64,000 nucleotides of DNA from the IMG/VR virus record IMGVR_UViG_3300042393_000497, positions 3,783 through 67,782 of that record. The stretch is one strand, 5' to 3'. A model generated the notes under the pieces. The model worked only from the letters and a program-made list of their open reading frames with translations, ran no database searches and was not told where the DNA came from. Of this stretch, positions 1-64,000 are shown piece after piece. The position numbers and the translations under genes were made by a program. Every line of letters starts with the position of its first letter. The first letter of the stretch is position 1. The stretch comes from a virus (Duplodnaviria; Caudoviricetes).

Positions 1-73
1 CCGATTCTAATTTCATTTTTTTACGGTTTAAAATTCAATGCAAAGATAACATATTTTTAATTATTTTTGTTGT

Positions 74-289
74 ATGAAAGATACATACATCAAAGCAAGA
101 AATAGTAAATCCTATGAAGGATTATACGAATACTTCCTGGAAGAAGGAGGATCTAATATTGGTATTCAACAGTTTATAGGTTTATTTTCTTTTCAGAATC
201 TTAATGAGATACTACACAACTTAGATAAGAAACACAATCTAACTATTCTAGAGGATTCAAAGGGAGAGTTTGTTAAAGTAGTCGTTTAG
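74..289 (+). CDS. small hypothetical protein
   Basis: 71-aa ORF preceded by TATTTTTG (62-69), a Bacteroidota -7 element; 3' end overlaps the convergent ORF 257-1132. Confidence 0.5.
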   Translation: MKDTYIKARNSKSYEGLYEYFLEEGGSNIGIQQFIGLFSFQNLNEILHNLDKKHNLTILEDSKGEFVKVVV

Positions 290-1132
290 TTCATTCCATC
301 TTTTATTAACTGTATTCCTAGATATACCGCTGTACTTACTTACGTTAATTCTATTTACGCTTAGTCCAGTTTTTTTTAGATTATTAATTGCCTCTTTCAT
401 GCAATTCATCTTCTCGTCTTTTAAACTATTGTTCTTGTTTACAATAAACATATACTCATCCAAAGTAAACTCTTCCATGTATTCTTCATAGTATCTTTTA
501 ACTGTGTTATAAGACATACCAGTCAATTGACTCAAATCAGAAATACTACAAGTTTTCTTTTCTTCTTTTATGCTTGTAATTGAATCCAATATTATTCTTT
601 TTGTTTTATCCATCTTTAAACTATTTAAACATTTAATACTTTCTCTTATCTTCTTGTTCTTAATTATATTATTTGCTTCTTTTAAAAAAAAATCCTTATT
701 TAGCTTATATAAATAATTCTCTTCTTCTTCAGTAAATTTAATCAAATCACTTAGATTGTTTTTCCACTCAATCTGTTTCTTAGTTTTTATCTTATTAAAT
801 AACTCACTATTAAATTCATTGTGAAATATATCACTACATATTTTGTACACATCAGACTCTAACAAATAAGTACCATGAGTCTTCATCGCGTTTTCTATTA
901 ACCTAATTCCATCAGCAACCAAATCATCTTCACTACAATCAGTATTTAAATACCATATCTTCCAAACATATATTTTGTAGTTGTATAATGCAGAATCTCT
1001 ATAAGAACTTATATTCACATATCTAGCATCAACACAGTCGTACTTGTCCTGCCAAACATATAAGTACCTAAACTCTGTTCGCTTTATTTCTTTATCTAAA
1101 ATCTTAAACTTTATCATAAAACAAATATACAA
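257..1132 (-). CDS. DNA-binding protein with two C-terminal helix-turn-helix motifs (possible regulator or Rep-like protein)
   Basis: HTH-like segments SISDLSQLTGMSYNTVKRYY and NRINVSKYSGISRNTVNKRW. Confidence 0.6.
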   Translation of the reverse strand: MYICFMIKFKILDKEIKRTEFRYLYVWQDKYDCVDARYVNISSYRDSALYNYKIYVWKIWYLNTDCSEDDLVADGIRLIENAMKTHGTYLLESDVYKICSDIFHNEFNSELFNKIKTKKQIEWKNNLSDLIKFTEEEENYLYKLNKDFFLKEANNIIKNKKIRESIKCLNSLKMDKTKRIILDSITSIKEEKKTCSISDLSQLTGMSYNTVKRYYEEYMEEFTLDEYMFIVNKNNSLKDEKMNCMKEAINNLKKTGLSVNRINVSKYSGISRNTVNKRWNELNDYFNKLSL

Positions 1133-1289
1133 AATATAATGTAATACTTTGCATTAAGTGTATACATATATGAAAATGACAACACCCTTTCAGTCACTTG
1201 TATTATAATCTAACCGAATGATAAGGTGTATACATTTTATGAGATTGCTATGGTATAATAGTGAGACCGCTATGGTAGTTAGGTTATTT

Positions 1290-1815
1290 TCCCGCGTGGC
1301 CGATCCAAATCAAAACCAAAAACGCTTTTTTTTGATCTACCCCCATGCAATTTCGGATCCTTTTTTTCCAACTTTTTAGCTTTTTTATACCTACTTTTAT
1401 TTTGTAGGTTTTTTTGTGGTTATCCGTTTACCCTACATTTATTGTATTTCCTTGTTTGCCGTTTACCCTTGCCCCTATTTTTTTTGTGGGATGATGATAT
1501 ACTTTTTTTGTGGTAGCTAGTCACGTTTGAGAAACTATATATTAATTTTCACTTTGTTATTTTTTGCCGTTTATCGTTTTAATCAAAAATACATTTATTC
1601 GGTTTTTCGTTTGTTATTTTATAGCTATTCACAACGCAAAAAAATATGTTTTTTTTAGTAATTCAAGTCAAAAAATATCATTTCCAGAAATAGCAGCCAT
1701 TTTATTTTGTAGGAAAAACGCTACGCTTTTACCCTACATTTTTATATCTTTTTGTAAGAATTTAGCTTCAATGTATGTAGTTTATCGATTTTTTTGTGCA
1801 TTTTATCGATTTTAT
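1290..1815. repeat. non-coding region with T-tracts and short repeated motifs; putative genome terminus, packaging site or origin
   Basis: TTTTTTTGTGG x3 (1409, 1479, 1503), CCGTTTACCCT x2 (1424, 1459), TTTATTTTGTAGG..TTTACCCTACATTT x2 (1396-1440, 1700-1741); lies at the strand switch. Confidence 0.5.
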
Positions 1816-1839
1816 TAGTTTTCGGTTTTATTTCGGTTG

Positions 1840-1847
1840 TATGTTTG
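1840..1847 (+). promoter_or_regulatory. candidate early promoter (Bacteroidota -7 box)
   Basis: TATGTTTG matches TAnnTTTG, about 48 nt before ATG 1895; no clear -33 TTTG. Confidence 0.45.
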
Positions 1848-1894
1848 TCGAGCAATTAAGCACAAAACAAAATTTTAATTTAAACTTTATTATT

Positions 1895-2317
1895 ATGAAA
1901 ACACAAGCACAAACAACAGCAAAAAAAGTAGTAAACAAAACAGCTACTAAAAACGAAATCGTTAAGGCCTTAAACACTAAGGTTAAACAACCTCAAAAAT
2001 CTATCTTTGAGCGTCAAGCCGAATTAGTAAGTAAGGCCGAAAAAAGCACCTTTGACTTTGTTAAATTGGCAAATGTAACGGATAAAATTGAGGATAAAAG
2101 TATCTCGAAAGTTTACGCCAAAGTTATAGCAAATGCATATGCCTCGCAAATTGTAGGCAGCGACAAAATGCCTACTTTCAAGGCCTTTGTTGAAAAAATG
2201 CCTAGCAAAACGCTTTACTCAAATTGGGACGGCTACAAATGCCTAGCAAAATTCAATACCAAAAATGAATTGGCGAAAAAAGTAACTCGCCAAAATGCGG
2301 CAACGGCCAAAAAATAA
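1895..2317 (+). CDS. first early gene, Lys/Ala-rich hypothetical protein
   Basis: ORF 1796-2317; likely start is ATG 1895 (context ttattattATG, MKTQAQTTAKK). Confidence 0.75.
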   Translation: MKTQAQTTAKKVVNKTATKNEIVKALNTKVKQPQKSIFERQAELVSKAEKSTFDFVKLANVTDKIEDKSISKVYAKVIANAYASQIVGSDKMPTFKAFVEKMPSKTLYSNWDGYKCLAKFNTKNELAKKVTRQNAATAKK

Positions 2318-2980
2318 GGCTTTGCTAGGGCTGTCGTATATGATACGTTTATAGGGAGCGAAAACCTACAGCCCACTAATTAGGTAAACAAAACACCAAA
2401 AACCGCTTCGCGAAATGCGAACACCAAAGGCGAAACGCCTATAGCGGTTATAACGTGAAAAATTTGTGGACATGCTGAGAGTACAACGAAAATTTGGTAG
2501 AGTTGCGGAAAAAACCAACACACCTACGAATATATTGTATACTAACTAGATTAGCACTCTATTTATTCAGTTATGATAGAAAAACGTATTGCAAGTGTCT
2601 GACAAACATTTGTATCAAGGGAAATTATAGGTATTTCCGAACGTGGTTTTTTGTACGTTTTTTGTCCATAGGGTTACACGTGTAAAGTATAAGGACTACA
2701 CAAAAGAGGTAACACACAAGGGTACTAAGAATAAATTTATAGGTTACTAAGGATAAATTTATTTAGTAGTAGGCGACCTTTGTAGTAAAAAATGCCAATT
2801 GTTGAACGGGGCAGAAAAGGTATGTTTTTTAGTAAACACAAAATAAAACCAACATAGGTAGAAAATAAATCTGCCTATTCGTAAACATAAAATTTCCATA
2901 GAAAAAAACAAGGGTTTTGCACAGCGTACAAGGTATGTTGTGTGAGTTTCGATTTTAGTACTCTCTATGGAGCGAGTTAA
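2318..2980 (+). ncRNA. putative large structured non-coding RNA or leader
   Basis: No credible ORF; many nested stems: 2328-34/2368-74, 2401-07/2443-49, 2465-72/2663-70, 2855-62/2870-77, 2895-2902/2964-71, 2919-29/2933-43. Confidence 0.55.
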
Positions 2981-3015
2981 AAAAAAGCAATTACAAATTT
3001 TAAAATCAAAACAAG

Positions 3016-3216
3016 ATGAAAACATTCGGCAAAATTTATTTCTTATTTAATGCATTCGCATTTATTTATTTAGGGTTCACATTGGAAGACATGAGTGGAT
3101 CACAATTATTTTTCTTAGGGTTCTTAGTATCAATCTGCCTATTCGGTGCGTACATTATTTACTCAAATGAAAAGTGGGAAAAGGAAATAGATGAACAAAT
3201 CAAAAACAAATTATAA
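3016..3216 (+). CDS. small membrane protein (2 hydrophobic segments)
   Basis: 66 aa with two hydrophobic stretches; A-rich start context. Confidence 0.6.
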   Translation: MKTFGKIYFLFNAFAFIYLGFTLEDMSGSQLFFLGFLVSICLFGAYIIYSNEKWEKEIDEQIKNKL

Positions 3217-3429
3217 ACTTAAAAACAAAAAAGATGAAAAAAATACTATCAAAAAACTTCGCATACAACTTTTGTTATGTAATGGCTTTATATTTTTTAT
3301 TCCAAATAATCTTTAGATACTAATCATGAAGAAGCATAACAAAAAAGAAATGTTAATCACTCTCAACAAAGCAAAATTAGCTTGCTTATATATATCAATG
3401 ATTTCATTAATCTTATTAATTATAGGTCA

Positions 3430-3588
3430 ATGCATAAGCAAGTAGAGGAGTTGGAACAAAAAATTCGTGAGATATTCCGCAAAGAAAGATTGCTAAAAGA
3501 AGACGTAAAAAAAGCTAATCGATATTTAGAAGATTGGAAAACACTAACCAGGTATAAAGAAGATACAAGAAATCCTATTAAATCATGA
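3430..3588 (+). CDS. early hypothetical coiled-coil protein
   Basis: ATG 3430 within track ORF 3382-3588; coupled to the next ORF. Confidence 0.55.
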   Translation: MHKQVEELEQKIREIFRKERLLKEDVKKANRYLEDWKTLTRYKEDTRNPIKS

Positions 3589-3788
3589 GAAAAAGAATTA
3601 TCAAAACAGAAAGAGTAGATGTGAATGCAGTTATTAACGACATAGAGCATCGTATAGACACGAAAAAGCAATTAGTAAAGATTACTATGAAGCAAGAAAA
3701 TTGCGGCTTTGGAGAGGCAAAAAGTAAAATTCAGGATTCAGTAAAATGGAACTGCATTAAAAAAGAAGTTAAACTATTAAATAATTAA
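3585..3788 (+). CDS. early hypothetical protein
   Basis: ORF track; tightly packed in the operon. Confidence 0.65.
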   Translation: MRKRIIKTERVDVNAVINDIEHRIDTKKQLVKITMKQENCGFGEAKSKIQDSVKWNCIKKEVKLLNN

Positions 3789-3790
3789 TT

Positions 3791-4060
3791 ATGATATTCC
3801 AAAAAGTAATTAGCGAAGAACTGTGCAAAATGATTTCAAAAGAAACTAGGCTTGCATGGGAAGATGTATCGTATATAAACGATGATACGGATTCAATATC
3901 CAATGAAGAATTAGGAGTGACTATATTCCTTCCAAATATGACTGAGTATATGTACTTCTATGTAATAAACTCGGAAGATTACGGAAGCAATAGAAACGGA
4001 CTATTTTTTGAAAACTTAAACGATTTAGTAAACCATTTAAACGAACTAAAAGATGAATAG
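3791..4060 (+). CDS. early hypothetical acidic protein
   Basis: ORF track; aattATG start. Confidence 0.7.
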   Translation: MIFQKVISEELCKMISKETRLAWEDVSYINDDTDSISNEELGVTIFLPNMTEYMYFYVINSEDYGSNRNGLFFENLNDLVNHLNELKDE

Positions 4061-4187
4061 AGAACAACTAATTGAGGCTATCAGTAAAATGATTGAGAGA
4101 ACTCACAACGAAAAAGATAGAGAAGATTTGCTAATGTTCAGCGATGAAGAACTGAACACAATTTATAACGAACTAATAGAAAATTAA
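4053..4187 (+). CDS. 44-aa early hypothetical protein (not in track)
   Basis: MNREQLIEAISKMIER...; fills the gap between neighbouring ORFs. Confidence 0.6.
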   Translation: MNREQLIEAISKMIERTHNEKDREDLLMFSDEELNTIYNELIEN

Positions 4188-4189
4188 TT

Positions 4190-4378
4190 ATGAAATCAGA
4201 AACATTTTTACTTGTAGGATTATCAACTATCCTAACAATGGCTTTCTTCTTAGGAGGAAGAAACGAATCGTGTGCCAAAAGATTATTTGGTAGTACGGAA
4301 AAAGTAAACAAAGAATATAGATTTATTTCTTTGGAGATTGCAGAAACACAAACAGATTCATTAACAACAAACTATTAA
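4190..4378 (+). CDS. early protein with N-terminal hydrophobic segment
   Basis: ORF track. Confidence 0.55.
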   Translation: MKSETFLLVGLSTILTMAFFLGGRNESCAKRLFGSTEKVNKEYRFISLEIAETQTDSLTTNY

Positions 4379-4390
4379 AACATTAAAATC

Positions 4391-4702
4391 ATGAGCAAAC
4401 ATTTAACCAATGAGCAAATAGATAACAGACTTGGTGCTGTTATGAATGCATTCAGAGATGAAAACGCAAGAAGCGTAATGAGTATGAACTCTATAGCTAG
4501 TCTATTAAATCGTGGAACATATTCCATAAATGGAGATGATGAAACCAGTAAGAGAGTAGCTGAATCAATTAAGAGATTAACAACTTTTGTAAATAGAATA
4601 TCGGATATAGTACATAAAGGTACTGAAGAATGCGACCTTGATTCTCAGATTGATAAGAATCATGAATTTTGGAAACAATTGAGCGAAATATTAAACTCTT
4701 AA
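4391..4702 (+). CDS. early hypothetical protein
   Basis: ORF track; aaaatcATG start. Confidence 0.7.
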   Translation: MSKHLTNEQIDNRLGAVMNAFRDENARSVMSMNSIASLLNRGTYSINGDDETSKRVAESIKRLTTFVNRISDIVHKGTEECDLDSQIDKNHEFWKQLSEILNS

Positions 4703-5001
4703 CAACAAACTATTAGTATTATGTTAAACTTAGTAAAGCCTACCATAGAAGTAGGAAAAGAATTTATTGTAGTAAGTACAATAATCAATAACCAATTAGT
4801 AAAGCAAAGATACATTGGTTATAGTGCAAGTGAATGTTATCAAATGTTTAGAAAATATATCGCTAGTGGCGAGTACAAAAACAATTAATTATTATGAAGA
4901 AAGATTCACAACAATTAGCAGCCAACATAGCTAAGATAGGTTTGGTTATAGTATGGGGAGTATTTATGTTCACATTAGTAAAATCACATATATAAATTAT
5001 C

Positions 5002-5859
5002 ATGAAAAGAAAAACAAATTCAGTACAAAGGTTAGTATTCAAAATGCTAACCGAAAACACAGGGGTACACTTTTTAGATAGCGGATTTTCCAATGGTAGA
5101 ATGTGGCAAAGGAATCAAAAGAAAACTATTCAGGACTTTATGAAGGAAGATGAGGAGAAGTATGTATTCAATGATAAGTATGGAGAGTTAGAAAGAACTG
5201 TATCAGTATTCCACTACCTAAGCGGATTAGATTTAGATGATGTATGTACAAAATTTAATCTAAGAAATAACAAGGAGGATAATTGGGATGGTAATGTAGG
5301 AGCTTTAGAAGATTGCTATGGTGTAAGTGCGAGAGCAGGGCATTGGCTAATGGATAACCACGAAGTAGATGTGAAGTATACATTCAATACTTACAATGGA
5401 GATTCTGACTTATCACAAATCATACAAGGAAGCCAATTAGAAATCAATGGAGATGGTTACTTCTTGATACAAGTACACGGTGGAGCTGATGCGAGAGGTG
5501 GATATACTGACGCAAAATTATTTAAGCAAGACTATTGGTCAAGTTATATTCACGAATACTTACAAGAATATAGAGACAGCTACGAAATCAAACAAGACTT
5601 AGAAGAAAGATATATCGATGATGTAGAAGACGCATACGACAAAACAATTAAACACAAGGCAACATATATACTTGAACGATTAGATTGCGACAATGAACTT
5701 GATGCAGTAAAGAAGATGATTAGTAAATTAGACTTTATTGGTATGTTAGATGACATCAATCATACAATTAAAACACTTGGATTGGAATTAGATGAAGACT
5801 TAATGAAACAAATCAATGAGTTTAGTTTCGATGTTGACCAGTTAAAATTAGAAATGTAA
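5002..5859 (+). CDS. conserved phage early protein of unknown function
   Basis: Motif-like blocks HFLDSG..GRMWQRNQ, NTYNGDSDLSQ, QVHGGADARGGYT. Confidence 0.8.
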   Translation: MKRKTNSVQRLVFKMLTENTGVHFLDSGFSNGRMWQRNQKKTIQDFMKEDEEKYVFNDKYGELERTVSVFHYLSGLDLDDVCTKFNLRNNKEDNWDGNVGALEDCYGVSARAGHWLMDNHEVDVKYTFNTYNGDSDLSQIIQGSQLEINGDGYFLIQVHGGADARGGYTDAKLFKQDYWSSYIHEYLQEYRDSYEIKQDLEERYIDDVEDAYDKTIKHKATYILERLDCDNELDAVKKMISKLDFIGMLDDINHTIKTLGLELDEDLMKQINEFSFDVDQLKLEM

Positions 5860-5888
5860 ATCACTATCAACTATCAAAAATTATTATT

Positions 5889-6506
5889 ATGAGAACAAAA
5901 ATTATCGAGCAAGAAATCTATTCATTAGATGATGTAAAAAACAATGATGAACTTCTTAAAAAAGTTCTTGAAAAACATCACGAAATCAATGTGTATTATG
6001 ATTGGTGGGATTGTGTTTATTATGACCAAAAAGAAAAGATAGAAGAAGCAGGCTTTAGTATAAACAACATATACTTTAGTGGGTTTTGGAGTCAAGGAGA
6101 TGGTGCTATGTTTGAATACGATAGGATTGATGATAAGTTACTGAATGAATTTGTAGGCACATTAGACTTATCTCCAATGCGAAAACAATGGATAATTAAT
6201 AACATATATATTTCTAGCAAAGGACATCATAGAGGGCATTATCATCACGAAAAATGTTGTTCGCATAGTATCTATTGGGAAGTAGGTAATGGAGATTTGC
6301 ATTGGAGTACATACTTCTATCAATGGCTTGAATCGTTTGCAGATGATTTTGAAGAATTTATAGTAGATAAGTATGAAGATTTATGTAACGATTTATATCG
6401 TGCATTAGAAAAAGAATATGATTATCTAACAAGTGAAGAATCTATATTAGAATCATTAGAGTCAAACGGATACGAATTTGATATTAACGGAACTATAACA
6501 CTTTAA
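5889..6506 (+). CDS. acidic early protein (YFSGFWSQGDGA family), possible anti-defence
   Basis: Motif IYFSGFWSQGDGAMF; acidic C-terminus; function inferred. Confidence 0.7.
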   Translation: MRTKIIEQEIYSLDDVKNNDELLKKVLEKHHEINVYYDWWDCVYYDQKEKIEEAGFSINNIYFSGFWSQGDGAMFEYDRIDDKLLNEFVGTLDLSPMRKQWIINNIYISSKGHHRGHYHHEKCCSHSIYWEVGNGDLHWSTYFYQWLESFADDFEEFIVDKYEDLCNDLYRALEKEYDYLTSEESILESLESNGYEFDINGTITL

Positions 6507-6516
6507 ATTTAAAACT

Positions 6517-7032
6517 ATGATTACAAGAGTAGACAAGATTGAGGAATTTTTAGGTAACCTGGATACGACTATAGATATATTATCTATGGTCAATGCAGAA
6601 GATATAAATTCATACGATGATTTATATGATGCATTAGATAACAATAATGGATTTGATGTAGAAATCATATACTATGCAAGCGCAATGGACTATCTAAGAA
6701 TGCACGATAGTAGTTTGAGATGTAGTATAGAGATTGCAGAAGAATACGGATATACTTTGTCAAGTATCAATAGCGAATTGCTTGCCTCACTATTAGCATC
6801 AAGTGTGTGCAGGGATGAATTTATGGAACTGAAAAGCGAGATAGATGATTTCTTTGATGAGTTAGAAGATGATGAAGAAGAAGTGAATGAATTTGAAGAT
6901 TGGGTTACATATATGCAAGATCACTACGACTATATTAAAACAGAAAAGTTTTTAGAGTATGAAGAATACTATGAGAACCTATTAACATTTGAAGAAAACG
7001 GAGCAAATTTTTTAATGACATTAAACGATTAA
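6517..7032 (+). CDS. highly acidic protein, possible Ocr-like DNA mimic
   Basis: 46 D/E versus 8 K/R in 171 aa; IIYYASAMDYL segment. Confidence 0.55.
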   Translation: MITRVDKIEEFLGNLDTTIDILSMVNAEDINSYDDLYDALDNNNGFDVEIIYYASAMDYLRMHDSSLRCSIEIAEEYGYTLSSINSELLASLLASSVCRDEFMELKSEIDDFFDELEDDEEEVNEFEDWVTYMQDHYDYIKTEKFLEYEEYYENLLTFEENGANFLMTLND

Positions 7033-7037
7033 TTATT

Positions 7038-7193
7038 ATGAAAGAAGAACAACTTCACGAATTAGCATTACTATTTATGAACCAGTTCGCTTACAAAGAA
7101 TGTAGCTTAGATGAATTTCTAGAGCTATATAATGAGGAGCTTACTGATGATGAAAGAAACTTAGGATATTTTATACTTAGATTGTTTAATTAA
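7038..7193 (+). CDS. 51-aa acidic early protein (not in track)
   Basis: MKEEQLHELALLF...; aattattATG start. Confidence 0.6.
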   Translation: MKEEQLHELALLFMNQFAYKECSLDEFLELYNEELTDDERNLGYFILRLFN

Positions 7194-7207
7194 TAAATTT
7201 TAAAACT

Positions 7208-7456
7208 ATGGAAACATTAACACCACAAGAACGCAAAGAACAATACATTCAAACTTTGCAAAAACAAATTGAAGACAGATTTAATGATGGTAGATTAACT
7301 ACATCATTTGAAACGTGCTATCGTGCGCCAGTGTACGGATGGAGTGTAGAAGAATATATGTATATGCCAACAGTTGCGAATAGACTGAGAGAGAAAGGAT
7401 ATACGGTTTCATCGAGTGTGAATTGGGAAGTTACTGATTGGCTTATTGCAGTATAA
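7208..7456 (+). CDS. early hypothetical protein
   Basis: ORF track; aaaactATG start. Confidence 0.75.
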   Translation: METLTPQERKEQYIQTLQKQIEDRFNDGRLTTSFETCYRAPVYGWSVEEYMYMPTVANRLREKGYTVSSSVNWEVTDWLIAV

Positions 7457-7481
7457 ATATTAACATTTAAAAACAATTATT

Positions 7482-7985
7482 ATGGGATTCTTTAGTTGGA
7501 AAACACAAGATACTAATAGAAGTATCACAAACAAATGGTCAAACTATTCAACATTTAAAGTTGATATGATAGATGACAAAGGAAATGTATGGACTGAAAA
7601 CCACTATGATGGATATGGTGTATTCGGTGGCAAGGATTATTATGAATTACTTGCAGAAATGAATGGAGTTACCTCTGACTTAGAAGGGGAACAATATACT
7701 GACTTCATGCGAATAGAAGGCATTGACATTGCATTTAAAGATAATGGTAGTGGAGTAGGCACTAAGGGAGTTAAGTATCCTAATCTATTTGAAGACTCAA
7801 ACATTCTTGATTATCAAGAAGAAGGTCCAGATACTTGTGAGTATCAAGGTTTCTTTTATGAAGACGAAGAAGACAATGATGAAGATGGAGAATGGCTTAG
7901 TGATTGTTGCGGAGCATCTGAATGGCAAGATGAAACTGGGATATGCGACAACTGTAAAGAACACGCAGACTTTAATATAGATTAA
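7482..7985 (+). CDS. early protein with acidic linker and C-terminal CC..CxxC zinc-finger-like tail
   Basis: MGFFSWKT N-terminus; SDCCGA..GICDNCKEH. Confidence 0.75.
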   Translation: MGFFSWKTQDTNRSITNKWSNYSTFKVDMIDDKGNVWTENHYDGYGVFGGKDYYELLAEMNGVTSDLEGEQYTDFMRIEGIDIAFKDNGSGVGTKGVKYPNLFEDSNILDYQEEGPDTCEYQGFFYEDEEDNDEDGEWLSDCCGASEWQDETGICDNCKEHADFNID

Positions 7986-7992
7986 TAAAACT

Positions 7993-8193
7993 ATGGATAT
8001 AACAATAGACTTATTAGAAGTGGCATCCGAATTAGCACACGAAATTGTGTGTGCAAAATTTGAAGACGATGCTAGTGCAATATATGATAATGCAACTGAC
8101 ACTATTACGGTTTACTCCGAAGAAGCACAAGATTTATTTAACGAATGGTACGATTACTATTATAACTTTTTATTAAACTTAAAAACAAATTAA
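7993..8193 (+). CDS. small acidic early protein
   Basis: ORF track. Confidence 0.7.
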   Translation: MDITIDLLEVASELAHEIVCAKFEDDASAIYDNATDTITVYSEEAQDLFNEWYDYYYNFLLNLKTN

Positions 8194-8197
8194 AATT

Positions 8198-8515
8198 ATG
8201 GAAAATTCAATTGGACAATTAGACAAGTTAATCGAGCAAAAAGTAGACAACAAAATCAAAGAGTTCTCTAAAAGTTTAACAGATCAAATAACTAAATTTC
8301 TAAAAGATAACGGAGATTATCATGGAGAATATCTATATGTTATAAAAGATTGGAACAAAAATAATAATGGAAATTATATTCCATTAACACACTCACACCA
8401 AAGTATATATCAAGTACAAATAGGATTGGTTCACGGATTATCTCTTACTATAAAAGATAAGATGATTACAAAAGAATCAAAAGAGTTATTAGACAAAGTA
8501 AAACTATTAGGATAA
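8198..8515 (+). CDS. early hypothetical protein
   Basis: ORF track. Confidence 0.7.
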   Translation: MENSIGQLDKLIEQKVDNKIKEFSKSLTDQITKFLKDNGDYHGEYLYVIKDWNKNNNGNYIPLTHSHQSIYQVQIGLVHGLSLTIKDKMITKESKELLDKVKLLG

Positions 8516-8520
8516 AAATT

Positions 8521-8727
8521 ATGAAAGCAGCAACAAAAACAAAGTTTGTAAAATTAACATCTTACATCAGTAAAGAACCAATATACATAAACATAGATAT
8601 GATTGGTCATATTTACGAAGAAAATAACTATACAGTTATAGGACATTTGACTCATAGAAACGGAGGATTTAATGTAACTCAAGATTTAGAAGAAGTTTTA
8701 GAATTAATTAATCAATTAAACAAATAG
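8521..8727 (+). CDS. small protein, possible FlbD/LytTR-like beta fold
   Basis: FVKLT..EPIYINIDMIGHI pattern. Confidence 0.5.
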   Translation: MKAATKTKFVKLTSYISKEPIYINIDMIGHIYEENNYTVIGHLTHRNGGFNVTQDLEEVLELINQLNK

Positions 8728-8732
8728 AAATT

Positions 8733-8750
8733 ATGGGAAGATATTAATAA
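8733..8750 (+). pseudogene. orphan 5' stub (MGRY-stop) of gene 9265-9624
   Basis: ATG GGA AGA TAT TAA encodes the same first four residues as ATG GGG CGC TAT TAT at 9265. Confidence 0.7.
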
Positions 8751-8766
8751 ATACCATATTGTTTTG

Positions 8767-8774
8767 TATCTTTG
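8767..8774 (+). promoter_or_regulatory. -7 promoter box carried by the HNH cassette
   Basis: TATCTTTG 18 nt before ATG 8792. Confidence 0.6.
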
Positions 8775-8791
8775 TAAAAAAATATAAAGTT

Positions 8792-9262
8792 ATGATAGAA
8801 ATAGAAAAAGATTATTTTGTTACTGAAGATGGCAAAGTATTTAGTAAAAGAAAGTTTAATAAACTTACTGAATTAAAGTTATCAAAAACAGGTCACAAAG
8901 GTTATGTTAAAGTTAGGATAAATAAAAAAGATTATTTTGTTCATAGACTTGTAGCTAAAGCATATTTAACAAACCTATTTGATAAAAAAGTTGTAAATCA
9001 TATAAACGGAATAAAACACGACAATCGTGTGCAAAATTTAGAATGGTGTACAAGAAGTGAAAATTCAAAACACGCATACGACATTGGTTTACATAAACCA
9101 CATACGGGATTAAAAGATAAAGGAAATAATAAATTCTACAAAGAGTGGAATAATTTAATTAAACAAGGAATATCAATGAGAAAAATTTCAAAACAATATG
9201 GCGTTAGTCATAGAACAATCGGGAACGTAGTAAAAAAGTTTAACAATCTAAAAATCAATTAG
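8792..9262 (+). mobile_element. free-standing HNH homing endonuclease
   Basis: FVHRLVAKAY, VNHINGIKHDNRVQNLEWCTRSEN (HNH_3 type), C-terminal HTH; likely start 8792. Confidence 0.9.
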
Positions 9263-9264
9263 TT

Positions 9265-9624
9265 ATGGGGCGCTATTATTCAGGAGACATCGAAGGAAAA
9301 TTTTGGTTTGGTTTGCAATCAAGTGTTGCAGCAGATAGGTTTGGAGTATCACACTACCAACCTGAATATGTAATGTATCGTTATACAAGTGATGACCTAG
9401 TAAATGTTGTTAATGAAATAAATAACATTGTAGATAATCTAGGAGATAAACTACAAGTAATTGAAAAGTTATTTGAAGATAAAATGGGATACACCGATCA
9501 AATGTTAGAAGAAGCAGGCATAACAAGAGATGAATTAAGCGAGTATGCTGACTTAGGATTAGGTATTCAAATTAGGGATTATATAATTGAAAATGGAGAA
9601 TGCACATTCGATGCAGAACTATAA
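9265..9624 (+). CDS. conserved phage protein (MGRYYSGDIEGKFWFG)
   Basis: ORF track; target gene of the upstream HNH insertion. Confidence 0.8.
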   Translation: MGRYYSGDIEGKFWFGLQSSVAADRFGVSHYQPEYVMYRYTSDDLVNVVNEINNIVDNLGDKLQVIEKLFEDKMGYTDQMLEEAGITRDELSEYADLGLGIQIRDYIIENGECTFDAEL

Positions 9625-9635
9625 AACAATTAGCT

Positions 9636-9869
9636 ATGAAACACAAAGTATATAGAGAAGATTTTATCAATTGGTATTTTGATGATAAGGATGATTTCTT
9701 TATCTTAGCCAAAGATATGGTTAGAGATTTAAGAAACGAAGGTCGTTGTTCTTTAGATGTTCAAGACTTATGGGATAGAATGGAAGAAGTTCCTAAATGG
9801 ATAATCGAAGGCTGGGAAGAAGAAAGTACATATATTGATATTAAAAAATGCAAACTAATATGCGATTAA
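9636..9869 (+). CDS. acidic early hypothetical protein
   Basis: Likely start ATG 9636. Confidence 0.65.
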   Translation: MKHKVYREDFINWYFDDKDDFFILAKDMVRDLRNEGRCSLDVQDLWDRMEEVPKWIIEGWEEESTYIDIKKCKLICD

Positions 9870-10042
9870 GAACTAACAGAGTAAACATTCAAATGGTAGC
9901 AGATAGCATTGATAGGCTTTACGATAAGATGAAGTACGAAGTAAAAGAAATACAAAAAGAGAATGGTAGTATGAAATATAAAGAGGCTTATCTTATTTGG
10001 AAACAAAGGAATCCAAGTATTGACACAAGCATTTTTTATTAA
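9860..10042 (+). CDS. early hypothetical protein
   Basis: Likely start ATG 9860. Confidence 0.6.
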   Translation: MRLRTNRVNIQMVADSIDRLYDKMKYEVKEIQKENGSMKYKEAYLIWKQRNPSIDTSIFY

Positions 10043-10187
10043 TCACTATCAACTATTAAAAAACTGTAGCACACTTGTAATGAAAATCCTTTCCAACCAT
10101 GAAGTGTAGGCAATGTATATGAGTGATTCAAAGTAGCTTCGAGTGTGTGCATTATTCATAATGGCTACAAATATACATATTGGTGAC

Positions 10188-10213
10188 TGCCCTGAAAGAA
10201 GGGCATTTTTTTT
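10188..10213 (+). terminator. intrinsic terminator
   Basis: TGCCCT-GAAAGA-AGGGCA followed by T8. Confidence 0.8.
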
Positions 10214-10244
10214 AAATATAAATCAACAATTATAAATTAAAACT

Positions 10245-10517
10245 ATGAAAAAACTATTATTAAGTTCATTAGCGTTATTCGCTATTGCTTGTTCAAATGA
10301 TGATGAAAACAATGGATCATCATCAACAGATTGTGATTGTGGCAGAATAACTATGTCCTCATCATTTAACGTAGTTAATGCTCCTGGTTCTCCAACTCCA
10401 GTTACTACATTTACATCATTTATTGTATTAAATAATTGTACTTATCGTGAAACAACTCATACTGTAAATGGTAATCAAACAAACATTTATCGAGTGGGAA
10501 GTCAATATTGTAGATAG
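10245..10517 (+). CDS. lipoprotein (possible superinfection exclusion)
   Basis: MKKLLLSSLALFAIA-C lipobox followed by acidic SNDDENN. Confidence 0.75.
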   Translation: MKKLLLSSLALFAIACSNDDENNGSSSTDCDCGRITMSSSFNVVNAPGSPTPVTTFTSFIVLNNCTYRETTHTVNGNQTNIYRVGSQYCR

Positions 10518-10518
10518 C

Positions 10519-10755
10519 ATGGAAAAAGAAATTATCTACTGGACTATAAAAGATGGAATTAAAATCGATGTAGACAAAATGGACTTAACTCATTTGAGAA
10601 ATACTCTCAAGATGATTATTAGAAACTATAATGCAGCTAAAGCTATAGAGCCAATAAAGGTAAATAGATTTGAGTTGCATGGAGAGATTGCACAACAGTT
10701 TGTTGAAGAACAAATTGAGGCAGAATATGAAGATTTAGACTATTACAATTATTAA
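10519..10755 (+). CDS. hypothetical protein
   Basis: Likely start ATG 10519 (MEKEIIYWT..MDLTHLRNTLKM). Confidence 0.7.
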   Translation: MEKEIIYWTIKDGIKIDVDKMDLTHLRNTLKMIIRNYNAAKAIEPIKVNRFELHGEIAQQFVEEQIEAEYEDLDYYNY

Positions 10756-10769
10756 TAAATTATTTAATT

Positions 10770-10934
10770 ATGAAAAATAAATTTACTGAAGACGAATTAA
10801 GAGACATTGCTATACGAATGGTTGATAAATTAGTAGAGCAAGGATATGTAAAAGATTGCATTAATACGGATGATGATACCGAATTTGAAGTTCAAGACAT
10901 ATTGTTAGATGAATTAACAAAAACCTTTAAATAA
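10770..10934 (+). CDS. 54-aa acidic protein (not in track)
   Basis: MKNKFTEDELRDIAIRMVD... Confidence 0.65.
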   Translation: MKNKFTEDELRDIAIRMVDKLVEQGYVKDCINTDDDTEFEVQDILLDELTKTFK

Positions 10935-10939
10935 TAATT

Positions 10940-11146
10940 ATGAAAGTAAAAATTAAAATTAAAAATGGATACTGGACATACAATGGAGTTCCAGTTAAAG
11001 ATTGTAGTTTCCCTATTCAAAAATTAGTTGCATCTTATATCAAGCAAACTGTATTTGAAACAGAACCAAGAGAACATAAGCAGGAGAAAAAAGAATTTAT
11101 CTTAGATAAGTATTCTTATAACTTTAACTTTGAAAGAGTGAGTTAA
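10940..11146 (+). CDS. hypothetical protein
   Basis: ORF track. Confidence 0.7.
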   Translation: MKVKIKIKNGYWTYNGVPVKDCSFPIQKLVASYIKQTVFETEPREHKQEKKEFILDKYSYNFNFERVS

Positions 11147-11286
11147 TGGAGAATGATTTATTAAAACTAATAATGGTAGTATCTGCAATATTATTTATTC
11201 AGACATTCGGATATATATCTGGAACTACATTCCTAATATCGTTAATATTGTTAATTATTAAATCAATAACAAAAAAAGATAAGTGA
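11146..11286 (+). CDS. 46-aa membrane peptide (not in track)
   Basis: MENDLLKLIMVVSAILFIQTFGYISGTTFLISLILLIIK... Confidence 0.55.
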   Translation: MENDLLKLIMVVSAILFIQTFGYISGTTFLISLILLIIKSITKKDK

Positions 11287-11311
11287 TTGTATGTCAGCAT
11301 ATAAAAATAAA

Positions 11312-11343
11312 TTTGCATATATTAAATATAAACATTACATTTG
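11312..11343 (+). promoter_or_regulatory. Bacteroidota primary-sigma promoter for the recombination/replication module
   Basis: TTTG (11312) - 20 nt - TACATTTG (11336). Confidence 0.75.
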
Positions 11344-11370
11344 TTATCAACAATTTTAAATTTATATATT

Positions 11371-11610
11371 ATGAAAAAACAGTTGGGAAGTTTAAAGTAT
11401 TTAGGAGTAGGTTTAGATATTGAATACTACTATGAGCCTAATTCAAGTGGACACCTTTGGGAAAGTAGTGGAGATGTTGGAAATCCAGATGAAGGAGGAG
11501 AGTTCTATTTAGAATCAGTAGAAGTAAACGGAGTAAACATATTCAGTATGCTAACTGAAGATATATTAGAGAGTATATCTTTACAATACACAAAAGAAAA
11601 CGAATTATAA
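11371..11610 (+). CDS. acidic hypothetical protein
   Basis: Likely start ATG 11371. Confidence 0.7.
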   Translation: MKKQLGSLKYLGVGLDIEYYYEPNSSGHLWESSGDVGNPDEGGEFYLESVEVNGVNIFSMLTEDILESISLQYTKENEL

Positions 11611-11632
11611 ATCAAATTAAATCAAATTAAAA

Positions 11633-12241
11633 ATGGCAGCAACCAAATTAACATTTAGCGAAAAGCTAGTAAAAGTTCAATCAGAACTTAAAGCACCTAA
11701 GAATATGTACAATTCTTTTGGTAAATACTCTTATAGAAATCAAGAGGGTATCTTAGAAGCAGTAAAACCATTGCTATCTTCTAACGGATTATGTATGACT
11801 GTATCTGACAATATCGTAGAGATTGGTGGTAGAGTATATGTAAAAGCAATCGTAAAGGTTTTTGACTCTGAAGGACAAGAAATTGTAGAAGCATTTGCAA
11901 GAGAGGAAGAAAGCAAGAAAGGTATGGATTCTGCACAACTAACCGGATCCACAAGTTCATACGCTAGAAAGTATGCTCTTAATGGAATGTTTTTGATTGA
12001 TGACACTCAAGATTCAGATGCTACTAATACACATGGCAAAGAAGTTGCTGCTCCAACTAAAGCACCTGCACCTGCACCAAAGAGAACTCCAGTTACAGAC
12101 ATTGACAAAGTAATTGCTGCGTTGGAATCTAATAGAGAAAAAACTATAGAGCAATTAACTTCTTTCAAAATATTGACACGAGAACAATATGAAAAACTAA
12201 ACCTTACTAAAGAAGAAGGACACCTTATTATAGTAAAATAA
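11633..12241 (+). CDS. erf: ERF-family ssDNA annealing protein
   Basis: ELKAPKN..NSFGKYSYR, GSTSSYARKYALNGMFLI. Confidence 0.9.
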   Translation: MAATKLTFSEKLVKVQSELKAPKNMYNSFGKYSYRNQEGILEAVKPLLSSNGLCMTVSDNIVEIGGRVYVKAIVKVFDSEGQEIVEAFAREEESKKGMDSAQLTGSTSSYARKYALNGMFLIDDTQDSDATNTHGKEVAAPTKAPAPAPKRTPVTDIDKVIAALESNREKTIEQLTSFKILTREQYEKLNLTKEEGHLIIVK

Positions 12242-12951
12242 TGGACATATTAACTCTTATAGATTGTGACTCTCTATTGTATAAGAACATAGAGAGTCTT
12301 GAGGAATATAAAGATAGGATAGATGAGTTAATATCTCAAGTTGTATCAGATACTAATGCAACACATTATAAATGCTTTATAGAGCATCCTAACAACTTTA
12401 CATTCAGAAAGATTCTATATCCTTCTTACAAGATAAATAGACGTAAGGCAGAGCTTCCAGTAAACTATAGAGAGATTAAGGATTATATCATAGAAACATA
12501 TAGTCCTTATGTTGCCGTAGGTGTTGAGTCTGATGATGCAGTTATTAGTACGCTAAGATATGTTAGAGAGAACTATCCATTAACTGATGTGGTATTAGCA
12601 GTAAATGATAAAGACTATCATACATTTCCATGTACTACATACGATTTATACTACGGAAGATTAGGAGAGATTAAGGTTGTTTCTGAAGAAGAAGCCAACT
12701 ATAACTTTTGGAATCAAATGATTCAAGGAGATGCATCTGATGGTGTATCTTCTATTAAGGGAATTGGTAAGAAAGGAGCTGAGAAAATTCTTAGCTCTTC
12801 TAAAAATCATTTCATAACTACATATAGAATGTATAAGTTAAGATACGGAAGACACTCCAGGAAACATTTTGAAAAGAGTTATAACTTATTAAAACTCAGA
12901 GATGATTTAAAGCCTTGCAAGAAGTTTAATTTAGTTGAATTTAAAGAATAA
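12241..12951 (+). CDS. 5'-3' exonuclease (T7 gp6/T5 D15/FEN family)
   Basis: IDCDS, ESDDAV, DKD, GDASDGVSSIKGIGKKGAEK (helix-hairpin-helix). Confidence 0.9.
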   Translation: MDILTLIDCDSLLYKNIESLEEYKDRIDELISQVVSDTNATHYKCFIEHPNNFTFRKILYPSYKINRRKAELPVNYREIKDYIIETYSPYVAVGVESDDAVISTLRYVRENYPLTDVVLAVNDKDYHTFPCTTYDLYYGRLGEIKVVSEEEANYNFWNQMIQGDASDGVSSIKGIGKKGAEKILSSSKNHFITTYRMYKLRYGRHSRKHFEKSYNLLKLRDDLKPCKKFNLVEFKE

Positions 12952-12955
12952 TATT

Positions 12956-13126
12956 ATGACCAAGAATCAGATTATAGAGGAATTAGAATTGTGTGTTGAA
13001 GCATTAAAACCTAGTGAAGATGTATACACAATTAATAAATTGAATAAAGTTATAGATGCATTGAAGTTTGAGTTTAGTATGTCAGAAGCATACTATGCTG
13101 AAATGATTTCGTATCTACAAGAATAA
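12956..13126 (+). CDS. small hypothetical protein
   Basis: Likely start ATG 12956. Confidence 0.6.
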   Translation: MTKNQIIEELELCVEALKPSEDVYTINKLNKVIDALKFEFSMSEAYYAEMISYLQE

Positions 13127-13186
13127 TAATAAAACTGAATAGCCGACAACAGAATTAAAAAGGTAGGCGAACAAATATTTTTACAC

Positions 13187-13480
13187 ATGAGCAAATTAAT
13201 TGCAATTTCAATTGACGTTACAAAACTTGACAAATCAAAGTTTGTAGTAGGAAAAAAAGGAACTTATGCTAACCTAACAGTTAGTTTAAATGACGAAGCA
13301 GACCAGTACGGAAACAATTGTTCTGTTTGGCAATCTCAATCTCAAGAAGAAAGAGAAGCCAAGCAAGACAGAAACTTCTTAGGAAATGGTAAGGTTGTTT
13401 TTGATGGGGATTCAAAAGCACCTCAACAAAGCAGACCTGCTGTTAAACATGAAGCCTTTGAGGATGGACTACCATTTTAA
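13187..13480 (+). CDS. phage single-stranded DNA-binding protein
   Basis: Small beta-rich protein with C-terminal EDGLPF tail next to ERF and exonuclease. Confidence 0.75.
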   Translation: MSKLIAISIDVTKLDKSKFVVGKKGTYANLTVSLNDEADQYGNNCSVWQSQSQEEREAKQDRNFLGNGKVVFDGDSKAPQQSRPAVKHEAFEDGLPF

Positions 13481-13526
13481 TTAATTTTAAACTTCCGTTT
13501 TAATTCATTATCTTTGTAAAAAAAAT

Positions 13527-14030
13527 ATGGATAATAAAAAATGTTTTAAATGTGAAGAAGTAAAACCTCTTGCTGATTTTTATAGACATAATCAGATGAA
13601 AGATGGTCATGTAAACAAATGTAAGGTTTGTAATAAAAGTGATGTAAGAGGTAATTACAAAATTAAATCTAAAGATTTTAATTGGATTGAAAAAGAAAGA
13701 GAACGATCCAAAGAAAAATATCATAGATTAGGTTATTTAAATAAACAAAAAGAATGGAATAGTAATAAAATATGGAAATCTTCAAGCACATATAAAAACT
13801 TAAGAAGAAAATATAAATTTATTCCCAAAACACATCACTTACATCATTGGAATTATAACGAAGAATATTTAGATGATATAATTATTTTAGAAATTTTTAA
13901 TCATAAACAAGCTCACTCTTTTTTAGAGTTAGATATAGATAAAAAAATATTCAAAACAATAGATGGATTTTATTTAGATACAAAAGAAAAACATATAGAA
14001 TATTTAATAAAAAATGGAATTAAATTCTAG
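13527..14030 (+). mobile_element. zinc-finger plus degenerate HNH-like endonuclease
   Basis: [18 protein letters not shown]; [10 protein letters not shown]; own TATCTTTG box at 13509. Confidence 0.6.
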
Positions 14031-14061
14031 TCTTTTCAATGGCTAACTACACACAACAACT

Positions 14062-14090
14062 AAGCCTCACTCGAAAGTTTGAGGCTTTTT
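14062..14090 (+). terminator. intrinsic terminator
   Basis: AAGCCTCA/TGAGGCTT stem followed by a T run. Confidence 0.8.
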
Positions 14091-14111
14091 ATAAAAAAAC
14101 CACTCTCAACA

Positions 14112-14144
14112 TTTGCTTTTTAATATACAAATGTTATATATTTG
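14112..14144 (+). promoter_or_regulatory. promoter of the replication operon
   Basis: TTTG (14112) - 21 nt - TATATTTG (14137). Confidence 0.75.
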
Positions 14145-14183
14145 TCATCGATAAATTGTTGAAACAAAATAATTATTAAGTAG

Positions 14184-14281
14184 AAGGAGAGAGCTATATA
14201 ATAATTTAATATAAAAATCCTCACAAGTCCTTTGTCCGATGCACCTCTCTCCTTTAGTGCTGAAGATAAGGGACTTTTTTT
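14184..14281 (+). promoter_or_regulatory. attenuator-like leader (terminator with loop complementary to an upstream element)
   Basis: Stem 14225-36/14265-76 plus T run; loop CTCTCTCCTT (14245-54) complements AAGGAGAGAG (14184-93). Confidence 0.6.
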
Positions 14282-14294
14282 AACACACATACTT

Positions 14295-14912
14295 ATGGCT
14301 GAGAATAAAAAATCATTTGTACTGTATTGCGATTTAATACATACAATAAGTAAGATGCCAAGTGATAAAGCTGGAGATTTATTTAAACATATTCTTGAGT
14401 ATGTAAACGATAAAAATCCAACGACTGATGACTTAATAATCAATCTTACTTTCGAACCAATTAAGCAACAATTAAAAAGAGATTTGGATAAATACGAAAG
14501 CATTCGAGAGCGTAACTCCTTAGCTGCTCGTAAGCGATGGGATGCGAGTGCATCATCTGGTATACCAAACGATGCTAAAAATGCCGATAATGATAATGAT
14601 AATGATAATGATATAAATAGTATAGATTTTATTGCATTACTTTCTTTCTTCAATAAGATTACGGGAAAGAAGATTAGAGTTATTGGAACTAAGGCTAAAA
14701 GACAATTTAACGCAAGGCTTAAAGAAGGGTATACAAAAGAAGATGTTGGTAGAGCAATAGTAAATTGTTTTAACGATCCGTATCACAAAGAAAATACTCA
14801 CTTCTTAACTCCAGAGTTTATATCAAGGTCAGATAAGTTTGAAAAGTATTTGAATGTATCTAATGCTAAAAAGCAAATTGATAAACCTAAATTTCAAGTA
14901 GGAAGCGTATGA
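14295..14912 (+). CDS. replication initiator (DUF6291-like N-terminus, conserved phage C-terminus)
   Basis: MAENKKSFVLYCD, DNDNDND linker, LTPEFISRSDKFEKYLN; likely start 14295. Confidence 0.75.
   Translation: MAENKKSFVLYCDLIHTISKMPSDKAGDLFKHILEYVNDKNPTTDDLIINLTFEPIKQQLKRDLDKYESIRERNSLAARKRWDASASSGIPNDAKNADNDNDNDNDINSIDFIALLSFFNKITGKKIRVIGTKAKRQFNARLKEGYTKEDVGRAIVNCFNDPYHKENTHFLTPEFISRSDKFEKYLNVSNAKKQIDKPKFQVGSV
14586..14613 (+). repeat. (GATAAT)n coding microsatellite
   Basis: 4 full copies plus GATA, encoding DNDNDNDND. Confidence 0.9.
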
Positions 14913-15406
14913 CACCAACACAAGCGATTAACCACATAAAGTTTAGGTTTAGTTCTGACAAGATAATAGTAAACAAAAAAGATGTCCAGGCTTTCAACTC
15001 AATGGTTTTGTATATCGAGAGTTTAAAGAAAGAAAGAGTATCTAATAACAAGCTATTAGCTAAGATGATTATAAATGAATTTATATGGCAGACAAAGAAT
15101 CGAGATAAGACATCAGCTTCTGCTATAAATGCAATAGATAAGATTCTTAAAGTTTCGGTTTGGGATTGGTGCTTAGAGTTAAAAAGAACTATTCCTCTAC
15201 TTAAATTTAAATTACTATCGTCAAAGATTGGTATAGTTGCAGATGAAAACATACTTAGTATAAGAGATGCTAATGCATTATTGTACAAACAATATAGCAA
15301 AGAGCTGACTGAGGCATTTACTTCAGAGTATTCTGAAGATGAGTTAGAAAGTTTTGTTACAAATGTTGTAAACGAATTAATAAGCAATAACGAAAACTTA
15401 GATTGA
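14909..15406 (+). CDS. hypothetical replication-linked protein
   Basis: Overlaps the initiator stop codon (ATGA). Confidence 0.7.
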   Translation: MTPTQAINHIKFRFSSDKIIVNKKDVQAFNSMVLYIESLKKERVSNNKLLAKMIINEFIWQTKNRDKTSASAINAIDKILKVSVWDWCLELKRTIPLLKFKLLSSKIGIVADENILSIRDANALLYKQYSKELTEAFTSEYSEDELESFVTNVVNELISNNENLD

Positions 15407-15407
15407 C

Positions 15408-16355
15408 ATGGATAAACTATTAGATGAATCGAGATTCGATGAGGTAGATGGGCAGTTCGGAGATGAATGGTTTGATTCAGTCTTTGAAGATTGCTTTATA
15501 GATACCAACATAGAAGTTGAGAGGCCAGAGGTATTAATATCTATTGGAGAATACAAGGTTAAAGGAAACTTATATCCTATTCCAGTTATGACAGCAGGAG
15601 AAATGAGTTGTATAGTAGCACCTTCTAAATCTAAAAAGAGTTTTATAAAGAGCGTTATATGTGCCTCATACATCTTAGGAGATTCAAGTAATTATTTTCC
15701 AAACATAAAAGGGCATAGAGATAAAGATTATTATATCTTTGACTTTGATACGGAGCAGTCAAAGTATTATTCATCTAAAACATTTCAGAGAACAATAGAA
15801 ATGGTTGGCTTTAAGTATAGTAATTATGTTCCATTTTGCTTGAGAAAACTATCTACTGTGGAAAGATATATGTTCATAGATAGAATACTTGAATCAGATA
15901 GATACAAAGGAAAGGTTAAGATTATATTCATAGATGGTATTGCTGACTTAGTTGATAACGACAATGATCCGGTGGAGAGTAAAAAAGTTGCTGGTTATTT
16001 AATGAAATGGACTTCGCAGTTCAATATACATATCTGTACGGTAATACATTCTTCTTGGGGAACAAACAAAGCAACTGGTCATTTAGGTTCTAGCATGGTT
16101 AAGAAAGCAGAAACGGTTATGTTACTAACTCCTACCGATGAATCTAAAGATGTTATCAAAGTTGAACATCAATACAATAGAGGATATAAGTTTGAAGAGT
16201 TTCACTTTAAAATTAATGATTACAATGCAATGCCTTACAAGGTTAATGATATAACTTTTGAAATTGAATCTCCAAACCTAAAAGAATTGTACAGAGAACC
16301 AAAACAAGAATTACCAAACATAGAGATAAACGATGCATTTGATGTGCCATTTTAA
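15408..16355 (+). CDS. RecA-fold AAA helicase (RepA/DnaB-like, no primase domain)
   Basis: Walker-A-like IVAPSKSKKSF, FDFDTEQS, Walker-B IFIDGIADL, VIH..GHLGS. Confidence 0.8.
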   Translation: MDKLLDESRFDEVDGQFGDEWFDSVFEDCFIDTNIEVERPEVLISIGEYKVKGNLYPIPVMTAGEMSCIVAPSKSKKSFIKSVICASYILGDSSNYFPNIKGHRDKDYYIFDFDTEQSKYYSSKTFQRTIEMVGFKYSNYVPFCLRKLSTVERYMFIDRILESDRYKGKVKIIFIDGIADLVDNDNDPVESKKVAGYLMKWTSQFNIHICTVIHSSWGTNKATGHLGSSMVKKAETVMLLTPTDESKDVIKVEHQYNRGYKFEEFHFKINDYNAMPYKVNDITFEIESPNLKELYREPKQELPNIEINDAFDVPF

Positions 16356-16364
16356 ATTAAAATT

Positions 16365-16901
16365 ATGGAAGATAAATTTTTAGAATTGAATAGGAAAGTA
16401 AAGAATTTAATTCTTTTAAATACAGGAGTTGATATTAATATCGATAGTAGAAAAAGAAACATAGTTGAATTAAGAGCATTGTATTTTACAATCATAAAGA
16501 GTATAGATAAGAAACAATCATTGGAGTATTTAGGTAGCACAGTAAATAGAGACCATGCATCAGTACTGCACAATTTGAAAAAATATCCTACACACGAAAA
16601 GTATAATCCAATACTTAGACCTTTAAGATATAAAATAACTTCTCTATTTGTTATTGATGATGAAATAGAAGATGACCAGGATACTTGTTTTAAGCAAATT
16701 GATTTCTTAAAGAAATTAAATTCAAAACTAATTGATAGATTAAATAATAAAAACGAAGAAGAGATTGCAAAAAAAGAAGGGTATGAAGTTATAAATAATT
16801 TAAATCAACTTTTATTAGACACTAAAGGAACTGAACTTCATGACTTAATGATATTCAGATTAGAATCACTTTATAATATGAACAGTAAAATAAAAAAATA
16901 A
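16365..16901 (+). CDS. protein with DnaA C-terminal (domain IV)-like HTH
   Basis: SRKRNIVELRAL..SLEYLGSTVNRDHASVLH. Confidence 0.75.
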   Translation: MEDKFLELNRKVKNLILLNTGVDINIDSRKRNIVELRALYFTIIKSIDKKQSLEYLGSTVNRDHASVLHNLKKYPTHEKYNPILRPLRYKITSLFVIDDEIEDDQDTCFKQIDFLKKLNSKLIDRLNNKNEEEIAKKEGYEVINNLNQLLLDTKGTELHDLMIFRLESLYNMNSKIKK

Positions 16902-16903
16902 TT

Positions 16904-16957
16904 ATGAATGTATTATCATTATTTGATGGTACTATGGACAATATTTTGTATCTTTGA
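16904..16957 (+). pseudogene. orphan 5' stub of the methyltransferase (MNVLSLFDG...)
   Basis: 17-codon mini-ORF whose residues NVLSLFDG are identical to the methyltransferase motif I at 17419-17442. Confidence 0.85.
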
Positions 16958-16960
16958 ATT

Positions 16961-17419
16961 ATGGAAATAAAATTAGTACAATTCGATGAAAAATATTCTG
17001 TTGATGACAATGGAAATGTATTCAGTTTAAAAGGAAATAAAAAAAAATTAACTGGTAAAGTATCAAAAAATGGATATAGAACATTGCTAATTAATCACAA
17101 TAATAAAAGGCATTATTTTTTGGAACATAGATTAATATTATTAGCATTTGATAATAACATTAATAATAAAAGAACTGTGAATCATAAAGATGGCAATAAA
17201 TTAAATAATGTATTAAGTAATCTTGAATGGGCAACTGATTCTGAGAATCAAAATCACGCTATAGATAATGGCCTTATTAATCATAAAATAAACTATAAAA
17301 TTGCAGAGCAAATAAGAAATGATACAGGTTCTTACCGTGAACTAGCTATTAAATATGGTTTGGGTAAAACAAATATAGGATATATAAAATTAAATAAAAG
17401 ATGGAAAATAAAAAAATAA
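16961..17419 (+). mobile_element. free-standing HNH homing endonuclease
   Basis: EHRLILLAF, VNHKDGNKLNNVLSNLEWATDSEN; TATCTTTG at 16949. Confidence 0.9.
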
Positions 17420-18468
17420 ATGTACTATCTCTCTTCGATGGGATGTCTTCAGGTCAAATAGCTCTTGAAAGAGCAGGTATTAAAGTAGACAACTACTATG
17501 CAAGTGAAATTGATAAGTATGCTATTACAGTTACAATGGCAAACTATCCAAACACTAAACAACTTGGTAGTGTTGTAGATGTTAAAGGAAGTGATTTACC
17601 AAAGATTGATTTGCTGTTGGGTGGATCTCCTTGTCAATCATTCTCTTTTGCAGGCAAACGTAAAGGTATGAGTACAAAATGTGAAACAGAAATTCTTACA
17701 CTAGAACACTATCTTGAATTGAAAGAAGAAGGATATGAGTTTGAAGGTCAGTCTTATTTGTTTTGGGAGTATATGAGATTACTTAATGAAGTTAAGCCAA
17801 AGTATTTTCTTCTTGAGAATGTAATGATGGGTAAGAAGTGGCAATCAATACTAACTAAAGCAATTGGTGTTGAGCCTATAGTAATTAATAGCTCTCTTGT
17901 TTCTGCTCAGAATCGTAAGAGATTGTATTGGACTAACATTGGATTAGAATCTAATGGATTGTTTGGAGATTTAAAAAGTATAATAGAACAGCCAGTAGAT
18001 AAAGGAATACTTCTTAAAGATATTTTAGAAGATGAGGTAGATGAGAAATACTTTTTAAGTGAGAAAAGATTTGAAACAATGCTTAACGGAGACAGAAGCA
18101 GAGTGTCAGATATGAAAGATAAAAAATGTGGTTCACTCTTAGCTAATCAACATAAACAATCATCTGATATGATTACAATAGTTCACAATACAATGCCTCG
18201 CTCTTCTAAGACTGGCAAAGGAGGAACTGGTCATTTGACTAGAGATGATGGAAAGACTTATTGTTTAGATACAAAACAATCTAATGCAGTAGAAATTTGT
18301 AAATCTAAGATTAGAAGACTAACTCCAATAGAATGCGAGAGATTACAAACGGTTAAAGACAACTATACAAATCATGTTAGTAATTCTCAGCGTTATAAAA
18401 TGCTTGGAAATGGTTGGACAATTTCTGTGATTTCTCATATATTATCTTACATGAATGGCAAAAATTAA
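17401..18468 (+). CDS. C5 cytosine DNA methyltransferase
   Basis: LSLFDG, GGSPCQ, ENV, QNRKRLYW, RRLTPIECERLQ, YKMLGNGW. Confidence 0.95.
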   Translation: MENKKINVLSLFDGMSSGQIALERAGIKVDNYYASEIDKYAITVTMANYPNTKQLGSVVDVKGSDLPKIDLLLGGSPCQSFSFAGKRKGMSTKCETEILTLEHYLELKEEGYEFEGQSYLFWEYMRLLNEVKPKYFLLENVMMGKKWQSILTKAIGVEPIVINSSLVSAQNRKRLYWTNIGLESNGLFGDLKSIIEQPVDKGILLKDILEDEVDEKYFLSEKRFETMLNGDRSRVSDMKDKKCGSLLANQHKQSSDMITIVHNTMPRSSKTGKGGTGHLTRDDGKTYCLDTKQSNAVEICKSKIRRLTPIECERLQTVKDNYTNHVSNSQRYKMLGNGWTISVISHILSYMNGKN

Positions 18469-18739
18469 ATCTGTAAAAACATATTCTTTTTCAAAAGAAG
18501 ATTTTGAAAATATGCGTAAGGTTACAAGTAACAATATTGCATTATGTTTGCAACCTTTATACGATAAGAGTTCAAACTATTGGATTATAAAATATAAAAT
18601 AGATGACTATAAAAACGTATCGTATATGAGAATAGATACATCAAAACCAGATAGTCATAATAATAGAATAGTACTAAATGAGTTTGAAGGATTAAGAAAG
18701 ATGGCAGAATATTATAAACTAATAGCAAATAAAATATGA
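18455..18739 (+). CDS. hypothetical protein
   Basis: ORF track; coupled to both neighbours. Confidence 0.65.
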   Translation: MAKIKSVKTYSFSKEDFENMRKVTSNNIALCLQPLYDKSSNYWIIKYKIDDYKNVSYMRIDTSKPDSHNNRIVLNEFEGLRKMAEYYKLIANKI

Positions 18740-19632
18740 AAAATATAATAGCTTGGTGGAGTGGTGGAATTACATCCGCAGTTGCTTGTAAAATAGCAAT
18801 AGACATTTATGGTAAAGATAGAGTTAGGGTTATAATGATAGATACTCAAAACGAACATCCAGATACATATAGATTTAAAGATGATTGTGAGAAGTGGTAT
18901 GATATTAATATCAAAATAATCACTGGTATTGGAGAAAAATACGGAAACATTTTTGATGTATGGAGAAAACATAAATCATTAAATACAGCAACAGGAGCTA
19001 TATGTTCTACTAAGTTAAAAAGATTAGTTAGAGAGAAGTGGGAGAAGGAAAATAAAACATTTACGCATCAAGTATTTGGATTTGAATTTGATAAGAAAGA
19101 ATTTAACAGAGCATTATCAATGACAATGAATCATGGTAAAAGAACAAAAGCAATATATCCATTAATGATGATGGGTTATAGTAAAAAAGATTGCTTGAAA
19201 ATAGTTGAAGATGCTGGAATTGAAGTGCCTGAAATGTATAAATTAGGATTTCAAAATAACAATTGCTTCTCTACGGGTTGTGTTCAAGGAGGAATAGGTT
19301 ATTGGCAAAAGATGAAAATAAGTTTTCCAGAAAAGTTTAATGTGATGGCAGATTTAGAACACGAATTAACTGAGTTGAAAGGAGAGCCAGTAACTATGTT
19401 GAAAGATCAATCTAATAAAGCAAAAGAATCTTATAAAGAAGATAGCAAGTCTATATTAGTTTTCTTAAAGAAACATCCATTATATCCTAATCTAAAATGC
19501 ATAGATGATATGAGAGAATGTAAAGTAGAACCTTTGTTTGAATGCAATGGTATGTGTGGGATAAATGATTTGTCAGAAAGAAGCGAAACAGAAAGTCAAA
19601 TAAATTATGATAACCAATTACAAATGTTTTAA
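18736..19632 (+). CDS. PAPS-reductase-like (adenine nucleotide alpha-hydrolase) protein
   Basis: PP-loop-like WWSGGITSAVA; C-terminal NNC..GCVQGG and CxxxC. Confidence 0.75.
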   Translation: MKNIIAWWSGGITSAVACKIAIDIYGKDRVRVIMIDTQNEHPDTYRFKDDCEKWYDINIKIITGIGEKYGNIFDVWRKHKSLNTATGAICSTKLKRLVREKWEKENKTFTHQVFGFEFDKKEFNRALSMTMNHGKRTKAIYPLMMMGYSKKDCLKIVEDAGIEVPEMYKLGFQNNNCFSTGCVQGGIGYWQKMKISFPEKFNVMADLEHELTELKGEPVTMLKDQSNKAKESYKEDSKSILVFLKKHPLYPNLKCIDDMRECKVEPLFECNGMCGINDLSERSETESQINYDNQLQMF

Positions 19633-19634
19633 CT

Positions 19635-20000
19635 ATGAAAAAAATTATGAAGAAAATTAAAGGAGATGAAAAAATAATTGTTCATTTTGATTTGATAGAT
19701 TTTCCATTAAAGAATATGGACAATGGCGTTATACTATCTGGAGAAGCATATCCAATAGATGAAGTTACAAATAACTCAAGGATATACATTCATGTTGATT
19801 TAGATATGTATCTAGACTTGCTTATTGAAAAAAGAAAGGCAGAGTACGAAGAGTTTTACTTTACTAATTGTATCTTTGGAAACTTTAACGAACTAAAAAA
19901 GAATGTGTTAAAGGAAGATTCATACATCATAATATCAAAAGGGTATCTATGTGGTAGAAACGGGATAGAAGATTTTGTAACAATTAAAAAATTTAAATAA
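19635..20000 (+). CDS. hypothetical protein
   Basis: ORF track. Confidence 0.65.
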   Translation: MKKIMKKIKGDEKIIVHFDLIDFPLKNMDNGVILSGEAYPIDEVTNNSRIYIHVDLDMYLDLLIEKRKAEYEEFYFTNCIFGNFNELKKNVLKEDSYIIISKGYLCGRNGIEDFVTIKKFK

Positions 20001-20001
20001 G

Positions 20002-20313
20002 ATGAGTGAAGAAGAGTTAGAGATTGCAAAGTACTATCATGCTGTAATAAGACCAGAGCTTATGAATGATATAATTGTTAAGGGAGAATTTGTTTTCTCA
20101 AAAGATAGTATTCTTCTAAAAGAAGATTCGATAGTCAATGAAGTTATCTCTAAATTTAAATCCAGGTCAGAGATTGGTATTAAAAAATATGGAGTTACTT
20201 TAGACAGAAATGATTTGACAACTGTTCAATGGATAGAACACGCTATCGAAGAGCAAATGGATAACATTCTTTATCTTACTAGGATAAAAAAGGATTTAGA
20301 AACTAAAAAGTAA
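20002..20313 (+). CDS. conserved phage protein, all-alpha NTP-pyrophosphatase-like C-terminal domain
   Basis: RSEIGIKKYGVTLDRNDL..WIEHAIEEQMDNILYL. Confidence 0.55.
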   Translation: MSEEELEIAKYYHAVIRPELMNDIIVKGEFVFSKDSILLKEDSIVNEVISKFKSRSEIGIKKYGVTLDRNDLTTVQWIEHAIEEQMDNILYLTRIKKDLETKK

Positions 20314-20319
20314 ATAGTT

Positions 20320-20556
20320 ATGGATGAACAAGGAATTATTTTAGAGCGAGCAACATTTGAATTTTCCCAAGATGGGAACTGCATCTCAACATCAGATCAG
20401 TACGAATTTCTAACAATTGAATGTGAATCATCTTTAGGAATTGATAGAGATGAAGAATGTTTTTATGTTTTAAAAACAGAGAAGTGGTCTATTGATGATG
20501 AACAAGATTTAAAAAAACTATTTGATAGAATACGAAAAGCAATTATAAAAAAATAA
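20320..20556 (+). CDS. acidic hypothetical protein
   Basis: ORF track. Confidence 0.7.
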   Translation: MDEQGIILERATFEFSQDGNCISTSDQYEFLTIECESSLGIDRDEECFYVLKTEKWSIDDEQDLKKLFDRIRKAIIKK

Positions 20557-20561
20557 AACAT

Positions 20562-21239
20562 ATGAAAATTTGGCACGTCAGCGATTCGCACTCCTATCAC
20601 GATTTATTAAAAGTACCTAATGGTATCGATATGGTTATACACTCAGGAGATTGTAGTAATCCAAGAGATCCTTACAACAATGAACCTGAAGTAAGAGAGT
20701 TTCTAGGTTGGTACAAATCACTACCTATCAAGCATAAGATATATGTTGCAGGTAATCACGATACATCTATTGAAAAAAGATTAGTAACTAAACAAGACTT
20801 TACAGACTACAACATTATATACTTAGAGAATGAATATGTTGAAGTTGAAGGGTTAAAACTATTTGGTTCTCCACACACTCCGCAGTTTAATAACTGGGCA
20901 TTCATGAAAGATAGAGTAAAACTTGAAAGGTTTTGGAGGCAAGCAATAAATGAGTATGCTGATATTATCATTACTCACGGACCTCCAAAGGGTGCGCTTG
21001 ATAAATCATACAACAAAAAAGGAGTAATGGAAATGTGTGGAGATAAATCTTTGCTAAACAGAATCTTTGAATTGAAACCTAAACTATCTTTGTTTGGACA
21101 CATACATAACTGTGAAGATATTATTAATGCTGGTACATTAAAGTTTAGCGATCTTGATACTATATTTAGTAACGGATCTGTTACAACAGATGGAAAGTTT
21201 GGAAAGCTAAGTAGTAATGGAAATATATTTGAATTATGA
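20562..21239 (+). CDS. calcineurin-like metallophosphoesterase
   Basis: SDSH, HSGD, AGNHD, THGPP, FGHIH. Confidence 0.9.
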   Translation: MKIWHVSDSHSYHDLLKVPNGIDMVIHSGDCSNPRDPYNNEPEVREFLGWYKSLPIKHKIYVAGNHDTSIEKRLVTKQDFTDYNIIYLENEYVEVEGLKLFGSPHTPQFNNWAFMKDRVKLERFWRQAINEYADIIITHGPPKGALDKSYNKKGVMEMCGDKSLLNRIFELKPKLSLFGHIHNCEDIINAGTLKFSDLDTIFSNGSVTTDGKFGKLSSNGNIFEL

Positions 21240-21258
21240 AACTAAAAGAAAAAGGATT

Positions 21259-21489
21259 ATGAGTGATATAGCAAAATGTATGGACATACATTGTCCATCT
21301 AAATTATTGTGCTACAGATATACAGCACCTGCTGATGAAGAGCGGCAATCATACGGTCAGTTTAATAGAGAAGCTGATGCATATAACTGCGATATGTTCT
21401 GGCCTAATGATACTTGTAAGTATTGTGGTTTAAAAAATGGTAATCACAAATTAAGTTGTCCAGTAATTAAAGTAACAATGTTATTATGA
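21259..21489 (+). CDS. Cys-rich small protein
   Basis: MSDIAKC..CPSKLLCYRY..CDMFWP..CKYC; likely start 21259. Confidence 0.65.
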   Translation: MSDIAKCMDIHCPSKLLCYRYTAPADEERQSYGQFNREADAYNCDMFWPNDTCKYCGLKNGNHKLSCPVIKVTMLL

Positions 21490-21872
21490 CACAAAAAGAA
21501 AAATGCGAATTGAGGAAAAAAGAATTATCTGAATACCATGGATTAAAACCTAAACAAGAAATCAAATTAGAAGATGTCTTCAATGATAAAAAAAGACAAG
21601 GTGTTAAGGAGTTGATTGATACACACAAACAAAGACCTGAAAAGTATTCTGAAAGATTTGACAATGATAAATCTGAAATAGGTAATCCAGATACTTGGGG
21701 TAAAAGAGCAGTTGAAGAACCTAAACAAGAAACACTTGAAGATATAAAACTTGAAGAAGTTTTAGGTAGTTCATATTGTAAATACACTGTAATTGAAAAC
21801 AAACTTGCAACAATTTACAGGAATCAAGAAAAAATACTATCAGCAATTAAATTATTAAGTAATGAAAAATAA
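21486..21872 (+). CDS. mosaic KQETLE-family mini-protein
   Basis: Internal EEPKQETLED. Confidence 0.65.
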   Translation: MTQKEKCELRKKELSEYHGLKPKQEIKLEDVFNDKKRQGVKELIDTHKQRPEKYSERFDNDKSEIGNPDTWGKRAVEEPKQETLEDIKLEEVLGSSYCKYTVIENKLATIYRNQEKILSAIKLLSNEK

Positions 21873-22086
21873 AGAAACACTTGAAGATGCATCTTGGAAG
21901 TTTAACCCCTTAAAAAAACTTGATGGAGAATTTTTAAGAAGCGCATTTGTCAAAGGTGGTAATTTTGCAAGTGAACAAATTTATAATCAAATAAAAGAAT
22001 TGCACGACAACGAGCATATAACTGGATTTTCAAAAAGAGCATACGCTCAATGTTTAGATATTATTGAACAATTTAAAAACAAATAA
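21862..22086 (+). CDS. KETLE-family mini-protein
   Basis: MKNKETLEDA...EQFKNK. Confidence 0.7.
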   Translation: MKNKETLEDASWKFNPLKKLDGEFLRSAFVKGGNFASEQIYNQIKELHDNEHITGFSKRAYAQCLDIIEQFKNK

Positions 22087-22089
22087 AAC

Positions 22090-22191
22090 ATGAGTACAAC
22101 AACATTAATTATAATTCACATAGGTTTTGCCTTATGGTTTTATGCTGGTTATAAATTTGGAAAAAATCAAAAAACAAATAAAAACAAATAA
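22090..22191 (+). CDS. 33-aa membrane peptide (not in track)
   Basis: MSTTTLIIIHIGFALWFYAGYKFGK... Confidence 0.5.
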   Translation: MSTTTLIIIHIGFALWFYAGYKFGKNQKTNKNK

Positions 22192-22224
22192 AAACCAATT
22201 GCAAGGTTAAGTGCTACAAATATT

Positions 22225-22455
22225 ATGAGTGAAAATATGACAAGAGAAGAGAAATTAGAAACAATCGTAAAAATATTTGCTAAGGTAATGTTCTATGGAG
22301 ATTGGAAATGGGAAACCCCAAATGAAAGAGTAATTACAATGCTTATGAGAGAAGTAGATTTATATCCCTTCCCAAATGAAGATGTAATGATTCGTAACAC
22401 AAAAGTAGATGAAAATCTTTATGTAGAAGCTAAAGAAAAGGTAAAAGTGGAATAA
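22225..22455 (+). CDS. hypothetical protein
   Basis: ORF track. Confidence 0.7.
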   Translation: MSENMTREEKLETIVKIFAKVMFYGDWKWETPNERVITMLMREVDLYPFPNEDVMIRNTKVDENLYVEAKEKVKVE

Positions 22456-22471
22456 TTTAAAAACAAATAAG

Positions 22472-22744
22472 ATGAAACAAGAAACAATTAGAGAAGTCGT
22501 TAAAAGATATTATGAAGATAATATTGATGAGTCAAATATTCCAAGAGAGCATTATGAATGGGAAATCCAAGATTTAATGATTGGATTTGCATATCAATGG
22601 CAAGAAGAAAGAATGTTTAGTAAGGAAGAAGTATTAAATTTTACTCAAACAATTCTTATGCAATATAAGTTTGGTAATACCAATATTGAACAAATGGATT
22701 TATTAAAAGAAACTTTAGAACAATTTAAACCACAAATAAGATGA
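22472..22744 (+). CDS. KQET-family mini-protein
   Basis: MKQETIRE...EQFK. Confidence 0.7.
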   Translation: MKQETIREVVKRYYEDNIDESNIPREHYEWEIQDLMIGFAYQWQEERMFSKEEVLNFTQTILMQYKFGNTNIEQMDLLKETLEQFKPQIR

Positions 22745-22995
22745 AACAGACAGCAGTAGAATGGTTAGAATTTAGATATAAAAACAATGTCAATTTAATG
22801 GATTATGACTTTAACCAAGCCAAAGAAATGGAAAAGCAACAACAAGGTTATAGTAAAGAAGATTTAGAAAAAGCTTTTAAAGTAGGATTTACTCTTGGAT
22901 ATGTTGGAGATACATTAATTGCCGATAAAGATAAATGCTTTAATAGATGGTTTAAAATATTTAAAGACAATCAAGATGAGGAAAACCACAATTGA
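22741..22995 (+). CDS. MKQTAVEW-family mini-protein
   Basis: MKQTAVEWL..AKEMEKQQ. Confidence 0.7.
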   Translation: MKQTAVEWLEFRYKNNVNLMDYDFNQAKEMEKQQQGYSKEDLEKAFKVGFTLGYVGDTLIADKDKCFNRWFKIFKDNQDEENHN

Positions 22996-23305
22996 TATCC
23001 CAATATATCAATGTAAGTTAACCATCATTTTAGATAAAGACTTGTCCTATATTGAAAAGAAATATGGGACAAAATCTTTGTCTGATTATGGAGCTGTTAC
23101 AATGAGAGTGCCTGATAAATTTAGTGAATACATTATGGCTTTTGTTGATAATGAAGGAAGCATAATAGCTCACGAAATAACACATTTAAAAAATTACATA
23201 TACTTAGATTGCTCTATGGAACTTGATAGGTGTAATGATGAACCTGAAGCATATTTAACAGGTTGGTTATTCAAACAAATAGAAACATTTTTAAAAACCA
23301 AATAA
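22976..23305 (+). CDS. HExxH zincin-like small protein
   Basis: IAHEITH and EPEAYL; likely start 22976. Confidence 0.65.
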   Translation: MRKTTIDIPIYQCKLTIILDKDLSYIEKKYGTKSLSDYGAVTMRVPDKFSEYIMAFVDNEGSIIAHEITHLKNYIYLDCSMELDRCNDEPEAYLTGWLFKQIETFLKTK

Positions 23306-23309
23306 GATT

Positions 23310-23426
23310 ATGGAAGAATACTTAAACTTTGGCACAGTAGTACTAATGACACTGGCTGCAGCTTTGGTAATTAGTGCGTTAGCATTAGTATACATAGTAA
23401 TTAAAGACTATTTAAAAAACAGATAA
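23310..23426 (+). CDS. 38-aa single-pass membrane peptide (not in track)
   Basis: VVLMTLAAALVISALALVYIVI. Confidence 0.55.
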   Translation: MEEYLNFGTVVLMTLAAALVISALALVYIVIKDYLKNR

Positions 23427-23427
23427 G

Positions 23428-23526
23428 ATGATATACTTATTTATACTACTAATGTACGAGATGATTAGGCCAAAATTAATTTGGCTATTTTATTACTTAA
23501 TTAACTACAACGACAGAAAAAAATAA
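23428..23526 (+). CDS. 32-aa hydrophobic peptide (not in track)
   Basis: MIYLFILLMYEMIRPKLIWLFYYLINYNDRKK. Confidence 0.45.
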   Translation: MIYLFILLMYEMIRPKLIWLFYYLINYNDRKK

Positions 23527-23536
23527 TTATATTGCC

Positions 23537-23567
23537 TTTGCTTTGATGCAAAAAGCATATAAATTTG
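23537..23567 (+). promoter_or_regulatory. promoter of the tRNA-like RNA
   Basis: TTTG (23537) - 19 nt - TAAATTTG (23560). Confidence 0.7.
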
Positions 23568-23585
23568 CATTGACTTTAAAACAAT

Positions 23586-23694
23586 AGGCGATTGGTGTAA
23601 GTGGGAATAAATACCACCATAGGGTAACACGCTGGCTGAGATAGCATCTCTTAATTCGCTAGCAGACATAGGTTCGAATCCTATATCGCCTCCA
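23586..23694 (+). tRNA. atypical tRNA-like RNA with enlarged D and anticodon loops; identity unassignable
   Basis: AGGCGAT/ATCGCCT acceptor stem, GTGT/ACAC D stem, CTGGC/GCTAG anticodon stem, CAGAC variable loop, ATAGG-TTCGAAT-CCTAT T arm, ends CCA. Confidence 0.75.
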
Positions 23695-23713
23695 AAATTT
23701 AAATTAAATAAAA

Positions 23714-23854
23714 ATGAAAGAACTAGAAATTAGATTAGAAGAAATAGAAAAAAAGTTAGAGAGATTGATGTACAAGGGATCTAATGATGAAAAATTAGTA
23801 GATAAAAAAAGAGAACTACAAAGACAGATTATGGAGCTGTCAAAAAATAAATAG
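23714..23854 (+). CDS. 46-aa coiled-coil peptide (not in track)
   Basis: MKELEIRLEEIEKKLERL... Confidence 0.6.
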   Translation: MKELEIRLEEIEKKLERLMYKGSNDEKLVDKKRELQRQIMELSKNK

Positions 23855-23912
23855 TTTTTTTTGCTTATTACTGATTTTTTTTGTATAGCTTTGTTGAAAA
23901 TTATAAATATGC

Positions 23913-24362
23913 ATGGCTATATATAGAAAAAAAGGTGGTAAGCGTTTAGTTAATTCGATTATCACAGAGTATAAAGGGATAAAGTTTAAGTCTCGATTAG
24001 AGAAAGAAATGTTTGCCTTACTAGAGAAAGAAGGAATACCATTTAAATACGAACCAGAATCGTATGTGGTCTTTCCTTCTTTTTTCTTTTCAAACAAATC
24101 ATACGAAAGACAAGCCAATGGTAAAGGAGATTTTACAAATAGAGGATTTAAAATAGTCAGTTCTATTTCCTATAAGCCAGACTTTGTTGGAGAAAACTTC
24201 TTTATAGAAACTAAAGGCAGAAGAACAGAAGACTTTAATCTCAGATTCAAACTGTTTAAAAGATTCGTTAAAGAAAATTATCCTGTAGAGACAGCTATAT
24301 ATATGCCTCAGACATTAACCGAATGCAAAGAAGTTGTTGAATTAATCAAAACAAAAAAATAA
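23913..24362 (+). CDS. PD-(D/E)xK endonuclease, T7 endonuclease I/DUF1064-like resolvase
   Basis: YKGIKFKSRLE, YEP, YKPDF..IETKG; promoter TAGCTTTG at 23886. Confidence 0.8.
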   Translation: MAIYRKKGGKRLVNSIITEYKGIKFKSRLEKEMFALLEKEGIPFKYEPESYVVFPSFFFSNKSYERQANGKGDFTNRGFKIVSSISYKPDFVGENFFIETKGRRTEDFNLRFKLFKRFVKENYPVETAIYMPQTLTECKEVVELIKTKK

Positions 24363-24363
24363 A

Positions 24364-24579
24364 ATGGCTACCCAAAGACAAATCAACCTGGAAAAACTTG
24401 ACTCTAATTTCGTTAGAGCAGTAAACAAGTACATGAAAAAACTAAATGATGCCTCAGACACTCTATATGAAAGCTTCATAGACGAAGACTTCAAATCTAC
24501 AATAGCAAACTGCGATAAAGTAATCGATGCTACTTTAGATATTAGAACTAAAGCTCAATCACTATCAACAAACAAATAA
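24364..24579 (+). CDS. small helical protein
   Basis: ORF track. Confidence 0.65.
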   Translation: MATQRQINLEKLDSNFVRAVNKYMKKLNDASDTLYESFIDEDFKSTIANCDKVIDATLDIRTKAQSLSTNK

Positions 24580-24584
24580 TCATT

Positions 24585-25832
24585 ATGACTATAAAATATG
24601 ATTTTAATCAAGAAATAATTGATAGGGCAATCTTTCTATATGAAGAAGGATATACCATAGCTAAGTTAGCAGAAATTATTTGCGAAGAAAATGGATTCTC
24701 TTATAATGATAGTATCAGAAGAAAGTTCTCTAAAATAATTGCAGCTAGCAACACAGTATCTAGTATAACAAAAACTACTCAGTATACTCAAGAAGTATCC
24801 ATGTCTGCTCTTAAATCAAATGGTACTTTTATGTCTATTGAAGAGTACTGTGCTGCTTATGGAATCCCATTTGAGCAGGCAAGAACATATAAGTTAGTAA
24901 CTCATACTGGTACTCCTTACTATAACATAGCTAGTAACGTATTAGAGCAAGAATCTCATGTAAGTGAGCAAGAGCTAAAGGATTTAATAAAAGATGGCTT
25001 AGAGGGCATAAAATTAACTTTAAAGTCAAATGCAACCGGATCCAATTCAATTGGAGTTGTAAAGATTGCTGACCTTCATCTCGGTGCTTATGTAGATAAT
25101 CTTATTAGAACTAAAACATTCTCTATAGATATATTAGCAAACAAACTATTTGATTCTGCAACTGAGATAAACAAAAGAGGTTATTCATTAGTTCACATTC
25201 ATATCTTAGGGGATTTAATTGAGAGCTTTACAGGATTAAGCCACAAGAATACCTGGAAAGGATTAGACAAAGCAATGGTTGGTGCTGAGGCTGTAAAGTT
25301 AGTAGTTAAGATACTTCACGAAAACTTCTTGTCAAGGATTGATAATCTCGGAGAAATTAAAGTTGTAGCAGGTAATCACGATAGAGTTACATCTGATAAT
25401 AAAGAAGATGTACAAGGTGGTGCTGCTAACTTAGTTTGTTGGGGATTGGAACTTATAGGTTACAATGTAGAGTTTAATTCTTTAGTTATAACTCATGTTG
25501 TAGATAAAGTATGCCACATACTAACTCATGGACATCATATGATAAGCAAAAAATCAACCAAGCAATTATGTTGGGATTATGGTGTACAGGGAATGTACAA
25601 TTTAATATGTGAAGGACATCTTCATAGTATTATACAAAAATTAAATGTGAATCAAAGAGATTCATTTCAAACAATAAAAGATGATGCAGTAGATCACAGA
25701 AGAATAAACTGCCCATCATTCTTTACTGGAAACTTCTTTAGTGAGAGTTTAGGGTATACTTCAGAGAGTGGATTTATCATTACTGAAGATAACGGTAAAG
25801 GAGTTCCTAATGTATTTTATTACGCTATATAA
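24585..25832 (+). CDS. HTH plus calcineurin-like (Mre11-type) phosphoesterase/nuclease
   Basis: ADLHLG, LGDLIE, GNHDR, THGH, EGHLH. Confidence 0.85.
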   Translation: MTIKYDFNQEIIDRAIFLYEEGYTIAKLAEIICEENGFSYNDSIRRKFSKIIAASNTVSSITKTTQYTQEVSMSALKSNGTFMSIEEYCAAYGIPFEQARTYKLVTHTGTPYYNIASNVLEQESHVSEQELKDLIKDGLEGIKLTLKSNATGSNSIGVVKIADLHLGAYVDNLIRTKTFSIDILANKLFDSATEINKRGYSLVHIHILGDLIESFTGLSHKNTWKGLDKAMVGAEAVKLVVKILHENFLSRIDNLGEIKVVAGNHDRVTSDNKEDVQGGAANLVCWGLELIGYNVEFNSLVITHVVDKVCHILTHGHHMISKKSTKQLCWDYGVQGMYNLICEGHLHSIIQKLNVNQRDSFQTIKDDAVDHRRINCPSFFTGNFFSESLGYTSESGFIITEDNGKGVPNVFYYAI

Positions 25833-25833
25833 C

Positions 25834-26232
25834 ATGAAAAAACAAATCAATCAAGTAAAGGAATTTAACGATGCATTTAAATTGCCTTATTCAAACAGTC
25901 CAGTATTAATTGACCTAAAAATGCAAGAGTTAAGAGTAAATCTTCTAAATGAGGAAATAGAAGAATACGCTGTAGCAAATAGTTCGGGTAATTTAGTAGA
26001 AGTAGCAGACGCTGCTGCTGATATTTTGTATTTAGCATTTGGATTAGTAATTCAACATGGACTTCAGGATATAATTGAAAATGTATTTGACGCTGTACAA
26101 GCATCTAACATGAGTAAGTTGGGTTCTGATGGACATCCTATATACCGAGAAGATGGAAAAGTAATTAAAGGTCCAGGCTTCTTTACACCAACAAAGACAA
26201 TTGAGTTAGAGTTAGAAAAGGGAGGTTGTTAG
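25834..26232 (+). CDS. MazG/PRA-PH-like NTP pyrophosphohydrolase
   Basis: LLNEEIEEY..EVADAAADILY..SNMSK; likely start 25834. Confidence 0.85.
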   Translation: MKKQINQVKEFNDAFKLPYSNSPVLIDLKMQELRVNLLNEEIEEYAVANSSGNLVEVADAAADILYLAFGLVIQHGLQDIIENVFDAVQASNMSKLGSDGHPIYREDGKVIKGPGFFTPTKTIELELEKGGC

Positions 26233-26248
26233 CCTCCCCTTTTTTTTT
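26220..26248. terminator. terminator at convergence of the + and - arms
   Basis: GGGAGG/CCTCCC stem plus T9. Confidence 0.8.
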
Positions 26249-29200
26249 ATTTATTCTCTCTTATATATTTAACATACTCTATTGCAGTAGGCTCATCAAT
26301 TACATTTAATTCAACTAAAAGATTCATTGTTTTTGTATCTATATTATCTCTGTTGTTGGTTAAATCTCCAAATCTTTCATAAAGTGCAATTGCTCTAGCT
26401 CTTCCTGGAGAAGCCTTCTTAACATCTTTTAAGAAAGCAACTTTTTCTTCTATTACGTTTTTAAGAGTTTCTTCTATTCCTTTTTCTATAACTCCATATG
26501 TACTCATGTCTTTTTCATACAAATTATACATATAGTTTCTAAATTCTTTTTTCAATAAACTAGCTGCCTTGTAATCTTTATTAGTCATTAAATCTACAAG
26601 TGGCTCAATATAAGTTTCTTTTATTTCTTCTCTTGCAGATTCTATCTTCTCTTCCTCTTTAGCAACTTCTTTTTCATATCCATCAATACCCTTTTCTTTT
26701 AATATATTTACATATTTTTCAACATACTCTAATTGATGATTCATTTCAACATCTTTTCTAAACAATTCAGCCTCTTCATCACTAGGTATTTTATAATATT
26801 GATCTCTCTCTTCTTGAGTCATTGACTTATTGATAGGAATAGCTGAAGACTCTTGTATTTGCTTAATTCTGTCCTCGTATTTAAGCATACTTGTTTCATT
26901 TATTGTTCCTAATAAAATTGAAACTCTATCTCCAAATTTATAATTATCATTAAACATAGTAACTGCTCTCATCGTTAGCATAGCTAATTTATCTGTTGGA
27001 GCATTGGTAAATGTTTCTACACCAGCTAACACTTGTCTAAACATAGAATACTGGTCTTTTTCGTCAAACATTTTTTTAACAGTTCTTGTTGTAGCTCCAA
27101 GAGTAGGACTTAATTGATTTAATATTCTAAATATTCTATCGTTTGTTTTTTCATTTCTATTAATCTTAGATAATCCAACAGCAGAAGGAAAAGTCTCTCT
27201 AAATATTTCATTTTTAGCTATAGACATTGATTTTCCAATAAATCCAAATTGAGTTAAAAAGTCATCAGCTACCGCATTTATTTTTTCTGCTGGCTTACTA
27301 TTATCTCCTTGAGAAGACTTATCATCATCTCCTTTAGGAAGAAGAGCTTTTGAAAGGTTAAACATTACTGCTGCACCTATTCCAAAATAAGCTGCTTTTT
27401 TGTAATTCTCAACTTTATTTTCTTTACTCTTCAAAGCATCTCTAAGAAACTCTATTGAAGTAGATCCGTTTTGAATAGAAGGTCCTAAGAACGCAGATAA
27501 TCCAAGCGTTCTATATAAAGGATTAGATACATATCTTCCAACATATGCTTTTTTAGAAGATGCTTGAGTTTTTTCAGCTATATTAAACATCTTAATCATA
27601 GCTTCGTCTTCTGCTTTTGCTTTAGATTCAGACTCACTCATACCTTCAGATTTATATTTTCTCAATAGTTTTTCATATTCTAAACCAAAAACACCATGTC
27701 CTCCTATAGAAATTGCATAAGCATCTGCAACAGCTGTTAAAACTAATCCATCAGAAACTAATGAAGAAGTGTAGTCTGAACCTAAAACCCCTTTTCCTTC
27801 TGACATTAATTTTATTGTTTCTGAATCAATGTCATGGCCAGATTTGTTAATTCTATCATAAAATAAAGGATGATTTAATACCATGTTATAGTATTTTTCT
27901 GCTAACTTTCTATTTTCTTTTCCTTTTCTAAATGTTAATTCTCTATATCTTTTTACATCAGCAGCCTCCAAAGAAGCAGAAAAGCTAAACCCACCAGATA
28001 ATTGACCAACAGCAGATATTGGACTAAATACTAATTGAATACCATTTTTTATAGAAGTAAACTTAGCGGATCCTTTAAAAGAATTAATTGCTGCATTAAA
28101 TTCAGAACGACCTGTAATTATAGCTAATGATTTTTCTTCAGCTCTTTTAACCCATTCTTCTCCAAAGTTTTTAATTAAAACCTTTCTATTTACTTCTCCA
28201 TTAAATAAAGTATTCATATTGTCTAAAACCATATGACCTTCAGTAAATAAAGCAACATTTTTTGCGTACCCTTTATAGACATCTACAAATGGTTTGTATA
28301 TTAATCTACCTCCCTCTCTTTTAGAATATAAATTTCCAAACAATAAAGTCTCTTTAGAGTTATTATAATCTCTAAATTGCTTTAAAGTGTCTATTGCTCC
28401 TTCAGCCATTGGTTCTACAGCGGATGGAACGTAAGGAATTTCTTCTGGAATATTTTTTCCATAGAATTTTTCCAAGACTTCAGCATATGTTGTTTTATCT
28501 GAATCAAGATATTTTTCAGGCATAATAGTATCTTTTCCAGACGCATCTAATGCTTCATTAAGTTTTGGCAACATTTCAGCGTATAATCCTGGAAGACTAT
28601 CCGCTACTTGTTTTAATTTAGGATTATTATTTACATGGTCAATAACTTTTTTAACGTCTTCAATTGTATGGCCATCATTTATGAATTTTCTAATATTCAT
28701 TGGATTTCTCAATTCGTTATACAACTGTACAACATGAGCGTCAGACATTTTGTCTAATGTATTAATTCCATTTGAATCAGTTATAACTAAATCAGTTTCT
28801 GTTAAAAAAGTATTTTCATAAGTTCCTTTTTCTTTTTTATTTTTTTCAGTTCTTATCTTTTTTGCTATTTCAGATTCCCAAACCTGAGTTACAGAAGTAT
28901 ATTCTTTTTTAGTTCTTCCAAATGTAGTATCAATTACTTTATTTAAAGACCTTACAAATTTTCCGTAAGATAATTGACTTCTATTCTCAACAGACTCTAG
29001 TGGTTGAATAGCGTGTTTATTCAAGAAATCAGAAGAAGCCTCATCAAAAATTAAGTCTTGATAAACAGCTTTAACTCCAGATATATTTGAAATTTGTTTT
29101 TTAATAAACCTATAAGAAGATCCAAATAATGCTTTTTTTATCTCTCCATTTTTTAGATTTATGAAAAACGAATTTGAATTGTTGTATTGGCTCTGAGCTT

Positions 29201-32200
29201 TTTGTTCAGTACTTGGAACAACTATTAACTCTCCATCAAATTCTCCTGGCATATTTTCTTTTACATACTTCAAATCAGAAGGTAAGTATGTCTTACCATC
29301 TACAATTACAACATTTCCTTTTTCAAGTTCGCTTGCTAAGTTATATCTTCCTGTTTCTATATCTCCAGTTTTTCTTGAAACAATTACTGGAATCTCCTCA
29401 TTAATATTTCTCTTAACTAAATCTTGCTGTTGCTTTATAGACTTTCTTCCTGCCTTACCATTATTAATTATATCGTTTATCTGATTATTAATATCGGTTA
29501 ATTGCTGAATATCTAAAGTTTCAAAATTAACTCCTTTGTATCCATCAAGAAACTTAATTAAGTTTTCTTTGGCTTCAGCAGTTATCTTGCTGTTTTTAAT
29601 TTTAGCTTCAGATTTATATAGAATAGATTTCGGATCAATTGCTTCCTTAATCTTTGCTATTAGATTCTTTTTGGTTGATGCCGATATATCTTTAGAAGCA
29701 GAATCAACTATATCATTAATTCTTTGTACTTGTTTAAGAAAATTATTTGGATTTAATTGTCTTATAGCAGTAGTTATTTGAGAATTATATTTATTAGGAA
29801 AATTTTTAGGCATAACAGATCTAGCATAATCAATTAAATCATTCTTAGCTTGATTAAATGCTTTATTCGCTTCTGCACTACCTGCTCTAAATCCTTTTGC
29901 TTTAGCATCAACTACAGCTTGTTTCATTTTCTCTACACCATCTTTTATCTTTTGTTTTAGTGCAGTTACTTCTTCGCTATTTTTAGCAGCTTGTTTCTCT
30001 AATGCTTCTTTCTTCTCAATCTTTCCTACTTCTCTTTCAGCAGCTATTACATCTTTAGCCTGGCCTTTTAAGTCAGAGATTTCTTCTTTTGCATCTGATA
30101 GTTTTTGCTCTTTATTGATATTCTCTAAAGCATATTTCTTAAACTCATTTTCTCTTACAGCATATCCTTTTTCTTTTAAGAATTTATATCCTTCAGCAAT
30201 TGCTTCAGCTAATGATTTTCCTCCTTTATAAGCAGCTCTAACTATTTTTAATCCGCTGTTAGCAGCCATTAATGGTATACCCAAAGTAGCATCGTAAGCC
30301 TTTCCTTTTGTGCTTGTTGCTTCAATAGCTCTATCTAATGCATTTAGTATTTTATCGTTTTGCTCTTTTCTATATTGATTAGCTAAATCTTCAGCATCAC
30401 TAAGTCTTTTAGCATCTTTAGATTCTTTTATAGATTTAAACTCATCAATAGCTTCGGTTCTAGCTTTCTCATCCTTAACTCCTACATATTTACCTTCAGG
30501 ATTCTTTTGAGACACAGAGAACTCTCCATTTGGCTTCTGAGTAACAACAAACTCTTTTTCCCGTAATGGGAACACTAATCTATTTTGTTTTTCAGATTCT
30601 TTCGCAGCAGTTTCTAGCAAATCTTTTTCAACTTGAGCTGTTTCCGCATCAAGTTCTTTTTGCATTTGCTCAATCTCCTCTAAAGACTTAGCCTCAAATT
30701 CTTGTTTTTCTTTTACTCTGTCTAGTCTTTGTTCTCTCTTAACTTCTTTTGCAGTCTTAACTGGTTCAGCAGTTTCTTTTCCTTCAACTGTTAATGGTAA
30801 TGTAGTTTCTTTAGCAGGTTTTTGAAGTTCAATGTCTTTCAATATTCTTTCTGCTTTTGCTCCTCTAAATGACCTTTGTAGTCCTGTTTCATTTTCTTTA
30901 AGAACAATTACAGACTCTCCCTTTTTAGGTCTTCTTTGTCTAACAAAAGTATACTCTTTTCCATCTACAGTTAGAATGCCTGGTTTCTCTCCTAAAGTAA
31001 CAGGCTCAGTTCTCATTCCTTCTGGTGGGAATGTAGACATATCGTAGGAAGCTATAGATTCATTTCCTACTTCGTGTATATTTCCTAATTCATTTATATA
31101 TCCATCAGAGGTTCTAAACACATATTGCTGACCTTCAATCTCCAACATCCCTTCCTTTCCATTGCTGTATATCTTCTCTCCTAAGTTGTCAGCTAATGTA
31201 CCCTCTTCTTCTGCTCTGTTTACCTCTTCTTTTAATGCTTCTATTTCATCAGCAGGAATCTCAATTATCTCTTCTTGTGGTTTAGCAACAGGTTTAACTT
31301 CCTCTGTTTTAGGTTTTCCTGCCTCAGACTCAGCTTGAGTTTTAGCTTCTTTTGCCGCATTAATTGCAGCTACTTCTTCATTGTGTATTTTTATAGCTCT
31401 TCTTGATATTTCACTATCATCAAACTTAAACTCAGTCTGACCTTTTTCTTTGGCTTCTTGAGTAAGTTGTCTCATAGCTCTATCCTTTAAGTCTTGTACT
31501 CTCTTAGGATTGTTTAATTGCTCTAAAGTAACACTAGGGCCTTGCTTAATAATATTTTGTCTTCTTTGCTCTATCTCTTTAAACTCTTTCGCTAAATCAT
31601 CTAACAGTTCTTGTTTAGATTCTTTAGTACCAGTATCGTCTAATTTAATTTCCTCTGCTTTCTTTCTTAGCTTTGCTTGTCTTTTAGTTATTGCACTAAT
31701 TTCACTTAGTTGATTATTAGATATTGATTTAATATTCTCTACTTGTTTTTTAACTAACTTGTCAAAATTTTCTTTTTCTTTAATATAAGCCTCTTTAGTT
31801 TCTTGCTTCATTAAATCGCTCAATGAAGGATCTCTTAACTGAGATTCTAATTTAACTAATTTATCAGATGATTTTTGTATTCTAGTTTCTGTACTAAATG
31901 GCTTAACAAAAGAAGCAGCAAAAGTATGCGAAACTACTGGAAGAATAAGACCTAACGAAGTAGCTGTTGCCCAAGAGTCTACTAATCCATCAGTTATTTG
32001 AACATCTTCTTTTCCTGCTCCATATTTCTCAAGAATGTTTTTACTAATAGTAATACCTGTAAACCAAGCATTAGATTTTACAGTTCCAAACACAAGGTCT
32101 TTTCCTAAAGGCTTCCAAAAACCTTCTGCCATTATTTGTCTTTCTGCTGTAGTTCCAGAGTTAATAACTCTAGAAGCTCCCTTAAATAAATTAGATTCTA

Positions 32201-33830
32201 ACAATGCTTGTCCAGAGTCAATTAATCCATGTCCTAATGGAACTGTAGCCATTTGAAAATCACTATAATTAGCAACTCCTTCTTCCATTTCTCTTTGCAT
32301 ATTAGCATATGCATTACCTGTAGATGATATGCCAATAGCAGCAATACCTCCAGGCCCAGTCATTGCAGCACCAAGTATAGGAGCTTGAGTAGCTAACATA
32401 CTATTTCTAAGCCAATCTCCAAAAGATTCAAGACTATTAATTGATTTTAATTCAGTTGGCTTTGCAACTCCTTGTCTTGCTTCTTCTGCTTCTGCTCTTA
32501 AATCTCCTGCAACTGCATCAGTAAATGAAGAAATCATTTTATCAGAATCAACAGTTTTTAAAGGGTCTTCTATTCCAATAGCATCAAACAAATTTGACTT
32601 CATGTTTAATCCATAAGAAATACCACTAAAAAGACCAGCGTCTATTTCTTTAATTGATGCTTTAAGATTTTGATAGAAATTATTTGCCCAGTTATAATCT
32701 CTTCCAAATATATCTAAGTTTTCAGATGCAGTTCCAAGTTTTTCTTGAGTGTTCAAAAACTTATCGTAGCCTGTAGTTGCTTCTACTAGCATTTGATTAT
32801 ATTCCTTTGTTTTTTGCTGTATATCAATACTCATTTCTTGAGACAAAGGGATTTTGTTTTTAGTCAAATCATTAGCCTTGACTATTAATTCATTTAAGTT
32901 AGCAAGTTTTACTTCTAAAGCAGGTCTTAGAATATTCTGTTTTTCTAATTCAATCTTGTTTTCTTCTTGTAGAGAATTATATTCAACTGCTTGAAATCTT
33001 TGTAGTTTATCTTTTTCAGATAACCCCATATTATCAACATTCGTTTGAGCTGTCTTTAAAAAACTTTTTTGTTTGTTTTCTTTCAATAAATCAAGCTCTT
33101 CTTTTATTCTTATTTGTTTTGCTCTTTCATTAATAGATTCATTTGTTATTGGAGTAGGTATCTTTTTTTGTGCCTTAGCTTCTTCTTGTTCTATTAACAA
33201 TTCTTTTTTTGCTTCTTTTTTTTCTTTAGAGAATGGATCTGTAGCAGCAACAGATGCATTCATTCCAGTAGGTTTAGCAGCATATCCTTTTCCTGGAATA
33301 ACTGATGGAAGAGTAAAAAATCTTTCTTTAAATAAAGCCTCAGCTACATTTGCAAATCTTTTTACATTATTCCAAACACCTTCGGAGTTCCATTCATCTT
33401 CTACTGTTTGTGTTTTTTTTTGTTTTTCTTCTTCAGAAATGTTTCCAGCAGCAATAAAGTTATCTGCTCTAGTACTCATCTCTTGATAGTACGGAGATGT
33501 TTTTAGCTTAGACAAATTCCAAGCCATAGTTCCTTCTGCATATTTTGGTTCTTCTACAGCAGGCTTAGTTGTTTTTGGTGGTTTAGTTGTACCATTTGAA
33601 GTACCCGAAACCTGTGCTTTTTGAGGTTCTGCGTAAGCCGATAAAGATTGTGAAAGAGTTGGAGGTGTACTTGAATCCCATGGTGCTCTTAGTGAAGATG
33701 ATGAAGCAGATTCTTTTTTTTTTTTAGTTTCCTCATTCTCAGTAATACCTAGTATTTCAGATGGACTTGGCAATTTATTAGATTCTCCTAATATATCGTT
33801 TGGACTTGGAAGTTTTCTTGGTTGTAGCAT
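26247..33830 (-). CDS. giant internal virion/DNA-ejection protein (2527 aa)
   Basis: Last gene of the virion operon after two ejection-like ORFs; coiled-coil rich with Gly/Ala hydrophobic segments; no catalytic motif recognised. Confidence 0.6.
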   Translation of the reverse strand: MLQPRKLPSPNDILGESNKLPSPSEILGITENEETKKKKESASSSSLRAPWDSSTPPTLSQSLSAYAEPQKAQVSGTSNGTTKPPKTTKPAVEEPKYAEGTMAWNLSKLKTSPYYQEMSTRADNFIAAGNISEEEKQKKTQTVEDEWNSEGVWNNVKRFANVAEALFKERFFTLPSVIPGKGYAAKPTGMNASVAATDPFSKEKKEAKKELLIEQEEAKAQKKIPTPITNESINERAKQIRIKEELDLLKENKQKSFLKTAQTNVDNMGLSEKDKLQRFQAVEYNSLQEENKIELEKQNILRPALEVKLANLNELIVKANDLTKNKIPLSQEMSIDIQQKTKEYNQMLVEATTGYDKFLNTQEKLGTASENLDIFGRDYNWANNFYQNLKASIKEIDAGLFSGISYGLNMKSNLFDAIGIEDPLKTVDSDKMISSFTDAVAGDLRAEAEEARQGVAKPTELKSINSLESFGDWLRNSMLATQAPILGAAMTGPGGIAAIGISSTGNAYANMQREMEEGVANYSDFQMATVPLGHGLIDSGQALLESNLFKGASRVINSGTTAERQIMAEGFWKPLGKDLVFGTVKSNAWFTGITISKNILEKYGAGKEDVQITDGLVDSWATATSLGLILPVVSHTFAASFVKPFSTETRIQKSSDKLVKLESQLRDPSLSDLMKQETKEAYIKEKENFDKLVKKQVENIKSISNNQLSEISAITKRQAKLRKKAEEIKLDDTGTKESKQELLDDLAKEFKEIEQRRQNIIKQGPSVTLEQLNNPKRVQDLKDRAMRQLTQEAKEKGQTEFKFDDSEISRRAIKIHNEEVAAINAAKEAKTQAESEAGKPKTEEVKPVAKPQEEIIEIPADEIEALKEEVNRAEEEGTLADNLGEKIYSNGKEGMLEIEGQQYVFRTSDGYINELGNIHEVGNESIASYDMSTFPPEGMRTEPVTLGEKPGILTVDGKEYTFVRQRRPKKGESVIVLKENETGLQRSFRGAKAERILKDIELQKPAKETTLPLTVEGKETAEPVKTAKEVKREQRLDRVKEKQEFEAKSLEEIEQMQKELDAETAQVEKDLLETAAKESEKQNRLVFPLREKEFVVTQKPNGEFSVSQKNPEGKYVGVKDEKARTEAIDEFKSIKESKDAKRLSDAEDLANQYRKEQNDKILNALDRAIEATSTKGKAYDATLGIPLMAANSGLKIVRAAYKGGKSLAEAIAEGYKFLKEKGYAVRENEFKKYALENINKEQKLSDAKEEISDLKGQAKDVIAAEREVGKIEKKEALEKQAAKNSEEVTALKQKIKDGVEKMKQAVVDAKAKGFRAGSAEANKAFNQAKNDLIDYARSVMPKNFPNKYNSQITTAIRQLNPNNFLKQVQRINDIVDSASKDISASTKKNLIAKIKEAIDPKSILYKSEAKIKNSKITAEAKENLIKFLDGYKGVNFETLDIQQLTDINNQINDIINNGKAGRKSIKQQQDLVKRNINEEIPVIVSRKTGDIETGRYNLASELEKGNVVIVDGKTYLPSDLKYVKENMPGEFDGELIVVPSTEQKAQSQYNNSNSFFINLKNGEIKKALFGSSYRFIKKQISNISGVKAVYQDLIFDEASSDFLNKHAIQPLESVENRSQLSYGKFVRSLNKVIDTTFGRTKKEYTSVTQVWESEIAKKIRTEKNKKEKGTYENTFLTETDLVITDSNGINTLDKMSDAHVVQLYNELRNPMNIRKFINDGHTIEDVKKVIDHVNNNPKLKQVADSLPGLYAEMLPKLNEALDASGKDTIMPEKYLDSDKTTYAEVLEKFYGKNIPEEIPYVPSAVEPMAEGAIDTLKQFRDYNNSKETLLFGNLYSKREGGRLIYKPFVDVYKGYAKNVALFTEGHMVLDNMNTLFNGEVNRKVLIKNFGEEWVKRAEEKSLAIITGRSEFNAAINSFKGSAKFTSIKNGIQLVFSPISAVGQLSGGFSFSASLEAADVKRYRELTFRKGKENRKLAEKYYNMVLNHPLFYDRINKSGHDIDSETIKLMSEGKGVLGSDYTSSLVSDGLVLTAVADAYAISIGGHGVFGLEYEKLLRKYKSEGMSESESKAKAEDEAMIKMFNIAEKTQASSKKAYVGRYVSNPLYRTLGLSAFLGPSIQNGSTSIEFLRDALKSKENKVENYKKAAYFGIGAAVMFNLSKALLPKGDDDKSSQGDNSKPAEKINAVADDFLTQFGFIGKSMSIAKNEIFRETFPSAVGLSKINRNEKTNDRIFRILNQLSPTLGATTRTVKKMFDEKDQYSMFRQVLAGVETFTNAPTDKLAMLTMRAVTMFNDNYKFGDRVSILLGTINETSMLKYEDRIKQIQESSAIPINKSMTQEERDQYYKIPSDEEAELFRKDVEMNHQLEYVEKYVNILKEKGIDGYEKEVAKEEEKIESAREEIKETYIEPLVDLMTNKDYKAASLLKKEFRNYMYNLYEKDMSTYGVIEKGIEETLKNVIEEKVAFLKDVKKASPGRARAIALYERFGDLTNNRDNIDTKTMNLLVELNVIDEPTAIEYVKYIRENK

Positions 33831-33836
33831 AATTTA

Positions 33837-35441
33837 CTATTGAACTTTTATTTTACCTGATTTAACCGCTTCGTTTATTTGTGACTGAGTCCAACCTGCG
33901 CTTATCCATTCGCTATTTGATGCGGTAGGAGTACTTGAACTTTCATTATAATTCATTGCTTTTCTAAGAGAATTTTCATTTGTTATTTTAACATTGTTTA
34001 TAGTAGCGTTGTCTTTTTTCAATTTACTTACAATATAACTTACTACAGACTCCCCAATATTTTGGACAAATCTTTTTCTTTCTTCTCCTCCTTGAGCCAT
34101 GCTTAACTCTAGTTGCTCTTTCTTTTCAAGAAATGCTCTACGATCTGATGGAGGAACATCCTCTATTGCATCATTTAAAATATCAAATACACTTCCATTT
34201 TTAGCTTTATATGTAGTAGATTTAGTATCAACATAACTTCCTTCAACAACCCATCTACCTTGTTTATCAATAACTATATTTTGAATGGTTGGATTTGATG
34301 CAATACCAACTTTTTTACCACCTTCAAACAATGTTAATGTTTTTAATACAAACTCATTCTTCTTGTTGGTAGGATCAGTTAAAGTTAATCCATCACTTAA
34401 AGCTCCTGTTCCATAGTCAAGCTCTGTCTTTCCAACTTTTATTGTAAACGAACCAGATGGATCAAATGTTCCAACACTAAGTTTGTTCTTGTCTTTATCT
34501 CCATCTCCATCAGCTTTTTGATTAACTTGCTGTACTTTTCGATACTCAGGATACATATTTAATAACTGGTCTTCAGCAAATTTCTGTAAAGTAACTATTT
34601 CTGTATCTGAAAAATTATCTTTTTTAGGACCAGTCCTTTGATTGTCTGGGAGTGTTTGTTGGTATTGAGACCAAAGATTAGCTCTTGTATTATAATCAGA
34701 AACCCAAGAAGCAGACTCTTGTTTTGCGGCAGCTAATAATGAATCTCCTTTTTCTTTTGTAGTTACAAAAAGACCTCCCTTTAATTTTTCTATTTCATCT
34801 TGTTTTTGTATATCGAAAAAAGTTTTTTTCTTTTCTTGAATATCTACCTTTAAAGGCATTTTATCAAAGGCATCTGAAACAATATCCATAGGATTTAAAT
34901 ACTCCTTTACATTTCCAGTTAATGAATCTGTATAGAAATATTTAGTAATTCCTTTATCATCAATAGCTGGCCTTACATTTTCAAGTCCTTTAAACACTTC
35001 TGGATTATAAAATTCAGGCATATAGTCATCTTTCTTATCTGTAACTGTCTTTACCTTTTCTTTTATAGCTGTTGCAGTAGTGTTTAATAATGCAATATCT
35101 TGATTTCCTCTTGACAAGGCATTGTCGTAATCTACACGAGAAATTTGATTGTTTTCTAATTTTTTAGCTAAAGAATATATTCTATCTCTATGCTGTACAA
35201 CTAAAGACTGTGCTGGGTTATCAATATTCGCATACCCACTTCCATTGTAAACATTTAAATCTTTTAAGTCTTTTAATCTATCTGCTTTTGCTTTTGCAGC
35301 TGCCTCTGCTTTATCTTGAGCTAATTTAGCTTTTATCGCATCATCTTTTATTACATCATCTATAGCTCCATATGCCATTTTACCATAATCAACGATACCG
35401 CCTTCTACGGTTGCATATGCATTTACTTTACCTATTGCCAT
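33837..35441 (-). CDS. internal virion/ejection protein
   Basis: Position between small and giant ejection-like genes; helical. Confidence 0.55.
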   Translation of the reverse strand: MAIGKVNAYATVEGGIVDYGKMAYGAIDDVIKDDAIKAKLAQDKAEAAAKAKADRLKDLKDLNVYNGSGYANIDNPAQSLVVQHRDRIYSLAKKLENNQISRVDYDNALSRGNQDIALLNTTATAIKEKVKTVTDKKDDYMPEFYNPEVFKGLENVRPAIDDKGITKYFYTDSLTGNVKEYLNPMDIVSDAFDKMPLKVDIQEKKKTFFDIQKQDEIEKLKGGLFVTTKEKGDSLLAAAKQESASWVSDYNTRANLWSQYQQTLPDNQRTGPKKDNFSDTEIVTLQKFAEDQLLNMYPEYRKVQQVNQKADGDGDKDKNKLSVGTFDPSGSFTIKVGKTELDYGTGALSDGLTLTDPTNKKNEFVLKTLTLFEGGKKVGIASNPTIQNIVIDKQGRWVVEGSYVDTKSTTYKAKNGSVFDILNDAIEDVPPSDRRAFLEKKEQLELSMAQGGEERKRFVQNIGESVVSYIVSKLKKDNATINNVKITNENSLRKAMNYNESSSTPTASNSEWISAGWTQSQINEAVKSGKIKVQ

Positions 35442-35444
35442 AAC

Positions 35445-36044
35445 CTATATGTATTTTGAAGTATTAAAAGTATATCCTAAAGAATCATTACTAATATTTG
35501 TGTTTCCAGGATTAAAAGAACTTCCATTACTAGTAGCGTTAGCAGCACCATATGCTCTTAATCCACCCATAGCAGATTGAGCAATTCCACCAAGTCCTGC
35601 TTGGAACATTTGATTTCCTTGATTAATTTGAGATGATAATGCAGCAACATCAGATCTATATCTTTGCTCTGTCATTCCTTGAATATTCATTTGAGCAGCA
35701 GCTCTTGCCTGGTCTAATTCTTTTTGCTGTCTATCTAAGTCAGCAGCAATTTGTTGGTTCATCAATTGATTTTGTGATTGAACAGCTCCAACACCACCAA
35801 CAACACCTCTAACACCTGCTCCTTGCAATGCTTGTACGCTAGTAGCAGATAATCTAGCAGCTTCTTGTCTTTGCAAGTCAGCTCCCAAAGTAGATACTTG
35901 CATATCTTCAAAAGGATTTACTAAGTTTGGAATTGGAAGATTATTTAATGCATTTTGCGCACTTTTTGCAGCCTCTGCTCCAGATATTGCCTGGTAAGCT
36001 GAAGCCGCTCCTCCTATTAATGCTATTGATGTTGCTACTCCCAT
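35445..36044 (-). CDS. ejection protein (T7 gp14-like)
   Basis: N-terminal hydrophobic ALIGGAASAYQAISG; Gln/Ala/Gly-rich. Confidence 0.65.
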   Translation of the reverse strand: MGVATSIALIGGAASAYQAISGAEAAKSAQNALNNLPIPNLVNPFEDMQVSTLGADLQRQEAARLSATSVQALQGAGVRGVVGGVGAVQSQNQLMNQQIAADLDRQQKELDQARAAAQMNIQGMTEQRYRSDVAALSSQINQGNQMFQAGLGGIAQSAMGGLRAYGAANATSNGSSFNPGNTNISNDSLGYTFNTSKYI

Positions 36045-36445
36045 ATACTTTTTATCATTTCAGTTGTATTAATACCAGCTTTTTTAAAGCCACATTCTAA
36101 GTATTTGTTCATTAAGTTTTCGTTTTTTAATGATGAATATATTACTTTAAAGTTATTTTCTTTTGCTAAGTTAGTTAATTCTTCTATTAAAAAAGTTAAA
36201 CTTTCTTTTCTAACCTTTTTATCTTTCACTTCAGGATTACTTACAATAAATTCAATCCAAGCTATAGGACTATTTGTTGCATATAAAAAACCTGCACAAA
36301 TCATATTATCATTTTCATCAGTAACTACTAATCCAGATAGTCCATTATTAGGAAGTATATCTTGTGTTGGAGGGAAAAATCTCCAAAACTTCCACCACTC
36401 TACTAAAGTAGCATAGTCATCATTGCTTATCCATCTGATTTTCAT
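36035..36445 (-). CDS. GNAT-fold acetyltransferase-like virion protein (T7 gp13 position)
   Basis: ICAGFLYATNSPIAWIEFIVSN..YLECGF; promoter TACCTTTG at 36451-58 suggests start 36445. Confidence 0.65.
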   Translation of the reverse strand: MKIRWISNDDYATLVEWWKFWRFFPPTQDILPNNGLSGLVVTDENDNMICAGFLYATNSPIAWIEFIVSNPEVKDKKVRKESLTFLIEELTNLAKENNFKVIYSSLKNENLMNKYLECGFKKAGINTTEMIKSIWE

Positions 36446-36464
36446 AATCACAAAGGTAATGCTT

Positions 36465-39400
36465 TTACATAAAAGATTTAGATACTTCAGAATTTACTTC
36501 ATATAACTCTGTTTTTGTATTCTTATCTAATTCTAAAGTTACATTCATATAGTATCCTAATAAACCAGATGTTTCTACTTCTTGTGGTTTAACACCTAAA
36601 ATAAAATCTCCTGAGTTTAATCCAACAACCGAACTTAATGTAACTCCATTTAAAAGTATATTAGTTATTGTTCCAATTAATAACATACTAGAAGTATATA
36701 CTTTATCGCCTACACTAACTAAACTTGTAACAGAGTTTCCTGTAATTACATTGTTACCACTAATTGAAGAAACAATTCCAATACCTTGAACTGAAGGAGT
36801 GGCTGTATCTACAGTAGAATCATTGCCTCTTATGTAAGCATATTTAACTCCTTCTTTGTTTAAAAAGTCTCCGCTGTTAATGTACCCACTTTGTAAGTCC
36901 GTAATAACTGTAGCATCCCAAGAATCAGTTCCTTCTAAAGATAATGTTCTAAATACTTTTCTTGTTCCTGGTTCTATATTCATATTAAATGATACGGTAC
37001 TAGGAGTTTGAACTCCATAAAAAGTATTGTAAATTCCATTGTGATTGTGATGATATATTTCTCCGTTTTTAAACGAATATAAATCTCCGTTTAATCTAAC
37101 AATATGCTCTGGATTAAAAGGATGTCTAGTTGTCCATCCTTTGTTTTCTTCAGAATATAACCAAGTTACATATTGATTATCTCCGTATTGAATGTTTAAA
37201 ATATAAGAATCTAAATATTGGTCGTATTCTCCAATTATATTATGAATTGTATTATCTCTAAACAAAGATGTAAAGTAATCATTCATCCCTTTTTCAGATA
37301 TAGGAATCAAACCATTATTAGTTTTAACCATAACAGTTCCTCTTTTATAGTCTGCAAAGTATCTATTGAATCCATAGAAATCAAATGAATCAGAATGCTG
37401 AGAACCGTATTCTCCATCATATGCTTTTTGCTGACCTAATACTTCTGGTATTTTTTGAAGGTTGGTAGATCCATCGGTATTATATAATAAATCTTTACCA
37501 TAAAATACAACTGAATACTTGTCTTCTTGAATTACATCTAAGTTAGTGTCAAATCCTTTTATAGTTGTAATAGGTCCAAATGATTTATCTATATCGTCTT
37601 TATAGTTTGCTAATGATAAGTTAAACTCATTAAGTCTATTTACATTTGTGCTTTCTTGAAATACTTCTGAGTAAGTTAAATCAGCAAATCTATTTATTTG
37701 TCTATATCTATCTTCAGTTATTGCTGTTGGATTAAAATCTATATATAGTGATTTTGCATTAAACTTGTCAAATATTTTATAACTTTCAATTCCATTTCCC
37801 CAACAAAAACAATTCCAAGTATCAGTTAATAAGTGATAATCTTGATTTGATGTGTATCCAGAATTATGCAATCCATTAACTATTTTATATGTGTATGGAG
37901 TTTCATAAAATAATGCTGATTCATTTTCTATTGGCATTGTTTCAAAACATACTGGATTTACTTTTTGAACAGTAACTTCAACAGACAAAAATCTGCTTCC
38001 ATCATCAAAAGCACCATATCCAGCCTCTTCTCCTTTAACAACAAATATATTTGGTGCGCTCCAGAAAAAATCAAATCTAGATTCATCTAAATCATTTAGT
38101 CCTGGAAATTCAGCATCATACCAATTTTTTAATGTAGTATAGTTGTTACTAGCGGTAAAAGTTTCATCAAATCCGTATGCCGCACCATGTCCTGCTTCAT
38201 GTGAATATACGTTTATTCTTATTCTACTACCAGTAATTATATAAGTTGTTGGTATAGAAGATACATTTATACTTAAAGTTGTTGGAGAGAATTGACCATA
38301 TGAATTATAAAACACAAAAGGTTGTAGTGGCAATAAAGAATATCCATTAGGTCTTACCTTAAAATAAGTACCAATAGGCGCAGTACCAGTTCCTCCTTCA
38401 TCAAATCCTTCAGTTGGTTGATATTTTATTTCTAAAACCTTTGCGGTTATATATGTATTTAAAGGACCTACTGAATCTGCTTTTACAATTAATGAATCTC
38501 CTTCTTTTATTTTATCCTTATTCGCATTTGATATAGGTATATAAAAATGACTTGCATCTTCATCTTTATATACTGATGAAGCGTATATAGTTTCATAATC
38601 TCCTTTTATTTGTTTTATTGCAAACTTATATCTGTCTGCCCAAGATGGAGGATTATGATTTGTAGTTACAGCTATTCTATTTAAATAATCGCTATTTGCT
38701 GAAGGAATATTTAATATGTTTGTTTTATCTATTAAAGCAGTTGTTTTTCTTCCTTCTGCATCCATGTAAATCATAGCAACTTCATAATCTCTATTACTAT
38801 GAAGACTTTTAAAAAAACCAAGTTTACTTATATTTACTTGACAATCAATAACTTTAAAAAATTCATATTTATTTTCTAAATAATCTGGTGGAACATCTAA
38901 TTCAGGAACGCTATATAGTGCATAAGGCATATCTATATATAATACATTTCCAGTAACAGCAGTTTTAAATCCAACATAACTTAATAAAGTTCCAGCTCCA
39001 CTCAAAAAACCTCCAGTTTCAAAATTATCTGATTCAATTGTTTCAATCCTATTTTTTATATTTGACCTAGTATAGAAGTCTAGTATGTTTGTATAATCAT
39101 CTGTCAAAGTATAATAAAAAATATATTTTTCATTCTGAGGAACACTACTTAAATAAGAATTAATCTCAAAAGAAAAACCAAATGTAGATCCTTTTTCAAA
39201 TACATTTGTTGTCCAATTTATTTGCACTGTTGATTTAGGAACTACATCTCCTTGATGTGATTTTATTCCTGGAAATCTTGTGCATGATAATTGCTCCCTA
39301 ACTTCATATGTTGCGCCAGTAGAAGAGTAAAAAATTTCAGAAATTCTTGCAGTATAAGAAAAACTTTTAGTGCTTTGAACAACTAAATAAAATGTAGCAT

Positions 39401-40814
39401 TTGCTATAGCATAAAATGATAATTCAATTGGACTTCTTGGATCTAACAAATTAAAACTTCCTGATATATCATATTCTCCAGTAACAACAACTCCAGACAC
39501 AGCATTTACAACTAATATATCATATAATGTTGTAGCTCCTAAACTTATTTCAAATTCACTTATCCAAAACTTAGAAGTTCCAGAAGCAGGAACTTTAAAT
39601 GTATTTGTACTGTAATCTACTCTATTAAAACCACTAACTGGTGCTGTAGAAAAATCAATAATATTTGATATATTTATTGGATTCCATTTACTTATATTGT
39701 AATCTATTGCTCCAAATATAATATCAGATTTTGTTTTTGCTTCCTCAGCAACTAATTCAACATCATAATCTAATACTGTATCTATATCTCTACCTTCTGT
39801 AAAATTAGAATACATTAATCTATTTCCAGCGATAGTTTGAGCTTTAGCAAGTAATGGAACATTATCAAAGTTTCTAAAATATTGGTCTTGAGGAAGTATT
39901 GAGTATATTTTATTTTCAGAAAAAGTAAAAGTTTGATTTGAATTATTCGCCCACCCTTCTTCTTGCTTTATAAATTTATGTATAACGTAAATAGAATTTT
40001 TACCACTTTCTTTAAACACTAAATCAATACCTATAACATCTCTTGTTCCTGTATTAAAATTTAATTCTACTGAATTACAGGCATTCTCCATTCCTTCGTT
40101 TTCTCCAGTATCATAATTTATTTCAAACTGTTTTGGAATAAAACAATATTCAGACCAAGAAGACATTGCTGAATAATATCCATCATTATACTTATATCGA
40201 TAAGCAAAAGATAAAAACTTATCCCTCATAAAATTAGCTCCATCTACACTTGGAGTAAGAGTTAATGTAGTTCCTGGAGCATATTCTGGCGGTGCTTTTA
40301 TTACGGATATTTCTTGAGCAGTAAATCCATCTACAGCAAATAGTTTTGCTCTAGTAATATTTATAATTCTTGGAGGATTATAGTTGTCTGTCCAAGCAAG
40401 TAAATTTCCTTCTCCTTCACTTGTAAATACAATATCAGTTCCTTTTATTCTATACCCATTATTAAAGTTTAATACTCCTCCATTAGTAGACATTAATACT
40501 ATAGATGAGGTATTTAATTTAGCATTATACTCTATAATTGCATCATAATTATTTCCACAAACAAAATTATATATCAACTCTTCAGAAGAACTAATACACT
40601 TTCCTATAGTCTTAGCGTTGATTATATTGTACAAGACAGCATAATCTGTTTTCTTTAGATTACCTAATGCATTTTTAACAACACCTTTCTGACCTTCTTC
40701 TGCCGTTAATATAGATATATTCTCAGCATCAGTAAGTTGTCCTACAGGAACAAGTCTTTCATCAAAGTCTTTATTAACCGTACCTATAAGAAAGTTATTT
40801 GATATTTTTGTCAT
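36465..40814 (-). CDS. tail nozzle/stabilisation protein (tubular protein B-like)
   Basis: 1449 aa, beta-propeller-like; WTDNYNPPRIIN, GNRLMYSNF, HSNRDYEVA. Confidence 0.7.
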   Translation of the reverse strand: MTKISNNFLIGTVNKDFDERLVPVGQLTDAENISILTAEEGQKGVVKNALGNLKKTDYAVLYNIINAKTIGKCISSSEELIYNFVCGNNYDAIIEYNAKLNTSSIVLMSTNGGVLNFNNGYRIKGTDIVFTSEGEGNLLAWTDNYNPPRIINITRAKLFAVDGFTAQEISVIKAPPEYAPGTTLTLTPSVDGANFMRDKFLSFAYRYKYNDGYYSAMSSWSEYCFIPKQFEINYDTGENEGMENACNSVELNFNTGTRDVIGIDLVFKESGKNSIYVIHKFIKQEEGWANNSNQTFTFSENKIYSILPQDQYFRNFDNVPLLAKAQTIAGNRLMYSNFTEGRDIDTVLDYDVELVAEEAKTKSDIIFGAIDYNISKWNPINISNIIDFSTAPVSGFNRVDYSTNTFKVPASGTSKFWISEFEISLGATTLYDILVVNAVSGVVVTGEYDISGSFNLLDPRSPIELSFYAIANATFYLVVQSTKSFSYTARISEIFYSSTGATYEVREQLSCTRFPGIKSHQGDVVPKSTVQINWTTNVFEKGSTFGFSFEINSYLSSVPQNEKYIFYYTLTDDYTNILDFYTRSNIKNRIETIESDNFETGGFLSGAGTLLSYVGFKTAVTGNVLYIDMPYALYSVPELDVPPDYLENKYEFFKVIDCQVNISKLGFFKSLHSNRDYEVAMIYMDAEGRKTTALIDKTNILNIPSANSDYLNRIAVTTNHNPPSWADRYKFAIKQIKGDYETIYASSVYKDEDASHFYIPISNANKDKIKEGDSLIVKADSVGPLNTYITAKVLEIKYQPTEGFDEGGTGTAPIGTYFKVRPNGYSLLPLQPFVFYNSYGQFSPTTLSINVSSIPTTYIITGSRIRINVYSHEAGHGAAYGFDETFTASNNYTTLKNWYDAEFPGLNDLDESRFDFFWSAPNIFVVKGEEAGYGAFDDGSRFLSVEVTVQKVNPVCFETMPIENESALFYETPYTYKIVNGLHNSGYTSNQDYHLLTDTWNCFCWGNGIESYKIFDKFNAKSLYIDFNPTAITEDRYRQINRFADLTYSEVFQESTNVNRLNEFNLSLANYKDDIDKSFGPITTIKGFDTNLDVIQEDKYSVVFYGKDLLYNTDGSTNLQKIPEVLGQQKAYDGEYGSQHSDSFDFYGFNRYFADYKRGTVMVKTNNGLIPISEKGMNDYFTSLFRDNTIHNIIGEYDQYLDSYILNIQYGDNQYVTWLYSEENKGWTTRHPFNPEHIVRLNGDLYSFKNGEIYHHNHNGIYNTFYGVQTPSTVSFNMNIEPGTRKVFRTLSLEGTDSWDATVITDLQSGYINSGDFLNKEGVKYAYIRGNDSTVDTATPSVQGIGIVSSISGNNVITGNSVTSLVSVGDKVYTSSMLLIGTITNILLNGVTLSSVVGLNSGDFILGVKPQEVETSGLLGYYMNVTLELDKNTKTELYEVNSEVSKSFM

Positions 40815-40820
40815 GTTATA

Positions 40821-41717
40821 TTATTTTAACCAAGTACGATTTCCTTTTAATAATTGAGTTATTTTCTCTCCTTTAAGGTCAGCCATTCTTATTTTAGTAT
40901 TGTTCAGTTGAGAAAAGTATTCTTTTCTAAATCTCTGTACAATGTACTCCTGCACATTTAATTTAGTGTGTAGCATTTGCCAAGCAATATAGTTTATAAG
41001 ACAAGCCTCAGCTAACTTATGAACTTCTATTTCGCTTTCATCTCCACTTTCTAATCCATCAGAAATATACTCCAATACAATTAGTTTGTATTTTAAATCA
41101 GAACTAAATTGAATTACACCTAATTTTTTATCAATATTAAATGTTCCATTTCTATTAGCTTTAGCTGTATTCAATCCGTAATTAGCTCCTGTTCTTGTAT
41201 TAATGCAAGTATCATCTCCGCAACTTCCATCGCAATGTTCATAGCTTGTTACTATTGCATTTGCAGAATTAATGCTTGTAAGACTCGTTCCTTCTAATGG
41301 ATAACCATTTTGGTCGAATAGTATTTTAAATTTATTATCTTGCAAATAAGGAGCAGTAATAATTGTAGTGTCTGAGTTTTCTAATATAGGATGAAACTTT
41401 CCATTGTTATCTACAAAAGAAATTCTAACGTAATTAACATAATCGCTTGGAAGAATGATTTGCAAGCTATCTCCAAGCTCCAATTCCATCGCTTTAACTT
41501 CTTTCAGTACATCGTAATTAAGTTCTTGTAATGCTCTCTTTGCGTGATATAGAACTTGGTATCTTTTAGTTGTTCCAGGTAAGATTCTATCATCTCCTGT
41601 ATAAGTTACCATGAATCTATTTACTATGTCTTTTAATGTAGCATATTGGTATCCTCCCCAATTCTCATTAGGATCTTCGTAATAATCTATTGGCGGTAGT
41701 GTAACTATATTGCTCAT
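40821..41717 (-). CDS. tail ring/adaptor protein
   Basis: Position after the capsid genes; VLYHAKRALQELNYD. Confidence 0.6.
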   Translation of the reverse strand: MSNIVTLPPIDYYEDPNENWGGYQYATLKDIVNRFMVTYTGDDRILPGTTKRYQVLYHAKRALQELNYDVLKEVKAMELELGDSLQIILPSDYVNYVRISFVDNNGKFHPILENSDTTIITAPYLQDNKFKILFDQNGYPLEGTSLTSINSANAIVTSYEHCDGSCGDDTCINTRTGANYGLNTAKANRNGTFNIDKKLGVIQFSSDLKYKLIVLEYISDGLESGDESEIEVHKLAEACLINYIAWQMLHTKLNVQEYIVQRFRKEYFSQLNNTKIRMADLKGEKITQLLKGNRTWLK

Positions 41718-41720
41718 GTT

Positions 41721-42419
41721 TTATTGTGATTTTTTTTGTGTTTCAATTTGTTCTTGCATAGCCACATAATTTACAATCTCTTGTGAATTAATAGAGATAC
41801 CTGCATAAGATAATATTTTTGCAACCAATCCTTCAAAGCAACTTTCGTGCATATCAAAGTCTTGATAGTCATTTGCATTTGGATTGAATAAAGGGTTTCC
41901 TTGAACAGTTACATATGTCCATTTAGGAGTCTTAGGAGTTCTTAAATAATATAATTCAACACCAGACGCTATTGTACTTGGAAATATTTTAAAATCACTT
42001 CCTATTCTAATGTAAACTGGATATGTTGTTGAACTAGAAATTAATGGAGTATTGTTTAATTTATTAACATCTAACTTAGAAACTTCTTCTACATCATTTC
42101 CTGCATAAGTCAATCCTTCTACTCTATGTACATCAGTTGCACTATAGGACCACAATTGCGTAGTATTGTTTTTTGTTAGTGTAGCATACTGAGCAAACTT
42201 ATCTAATCTTTCTCTAAGGTTTTTAGGCAAATCTCCAAACTCACTATTGGTAAGTCTATTTGTTTGCTTTAAAATCATTCTGTTATAAGCAAAGAAATCA
42301 TCCTCAAATATAGAACGCTGTGCCATTTCTGCAAATGAATTAAACTCAGAAGGAGTTAAGTATCCTCTGCCATCCTTGCTCATAAAAAACAAAACTGTAT
42401 TTCTAACTTGGTCAATCAT
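41721..42419 (-). CDS. tail ring/adaptor protein
   Basis: GYLTPSEFNSFA..YLRTPKTPKWTYV; promoter TATCTTTG at 42442-49. Confidence 0.6.
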   Translation of the reverse strand: MIDQVRNTVLFFMSKDGRGYLTPSEFNSFAEMAQRSIFEDDFFAYNRMILKQTNRLTNSEFGDLPKNLRERLDKFAQYATLTKNNTTQLWSYSATDVHRVEGLTYAGNDVEEVSKLDVNKLNNTPLISSSTTYPVYIRIGSDFKIFPSTIASGVELYYLRTPKTPKWTYVTVQGNPLFNPNANDYQDFDMHESCFEGLVAKILSYAGISINSQEIVNYVAMQEQIETQKKSQ

Positions 42420-42477
42420 TCTTTTTAGTGTTTATTTATTGCAAAGATACAAAAATTAAAAACTCATCTTTATATAT

Positions 42478-42510
42478 AAAAAAAGAGAGGCAGAATTAAC
42501 TACCTCTCTC
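42478..42510 (-). terminator. intrinsic terminator
   Basis: AGAGAGG/CCTCTCT stem with T run on the minus strand. Confidence 0.7.
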
Positions 42511-42529
42511 TAAGATTAAAAGAAAGTTA

Positions 42530-43273
42530 TTAGTCTAATTTCTTTTGAATAAATTGAAGTAATAATTCTCCATCTTTAGTTTTGAAGTATCTAGCTAATA
42601 CATCATACTCGTCTTCTCCAAAAGGAACTGTTACAACAACATCTTTACCATTATAGAATCTTCCGTTATCGTATCTCAAGATTCCTTCAGCAGCAGCTTT
42701 AATACCCCATCCACGAAGTCCAATCATATCGTCAGTAGCTAGTTTTAAAAATAACTCTGGATAGTCTTTAGCATAGATTCTTAAATCTCTCTTCATTTCA
42801 GAACTAGACATAGAAGTTGCTTTAGATCCGTAAACAGATAATGCAATGTTTTCTAATTCAGAAATTTTAAGTTCTCTAACCATTTTAGCTGCTTCGAATT
42901 GTAAGTCTAATGTTTCCAATTCTTTTTCAGCTTCTTTCTCAGGATTAAACTCCTCAAAAAGCAATCCGTTTTTTGGGTGGATGTCTAAGAATGTTTGTAG
43001 AGTAGGATTTGTGTGAGGAACAACTAATACTCCTTTTTCAAATACAACAGAACCTAAAGTAACTTCTCCTGTTTGCTCACTAATAAATACGCTCTCTTGA
43101 TTTGTAGCATATCTTAATGATTTAAGAGTCTTAGTGTTTTTGTCAAAGTACTGTAATGGAAGTTCTGGTTTGTGGCGATTACTTAACGTATAAGTTAAAG
43201 GTCTCCAGTTACTCTTTAAGATGTAAATTTTATTTTTTACTTCTTCTTTTTGTTGTGATTTTGGTCTTGCCAT
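42530..43273 (-). CDS. conserved head-associated protein
   Basis: Directly after the capsid gene; promoter TATCTTTG at 43311-18. Confidence 0.55.
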   Translation of the reverse strand: MARPKSQQKEEVKNKIYILKSNWRPLTYTLSNRHKPELPLQYFDKNTKTLKSLRYATNQESVFISEQTGEVTLGSVVFEKGVLVVPHTNPTLQTFLDIHPKNGLLFEEFNPEKEAEKELETLDLQFEAAKMVRELKISELENIALSVYGSKATSMSSSEMKRDLRIYAKDYPELFLKLATDDMIGLRGWGIKAAAEGILRYDNGRFYNGKDVVVTVPFGEDEYDVLARYFKTKDGELLLQFIQKKLD

Positions 43274-43332
43274 TTTTAATTTAATTTAAGATTATTTTTT
43301 ATATTGATTGCAAAGATAATAAATATGTAAAT

Positions 43333-43361
43333 AAAAAAAGGGAGGCTATTACACCTCCCTT
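43333..43361 (-). terminator. terminator after the major capsid gene
   Basis: AGGGAGG/CCTCCCT stem plus T7 on the minus strand. Confidence 0.8.
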
Positions 43362-43380
43362 ATTTATAACTTCATTATAA

Positions 43381-44736
43381 CTATGAAGCAGCAGAACGCA
43401 ACAATACGAAGTTGTTTCTACCCATTGTACATAAGCAACGCTCAGACAATAAGTGCAATTCGTTAGCGTCAAGAGATGAATTTGTAGCTCCACCTGCTCC
43501 ACCAACTACCCATGCTTTATAACGTCTGTCCTCTCCAGAGTTAGAACGATATTTGATGTGTAAGAAAGGCAAAGTAGTATTAGCTCCTAAGATATTGTCA
43601 TAAACTGACATAGAACCAGCAGGAGTGATAACACCATTGATTGCAGATAAACCACTAATAGCACCACGCTTAGTAGGATCGTTCAAATATTTCCAAGATG
43701 TTTTGTGGAAAGAATATCCACCCCACATAAGAGATTTAAATCCTAAAGACAAAGCCATATCAGAGCTATTGTTGAAAGCTCCATATTGCGCACCACCAGA
43801 GTACTGAGCATTAATAGCTGCCATACCTTTATCAAAAGCTAAGTCTTGATTACGTTTAGCAAACATTAAGTTTTCAGCGATACCAGCTTGAGAGTCAAGA
43901 CGATTGATAATGTCTTCGTAATCTACAGCGATGTCAGAGATAATACCTTCAAATACGTTTCCGTTTTCAACAGCTGAGAAGAAACCTTCAGTACCTTCAA
44001 ATCCAGCAGTTACAGCAGCAGAAGATGCTTCGTAATGACGACCTTCAATCATAGACATTTCCAACATATCGTCAAAACGCTGACGAGTTTTAGCTCTGTC
44101 TTTCAAGTACCATAAGAAACCTCCACCATACTCAGGAGCAACTTCAATCCAACCAATCTGAGTCATATCAGAACCATTAACGATGTCTACATCTTTAATG
44201 ATGATTGGAGAGTTTTCAAAGATGTCTGGACTTGTAGTTAAAGATACTGATTGACCAGTAGTTCCTTTTCTAAATTCAGAACCATAAACATAGATAATCA
44301 ATTTATCTAAACCTACTGTGAAACCAGCAGCTAAAGTAGATTGAACAGTAAAGTCGTTAGTAGTTACAACAGTTACAATACCAATGTTTTCAATTCCAGT
44401 ATCAGGATCTGAAATCAAAACAGTTTCATTAACTCTAATGCTGTGTGCGTTAGATGTAAATACAGAACCAGAACGAGTTACAGCTTTGTAAACTTTAGTC
44501 AAACGACCTTCTTCTGTCCATTTAACAAGGTCAGATGAGATAGCATACTCGCTACCAATTTTTTCTAATAATCCTTTTACAGATTGATTACCATATGCTT
44601 GAAATTCTTTTTCGTAAAGATCAGGCATCCATTGATTGGTAAAGTTAAAGTCAGCAGCTTCTAAGTAGTTAGCAGAAGTAAGCTCTTTTACGGGAGATGG
44701 AGTAAATTTAACTCCAGGAATTGCTTTAATAGACAT
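43381..44736 (-). CDS. major capsid protein
   Basis: 451 aa after the scaffold, followed by a terminator; highly-expressed-type codons (GCT, ACT, CGT, TTC). Confidence 0.75.
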   Translation of the reverse strand: MSIKAIPGVKFTPSPVKELTSANYLEAADFNFTNQWMPDLYEKEFQAYGNQSVKGLLEKIGSEYAISSDLVKWTEEGRLTKVYKAVTRSGSVFTSNAHSIRVNETVLISDPDTGIENIGIVTVVTTNDFTVQSTLAAGFTVGLDKLIIYVYGSEFRKGTTGQSVSLTTSPDIFENSPIIIKDVDIVNGSDMTQIGWIEVAPEYGGGFLWYLKDRAKTRQRFDDMLEMSMIEGRHYEASSAAVTAGFEGTEGFFSAVENGNVFEGIISDIAVDYEDIINRLDSQAGIAENLMFAKRNQDLAFDKGMAAINAQYSGGAQYGAFNNSSDMALSLGFKSLMWGGYSFHKTSWKYLNDPTKRGAISGLSAINGVITPAGSMSVYDNILGANTTLPFLHIKYRSNSGEDRRYKAWVVGGAGGATNSSLDANELHLLSERCLCTMGRNNFVLLRSAAS

Positions 44737-44764
44737 ATTCGTTTATTTTTTGTGGTTGTTTTTA

Positions 44765-45841
44765 TTATTTTATAATTCTAAATATTGGACCACTTCCAGG
44801 ATTTGCCGAGCTTACTTCTTTTTGTCCCATGTCTATATTCTTAGATGTTAATACTTCGTTTTTGATAGCATTAGCTTTACCTAATTCATAGAAATGTTCT
44901 GCAATTTTATCTGCATTCATAGCAGAATATAATGCTTTGTGATAAGCAGCAGCATTCTTTAGTGTTCCATTTTCATCAACAAATTGCCCAATAAAGTTAG
45001 AAATATCTTTCTGAGTTTCTTTTACTTGCGCTACGTCTAGCACATTATAAGTTTGTTTGTTTCCCGATACGCTGAAATCAAAACCTTTGAAATCATCAGA
45101 AAATAAACCGTCAGTAAGATGAGTAAAAACTTTTTGTTTCTCTTCTTGGTCTTTAATCGACTTGTCTTGTTGAAATTTTAGATTATCTAAAGTTTCTTTT
45201 GCTACCTTATAATCAGTTGGGATAACGCTTTCGTCAAACCTTGACACAGCGTATTGCTCTTTCTGCTGATTAAAGAAGCTAATAGCTTCAGACAATGCTT
45301 TTTTGTATTCTCTTTTTTTTGCTTTAATAGTCTTCTCATCATCGTAATCTTCATCAACAACAAATCTTTCATTAAATTCATCATTAATTTCATCAGATTC
45401 TAAATAAGGAGTCTGTTCAAGCAGGTATTTTTTAAGAACGTAATCTGGGTTTTCTTTATCCCATTCTCTTTGAGTTTCCATAAAATCGCCATACGATCTT
45501 CCAGTCTTCTCTTTATATTCTAAATATTTTTTAACATCTTCAGGAATAATTTTTTCCTCTTTGTCTTTTAACAAATCATCTAAGTTACTAATCTCTTTTC
45601 CGTATTTGTTTTTTAAGAAATCAATAATTGAGTTTTCATCCAATTCTTTTGCTGCCGGATCATTGTTTTGAAGATTATCATCTACAGATTGATTACTATC
45701 TGTATTTTGATTATCATCTGTTTGTAAATCTGCATTGTTAGCTTCATTAGAAGCATTTGAATCATCTTGACCTTGTTCATCTTTAAATGCTTCCGCATCC
45801 AAAGAAATGTCGTTAAAATCGACCTTCTTAAATATACTCAT
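44765..45841 (-). CDS. scaffolding protein
   Basis: Acidic low-complexity N-terminus, coiled coil, between portal and capsid; promoter TATCTTTG at 45876-83. Confidence 0.65.
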   Translation of the reverse strand: MSIFKKVDFNDISLDAEAFKDEQGQDDSNASNEANNADLQTDDNQNTDSNQSVDDNLQNNDPAAKELDENSIIDFLKNKYGKEISNLDDLLKDKEEKIIPEDVKKYLEYKEKTGRSYGDFMETQREWDKENPDYVLKKYLLEQTPYLESDEINDEFNERFVVDEDYDDEKTIKAKKREYKKALSEAISFFNQQKEQYAVSRFDESVIPTDYKVAKETLDNLKFQQDKSIKDQEEKQKVFTHLTDGLFSDDFKGFDFSVSGNKQTYNVLDVAQVKETQKDISNFIGQFVDENGTLKNAAAYHKALYSAMNADKIAEHFYELGKANAIKNEVLTSKNIDMGQKEVSSANPGSGPIFRIIK

Positions 45842-45902
45842 TTTAAATTTAATTTAGTTATAATAGAAATTTATGCAAAGATATAAAATTTATAAATAAA
45901 AA

Positions 45903-48326
45903 TTATATACGAAATCCATCGAGTCCATCCATACCATCGCTTTCAAAATCTATAGGCATCTTATCTTTTTTTCTTTGGTCAATTAATTCTGATTGTTGTG
46001 TTGCTTGTAGTTTAGTTCTATCGTCTTTTCTATCTTCTTTAAGCATATCTCTTTGATTTAAAACATCAGTTTCCTTTTGTTTAATCTGCATCTGATAATT
46101 AAACTCTCTTTCCATTAAGTCAGATTTCAATCTTGCTTCTGTTTCTAACTTTGCAATTTCCCCTTGATTAATAGAATCTTGAATTTGCATTTTAATCTGC
46201 CCTTCCATTTGAGCTTGCTGTGCTTTAGCTTGAGATGCAGCTTGAGATATTTGAATTTGAGAATCTTGATTGGCTTTAATTTTAGCCATTTCATCTTCTT
46301 GTCTTTGTTTTGCTTTTTTCTTTTTAGCAATTGCAAGAACTCTATAAGCTAAAGAATAATCTCTAATATTTAATATTGAAAACTTATCTTCAACACCTAA
46401 TGTTCCTGCTTGAATTTCTAAACTTAAATCAGATTCTAATTTTGCTTTTTGCTCATCATCTAAATCTAAATCTATAAATATTCCAAAATCACGAAGATGT
46501 AAATCATTAATGTCATTTAAATCAACAACAGCAGTATTCCCAATCTTATTAATTAAATCTTCTTTTAATGGACTATATTCTAATACATCTGAAACTCTAT
46601 ACGAAGTGCATTCTGCAATCTCTCTAATAATAAAAAATATAGCGTCTTGTAAATGTCTAGTAGCTAAATTTGAATTTGCAGCAGCCATTTTTTGAATACC
46701 AACTAAAGAATCTCTATCTGGAGTACTAGCATCTCTTGCCTCGTTAATACCAGTTACATCTCTAATCATTTGTAGCTTAAACTGATACTGATTAATTAAT
46801 GCTGATAATTTATTATTAAATCCAGTGCTAGGAATTTCTTGAACAACTCTTTTGCTTCCATTAAATTCTCCTCCAACACCAGTTCCTCTAGTTAAAATAG
46901 AACCTGTCTGCATAAACATATTAATAGCTTCAGTATGGTCATATTTGTTTCCATTACCCAAACTAATATTTGCAATTCCTTCTATATCAATTTCATGTCC
47001 ATCAGGTCTCATTTGTTGAAGAACTCTTTGTATCTGTAAATTAACAATTTGAATTTCATCTCCAAAAGGAATCATTCTATTTACAAGACTATCAATGTGT
47101 CCTGTTTCGTGAATTAATGGAGCGCAAACAACATAATTAGACATTACTTTATTTGCGTTTGATTTTGGTCTAACCATGTTTTTAGCAACTTCCCATTTCA
47201 ATAAAATTTCAGTTCCTAATACCATTACACCTTCAAACCAAACTTCTTCTTCTTTTCTAAGAACATTATATAATCCATCTTTAGAAGCATTTAATGTTTC
47301 ATCTCTTTCAAGAACTTTTTTGCCTCCTACTCTTGTATTCTTTTCTTTCCAAACTTTTTGTCTGGTAGTTTTGTAATTAAAATATAATAACCCTACTTTA
47401 TCTCTAAAAGCATCATTAGTATCATCTTCATTTAGATTATGATACTTATTCCATGCATTACCAATATTTTGTATTCTTTCTCTTTCTTCGTCTGTTAAAC
47501 CTGGATAATCTCTATAAACTTCAGAGATTAATGAATTTTTAAATTCTCCAAAATAATAGCAATCTGAAAAATAAGGATCCTTAGTATAACTATAAACTAA
47601 ATCTGCAACATCTACATATTCTAATTTAATTCCTTCAGATTTAACAAATCTATGTTTAACAGCTCCAATACCAGCAACAACTAAATCTTTAGTAAATCTT
47701 TTCTTAGTCGTTAGGTTGAACTTATTTTCGTTAAATACAGTTTGTATTGCTAATTGATTAGATAGTTCAATAGATGGCTTATAATTAAGCTGCATATGAA
47801 TATCTAACTCATCATTTGTTTCTGGAAGATCGTTTGGATTGCTTTCAAAAACATCTACATTTAATTCGTTTTTAGCCTTTAATAAAAAATCTTTAGTAAT
47901 CATATCTTTTTCTATTTTTTGACGATATGATATTCTATTTTTATTAGATATAGGGTCAATAGAAAATGCCCTAATACTATACTCTTTTTCTGTAAGTCCG
48001 TTAGAAACAATATCAACATACTTAGGAATAATTGGAACAGGAGTAAAATTAAGATTTGTATAAGACATATCTCCATTTAGCTTAATAGCTTCTTTGTATT
48101 TTGATATATCTTGAATACCTTGAGCATATGCTCTTCTTCTAACTACCTCAGCTCTCTCTGAATAAAATTTAGAAGTTCCTCCATTATCTTTTTTAAACCA
48201 TTGATAAGAAATTGCTTTACCAACTTTCAATCCCCACTCTGCTTTTATCTTATCAGCAAATGAGTCATTCTGTCTAGGTAATCCTGCATTAGTAATAACA
48301 ACAGATGTTTCTTTTGTATCTTTCAT
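45903..48326 (-). CDS. portal protein
   Basis: 807 aa directly after terminase; TPVPIIPKYVDIVSNG; Gln-rich coiled-coil C-terminus. Confidence 0.8.
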   Translation of the reverse strand: MKDTKETSVVITNAGLPRQNDSFADKIKAEWGLKVGKAISYQWFKKDNGGTSKFYSERAEVVRRRAYAQGIQDISKYKEAIKLNGDMSYTNLNFTPVPIIPKYVDIVSNGLTEKEYSIRAFSIDPISNKNRISYRQKIEKDMITKDFLLKAKNELNVDVFESNPNDLPETNDELDIHMQLNYKPSIELSNQLAIQTVFNENKFNLTTKKRFTKDLVVAGIGAVKHRFVKSEGIKLEYVDVADLVYSYTKDPYFSDCYYFGEFKNSLISEVYRDYPGLTDEERERIQNIGNAWNKYHNLNEDDTNDAFRDKVGLLYFNYKTTRQKVWKEKNTRVGGKKVLERDETLNASKDGLYNVLRKEEEVWFEGVMVLGTEILLKWEVAKNMVRPKSNANKVMSNYVVCAPLIHETGHIDSLVNRMIPFGDEIQIVNLQIQRVLQQMRPDGHEIDIEGIANISLGNGNKYDHTEAINMFMQTGSILTRGTGVGGEFNGSKRVVQEIPSTGFNNKLSALINQYQFKLQMIRDVTGINEARDASTPDRDSLVGIQKMAAANSNLATRHLQDAIFFIIREIAECTSYRVSDVLEYSPLKEDLINKIGNTAVVDLNDINDLHLRDFGIFIDLDLDDEQKAKLESDLSLEIQAGTLGVEDKFSILNIRDYSLAYRVLAIAKKKKAKQRQEDEMAKIKANQDSQIQISQAASQAKAQQAQMEGQIKMQIQDSINQGEIAKLETEARLKSDLMEREFNYQMQIKQKETDVLNQRDMLKEDRKDDRTKLQATQQSELIDQRKKDKMPIDFESDGMDGLDGFRI

Positions 48327-50951
48327 TTATGCGTATTTATGTATGTTTATAGTTATAGGTTTTGATTCTATTTTTGGTCTATACGCGTTTTTATTAATCG
48401 CCATAAGAGCAAGTCCAGAACTGATACCCAAGTCATATTTTCTTCTATCTCTAATATCAAACTCTAACCAGTCTTGTAATGTTTTGTTAAAAGACATACT
48501 GCCAAAATCTTCATCTTCATTAATTATACCAACGTGCTTATTTATATAACTTTCTATAGCAGAAGAATGCATTTGAATAACGTCTTCTGATGAGTTTGGA
48601 ATACCTCCAATTTCTCTTTCAGTTACAGATAATCTGTTGGCTGCTTTGTCAAATCTTGTAATTGCAAAGTTACGATAACCTCTGTTCTTAAAATGGTATA
48701 GTAATCGTGGTTTATTATTCTCAACCAAAATCGGCATACCATAGAAAACACAAGCCATTAGCACATCTTCAAAGAATATTTCTGCTGTTTGTGTTCTAGA
48801 AACATACTCTAAAAAAAAGGAGTTTGATGGTGCATTGCTCAAAGTAAATCCAGTTACACCACTTAAAGCTCCTTTAGATCCTCCAGAATTATCATTGTCT
48901 TTTAATGACTTTTTAGCTCTTCCATCAACTACTCCAGAAATATCATACGGGTCGCATCCAAAAGCTCCAATGTCTTCATTTAACGGAGCAAAAGAATAAC
49001 TTCCCCAACCTGCTTTCATCTCTCTTAAATTCTGCATCGACTCATCAGGTATCCAGTTTATTAAAAACTTTCCTTTAGGATTAGGATTCCAAACAACTTT
49101 AGTATCAGGTATTCCATCTTTCCAAGAAAAATTACCTCTAACCAACGTCTTGTCTATGTCATTATTTAAGTTAAATGATATTTGCTCATTTATCTTTTCT
49201 ACATTAAATAATGCATTATCTAATTCATCTCTAAACGCTTCATCAATTGTCATTGGAAACGCTCTCAACTCATCGTTGTAAGCAATGTCACTTTCTTTTC
49301 TTTTAGATGACCTTTGAGCTTCTAAATATTTTATAGAACCAATAGTCTTCTTAACTCCTTCTACATTTATAAAGCTCTCTCCGTGCTGCAAATCTGTATG
49401 ACATACTCCATACTTATCAGTAAACTCTGCCATGTTTTTGTGAGCAGGCAAGAAAAAAGAATATAGTCCACTAGGAGTTCTATTTGTTACACCATCTCTT
49501 TTTGAGATTAATGATTGATAATACAAAGAACGAAATTCAAATCCTCCATCTTTCATTGCAGCAACTGTAGAACCTACAAATGCTTTCCCAACAATCTTAC
49601 CTCCTTCATCCATAGTTGGAGATACTTGCCCCCAATGGTTTAAGAAACTTCTACCCTTAGTCCATTTAGATGCCTCATCCGCTAAGTATCTAAACATCTT
49701 CTGACCATCATAAGAACCTTCGTTTGTAGGTTGAAAGTCTATCTTAGTGTTTAAGTAATCATCAGTATGCGTATCTCTTTTCTTCTTAGCTTCTTTAGAC
49801 ATATTAGAAGGCTTTGCAAATTCTAAAAATACTTTAGAATCTTCTTTTCCTCTAACTACTGGTCTAAAAAAGAACGGTAGGTTTAAGTATGCATAACTAA
49901 ACTTAGCAAATGCTTTTTTCGCATCTTCATCAGATTTAGATGTAATACCAAAATTAGCATTATTGTTAGATGTAGCTTCATCAAGCATTCTACAAATCTT
50001 TTCATAAGTATATCCTGTACGTCTTGATTTAACAAAAAACTGTCCTATACATCTATTATCTATAAGACAGGCTTCAGTATGATAAAACATTTCTAATTGA
50101 GCAAATCTGAAATCCATGTATCCACCGCTATCTTCCATCTTACACCATTGCAATGCAAAGTAATGTGCGCCAGTTAGATATACAGGTTCTCCATTATTCA
50201 TGAACCAAATCCCTTCTCTTCTTCTTCTAAATTCTTCTAATATGTATTCTGTATAAGCATCTACGCTATCTACACTAACACCTACTGGAATAGGGGTTCT
50301 TCTCCAATACTGTTCTGCCTTTTTGTTTTTACTGAATAAAATATCTTTCTTATTCTTTGGAACTTCTGGTAATATAATGTTTAATCCATCTAATACTATC
50401 AATTGACCTTTTGTTCCTTTAGGATCTATTAATGTAGAATTAGTTTTTTCATCATGCCAATTAGTATAGTATTGATTCTTTGGATAAAATTCTCCTTTTG
50501 AATATCTCTCTGGAAAACCTATCTTAAATTCTTTGTCAGATAGATTAAAATTTTCGCTTGTTAATTGCAATCTTAATTCTATAAGAGAAGAATCTATTTC
50601 TACAATTGCTGTATGTATTGATGCTTTTGCTTTAACGGCAAGATGATGTTTAGTCGGATCTATTAAAGAATAGTCTATCTTCTCTCTCAATGCCATTCTA
50701 AGCGTGATTAAGGACTTATCTCCAGCCTTAACTAATCTTTGTACATACTTTTTTAATTTCTCCTCATTTGGACTATTTTGATTATTTTGCCATCTAAGAA
50801 TCATTTGCTTTGCAGAACGAAAACTTTCTATTTTAGATTTCATTGCAGAATCAAACTTATCAGCTGTTATTTCAGATATATCAATATCGTACTCTAAGCC
50901 TTCTATAATGCTATCGATTGCAAATTCTATATCATTTGATAATCCTAACAT
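48327..50951 (-). CDS. terL: terminase large subunit with long N-terminal extension
   Basis: VKSRRTGYT Walker A, LADEASKW Walker B, RNase-H-like GCDPYD..YDLGISSGLA. Confidence 0.9.
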   Translation of the reverse strand: MLGLSNDIEFAIDSIIEGLEYDIDISEITADKFDSAMKSKIESFRSAKQMILRWQNNQNSPNEEKLKKYVQRLVKAGDKSLITLRMALREKIDYSLIDPTKHHLAVKAKASIHTAIVEIDSSLIELRLQLTSENFNLSDKEFKIGFPERYSKGEFYPKNQYYTNWHDEKTNSTLIDPKGTKGQLIVLDGLNIILPEVPKNKKDILFSKNKKAEQYWRRTPIPVGVSVDSVDAYTEYILEEFRRRREGIWFMNNGEPVYLTGAHYFALQWCKMEDSGGYMDFRFAQLEMFYHTEACLIDNRCIGQFFVKSRRTGYTYEKICRMLDEATSNNNANFGITSKSDEDAKKAFAKFSYAYLNLPFFFRPVVRGKEDSKVFLEFAKPSNMSKEAKKKRDTHTDDYLNTKIDFQPTNEGSYDGQKMFRYLADEASKWTKGRSFLNHWGQVSPTMDEGGKIVGKAFVGSTVAAMKDGGFEFRSLYYQSLISKRDGVTNRTPSGLYSFFLPAHKNMAEFTDKYGVCHTDLQHGESFINVEGVKKTIGSIKYLEAQRSSKRKESDIAYNDELRAFPMTIDEAFRDELDNALFNVEKINEQISFNLNNDIDKTLVRGNFSWKDGIPDTKVVWNPNPKGKFLINWIPDESMQNLREMKAGWGSYSFAPLNEDIGAFGCDPYDISGVVDGRAKKSLKDNDNSGGSKGALSGVTGFTLSNAPSNSFFLEYVSRTQTAEIFFEDVLMACVFYGMPILVENNKPRLLYHFKNRGYRNFAITRFDKAANRLSVTEREIGGIPNSSEDVIQMHSSAIESYINKHVGIINEDEDFGSMSFNKTLQDWLEFDIRDRRKYDLGISSGLALMAINKNAYRPKIESKPITINIHKYA

Positions 50952-51475
50952 ATAGCTAATATTTGTTTGCTTTTCATTTTATAAAGTCTTTCATTATCAA
51001 AAGTAAACTCATGCGTACTGAAATCTTTAAAAAATACTCTATCTCCTTCTTTTATATTATTCTGTCTTGTAAATGAATTACCATACTTTAATATACCAGT
51101 ATTTAATAACTCATCTCCATTTTCTATTATAGGTTCTACAAAAACAAACGGATCTATACTTATTTTTTCTCCATTTGGCTTTATAACTAAATATACCATA
51201 TCTGGATACACAAAGTATGTATTGTCTTCTATGTAGTTTCCTGAATGCGTTGGTACACCTGCTTGATTGTATGTTATTCTAAACACATTGTGATGAACTA
51301 TAATCTCATCTCCTACATCAACTATCCCAGTATATTGAGTAGGAACTGCATGAACAATTCCTACTCTATTTACATTTTTTCCATCTTCTATTGAAACATT
51401 GCTAATCAATGAATCTCCATTACTAACGTACTGAGAACCTTTTGGTTTTACAATAAAAAATAAAGGACTCTTCAT
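50945..51475 (-). CDS. tandem GroES-like domain protein
   Basis: Two blocks: GIVHAVP..VGDEIIVHH and FVEPI..GILKYG..EGDRVFF. Confidence 0.6.
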   Translation of the reverse strand: MKSPLFFIVKPKGSQYVSNGDSLISNVSIEDGKNVNRVGIVHAVPTQYTGIVDVGDEIIVHHNVFRITYNQAGVPTHSGNYIEDNTYFVYPDMVYLVIKPNGEKISIDPFVFVEPIIENGDELLNTGILKYGNSFTRQNNIKEGDRVFFKDFSTHEFTFDNERLYKMKSKQILAIC

Positions 51476-51476
51476 A

Positions 51477-51674
51477 TTAATCTAATACATATTCTATGTG
51501 ACAAACCACTCTCTCTTGAAAAGTTTTCCAAAGTTGAACTTCATCTTTGTCAATAAGATATACATCAAAGTAATTATCATTTTTAACTATATCGTGGATA
51601 TTTTTATTTCCAACTTGATAATGAATAGCGTCTTTTAAATTATCTCCTATAGAGATTTTTCTTATTTGTTTCAT
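51477..51674 (-). CDS. small conserved protein
   Basis: IRKISIGDNLKDAIHYQVG; promoter TATATTTG at 51697-704. Confidence 0.7.
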   Translation of the reverse strand: MKQIRKISIGDNLKDAIHYQVGNKNIHDIVKNDNYFDVYLIDKDEVQLWKTFQERVVCHIEYVLD

Positions 51675-51700
51675 TTGATTAAATTTAAATTAAAAGCAAA

Positions 51701-51730
51701 TATAAGGCAAATATAATTACTTGCCTTATA
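51701..51730 (-). terminator. hairpin after the fibre gene
   Basis: Perfect 10-bp TATAAGGCAA/TTGCCTTATA stem. Confidence 0.55.
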
Positions 51731-51740
51731 TATATTATTT

Positions 51741-53597
51741 CTAAGTTAGTGCAACCCAAGCAGATGATGTTCTAACACATAATTGTTCTAATGTAGTATC
51801 AAAAACAACTAATCCAATAGCAGGAGATGCGATTGCATTTTTTTGTGTTGTAGTCATGCGAGGAGGTAAAAATCCTTGAGTAGTTGAATCTACTTGTAAT
51901 CTAGCTGTATTTACAGGAGAATTTGTTCCAATTACAACTTGACCTTTTAATGATGTTTTAGTTATAGCTGAATTACCTATTACAACACTATTAGAACCAA
52001 GACCTTGAGCTTCATAACCAATCACGATTTGATTTGTTTGAGAGTCAATAGTTCCTCCAGTTGTTTTTGCTCCAATGAAAACACTTTGATCCGCTTCTGT
52101 TACAGGTGTGGTAAGATTGTTAAGAGTACCTCCTGCATCATAACCTAAAAATAAATTTCTATCTCCTGTTATAAAACCTGATCCTGCTGTATGCCCTAAA
52201 GAAGTATTATAATCCGCAGATACACCAGAGTCTCCTATATTTGGACAAGAACTAAATCCTACAAGAGTATTATAACTTCCAATTTCATTTTGATTTCCAG
52301 TATTATATCCTATAAAAACATTTCTTTCTCCACTAGTATTACTATAACCACTTTGAGAACCTAAAAAAGTATTATATGAAGAAGTAGCATTAAATCCAGC
52401 AGCGCTACCAACAAAAGTATTATAAACTTGAGTAGTAATAGCTGCTCCAGTAATATAACCTAAAAAAGTATTATTAGTTCCAGTTGAAAGAAGTGCGCCT
52501 GCAAGGCTTCCTACAATAGTGTCATTTACAGCTGATGCCGTAGTATTTTTTCCGGCATTTGTTCCAATAAAAGTATTTCTTTTAGATGCTAAACTAGGTC
52601 TTATTTCAAAAGGATCCGCACCACTTGCGCTATCTAATAATGTAAAAGCAGCAATAGTAGGAGAAGCAGAAGGAGATTTAATTGTTGTTACTCCATTTAT
52701 ATCAGTAGTACCAGTTACTGTAGTAGCTCCAGTTATTGTTGTAGCTCCAATTATGTCAGTTAGTCCAATTATATCAGTTGCACCAGTTATTGTTGTAGTT
52801 CCAGTTATATTAGTAATCCCATTTACATTAGTAGCACTTGATATAGTAACTAAAGACCCAGTATCTGTAATGCTACTATCTCCTACTGCTGTTCCGTTTG
52901 GTGTAAATTTTGCTACTTTATTTAAAGTTCCATTTACTATGTTTTCTTGTAATTCAATCCAAGAAGTGCCATTATAAAAGTTTTCTTTTTTTGTAGTTGT
53001 ATTGTATATTCTTAGTCCTTCAGCTGGAGATGTAATAGCGTCTCTTTGAATTGTAGTCATTCTTGGCTGAAGAAGTCCTTTATTTGTAGAATCAAGCTGC
53101 AATAAAGAAGAAGCGGATGGACTTGCAGTTCCAATAGAAACACTTGTTCCATTATCATAAATTGAACTATCCCCTATTGTATTTCCACTAGGAGTAAATT
53201 TAGGAAGATAATTTAAGGTTCCAGATAAAGCAACTGTAAGAGCAATAAAGTTTCCAGAAACAGTTGGAGTTTGTCCAACTCCTACAACAACACTTTGAAG
53301 TTTTAATAAAAATTTCTGTGTATTTAATGTAACTACAACTACTTCATAAGCAGAAACTGAATATGTAGGAGTTAAGCTATTAATAAACGCTTGTGGTGTA
53401 GTATTGTTATTTGTATCAATTAACTCAGTTATCTTCAAAGTTCCTCCTGCAATTGGACCTAATCCACTAACTATAAAATCTCTTAATACACCAACCTCAA
53501 AGTTTTTAGTAGTTCCTGAGTTGTCAGCATCACTACCTATAACAATGTCTTTTTCTGATACAATCGTATCTAATACATAAGTTTTAATTCTTGCCAT
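51741..53597 (-). CDS. tail fibre/spike with YadA-head-like repeats
   Basis: NTxxGxxAG repeats, 6-aa ITG repeats, two DSTxKGxLxPRMTT motifs. Confidence 0.75.
   Translation of the reverse strand: MARIKTYVLDTIVSEKDIVIGSDADNSGTTKNFEVGVLRDFIVSGLGPIAGGTLKITELIDTNNNTTPQAFINSLTPTYSVSAYEVVVVTLNTQKFLLKLQSVVVGVGQTPTVSGNFIALTVALSGTLNYLPKFTPSGNTIGDSSIYDNGTSVSIGTASPSASSLLQLDSTNKGLLQPRMTTIQRDAITSPAEGLRIYNTTTKKENFYNGTSWIELQENIVNGTLNKVAKFTPNGTAVGDSSITDTGSLVTISSATNVNGITNITGTTTITGATDIIGLTDIIGATTITGATTVTGTTDINGVTTIKSPSASPTIAAFTLLDSASGADPFEIRPSLASKRNTFIGTNAGKNTTASAVNDTIVGSLAGALLSTGTNNTFLGYITGAAITTQVYNTFVGSAAGFNATSSYNTFLGSQSGYSNTSGERNVFIGYNTGNQNEIGSYNTLVGFSSCPNIGDSGVSADYNTSLGHTAGSGFITGDRNLFLGYDAGGTLNNLTTPVTEADQSVFIGAKTTGGTIDSQTNQIVIGYEAQGLGSNSVVIGNSAITKTSLKGQVVIGTNSPVNTARLQVDSTTQGFLPPRMTTTQKNAIASPAIGLVVFDTTLEQLCVRTSSAWVALT
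52693..52836 (-). repeat. 8 x 18-bp coding tandem repeat
   Basis: CCA(G/A/T)TTA.. units at an 18-nt period, encoding T(T/D/N)I(T/I)G-type hexapeptides. Confidence 0.85.
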
Positions 53598-53602
53598 TTT
53601 TT

Positions 53603-54310
53603 TTATTTTAAAAGTAAATATCCACTAACTAAAGCTCCAGCAATAGTCGTTATTTTATAAAAAGTTTTTTTGTTTTTTTCTTTCTTTATTATCTTATCAC
53701 TATTCTTAATGATTTGTTCTTGTAATCCTATAGTAGAATCTTTTAATTTAACAATCATAAATAACTTATCCTTTTGCTCTCCTAAAATAACAATAGTAGA
53801 ATCCTTTATTCTTGATTGAAACTTAACTACGTTTAATACTTTATTTGTTTCTTTTAATTCGGCACGAACATAATCTCCTCTAACTAAATCAGTAACACAT
53901 TGTCTTGATATAGTATCCTCTAAAGCCAACTTATTTCCTATGATTGATATAGAATTTTTTGGACTATATCTGCTTTTAAAGTAATTAGATATTTGAGTAG
54001 TATTATAACTACTTACTTCTTTAACTTTATTATTAGAATTGTTTTTAATAACTCTAATATTCTCTTCATACTTTACTACTTCGTTTTCTAAACTATCTAT
54101 CTTAGCTATATAGTTTAAAATCTTAGCATCTCTTGATTTTATTTGAGATAGATAGAGATCGGATAAACTTTGATTTACTAAAATATTTCCTTTCAAACCT
54201 TCATTCTCTCTTTCTAAATTCTTAGTAGAATTAAATAAAAAATATATGATGATTAATAATATTAAACAAAATATATGTATCCAGTATTTTTTTAGTAAAT
54301 CAAAGTTCAT
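53603..54310 (-). CDS. membrane-anchored coiled-coil protein, spanin candidate
   Basis: N-terminal TM segment, long coiled coil, hydrophobic C-terminus. Confidence 0.5.
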   Translation of the reverse strand: MNFDLLKKYWIHIFCLILLIIIYFLFNSTKNLERENEGLKGNILVNQSLSDLYLSQIKSRDAKILNYIAKIDSLENEVVKYEENIRVIKNNSNNKVKEVSSYNTTQISNYFKSRYSPKNSISIIGNKLALEDTISRQCVTDLVRGDYVRAELKETNKVLNVVKFQSRIKDSTIVILGEQKDKLFMIVKLKDSTIGLQEQIIKNSDKIIKKEKNKKTFYKITTIAGALVSGYLLLK

Positions 54311-54314
54311 ATAA

Positions 54315-54449
54315 TTATTTTTTCTTTTTTACGAACATTTTTTTCTCTTTGGCTTCTACTTTTTTACCTTCTTTTTTCTCGTGCATTTTCATTGCAGCTT
54401 TAGAAGCATATTTTTCTTTTCCTCCGTATTCTGATACTTTCTTTTTCAT
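54315..54449 (-). CDS. 44-aa Lys-rich protein (not in track)
   Basis: MKKKVSEYGGKEKYASKAAMKMHEKKE... Confidence 0.75.
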   Translation of the reverse strand: MKKKVSEYGGKEKYASKAAMKMHEKKEGKKVEAKEKKMFVKKKK

Positions 54450-54450
54450 T

Positions 54451-54585
54451 TTATTTCTTTTTTTTAGTTTTACCTGCTTTTGCTAATGCAATTGCTATTG
54501 CTTGTTTTTGTGATTTACCATGCTTCATTTCCAATCGAATGTTAGCATTTACTACTTTGTTTGAACTTCCCTTTTTTAGTGGCAT
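54451..54585 (-). CDS. 44-aa basic protein ([14 protein letters not shown] family; not in track)
   Basis: [38 protein letters not shown]. Confidence 0.8.
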
Positions 54586-54587
54586 AA

Positions 54588-54725
54588 TTACTTTCCTTGA
54601 GAGTTATACTTCTTCTTATAATTCTTGCTAGTCTTTAACTTGCTAGTCTTTGATTTTGCATGAACTCCAGGTCGAGATACTTTATTTCTCTCGACCTTAG
54701 TTATTGTTTGATTTGCTTTTGCCAT
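54588..54725 (-). CDS. 45-aa basic protein (not in track)
   Basis: [32 protein letters not shown]. Confidence 0.8.
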
Positions 54726-54728
54726 ATC

Positions 54729-57554
54729 CTACCAGAATAATAAAGTTCTCCACATCTCCTGTCCTGTGTGTCTCATTACATACAAGAACTTCAATCCGTC
54801 TGAGGTTTCAACTATCTCCATTCTATTCCCTAAAATAGCTGTTGAGTGTCCATAAGGGATTGTTCCTGAATTAACTGTTTCTCTTGTGCTTAAATCAAAA
54901 TATTGAACAACGCTAGATCCAGAAGGATTTATGTAAACTCTATTTGTACCATCATAGGCATACATTGACCCTGTGTTATACGGAGTACTTTGAGGAGATG
55001 AAAAATTACCGTACTGCCAAGTATCTGTTGTTATGTCGTATCTATCCATAGAAACAATACCAGCACCTCTAAAACTCCATAAATATCTTCCGTTAGAATT
55101 ACCATACGCAAATACTAATCCCGTGCCTGCGCCTCTAGGCGGAATACCTAGTATTGTATACTGGGTAGATGCGTCCATTGCAGCGGTTATTCCAAATGTC
55201 AATGTGTTTGCTGTATTTGAAGCCACGGTTAATTCACTTCCTTGATTTACGCCACCTGTAATTCTAACTTTTTTACCTGCCCATTGATTTACTTTCCAAT
55301 TCTTTGTTGTATCTACAATAGTTGTTGTTGAACCTGATGTAGCAATTCCAAATGTTGCCATAATTTGATACCTTGTGGTTGAATCAGGTGTAAAAGTTTG
55401 AGTAGCATAAGTAAGCGTAGTATTTGTATTTGCTGTAATTGCAATCTCAGCCCCTAACCCTGTACCTGCTACAATTCTAACTCTATTACCTGTCCAACAT
55501 CCTGGGTCCCAAGTTCTTGATGAATCGATTAAAGTAGTTGTACTTCCGCCTGTTGCAGCACCTGCTGCGTTTTGAGTAGCAATTTGAAACTGAACATCTC
55601 TACCAAAAGCCTCTGCTTCACTTATTGTATATCTTGATATACCTGTAACAGGGGCTGTTACGCCATTTGTAAAAGTTATTGTAGTTGCTGTATTAGATGC
55701 AATTCTTCTTGTTTGAATACCTCCTGTAACGCCAAAAGTATATAGATTTACAGACTTACCAACTAATTCATTAACATCCCAATTAGCAGCAGCATCTACC
55801 ATTATAGCTGTTGATTGAGACGAAGTTGCAGCCATACTTGCGGTAGCTGTAATTGCAATTTCAAAAGTTGTAGGCCAGGTTGCAGCAACTCCATCGACCC
55901 CTATGATCGTGTAAGTAGTATTATATGCCGCCTCTGAACATCCTTTAATTGTTACTGAATCTCCAATTTTAAACGGATGAACTATTGATGTAGTTGCGAT
56001 ACAAACAATACCTACGGTTGAAATATTTACTGTTGCTAAAGTTCCTGTACCTCCTGTAGTTGCAGCTCCTGTTGTAACTGAATATCCTGAACCGCATCTC
56101 ATTAAAGATACTGATAGTATTTGCCCTGTTGAACTAATTGTTTCTACATATACTTTTCCGTTTGTTCCGCCTCCACCACTAACAGCAAGTACATCTCCAA
56201 TTTTATAACCTGAACCTGCTGCATTTATTACAACAGCAGTAATAGCACCTGTATTCCTTGTTCCTGAAGCGATACCAAACGGTAAAGTTCCATTTCTTTG
56301 TACAGTTATATTGTTTGTAACTCCATAATCGTATATATTTCCTTGCACCCATAAATCAGCTTCAACGCTATATTTAAACATAGCCGAGTTACCATTCCCT
56401 GAAAAGAAAATTGTGTCTGTATCTGCGTATACAGAATATGTGGATGTTGCGTCAGGGTTTGTTGTCCATTTTTTAGCTACTTCAAAATAGTTTGCTCCAT
56501 TAGCAATAATTCTTTGTCTTTGACCCATTCCAGTTCCGCCTGTAATCCTAATTTGGTAGTTTACGTAGTCATCAACCGTCATTGATTTAGAAATATCTGT
56601 AAGGGTTCTATTTGCTCCCGCTGTAGCTGTTCCTGAAACATAAGCTCCACCCAAAGCACCTGTTCTTTCTATAGCAAAATCAGTTGCAATTGCACCAGGA
56701 AACAAGGAACTTGTAGCTGTTTTTTGCATCCAAACATCGTTAGCAACGTCATACATTTGCCAAGTAAAAAATGGAGCTACTGTAGTAGATGATAATAACC
56801 AAATAGTTCCTGTTTGAATGATAAACCTTGACGTGCTATCTGTAGGAACAGTTAAAGCTGAATTAAGATTTACGTTTTGAGACGTAATAATGAAACTTGA
56901 CTGAGCGCCTGCTGTAGCAACAGGAGAAGTTGAAAAAGCAACATTGTCGAATGGCTCGTATGGTTGATAATTTCCATCCGTAAACCAAACTGTATCAACT
57001 GTATTATACAAAATAGTTCTTTGAAGTTGAACACCTGTTGAAAAACTAACTCTACAGTTGTATCCAACCCATTGATTTGGTTTCCATTTTTTAGTTGTAT
57101 CAGTAATAAAACCTGTAGACGTACTTGTTGCTAATCCTGAGTCGTGAATTACTTCAGGGTCTACAGAAGTAATTGTTCTTTCTTGTCCTGCGCCTGCTCC
57201 GTATCTAATCACGATATTATCCCCAACAAGCATGCTTCCCCCACCAATGTATGGAATTTGTAACTTAGTAGAGCTTATCTGAGATAACACTCTACCTCTA
57301 TTTCCGCTATACTTTGAGTATCTTAATGAAACAGCAGTAACAGGAGTTGAAATAGGAGACGCCAGAGACATATATGTATCGGTGATAACATCGTATCTAT
57401 AAAAGTTAGTCCCAACCAAGTAATACATATATCTACTATCTCCATCCTCTGATGTACACAAGCCACTTGTTGCCGTAGTTGTAACAGGAGCAAATCTTGC
57501 CCATTCCCATACAGGTTGATCTAATATTGGTTTTAAATTGTTTGTTAATGCCAT
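54729..57554 (-). CDS. Thr/Gly-rich structural protein: Kelch-like blades interrupted by repeated beta domains
   Basis: YD...D.W blade motifs; five D...W..N.W.G..VRI..G.G repeats. Confidence 0.65.
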   Translation of the reverse strand: MALTNNLKPILDQPVWEWARFAPVTTTATSGLCTSEDGDSRYMYYLVGTNFYRYDVITDTYMSLASPISTPVTAVSLRYSKYSGNRGRVLSQISSTKLQIPYIGGGSMLVGDNIVIRYGAGAGQERTITSVDPEVIHDSGLATSTSTGFITDTTKKWKPNQWVGYNCRVSFSTGVQLQRTILYNTVDTVWFTDGNYQPYEPFDNVAFSTSPVATAGAQSSFIITSQNVNLNSALTVPTDSTSRFIIQTGTIWLLSSTTVAPFFTWQMYDVANDVWMQKTATSSLFPGAIATDFAIERTGALGGAYVSGTATAGANRTLTDISKSMTVDDYVNYQIRITGGTGMGQRQRIIANGANYFEVAKKWTTNPDATSTYSVYADTDTIFFSGNGNSAMFKYSVEADLWVQGNIYDYGVTNNITVQRNGTLPFGIASGTRNTGAITAVVINAAGSGYKIGDVLAVSGGGGTNGKVYVETISSTGQILSVSLMRCGSGYSVTTGAATTGGTGTLATVNISTVGIVCIATTSIVHPFKIGDSVTIKGCSEAAYNTTYTIIGVDGVAATWPTTFEIAITATASMAATSSQSTAIMVDAAANWDVNELVGKSVNLYTFGVTGGIQTRRIASNTATTITFTNGVTAPVTGISRYTISEAEAFGRDVQFQIATQNAAGAATGGSTTTLIDSSRTWDPGCWTGNRVRIVAGTGLGAEIAITANTNTTLTYATQTFTPDSTTRYQIMATFGIATSGSTTTIVDTTKNWKVNQWAGKKVRITGGVNQGSELTVASNTANTLTFGITAAMDASTQYTILGIPPRGAGTGLVFAYGNSNGRYLWSFRGAGIVSMDRYDITTDTWQYGNFSSPQSTPYNTGSMYAYDGTNRVYINPSGSSVVQYFDLSTRETVNSGTIPYGHSTAILGNRMEIVETSDGLKFLYVMRHTGQEMWRTLLFW

Positions 57555-57559
57555 TTTGT

Positions 57560-58051
57560 TTAGTATGTTAAGTTTTGTCTTATTCCGTTTGCAAATGTAT
57601 TTCTAGCTTGGTCAATAATAGGGAATCTTACATCAATGTTTCCATATGAGTTTAATGAAGTTATTTGACTGACCGTGTTAATAGTACCTCCAACTATTGT
57701 ATCTACAGCTACTCTTTGTCTTTGGTTTGTGTCTTGCGTAGCAATAGGTGTCAATAACTGAATCAATCTTCTCAATAACACTACGCTATCGTCTGTACTT
57801 GGTGTTCCGTATAAATCTAGAAAGATTTGCAGGGAATCACTATTTGACATTGTAGTAGTATTATACGTCAAAGTTAATACATTGTTTGCAATAACTCCTC
57901 CTTTTGCTGGTTCAGCAAAGTTATAAATAATAACATTGTCGGTCACGTTTGTAATTACCAATACTTGATTCAAAGATACAACATCTGTTGTATTGAATGT
58001 TATCTGCTTTGTCGCAGCGTTAAATGTGTAATCTTGAAATAATACTTTCAT
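57560..58051 (-). CDS. tail-associated protein
   Basis: YTFNAATKQITF..LVITNVTDNVIIYNFA. Confidence 0.6.
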   Translation of the reverse strand: MKVLFQDYTFNAATKQITFNTTDVVSLNQVLVITNVTDNVIIYNFAEPAKGGVIANNVLTLTYNTTTMSNSDSLQIFLDLYGTPSTDDSVVLLRRLIQLLTPIATQDTNQRQRVAVDTIVGGTINTVSQITSLNSYGNIDVRFPIIDQARNTFANGIRQNLTY

Positions 58052-58055
58052 ATTT

Positions 58056-59954
58056 TTATCCTAAAGCGATTGCATAAGCAATCATTAATGATTCTAAATT
58101 TACTCCATTCAAACTCATCGATGGAGCATCTACATTTCCTGTAAATGTATCTCCTGCTTTATTTGCAGGTGTGTATCCTAACCATCCAGCAACTGTTTTA
58201 TTAACCCATAATGTACCATTGTATCCTAATAAATGACCATTGATTGGAGTAGTAGTTATTAAGTCTACGTCATGAAGTTCTTTTAACTCAAATCCGTTTT
58301 GGACTTTTACAAAAATCTCGCCATTTCCTGCGCTTATCTTTGTAACTATTCCTATAAAAACTAAGTGAGCAGGTGCATAAGGTTTATTTATAAGACCATA
58401 TATCAACGCGCCATTTACACCTAACCATACAGGATCGCCAGCAGTTTGACCAGCTGTATTTAATCCACTTAATAATCCTTCTGTAATTACAAATCCAGTT
58501 TGATTAGGACCAGTAGTTGTAATATCAGATTGCATAAGACCCATGGTCTTACTTGATGTTGCTTCAGAAGTATTACTTGCTCTACCAACAAGCATGTTTG
58601 TACCACTACTACTTGTAACATATACTGCAGTACCTTTAGTTATTGTACCAGATAAACCATTATTTTTTACAATATGTTTTACTTGCGAAGTCCAATCAGC
58701 ATAATTTTCCTGCCAAGTAGCATTGTAATCCGTTGCGTCTACTTTGGTCAATATTTGCCCTGCCGTTCCACCTGCTGGAAGTCCATTTGTAGGTACAGGC
58801 ACGTCGGCCAAAGTGATGAAAGGATTTACGCCATCCTCGCCATCGTTTGTTAAATCACTTGTTTTTGTAACAGCAGCAGGAATTGTAGGCTTGTTTAAAA
58901 TTTGATTGTTGCCACTTGTTGAGTTCCAATCTATAGGTCGCTCAACAAGCGGATAACCAATACCTAGATTTGTCCAATATAATGTACTAGTAGGTATTAT
59001 AGAATCATTATTAGCTATACATCGGTAAACATTTCCGAGATACCAAACAAGATTTCCTATTACATATTGATTATTAGTTGCGGTTAAATGATCCGTTGTA
59101 AATGGTAATGCTACTAGTGGAGTTGTAGGAATATCAGCAGTAGTTGCAATTGTATATGTGCCTGTTGGTTTGTTTGGAAACTGTAATGTAACATCAGTTG
59201 TTACATATTCTGCCGCAAATACACCAGATGAAATTCCATCTTTAGTCATAGACACCTGTCCGAGTGAATCTAGTTGGGATCCACTTCCGCTATTTTTATT
59301 TACAGTTGATATAAAATCAGGTTCAAATAAAGCCTGCTCGTTAATTGAATCAGATAATGCTCCTCCATCTAAATGTACGGTTGTAGTTGTAGTATTACCT
59401 GCACTTGTTACACTCTGTAATGTAGGTGTTGGAGCAACAATCGTTTTGTATTCTATTAAATGGATTAAGTAATCCATATCTTCAGATAGATTACCATTTC
59501 CACTAACATATGTCAAGCTAACTACATAGTATCCTGTTTCTGTAAGATGTGGAGTTACAGAGTTTACAAAGTATATTCCAAAGAAGTTTATATTGGAACT
59601 ATTCTGAATTAATATTCTTGTGTTTGGAAGTATATTTAAGAAAGCATCTACTGTAGTGCTTCCTAAAGTTTTATTACTTAATATAAATGTCGTAAGAGAA
59701 GAAAATGGAACATTAGCTCCTATTTCAGTTTGAAAAGATATTGTTCCAGGTTTTCTGCTATCTCCAGAAGCAATAGTATCATATCGGTATCTTAAAGAAT
59801 TAGCAGTAGATATTACTTCATTTTCATTTAAGTATTGAGCAAGAATATTTGGACTAAAGTTCTTAGTCTTTTTATTGTCATTACCATCTGTACCAATCCA
59901 TATATCTGCACCAGTTACATTAGTATCTACTTGATATGTACTTATTCTAGCCAT
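58056..59954 (-). CDS. tail fibre/appendage protein
   Basis: N-terminus paralogous to 51741-53597; LPAGGTAGQILTK motif; YVIGNLVWYLGNVYRC CBM-like segment. Confidence 0.7.
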   Translation of the reverse strand: MARISTYQVDTNVTGADIWIGTDGNDNKKTKNFSPNILAQYLNENEVISTANSLRYRYDTIASGDSRKPGTISFQTEIGANVPFSSLTTFILSNKTLGSTTVDAFLNILPNTRILIQNSSNINFFGIYFVNSVTPHLTETGYYVVSLTYVSGNGNLSEDMDYLIHLIEYKTIVAPTPTLQSVTSAGNTTTTTVHLDGGALSDSINEQALFEPDFISTVNKNSGSGSQLDSLGQVSMTKDGISSGVFAAEYVTTDVTLQFPNKPTGTYTIATTADIPTTPLVALPFTTDHLTATNNQYVIGNLVWYLGNVYRCIANNDSIIPTSTLYWTNLGIGYPLVERPIDWNSTSGNNQILNKPTIPAAVTKTSDLTNDGEDGVNPFITLADVPVPTNGLPAGGTAGQILTKVDATDYNATWQENYADWTSQVKHIVKNNGLSGTITKGTAVYVTSSSGTNMLVGRASNTSEATSSKTMGLMQSDITTTGPNQTGFVITEGLLSGLNTAGQTAGDPVWLGVNGALIYGLINKPYAPAHLVFIGIVTKISAGNGEIFVKVQNGFELKELHDVDLITTTPINGHLLGYNGTLWVNKTVAGWLGYTPANKAGDTFTGNVDAPSMSLNGVNLESLMIAYAIALG

Positions 59955-60509
59955 CTATATATTGTTTTCTTTTTTATACTTAGCTAATAATTCTTTTCTA
60001 TGTTCTATACCATTTGTGCCACCATTTATTTTTTTTGTAATGGTAACAACTTCATCTCTATCAGCGTGAGTATTTAAATTATTTTTCTTCCAAAACCAAA
60101 GAGCAGAAACCATAGCATGAACTTCTTGTAATAATAAATCTGGAGTTTTTACAAAATCAATTCCAGTATCATCAGACAAACTCTTATAATTACTTTTCCC
60201 TGTTATTTGAATAAAACCTCTTCCTCTATAAGTATATCCATCTCCAGATTGCTCATCTCCATTACCCATTCTAGAAGCATATACTCTAGATCCTATTTTA
60301 ATAGGTTTTCTATCATATGATAAAGCAGACTCCTTTGTAAAGTATTTCTTAAAAATAATTAATAGTCTTTCTGCTGAATAGTTTAAGTTTTCACTTACAG
60401 GCTTCAATCCACTTTCATGCTCTATCTGAGCCATAAAATGAGAAATCCTCAAAGGAGTATTTACACCATACTTATTGAATAATGATTTATACTTATCCTG
60501 TAATCTCAT
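59955..60509 (-). CDS. GH19 (chitinase-class) endolysin
   Basis: HFMAQIEHES, GDGYTYRGRGFIQITGKSNY, INGGTNG. Confidence 0.92.
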   Translation of the reverse strand: MRLQDKYKSLFNKYGVNTPLRISHFMAQIEHESGLKPVSENLNYSAERLLIIFKKYFTKESALSYDRKPIKIGSRVYASRMGNGDEQSGDGYTYRGRGFIQITGKSNYKSLSDDTGIDFVKTPDLLLQEVHAMVSALWFWKKNNLNTHADRDEVVTITKKINGGTNGIEHRKELLAKYKKENNI

Positions 60510-60927
60510 TTATATCAGTTTTAATTTCTTTTGTTCTCTTCAATAAGTTTTTAAGAATAACCCATATCTTCAAGTTCATAGCTTCTTCTATATTTTCCTT
60601 AATCGATATTAGCTCTATTAATATTAATACAATCGAACATATTTTAGTAAACATATATTTAAAGCTAAACAACATTAATGTAAATTCATTTAATAGGTAA
60701 TGATCTATTGGAAATAGAAGCAAAATACATACTTCATATAAAAGCATTTTTGAAACAAGTTCAGATAACTTTCTGCTTCTTATACTACACCAACCATTAA
60801 GTCTTACTGATTTAAAAATACCAGTAAATGTATCTAATGAAATTGCTACTCCTACAGCTATAAGCAAACCATTAATTGGCGCAAAAAATAGCAATAGACT
60901 TATAAATATATAGTTTAATGTTTTCAT
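60493..60927 (-). CDS. holin
   Basis: Three hydrophobic segments, charged C-terminus, overlaps the endolysin; promoter TATCTTTG at 60961-68. Confidence 0.8.
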   Translation of the reverse strand: MKTLNYIFISLLLFFAPINGLLIAVGVAISLDTFTGIFKSVRLNGWCSIRSRKLSELVSKMLLYEVCILLLFPIDHYLLNEFTLMLFSFKYMFTKICSIVLILIELISIKENIEEAMNLKIWVILKNLLKRTKEIKTDINEITG

Positions 60928-61053
60928 TTATATAATTCAAAATATGAAATTTTATCAATGCAAAGATACTAAATCATCTAGAATAAATTTGAGACACAAT
61001 TATATTGTATTTATTGTATATTTGTCCAACATTTAAATTTAAATATATAAAAA

Positions 61054-62628
61054 ATGATAGTTAAGGAAATTAATTTCGGCAATACTGCCAAAGAAAAAGT
61101 TTTAAACGGAATTAACATTGTCGCTGATGCAGTTGGTTCTACATTAGGCTATAGAGGCAAAACAGTTTTAATTGAAGGTAGTGGTGGATTGCCATCAATA
61201 ACAAAAGATGGTGTATCTGTAGCAAGAGCTATCTTCTTAGAAGATGCAGTTGAAAGTTGTGGTGCAGAGTTAATTAAACAAGCATCTCAGAAAACAGTAG
61301 ATCAAGCTGGAGATGGAACAACAACTACCACAGTTTTATCTAGAGATATTATTTGTAGAGCTGAGGAAGCAATCAGTAGAGGAGCTTCTCCAATTGACGT
61401 AAAGAATGGTATTGAAGAAGCAACAAAACAAGTAGTTGATATTATAAAAGGAAAATCTAAAGAAGTAGTTAATGACTTCTTTTTTGACATTGCAAATATT
61501 TCCGCAAATAATGACGAAGAGTTAGGTACTTTAATTGCAGATGCATTCTTAGCAGCAGGAAAAAATGGAGTAGTTACATATGAGCCATCAGAAAAAATAG
61601 AAAGCTATGTTAAGACTACATCTGGTATGCCTATTGAAAGAGGATATTCAGATGAGCGATTCTCTAACAATAGAGAGAAAATGATTTGTGAGTTTAAAAA
61701 CAAGCCATTAGTATTTGTTTGTAATAGAGAGATAAAAGCATTTAATGAGATTGCTTTTATTATCAATCATATTGCTGAAAACAAAAAAGAACTTTTGTTA
61801 GTTGCAGATTTAAGTAATGAATTGAAACAAATTCTATTGGTTAATAATATGCAAGGAAAAATCAGAGTTGCACATATTACTCCTCCAGAGCATGAGTTCA
61901 CAGATAAGAGAAAAAGATATATGGAAGACTTAGCAATTGCTACAGGATCCACTTATATTGACACACTATCCGCAACGCATTTAGAGAGCTTAGGATTGGA
62001 TGTTTTAGGAGAAGTAGATAAATGTATCATTGGTAGAGACGAAACTATCTTAGAGCTTACAGAATTAACTTCTGAAGATATTCAATTAAGAATAAAAGAG
62101 ATTGAAAAACACATTGAAGACCAAACATCTCAATTGACTATTGATTTCTTAAAAGATAGAATTGCTAAGTTATCTTCTAGTATTAGCATTGTAAAAGTTG
62201 GCGGTGCTACTGAAGTAGAACTAAAAGAAAGATTGGATAGAGTTGATGACGCAATCCACGCTGTTAATTCTGCAATCAAAGAAGGTGTTGTTCCAGGTGG
62301 AGGATTAGCTTTATATGATGCTTCGTTTCAATTAAACATTCCAAATAATCCTAAGTCAGTTGGTTACCACGTCTTGCAAGAAAGTATCAAAGCTCCGTTT
62401 AGACAAATTCTAAGCAATGCTGATATTGACAACAAAGAAGTTGAAGATGTATTGATTGAAGTAAATAGCGGAATTGGATACGATGTAAAGAAATACGAGT
62501 ATACTGATATGATTAAAGCAGGCATTATTGATCCGGCAAGAGTTGTTAGATGTGCATTAGAAAATGCAGTTTCAGTTGCTGGTCAAGTAATTCAATTAGG
62601 TTGTACTATTAATTTTAAAAGAGCATAA
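61054..62628 (+). CDS. groEL: phage chaperonin GroEL
   Basis: STLGYRG, ITKDGVSVA, AGDGTTT, VKVGGATEVELKE..RVDDA, GVVPGGG, GIIDPARV. Confidence 0.97.
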   Translation: MIVKEINFGNTAKEKVLNGINIVADAVGSTLGYRGKTVLIEGSGGLPSITKDGVSVARAIFLEDAVESCGAELIKQASQKTVDQAGDGTTTTTVLSRDIICRAEEAISRGASPIDVKNGIEEATKQVVDIIKGKSKEVVNDFFFDIANISANNDEELGTLIADAFLAAGKNGVVTYEPSEKIESYVKTTSGMPIERGYSDERFSNNREKMICEFKNKPLVFVCNREIKAFNEIAFIINHIAENKKELLLVADLSNELKQILLVNNMQGKIRVAHITPPEHEFTDKRKRYMEDLAIATGSTYIDTLSATHLESLGLDVLGEVDKCIIGRDETILELTELTSEDIQLRIKEIEKHIEDQTSQLTIDFLKDRIAKLSSSISIVKVGGATEVELKERLDRVDDAIHAVNSAIKEGVVPGGGLALYDASFQLNIPNNPKSVGYHVLQESIKAPFRQILSNADIDNKEVEDVLIEVNSGIGYDVKKYEYTDMIKAGIIDPARVVRCALENAVSVAGQVIQLGCTINFKRA

Positions 62629-62630
62629 AG

Positions 62631-62885
62631 ATGAAAGCAATTTTAACAAATGTAATTATCCGAGAGATTAAAGAAGAGAAAGAAAACTCTTACGGATTAA
62701 TTGTAACATCAGATACTAAGAACGAAAAGTTTAAAAGAGGAATTGTTCTTAGTAGAGGAGAGTTATGTGAAGGAATTGAAGAAGGAGATACTGTAGTATA
62801 CGATATGCATAGAAGTAATAAGATTACTTATTGCGGAGAACCTTTGGTTGCTGCCGAATATGGTGCGATTGTTATCGTTGAATAG
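62631..62885 (+). CDS. groES: co-chaperonin GroES
   Basis: Mobile loop SYGLIV, GIVLSRG..EGDTVVY; directly after groEL. Confidence 0.85.
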   Translation: MKAILTNVIIREIKEEKENSYGLIVTSDTKNEKFKRGIVLSRGELCEGIEEGDTVVYDMHRSNKITYCGEPLVAAEYGAIVIVE

Positions 62886-62903
62886 TATTTTCTATATAAG
62901 AAG

Positions 62904-62929
62904 AAAGCCTCTTAATTGAGGCTTTTTTT
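62904..62929. terminator. bidirectional terminator
   Basis: AAAGCCTC/GAGGCTTT stem between convergent genes. Confidence 0.8.
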
Positions 62930-63668
62930 ATTTTACATATTTCATGTCTTCTTCTAAGTAGTAATCTGATTCTCCATTCCTCATTTCTCTTGCTTTGACA
63001 TTCATTTCTCTAATAGCCTTAGCATATCTCTTGTCATTGTATCCTACTTTCTTCTGAAATATCTTAGTGTTTTTTCCTTCTTCAGAAATTAAGTTTCTAA
63101 GAGTTAGTCTATCGTAAATAGCTTTTACTCTCCTCTTAGACATAAACGATAACTTATATATTGGAACTGAATTTGATCTTCCAAGTTCTCCTCTAAAAGC
63201 ATATTCAACAATCCATCCTTTTTCTAGATACTTGTCAAATCTATTTTTATCCCAAACCATTATATAACAATAGTCTTCAAATTGAGATTTAGTAAAAGGT
63301 TTTTCGTTGTATAAAAAGAACATTAACTCTAAGTCAGCCTTAGTCATTTCGTATTGCCTTGATGCCCAGTATATTACGATTCTATAGTACTTCAAAAAGT
63401 CAAATTCTTTTTTTGCTGTGTTTACTATAGGCCTATTCTTTTTTCTTTTATAGCCATTTATGGAAGAATTATATAACGCATATTCCGATTCGGCTTCTTG
63501 CTTTAGTCTATCTTGATATGCTTGTGTTTTTTTGTAGCTATATATTTCTTTCTTAGGTACTCCGTTTAATATCTTTTCTTCTTTTTCTAATAGCTGTCTT
63601 GTCTTTTCTTTCCATGCCCATTCCTTATAAGATAAACTATCGTCTACCTCAGTCTTAGCTTTTATCAT
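62928..63668 (-). CDS. conserved phage protein with winged-helix-like C-terminus
   Basis: LKYYRIVIYWA..DLELMFFLY..WDKNRF..GWI. Confidence 0.65.
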   Translation of the reverse strand: MIKAKTEVDDSLSYKEWAWKEKTRQLLEKEEKILNGVPKKEIYSYKKTQAYQDRLKQEAESEYALYNSSINGYKRKKNRPIVNTAKKEFDFLKYYRIVIYWASRQYEMTKADLELMFFLYNEKPFTKSQFEDYCYIMVWDKNRFDKYLEKGWIVEYAFRGELGRSNSVPIYKLSFMSKRRVKAIYDRLTLRNLISEEGKNTKIFQKKVGYNDKRYAKAIREMNVKAREMRNGESDYYLEEDMKYVK

Positions 63669-63704
63669 TTTAATTAAATTAAATTAGAATGTAAACATTT
63701 TTGT

Positions 63705-63995
63705 TTACTTTTTCTTGGACTTGAATCTTTCTCCTTTTCCAGAAGTCTTTCCTGATCTATATACAGCACCTCCTGCTGACCAAAGGTCATGCCATGCCCA
63801 ATATCCTGCTGTTAGTTTTGATTGCTCTCCTTCTCCAGCGTGTCTTCTTTTGTATTGCTTACGAGCTTCTGGACTATAGTTAGAGCTGTATCCAGCAGCA
63901 CCATAGTGTACAATTTTTTCTTTACCATTTTCGCAAGCCTTAACAACACGCTTGTGTTTCCCATCAGTATCTTTTTTGGGAGAATTGCATTTCAT
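63705..63995 (-). CDS. small basic conserved phage protein
   Basis: KRVVKACENGKEKIVHYG..RH..AGYWA; start may lie beyond the window edge. Confidence 0.7.
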   Translation of the reverse strand: MKCNSPKKDTDGKHKRVVKACENGKEKIVHYGAAGYSSNYSPEARKQYKRRHAGEGEQSKLTAGYWAWHDLWSAGGAVYRSGKTSGKGERFKSKKK

Positions 63996-64000
63996 TTTTT

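Follow-up and report, generated by a model that had tools for sequence, protein, structure and literature searches.

The sequence studied here, which we call the window, is a stretch of 64,000 nucleotides that makes up most of a 67.8-kb virus genome with direct terminal repeats, belonging to an uncultured phage. The window shows crAss-like traits, namely the C-terminal domain of a muzzle protein and a P22-like portal; its other genes include those for ERF, a 5'-3' exonuclease, a DnaA-like HTH protein, a cytosine methylase and a GroEL-type chaperonin. We are interested in positions 2318-3015, a gap of 698 nt between a 140-aa gene (1895-2317) and the next gene (start at 3016). A preliminary description of the window had remarked that about 700 nt without a credible ORF follow the first early gene, and this is confirmed. 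No ORF longer than 88 aa is present in 2318-3015 under code 11, under a code that reads TAG as glutamine, or under code 4, so that the search for recoded ORFs in this gap ended without a candidate. The same site is free of ORFs over 550-715 nt in all 16 distinct relatives that carry a homologue of the 140-aa protein (p140), wherever the contig reaches far enough. The GC content is 0.34-0.43 over 1900-2500, an interval that takes in the 140-aa gene and the 5' modules of the gap, as compared with 0.25-0.30 around it. The features of the locus, in window coordinates, are the following.

1895..2317, plus strand: the gene for p140, a basic 140-aa protein, which joins the RNA locus in most lineages.
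2328..2379, plus strand: TLS-A, an anticodon-less tRNA look-alike that folds alone as a three-way junction. It consists of a 6-bp acceptor-like stem (2328-2333 / 2369-2374), a 5-bp hairpin (2335-2347), a linker UUUA, a T-arm-like hairpin (2352-2368) with GCGAA in its loop, and an unpaired A (2375) followed by CUAA.
2401-2449, plus strand: a three-way junction with twin hairpins, closed by an outer stem (2401-2407 / 2443-2449).
2408-2420, plus strand: hairpin 1, inside the 2401-2449 junction.
2428-2440, plus strand: hairpin 2, inside the same junction.
2453-2473, plus strand: a conserved motif after the twin hairpins, composed of ACGUG, an A-run and UGGACAU.
2474..2854, plus strand: a variable core, with mosaic similarity among lineages.
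2855-2877, plus strand: an 8-bp hairpin 5' of TLS-B, read from the sequence, with no U-run.
2895..2972, plus strand: TLS-B, a cloverleaf-shaped tRNA look-alike (a four-way junction in the RNAfold prediction for the isolated piece). It consists of an 8-bp acceptor (2895-2902 / 2964-2971), a D-like arm (2905-2918) with GG in its loop, an 11-bp arm (2919-2943) that ends in a triloop and has no anticodon loop, and a T-like arm (2944-2963) with UUCGAUU at 2948-2954 in an enlarged loop.

According to the preliminary description, most of this region folds into nested stems. The plus strand of the whole region does fold better than dinucleotide shuffles of itself, with z = -2.9 in one run and z = -3.25 in a second, in which 0 of 100 shuffles folded as well; the minus strand gives z = -2.1. 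The excess is local, however. It is found in TLS-A (z = -2.3), in the twin-hairpin junction (z = -3.2) and in TLS-B (z = -4.8, with 0 of 300 shuffles as good), whereas the middle of the region, 2450-2740, folds at chance level (z = +0.1). Since the excess is confined to these three modules, the region is only partly ‘densely folded’. The individual elements that had been described, namely the three-way junctions at 2328-2374 and 2401-2449, the four-way junction at 2895-2971 and the hairpin at 2855-2877, are all present, but the first and the last of the junctions are better described as tRNA look-alikes. To judge from the aligned sequences, the structures of the three-way and four-way junctions are maintained by compensatory changes.

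The relatives on which the comparisons rest were found through p140, whose homologues fall into 16 distinct lineages (47-67% identity) in IMG/VR and JGI metagenome contigs. Among these and the more distant groups introduced below, the locus recurs in about twenty related phage lineages, and covariation across the syntenic relatives is strong both for the twin hairpins and for the class of tRNA look-alikes.

The twin hairpins are present in all 16 of the p140 lineages. In the window each has a 5-bp stem, an innermost pair that is G-U or G-C, and an AAA triloop; across lineages the stems have 4-6 bp, the loops three bases, and the pair lies 94-176 nt past the stop codon. An alignment of the 16 lineages gives pairing of 98.8% and 90% for the two helices, and both sides have changed in 6 of their 10 pairs. 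The resulting covariation score is reached by 0 of 500 shuffles, and sliding the partner strand reduces the pairing to 27-46%. All 16 lineages have a G-U at the innermost position of hairpin 1, and further G-U pairs occur. Because a G-U pair would be an A-C mismatch on the opposite strand, the structure belongs to the plus strand, that is, to the sense strand of the flanking genes. The earlier argument from the G-U pairs is supported in so far as they favour the plus strand, and RNA is the most economical reading of a structure on that strand.

The loops of the two hairpins are matched within a phage: either both are AAA, or both are CAA (as in L012, L017 and L024). Since both loops change together, a single partner reading both of them is suggested. 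The core motif of the twin hairpins occurs at one site in the first 6 kb, and the model R2 finds a single copy in 64 kb; likewise, no further copies of the tRNA look-alikes or of the twin hairpins turn up elsewhere in the 64-kb window when R1 is run with filters off. Directly after the hairpins, the motif at 2453-2473 (columns 66-80 of alignment A3) is nearly invariant across 16 lineages, its variants elsewhere reading UUGACAU or UUGAAAU, and it is also found in the distant lineage of L043, L070 and L084.

The two tRNA look-alikes stand at either end of the gap. TLS-A starts 11 nt past the stop codon of the 140-aa gene, and 44 nt separate the end of TLS-B from the start codon that follows it in the window (3-44 nt in the window and its relatives). 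In the relatives, the acceptor of TLS-B has 7 bp; next come a D-like hairpin of 4 bp, whose loop is UGGA, the sequence UUUA, and a T-arm of 5 bp closing a 7-nt loop, and the third arm is absent from most of them. Two kinds of T-loop occur among them, UUCGAUU or UUCAAUC in some lineages, AGCGAAA or AGCGAUA in other lineages. Past the acceptor, most copies of TLS-A as well as of TLS-B have a C-(U/A)-A trailer, and the elements have no 3' CCA. The window's own TLS-B deviates from this pattern in its enlarged T-loop and in its trailer, GCGAG. It is also not a tRNA by its anatomy, given that the arm at 2919-2943 ends in a triloop in place of a 7-nt anticodon loop. ARAGORN calls no tRNA gene in the window or at this site in 19 related loci.

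TLS-A and TLS-B are mutually alignable, and they are alike when each is folded alone. Their kinship is also seen with a covariance model for which nine TLS-B copies from relatives were the sole input, and which finds TLS-A of the window with 22.7 bits (E about 0.002-0.005) and recovers TLS-A at eight loci, namely the window and seven others. For the class as a whole, 94.5% of the cells are paired and 15 of 16 pairs have changed on both sides, as in 0 of 500 shuffles, in an alignment (A12) that was fitted to the model and whose counts are somewhat inflated; the T-arm is 98.8% paired in this same alignment, fitted as it is to the model's structure. Some relatives (L027 at 1030-1060, L025 and L029) have a third hairpin immediately 5' of TLS-B, and its loop is of the CGAAAUC type. 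It is possible that the 3' strand of this hairpin pairs with the conserved AAGGUGGA motif that follows, in which case the two would form a two-state element.

The variable core is a mosaic: by pairwise BLAST, different pieces of the ORF-free stretch are common to different lineages. For example, 2528-2725 matches L027 at 84% identity, whereas the best piece for L006 is 2641-2818, at 70%. The window's core (2450-2740) is up to 84% like that of L027, and yet the p140 proteins of the two phages are 52% identical. Some pairs in the core show compensatory changes with respect to L027. It was here that the preliminary description had placed a long nested domain. The pairings of that domain exist in the window (2465-2472/2663-2670, 2481/2651, 2505/2634, which had been placed at 2506, and 2522/2628), and the outer helix, 2465-2472/2663-2670, is unchanged in L027. 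The inner pairings 2505/2634 and 2522/2628, however, are impossible in L027, which is the closest relative, and a compensatory change in L027 backs a local hairpin at 2620-2639 of the window instead. The idea of a new large non-coding RNA must be qualified in the same way: the locus is conserved, structured and non-coding on the plus strand, and it has no Rfam family, but there is no single ornate fold of 660 nt, as its middle is a mosaic among lineages.

A long-range helix between 2458-2468 and 2992-3002 (11 bp, matched in 2 of 500 shuffles) is confined to the window. Since it has no counterpart in seven relatives, we reject it as a conserved feature. The core also contains a 22-nt tandem direct repeat at 2719-2762, whose copies are 91% identical, and L027 has a gap there. 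In the group of L009, the region (560 nt) is 88-92% identical, as compared with 80-85% for the upstream gene and 52-66% for the downstream genes, and RNAalifold identifies 21 pairs that are kept through double changes.

The upstream protein p140 has a pI of about 10, and its AF2 model (pLDDT 80) is all helical. It belongs to no Pfam or PHROG family and has no match in cultured phages; Foldseek returns nothing at E <=0.001 and no informative fold match in the PDB. The best VIA-align matches, EF-hand-like helical bundles with a Z of 4.7, are uninformative. We also scanned for the twin-hairpin pattern. The matches were mostly due to chance or to coding repeats, and the relatives among them are L052, L065, L097/L111, L043/L070/L084 and perhaps L092/L098/L099, of which four are more distant groups: L065, L097/L111, L043/L070/L084 and perhaps L092/L098/L099. 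In L097/L111 the upstream protein is 34-36% identical to p140, the order of modules is the same as in the window, the twin hairpins lie within a three-way junction, and both mimics have textbook T-arms. In L043/L070/L084 the twin hairpins and the motif that follows them come after a 138-aa gene, and the region ends in a strong terminator. Since distant lineages share this layout, the architecture extends past the protein family that was used to find it. On the other hand, a profile comparison detects no relation between the 138-aa protein of the L043 lineage and p140, and the occurrence of twin hairpins without a detectable p140 homologue weakens the case for p140 as a universal partner. Twin hairpins of the same type are also seen in L092/L098/L099 (~150-620), at the first bases of the locus sequence, with no ORF of at least 45 aa upstream of them in the available sequence. 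Additional copies of the hairpin, each standing alone, are seen farther 5' in these sequences, and a weak TLS-like match is at 155-210.

Searches of databases place the locus outside the known families. A cmscan of 1100-3300 against Rfam, with E up to 10, gives only chance-level matches to unrelated families, and at gathering scores there is nothing in the whole window and nothing in ten related loci. By their covariance models, GOLLD, ROOL, HEARO, c4 and the group I/II introns do not include this region, among them the phage RNAs to which the preliminary description had likened it. Neither ARAGORN nor Rfam reports a tmRNA in the window, while the same tools do detect one in the phage phi14:2. 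Finally, blastn and tblastn against 50,697 phage records (cultured phages) yield no match. The stretch is, in sum, a conserved, modular structured RNA locus on the plus strand, outside Rfam.

The surroundings of the locus bear on how it might be expressed. A host-type promoter (TTG ... TAnnTTTG) is absent from the plus strand within 2318-3015, and a sigma-70-type promoter scan of the region is at chance level. As there is no host-type promoter inside the region, we assume that it is co-transcribed with the 140-aa gene. A second ORF-free stretch, of ~750 nt, lies 5' of the 140-aa gene at 1140-1894. It is rich in direct repeats, which include a 19-mer with CCGTTTACCCT in three copies, TTTTATTTTGTAGG and TTTACCCTACATTT in two copies each, and a tandem pair with TTTATCGATTTT, and it probably serves as a control or origin region, with the early operon on one side and a divergent HTH gene (257-1132, minus strand) on the other. 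No genes for tRNA processing or RNA repair are found among 30 phage ORFs scanned against Pfam. An ORF of 2527 aa (26247-33830, minus strand) lacks a DFDxD motif and matches nothing in Pfam, PHROG or, by sequence, the PDB. It is at most a candidate for a crAss-type virion RNA polymerase, and would then be a divergent one.

The conservation of the locus, its covariation, its strand and its tRNA-like anatomy are what the sequences show. From these we infer that the RNA of the locus is transcribed, cleaved, stable and bound by protein. The reading that we tentatively prefer, and to which we give a little less than an even chance, is that the tRNA mimics are cut sites, and that cutting frees an RNA of ~520 nt which carries the twin hairpins as a platform for protein. 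The RNA of the locus would probably be co-transcribed with the first early gene, and TLS-A and TLS-B would most likely act as punctuation at its two ends. RNase P recognises the stack of acceptor and T-arm together with the elbow, and the enzymes that process the 3' side cut after the discriminator base. Each mimic would be cut at its 5' side by the host's RNase P, and an enzyme that trims the 3' ends of tRNAs, such as RNase Z, would cut after the unpaired base that precedes the C-(U/A)-A trailer. Three products would result: an upstream mRNA, the ~520-nt RNA, and downstream mRNAs with short A-rich leaders. The near-identical triloop hairpins near the 5' end of the RNA, along with the motif that follows them, are most likely a platform for a dimeric or repeated protein partner, for which the first candidate would be the co-inherited, basic p140. 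In eight lineages an intrinsic terminator stands ahead of TLS-B, at about the place of the 2855-2877 hairpin of the window; termination, and not cleavage, may then form the 3' end of the RNA, with TLS-B perhaps being part of the transcript that follows.

The same elements would also fit a phage ribonucleoprotein, a reading that we consider unlikely: a stable RNA of ~500 nt, with mimics of the top half of tRNA at its ends and twin hairpins that bind a p140 dimer, would act in trans early in infection. If this were true, the particle could be a multimeric scaffold like ROOL and GOLLD, or it could divert host factors that bind the elbow or acceptor end of tRNA (defence nucleases, toxins), as a decoy, and it would represent a new class of phage RNA for counter-defence or takeover, in a clade of uncultured phages with crAss-like traits.

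Several other explanations must be weighed against cleavage at the mimics. The preliminary description had proposed, besides a new RNA, a leader for processive antitermination or for processing of the early operon. As a cis-acting read-through leader of the lambda nut or HK022 put type, the locus would use its twin hairpins, in the nascent RNA, to load a factor onto the polymerase or to act on it directly, so that terminators before the downstream early genes are ignored. Its two conserved small hairpins do come directly after the first early gene, much as nutR sits after cro in lambda; their loops change together, as would fit one cognate factor; and strong intrinsic terminators lie 300-450 nt past the hairpins in L006, L012, L025, L027, L043, L070, L084 and L065. 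These terminators are found in only 8 of about 21 lineages, however, and are lacking in the window and about 13 others. On the plus strand of the window there is no intrinsic terminator at 2450-3015, the sole call being the long arm within TLS-B. Nor is there a boxA-like element, and the hairpins have a triloop closed by G-U or G-C and not a GNRA-like pentaloop. Read-through also leaves unexplained the two tRNA mimics, as well as why all 560 nt are conserved in the L009 group. Since so few lineages have a terminator, and the window has none, we regard antitermination as a weaker rival and give it a low probability; of the two roles proposed for a leader, processing is the best-fitting mechanism. 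It is comparably improbable, in our view, that the RNA is a trans-acting decoy or sponge, whose mimics and hairpins would soak up or misdirect host factors that bind the elbow or acceptor end of tRNA (defence nucleases, nucleotidyltransferase toxins) or would shield the RNA ends from exonucleases. A decoy would fit the retention of the acceptor, the T-arm and the D-like GG loop without an anticodon, and it agrees with an early position and a probably high expression; the early non-coding RNAs of phi14:2, for instance, are abundant throughout infection (bioRxiv 10.1101/2020.03.07.982082). Against it, no defence or counter-defence gene is linked to the locus here, and the mimics lie exactly at gene borders, which is a better fit to punctuation.

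Alternatively, the element might operate at the level of DNA, with the triloop hairpins extruded in single-stranded DNA as promoters for a phage polymerase (as in N4), as an origin or as a packaging signal. The promoter hairpins of the N4 virion polymerase resemble 5-bp stems with 3-nt loops, and a TTGACA-like motif follows the twin hairpins; furthermore, the crAss-like polymerase gp66 transcribed denatured DNA in vitro (bioRxiv 10.1101/2020.03.07.982082). However, the G-T wobbles are invariant on the plus strand, and the strand that serves as template when transcription runs rightward would have A-C mismatches in their place; and the T-loop motifs and the tRNA-like covariation over 16 pairs make sense only for RNA. 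The 2527-aa ORF, moreover, lacks the DFDxD motif and any sequence match to solved polymerases, and the likely control region is elsewhere, in the repeat-rich stretch upstream (1140-1894). We therefore hold a DNA-level role to be very unlikely. What we most disfavour, and assign only a slight chance, is that decaying tRNA genes flank a spacer without present function. It is true that TLS-B of the window is a degenerate cloverleaf, that the middle varies and has a folding energy at chance level, and that tRNA islands are frequent in phages; but in more than 15 lineages compensatory changes have preserved the stems, the region of the L009 group is more conserved than its flanking genes, and the twin hairpins are not derived from tRNA.

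Returning to cleavage at the mimics, the closest known parallel is found in plant mitochondria, where tRNA-like t-elements have been proposed as signals for RNase P and RNase Z at the ends of mRNAs (Forner et al. 2007, PMC1920247). Like the t-elements, the mimics described here are tRNA-like without being functional tRNAs, and they stand at the 5' or 3' borders of mRNAs: an acceptor-like stem is stacked on a T-arm-like hairpin, with covariation, and the placement is at borders of transcript units. They differ in that they belong to a phage and not to an organelle, in that they form a three-way-junction class whose trailer is conserved, in that a long non-coding RNA lies between them, and in that their cleavage is a prediction. 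By analogy, then, the locus may work most like a pair of t-elements that flank a long phage non-coding RNA. New here are the twin-hairpin module, its association with a small basic protein, and the fact that the mimics bracket a long RNA. If the enzymes of the host's tRNA pathway do cut the mimics, then punctuation in the style of tRNA would be a general way of shaping early transcripts in phages with crAss-like traits, and it would account for the retention by such phages of tRNA look-alikes that have no anticodon.

The mimics also recall the tRNA-like domain of tmRNA and mascRNA, which likewise combine an acceptor, a T-arm and a GG-containing D analogue without an anticodon arm. The mascRNA marks the 3' end of a long non-coding RNA via RNase P. 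Unlike in tmRNA, each mimic closes locally, and a tag reading frame, a G3-U70 pair and a CCA are all absent. With lambda nut (boxB) and HK022 put, the locus shares small conserved hairpins after the first early gene and, in some lineages, terminators downstream; it differs from them in its two identical triloop hairpins within a three-way junction, in the lack of a boxA, and in mostly having no terminator. With ROOL and GOLLD it shares a size of several hundred nt, a phage origin and an association with tRNA, since ROOL and GOLLD occur near tRNA islands and tRNAs are sometimes found inside GOLLD. Unlike these, it has no Rfam match (E up to 10) and no conserved ornate core, and its mimics are anticodon-less. 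ROOL, GOLLD and the early long non-coding RNAs of phi14:2 are among the least understood parts of viral genomes. The family described here has clear limits and is backed by covariation, and its parts lend themselves to separate study: the mimics as predicted cleavage sites, the predicted platform for a protein partner, and a candidate gene for that partner.

The crAss-like Cellulophaga phage phi14:2 produces abundant early lncRNAs from long early intergenic regions (Drobysheva et al., bioRxiv 10.1101/2020.03.07.982082); they are transcribed rightward, are abundant from the first time point and persist (bioRxiv 10.1101/2020.03.07.982082). The window resembles phi14:2 in its long ORF-free stretch among the first early genes and in its crAss-like traits. 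Homology is not apparent, as R1 and R2 over positions 1-9000 of phi14:2 match only the T-arm of its tmRNA, and the two phages differ in that one of the phi14:2 regions contains a tmRNA-like gene whereas the window contains none. This tmRNA-like gene is a minor observation of its own. For phi14:2 4031-4502, no RNA gene is given in the RefSeq stretch examined, and no tmRNA is mentioned for the site in bioRxiv 10.1101/2020.03.07.982082. Both ARAGORN and Rfam identify a tmRNA-like gene at 4031-4502 on the plus strand of phi14:2 (L030, NC_021806), with the tag GSSVQKLAMVA*. Its score under the tmRNA model is 46 bits, as compared with a gathering score of 47, and the match is full-length with E 2.6e-16. 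The gene lies within the g005-g006 intergenic region, which is the source of an abundant early lncRNA (bioRxiv 10.1101/2020.03.07.982082).

Follow-up and report, generated by a model that had tools for sequence, protein, structure and literature searches.

A putative homing-endonuclease cassette that carries its own gene head at the start of a phage C5-cytosine methyltransferase gene

The closest published precedents for the locus described here are the MobA element of T4-type phages and the mORFs of fungal mitochondria. The T4 MobA element is reportedly treated by Bonocora et al. 2011 in PNAS, which Manning and Atkins cite. In the T4-type element mobA is found together with an N-terminal extension of gene 60 and a bypass cassette in the gene for the topoisomerase large subunit (10.1101/2022.08.31.505936, Manning and Atkins). 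A short part of the host ORF is lost at the insertion, and the insert brings along a diverged homologue of that part, termed 'homR', in which the nick site is located; repeated independent insertions have been mapped against parental genomes (10.1101/2022.08.31.505936). The mORFs form gene hybrids, with atp6 in Allomyces macrogynus and with atp6, atp9, cox2 and nad3 in Glomus (PMC3630166). Our literature searches revealed no phage homing endonuclease gene (HEG) described as having duplicated the 5' portion of a methyltransferase gene.

The locus analysed here is located in a window of 64,000 nucleotides (the whole stretch of DNA that was analysed, from IMG/VR record IMGVR_UViG_3300042393_000497). 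About 530 bases of it (16930-17460) can be read as a mobile, intron-free homing-endonuclease cassette located in the first 15 codons of a resident C5-cytosine methyltransferase (MTase) gene, the codons that encode the SAM-binding motif I. We put the probability of this reading at roughly 0.8, and homing is the part of it that we infer. Comparison of related loci demonstrates, at the level of sequence, the insertion with its borders, the near-isogenic presence and absence, the dispersal among unrelated backbones and MTase alleles, and the joint travel of the 5' segment with the HNH gene. The cassette would consist, in this order, of a decayed older MTase stub, a promoter-like motif, an I-HmuI-like HNH gene, an ATG within the K-R-W codons with a 6-codon leader, and respelled MTase codons 2-15. 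The first 26 bases of the resident gene would be left upstream as a stub and the whole MTase would be translated from the start supplied by the cassette, so that no splicing is needed.

The features of the locus are listed in Table 1. The upstream gene is a backbone marker outside the mobile unit; its stop codon (16899-16901) is separated by 2 bases from the stub ATG at 16904. The first 9 residues encoded by the stub ORF are an MTase N-terminus, in the canonical form of the family that is present in most of 80 MTase relatives. The live MTase ORF is intact, and its PF00145 match spans model positions 2-320 of 324. A preliminary description of this DNA had proposed that an HNH gene was inserted at the MTase start and supplied a start of its own, and the ORFs, the Pfam matches and the empty-site relatives confirm this layout. 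The new MTase ATG, which it had placed within the HNH 3' end, is found there at 17401, with an overlap of 18 bases between the two ORFs. The near-invariant K-R-W codons of the HNH gene give rise to this ATG, an arrangement present in every relative examined. At 8734-9276 the same window contains a second cassette of the gene-head-replacement design, which makes two such cassettes within this one genome.

Table 1. Features of the MTase locus, given in positions of the window.
Feature	Position	Strand	Basis
Resident upstream gene, DnaA C-terminal-like HTH protein	16365..16901	+	ORF; Pfam Bac_DnaA_C 28.5 bits, under cutoff
Native MTase start (stub), original ATG plus 23 bases	16904..16929	+	26/26 match to HNH-free L294, L297-299
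Stub ORF, 17 codons, TGA end 3 bases ahead of the HNH ATG	16904..16957	+	ORF list
Cassette left end: decayed remnant of MTase codons 10-15, then promoter-like motif	16930..16960	+	Linker comparison
Putative HNH homing-endonuclease gene, 152 aa, I-HmuI-like	16961..17419	+	Pfam, PHROG, PDB profile, AF2/Foldseek
New MTase start codon and 6-codon leader from the cassette, in another frame than the HNH 3' end	17401..17418	+	ATG within HNH K-R-W codons
Carried replacement of MTase codons 2-15, respelled	17419..17460	+	Identity profiles against L294, L202, L204
Right-hand crossover zone between cassette and resident MTase body	17461..17478	+	L300 and window return to L294 spelling
Functional C5-cytosine DNA methyltransferase ORF, 355 aa	17401..18468	+	PF00145 E 3e-46; PHROG 116 E 3e-69

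At 16907-16930 and again at 17419-17442, a segment of 24 bases specifies an identical run of 8 residues in frame. Base-by-base comparison confirmed the count given previously: 18 of the 24 bases agree and all 6 differences are synonymous, two of them at the first position of Leu codons and four at third positions. An identity of 18/24 is not rare, with about 0.7 chance matches per shuffled 64-kb window and 3 further such matches in the real window; thus the weight comes from the 8/8 in-frame residues, the position flanking the HNH gene and the comparative data. A duplication of the target site was considered as the origin of the repeat and rejected, since 6 of 24 sites are not the same in the two copies and the downstream one agrees with other cassettes and not with the resident allele.

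Directly behind the stub, at 16930-16944, the MTase codons that followed are still present in decayed form, including a C-G-Q relic at 16935-16941, and this remnant is common to other cassette copies. The empty-site allele L215 can be aligned with the stub of L204 as far as the C-G-Q codons. The stub proposed in the preliminary description is real, whereas the clean end and the insertion at GATGG did not hold: the ancestral insertion point is after the C-G-Q codons, at about base 44 of the gene and about 18 bases past GATGG. The stub ORF of L202 and L204 likewise stops 3 bases before the HNH ATG, and in L201 and L084 it is joined in frame to the HNH gene. The linker is kept in L202, L204 and L300 and is present in a longer form in L201, L210, L293 and L208. 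Decay of the stub varies between loci, up to the loss of its ATG in L212 and L206.

The linker also contains a promoter-like motif of the TAnnTTTG type (16945-16956), which the preliminary description had taken for a promoter of the cassette. Allowing at most one mismatch, the window contains 9 copies of this 12-mer, where 1.5 are expected. It ends just 4 bases ahead of the HNH ATG, which would imply a leaderless mRNA or a role of the motif other than that of a promoter.

I-HmuI (PDB 1U3E) is an HNH nicking endonuclease of the Bacillus phage SPO1 and is encoded in a group I intron of the DNA polymerase gene. The HNH protein of the window resembles it in fold, in domain order over the full length and in the HNH motif residues. 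Pfam HNH_3 matched with E 1.4e-7 (31.5 bits, cutoff 24.8), NUMOD4 stayed just below its cutoff (22.5 versus 23.4 bits), and the protein belongs to PHROG 59 (E 5e-39). A profile of 45 HNH relatives matched 1U3E with E 1e-20. The AF2 model (pLDDT 91.6) had 1u3e as its top Foldseek match (E 3e-8, TM 0.64, full length, 155 columns) and contains the three parts of the I-HmuI-like architecture, an N-terminal DNA-binding beta-sheet (NUMOD4-like), the HNH core and a C-terminal helical DNA-binding region. Residues H75, N87, N96 and H99 are invariant in the 45 relatives, down to about 41% identity, and the motif aligns with that of 1U3E; this invariance of the catalytic residues argues for purifying selection on the enzyme. 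The best match among cultured phages in the GenBank phage collection was 42% identical, and no close HNH relative was found there. A search of 16600-17800 against Rfam (E up to 1) matched no family, and the HNH and MTase genes are separate overlapping ORFs, in agreement with the earlier view of the element as intron-less and splicing-free. Since Rfam gave no match, a stop closes the stub ORF and the MTase starts from an ATG of its own, the HNH protein is classed as a predicted structural homologue of I-HmuI and not as an intron endonuclease. It differs from I-HmuI in the missing intron and in its predicted target, the MTase gene.

Relatives of the backbone, obtained from a large protein collection, revealed the empty site. 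HNH-free L294 (upstream protein 89% identical) and L297-299 (70%) have the same backbone as the window, and their MTase begins 2 to 5 bases past the same upstream gene. At this one site the window and L300 contain the HNH gene and L294 and L297-299 do not. On the nucleotide level the upstream gene of the window is 88-99% identical to that of L294 and 94-100% identical to that of L300. The expectation set beforehand was that HNH-free relatives should match the stub, and the MTase starts of L294 and L297-299 are identical to it at 26 of 26 positions and are spelled unlike the downstream copy. The displaced native end has outlasted the insertion and is closer to the element-free relatives than the carried copy: compared to L294 the MTase of the window is 72% identical in the first 50 bases and 94-100% from about base 50 on. 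L300 returns to the L294 spelling inside the crossover zone, the window a few bases later. The dcm start of Synechococcus phage S-CBS2 is identical to the stub at 25 of 26 positions.

A blastn search of the GenBank phage collection yielded MTase similarity only, and the upstream gene of the window, used as query for related loci in IMG/VR, had no match there. HNH-free alleles as products of a deletion were rejected, since L294 has the canonical motif spelling and not that of the cassette. Some HNH-free MTases, such as those of L032 and L024, have short N-terminal extensions; examined as potential traces of cassettes since lost, these gave nothing convincing.

The unit of stub, linker, HNH gene and new start recurs in metagenomic phages of at least 8 backbones that are otherwise unrelated, inserted at the same codon position in many MTase alleles. 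All 11 sampled HNH relatives (P0002, P0004, P0005, P0007, P0011, P0012, P0017, P0025, L084, L085 and L300) have a PF00145 MTase as their immediate downstream neighbour, with which they overlap. The 80 MTase relatives that were fetched first had no HNH gene directly upstream, and a DNA-pattern scan of viral contigs for the junction of HNH end and MTase start, with a pattern that was too strict, recovered only L085 and L086 again. Identity between the window and L202 rises from about 40%, the random level, to 85% exactly at the stub ATG, and the similarity stops at the MTase stop codon. The first MTase segment of the window is 90% identical to those of L202 and L204, whose backbones are unrelated. 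L204 and L202 are in turn 93% identical in the first 45 bases and less so beyond, and the target-recognition regions of their MTases are only 28-50% identical, compared to 85% for their HNH genes. A second backbone gives the converse comparison, HNH-free L215 with HNH-positive L204: identity starts at 68% over the first 45 bases and rises to 80-93% beyond, target-recognition region included. The MTase is split in its affinities: its first 45-60 bases go with the HNH lineage and everything after them with the backbone, the pattern of co-conversion. On the MTase tree the distribution of the 9 HNH-positive rows requires 9 changes, and well-supported branches make at least 6 of these unavoidable; HNH-positive L205 is the sister of HNH-free L215 with 99% support.

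Amino-acid changes in motif I accompany the HNH gene. HNH-free MTase copies have Cys as the third residue after F-D-G in 87 of 88 cases and the full MSCGQ in 71 of 88, and 9 of 11 HNH-positive lineages have motif variants that occur in none of the 88, for example MSSGQ, CSGGR, CSCGR and MSCCQ. The changes include Cys to Ser, Met to Cys and an inserted Arg; in the carried copy of the window Cys to Ser and Gln to Ile adjoin the junction. HNH-positive L085 retains the canonical MSCGQ, and in L201 and L210 the spelling of the first 8 codons is nearly unchanged. Because these three are near-canonical, the 6 synonymous differences may reflect allele history and not selected immunity. It is the MSCGQ codons, amino-acid changes included, and not the 6 synonymous sites, that track the presence of the HNH gene most consistently. 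Of the earlier claim that the cassette brings a recoded replacement 5' end, the replacement is upheld by the identity profiles against L294, L202 and L204; the key changes, however, are found in the MSCGQ codons instead of the first 8 codons. Resistance of the carried copy to its own endonuclease is predicted solely from these altered codons.

In the mechanism that we propose, the HNH endonuclease would nick or cut MTase alleles that lack the HNH gene, either in the M-S-C-G-Q codons or next to them, a target deduced only from where both copies are altered. The break would be repaired from the HNH-positive genome during co-infection, with the stub as left arm and the MTase body as right arm. 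Both HNH-positive copies would escape cutting because exactly this segment is altered: the stub has indels and decay there, the live copy a respelled sequence with changed residues. A left arm of 26 bases is short for homologous repair, and the transfer between backbones could instead be ordinary mosaic recombination.

This last point leads to the alternative that survives best, although we consider it unlikely: a real cassette which is spread only by ordinary phage mosaic recombination (illegitimate or based on short homology), with an HNH protein that is inactive or acts elsewhere, and with stub and replacement end as by-products of one old accident that were inherited and shuffled. The endonuclease activity is putative, the left homology short and the decay of the stub unequal, and the loci are highly mosaic, an example being the SNF2-VRR_NUC slot with its varied cargo. 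Against this alternative stand the catalytic residues, invariant over 45 relatives, and the insertion at one codon position in at least 8 backbones and in many MTase alleles. In addition, the recombination borders are the stub and the first 45-60 bases of the gene, as break-initiated conversion predicts, and the alterations cluster at one short segment in both copies.

It might also be that HNH gene and MTase move together as a single module, similar to restriction-modification or addiction systems, and that the stub is all that is left of a resident MTase which was displaced. In favour are the constant overlap of the two genes, their probable co-translation and the fact that pairs of nuclease and methylase are common as selfish units. 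This explanation is nevertheless very improbable, since the MTase body of the window is nearly that of HNH-free L294 on the same backbone, the target-recognition regions of L202 and L204 diverge despite their similar HNH genes, HNH-positive rows are scattered on the MTase tree, and the HNH fold is of the long-site homing nickase type. That the repeat is due to chance or to an assembly artefact, or that the HNH gene is part of a self-splicing intron or intein, is refuted for practical purposes by the comparative data: an 18/24 identity does arise about once per window by chance, but here 8/8 residues agree in frame at a canonical N-terminus, the same architecture is present in independent assemblies from ENA, JGI, Logan and IMG/VR, and against an intron or intein stand the empty Rfam search, the stop between stub ORF and HNH gene and the MTase's own ATG.

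For the homing cassette, the preferred reading, the stub may have functions of its own. As a portable left homology arm it would let the cassette home into any phage with this MTase family, whatever is located upstream, and it may donate the native translation start, which would feed the HNH gene via termination-reinitiation or fusion. We tentatively propose, with somewhat less than even odds for the proposal as a whole, that the stub is a selected working part, that pressure from the endonuclease drives amino-acid change in MTase motif I, and that gene-head replacement is a widespread and so far unnamed lifestyle of phage HEGs.

A spare gene head with a start codon would be a third way into genes for homing endonucleases, besides introns and inteins. 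The near-isogenic pairs (window and L300 versus L294) provide a natural experiment, from which borders, co-conversion tract and likely target can be read to within about 20 bases. The enzyme suggested by the data is short (152 aa) and would have a long recognition site, and its predicted target is located in a very conserved coding sequence; it may serve as a nickase scaffold. For annotation, orphan ORFs that echo the N-terminus of the next gene ahead of an HNH gene would have to be regarded as insertion footprints and not as genes, and such elements may explain odd motif I variants of phage C5-methyltransferases.

Comparison with the known systems shows what is shared and what differs. Intron-free HEGs without intein, present or absent among related phages and with co-conversion of flanking markers, are also known from T4 SegF, SegG and MobE (PMC2988022; PMC2790892). 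Both neighbours of these HEGs are intact genes, their cut sites are often hundreds of bases distant and no gene end is duplicated (PMC2988022; PMC2790892), whereas here the HEG is located inside an ancestral coding sequence and the gene head is duplicated and respelled. With the mORFs (PMC3630166) the locus shares the intron-free endonuclease ORF, the foreign diverged gene end, mostly synonymous differences and a native end that is kept as an untranslated relic matching element-free relatives. In the mORFs it is the 3' end that is exchanged, and the element often continues the reading frame of the host gene (PMC3630166), while here the exchange affects the 5' end together with the start codon, so that the mirror-image relationship to the mitochondrial elements suggested in the preliminary description is retained; moreover, the mORFs encode LAGLIDADG or GIY-YIG enzymes in an organelle and not an HNH enzyme in a phage. 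Similar to MobA, an intron-free HNH cassette is located inside a phage coding sequence, carries a diverged copy and provides a new start for the downstream frame. In the MobA case the gene is split into two functional subunits, the displaced piece is deleted and a 50-base ribosomal bypass is needed for immunity. Here, in contrast, the upstream piece is abandoned as a stub, the full-length enzyme would be made from the ATG of the cassette with neither bypass nor frameshift, and the target is motif I of a C5-MTase.

The cassette at 16930-17460, inserted at the start of the methyltransferase (MTase) gene, is probably a selfish element. There is good support for its anatomy and mobility, and cleavage and immunity are predicted steps. 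This supports the overall reading of the preliminary description, with refined borders. The live MTase starts with six leader codons followed by eight residues identical to those of the stub, the abandoned MTase start upstream of the HNH gene. The eight-residue repeat with six synonymous differences that had been described as flanking the HNH gene was confirmed: between 16907-16930 and 17419-17442, 18 of 24 bases match, and all mismatches are synonymous. For nucleotide identity of this degree, the chance expectation is about one case in 64 kb; the argument is thus based on in-frame residue identity, position and the comparison between genomes.

Features of the MTase locus and of a second HNH cassette in the window
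Feature	Position	Remarks
DnaA C-terminal-like upstream gene	16365-16901	stop codon 16899-16901
Stub ORF, 17 codons	ATG 16904, TGA 16955-16957	ATG 2 bases past upstream stop; residues 1-9 form a C5-cytosine MTase N-terminus
HNH_3 ORF, 152 aa	16961-17419	start 3 bases beyond stub-ORF stop
PF00145 methyltransferase ORF, 355 aa	17401-18468	ATG 18 bases ahead of HNH stop, different frame
Second HNH cassette, same design	8734-9276	stub 8734-8748, HNH 8759-9262, target gene 9265-9624

Nearly all of 80 MTase relatives from viral contigs have an N-terminus consisting of exactly the stub residues, directly followed by M-S-C-G-Q, and the start of the dcm gene of Synechococcus phage S-CBS2 is identical to the stub at 25 of 26 bases. 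The stub is therefore the normal start of this MTase family. Close metagenomic relatives of the window's backbone exist. In locus L300 the upstream protein is 97% identical to that of the window and the cassette is present (98-100% identical); the HNH gene is absent from L294 and L297-299, in which the upstream protein is 89% and 70% identical, respectively. Here, the MTase directly follows the upstream gene, and its first 26 bases match the stub of the window (26/26) and not the live copy, as the preliminary description had predicted for HNH-free relatives. Window and L294 are 88-99% identical upstream and 94-100% identical from about base 50 of the MTase gene on; the first 50 bases are the exception, with only 72% identity. 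Relative to an L294-like phage, the window therefore has bases 27-45 of the gene exchanged for 16930-17460. The return to the L294 spelling lies within 17461-17478 in L300 and a few bases further on in the window, which places the right-hand crossover there. On the left, crossing-over took place within the first 26 bases of the resident gene.

About 45 proteins share 48-90% identity with the HNH protein. A PF00145 MTase lies directly downstream of the HNH relative and overlaps it in every context retrieved (11: eight protein look-ups, L084 and L085 from IMG/VR, and L300), and its ATG is built from the near-invariant K-R-W codons of the HNH gene. The upstream neighbours vary and include DnaB-primase, SNF2 helicase, DUF3987, hypothetical proteins and, in the window, the DnaA-like gene. 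Identity between the window and L202 is about 40% (random) before the stub ATG, 85% from there on, and ends at the MTase stop. Comparison of these contexts shows that the cassette moves between unrelated phages. The stub is intact in the window, L300, L202, L204, L210, L293 and L201, and is joined in frame to the HNH gene in L201 and L084; it carries an internal deletion in L208, is heavily decayed in L206 and L212 and is missing in L085. In GC-rich L084 (3432-4103), similarity in the downstream MTase frame is lost after about 130 residues, which may point to a broken target gene. The HNH relative of L085 (2974-3456, 45% identical) likewise overlaps an MTase start, here with canonical MSCGQ; this may be the ancestral free-standing arrangement, or the stub may be wholly lost. 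In loci L214-L291 (phages of about 65 kb) the SNF2-VRR_NUC junction is a variable slot, empty in most genomes and otherwise filled with a C5-MTase, with unrelated HNH genes or, in L202-L205, with MTase and HNH cassette.

L202 and L204 have an SNF2-type backbone, of which L215 is an HNH-free relative whose MTase occupies the same slot. The start of the L215 MTase and the L204 stub align as far as the C-G-Q codons, apart from 5 bases deleted from the stub, before the stub enters the conserved linker; thus, the ancestral junction lay at about base 44 of the MTase gene and not directly behind GATGG. In the window, 16930-16944 is the decayed rest of an older stub, transported with the cassette.

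The replacement head follows the HNH gene. L204 and L215, which share a backbone, show 68% identity over the first 45 bases and 80-93% beyond, including the variable target-recognition region; for L204 and L202, the value is 93% over the initial 45 bases and drops thereafter, to 28-50% in the recognition region. In ten HNH-containing loci, the first 42 MTase bases group by HNH clade and not by MTase body or backbone. On an MTase tree of the catalytic domain (first 22 residues left out), the HNH-containing state requires nine changes for nine rows, of which well-supported branches force six or more, and L205 (with HNH) and L215 are sisters with 99% support. Such a pattern would be expected from repeated invasion of different resident alleles, unlike movement of a whole HNH-MTase unit. 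The claim that the element brings its own recoded 5' end is thereby upheld: the first 45-60 MTase bases track the HNH gene and the rest tracks the backbone. The six synonymous changes stressed before are real in the window but not general, since in L201 and L210 the first eight codons are spelled nearly as in the stub.

A profile of 45 HNH relatives matched I-HmuI (PDB 1U3E; E 1e-20), which was also the sole significant Foldseek match, over the full length, of an AF2 model (pLDDT 91.6). The HNH residues are invariant in the 45 relatives. I-HmuI is known as a homing endonuclease that nicks DNA at a long recognition site, which serves here as a lead to the activity of the HNH protein. The third residue after F-D-G is Cys in 87 of 88 HNH-free copies, and 71 of the 88 have MSCGQ. 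Motif variants absent from these copies are found in 9 of 11 HNH-containing lineages; the variants are MSSGQ (the window's clade), CSGGR, CSGGH and CSCGR (a second clade), MGCIF and MSCCQ. Damage to the stub (5-base deletion, 6-base insertion or scrambling) falls on the same short segment. Thus, the same approximately 15 canonical bases are gone from both copies in HNH-containing genomes. We infer that this segment is the core of the HNH recognition site; its loss would render the genome immune to its own enzyme.

Passive spread by mosaic recombination, with the HNH protein inactive or otherwise employed, is a less likely alternative: the catalytic residues are conserved, the insertion is always at the same codon and the borders of conversion are sharp. 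The idea that HNH and MTase form a restriction-modification-like unit is at odds with the L294 pair, with the lack of relationship between the recognition regions and with the MTase tree. An intron or intein is excluded, HNH and MTase being separate ORFs and Rfam having no match in 16600-17800 (E up to 1), in line with the intron-less, splicing-free element proposed earlier.

A promoter-like 12-mer, kept in AT-rich members of the cassette family, ends 4 bases ahead of the HNH ATG, so that, if it is a promoter, the HNH transcript would be leaderless. It is over-represented in the window (9 versus 1.5 expected) and fits TAnnTTTG, the Bacteroidota -7 promoter consensus. The nine sites (TTTG-TAnnTTTG type) are at 1122, 8763, 16945, 19867, 42442, 45876, 48313, 57971 and 60961; of 67 long ORFs, 14 have a TAnnTTTG at most 60 bases ahead of them (about 3 expected). 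This excess would fit promoters of the Bacteroidota type and is a hint to the host group. The stub ORF stops 3 bases ahead of the HNH ATG in several lineages and is fused in frame in others, suggesting that HNH translation is coupled to the native MTase start.

The second cassette comprises a four-codon stub with stop, the 12-mer (8763-8774) and a 167-aa HNH gene, and lies ahead of the target gene (PHROG 33624), which opens with the four stub residues in rare spelling. Among 80 relatives, the stub's spelling is the commonest (22/80) and that of the live gene is rare (2/80). This HNH gene recurs, together with its stub and linker, in the different contexts of L321 and L301.

Outside the variable target-recognition region, the window MTase is near-identical to those of L294 (446 aa) and L300 (>457 aa). 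At about 18063-18330 the region is shorter and unrelated (12-46% identity, large gaps); the specificity domain looks as if it was swapped or deleted between near-isogenic phages. L063 (IMGVR_UViG_3300042478_002320) contains five consecutive C5-MTase family genes with canonical starts (941, 1753, 2940, 4007, 5260). In L031, L032, L034, L035, L039, L043 and L048, all HNH-free, the MTase tblastn spans are 1400-1570 bases versus about 1050 usually, suggesting insertions in the MTase body, possibly enlarged recognition domains or mobile inserts of another kind.

Our literature searches found no description of an endonuclease cassette that replaces the 5' head of a methyltransferase gene in a phage. 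Intronless homing with co-conversion is established for the T4 Seg and Mob genes (PMC2790892, PMC2988022), which, unlike the MTase cassette, have no duplicated gene end. Among phage elements, the T4-type MobA insert comes closest: it removes 55-75 bases from a topoisomerase gene and supplies a diverged homologous substitute for them, contained in a new N-terminal extension of the ORF that follows (bioRxiv 10.1101/2022.08.31.505936); however, MobA cuts the gene into two and requires ribosomal bypass. In fungal mitochondrial mORFs, the 3' end is replaced and the native end is kept as a relic (PMC3630166). The MTase cassette, replacing the 5' end, is their mirror image, as the preliminary description had recognised.
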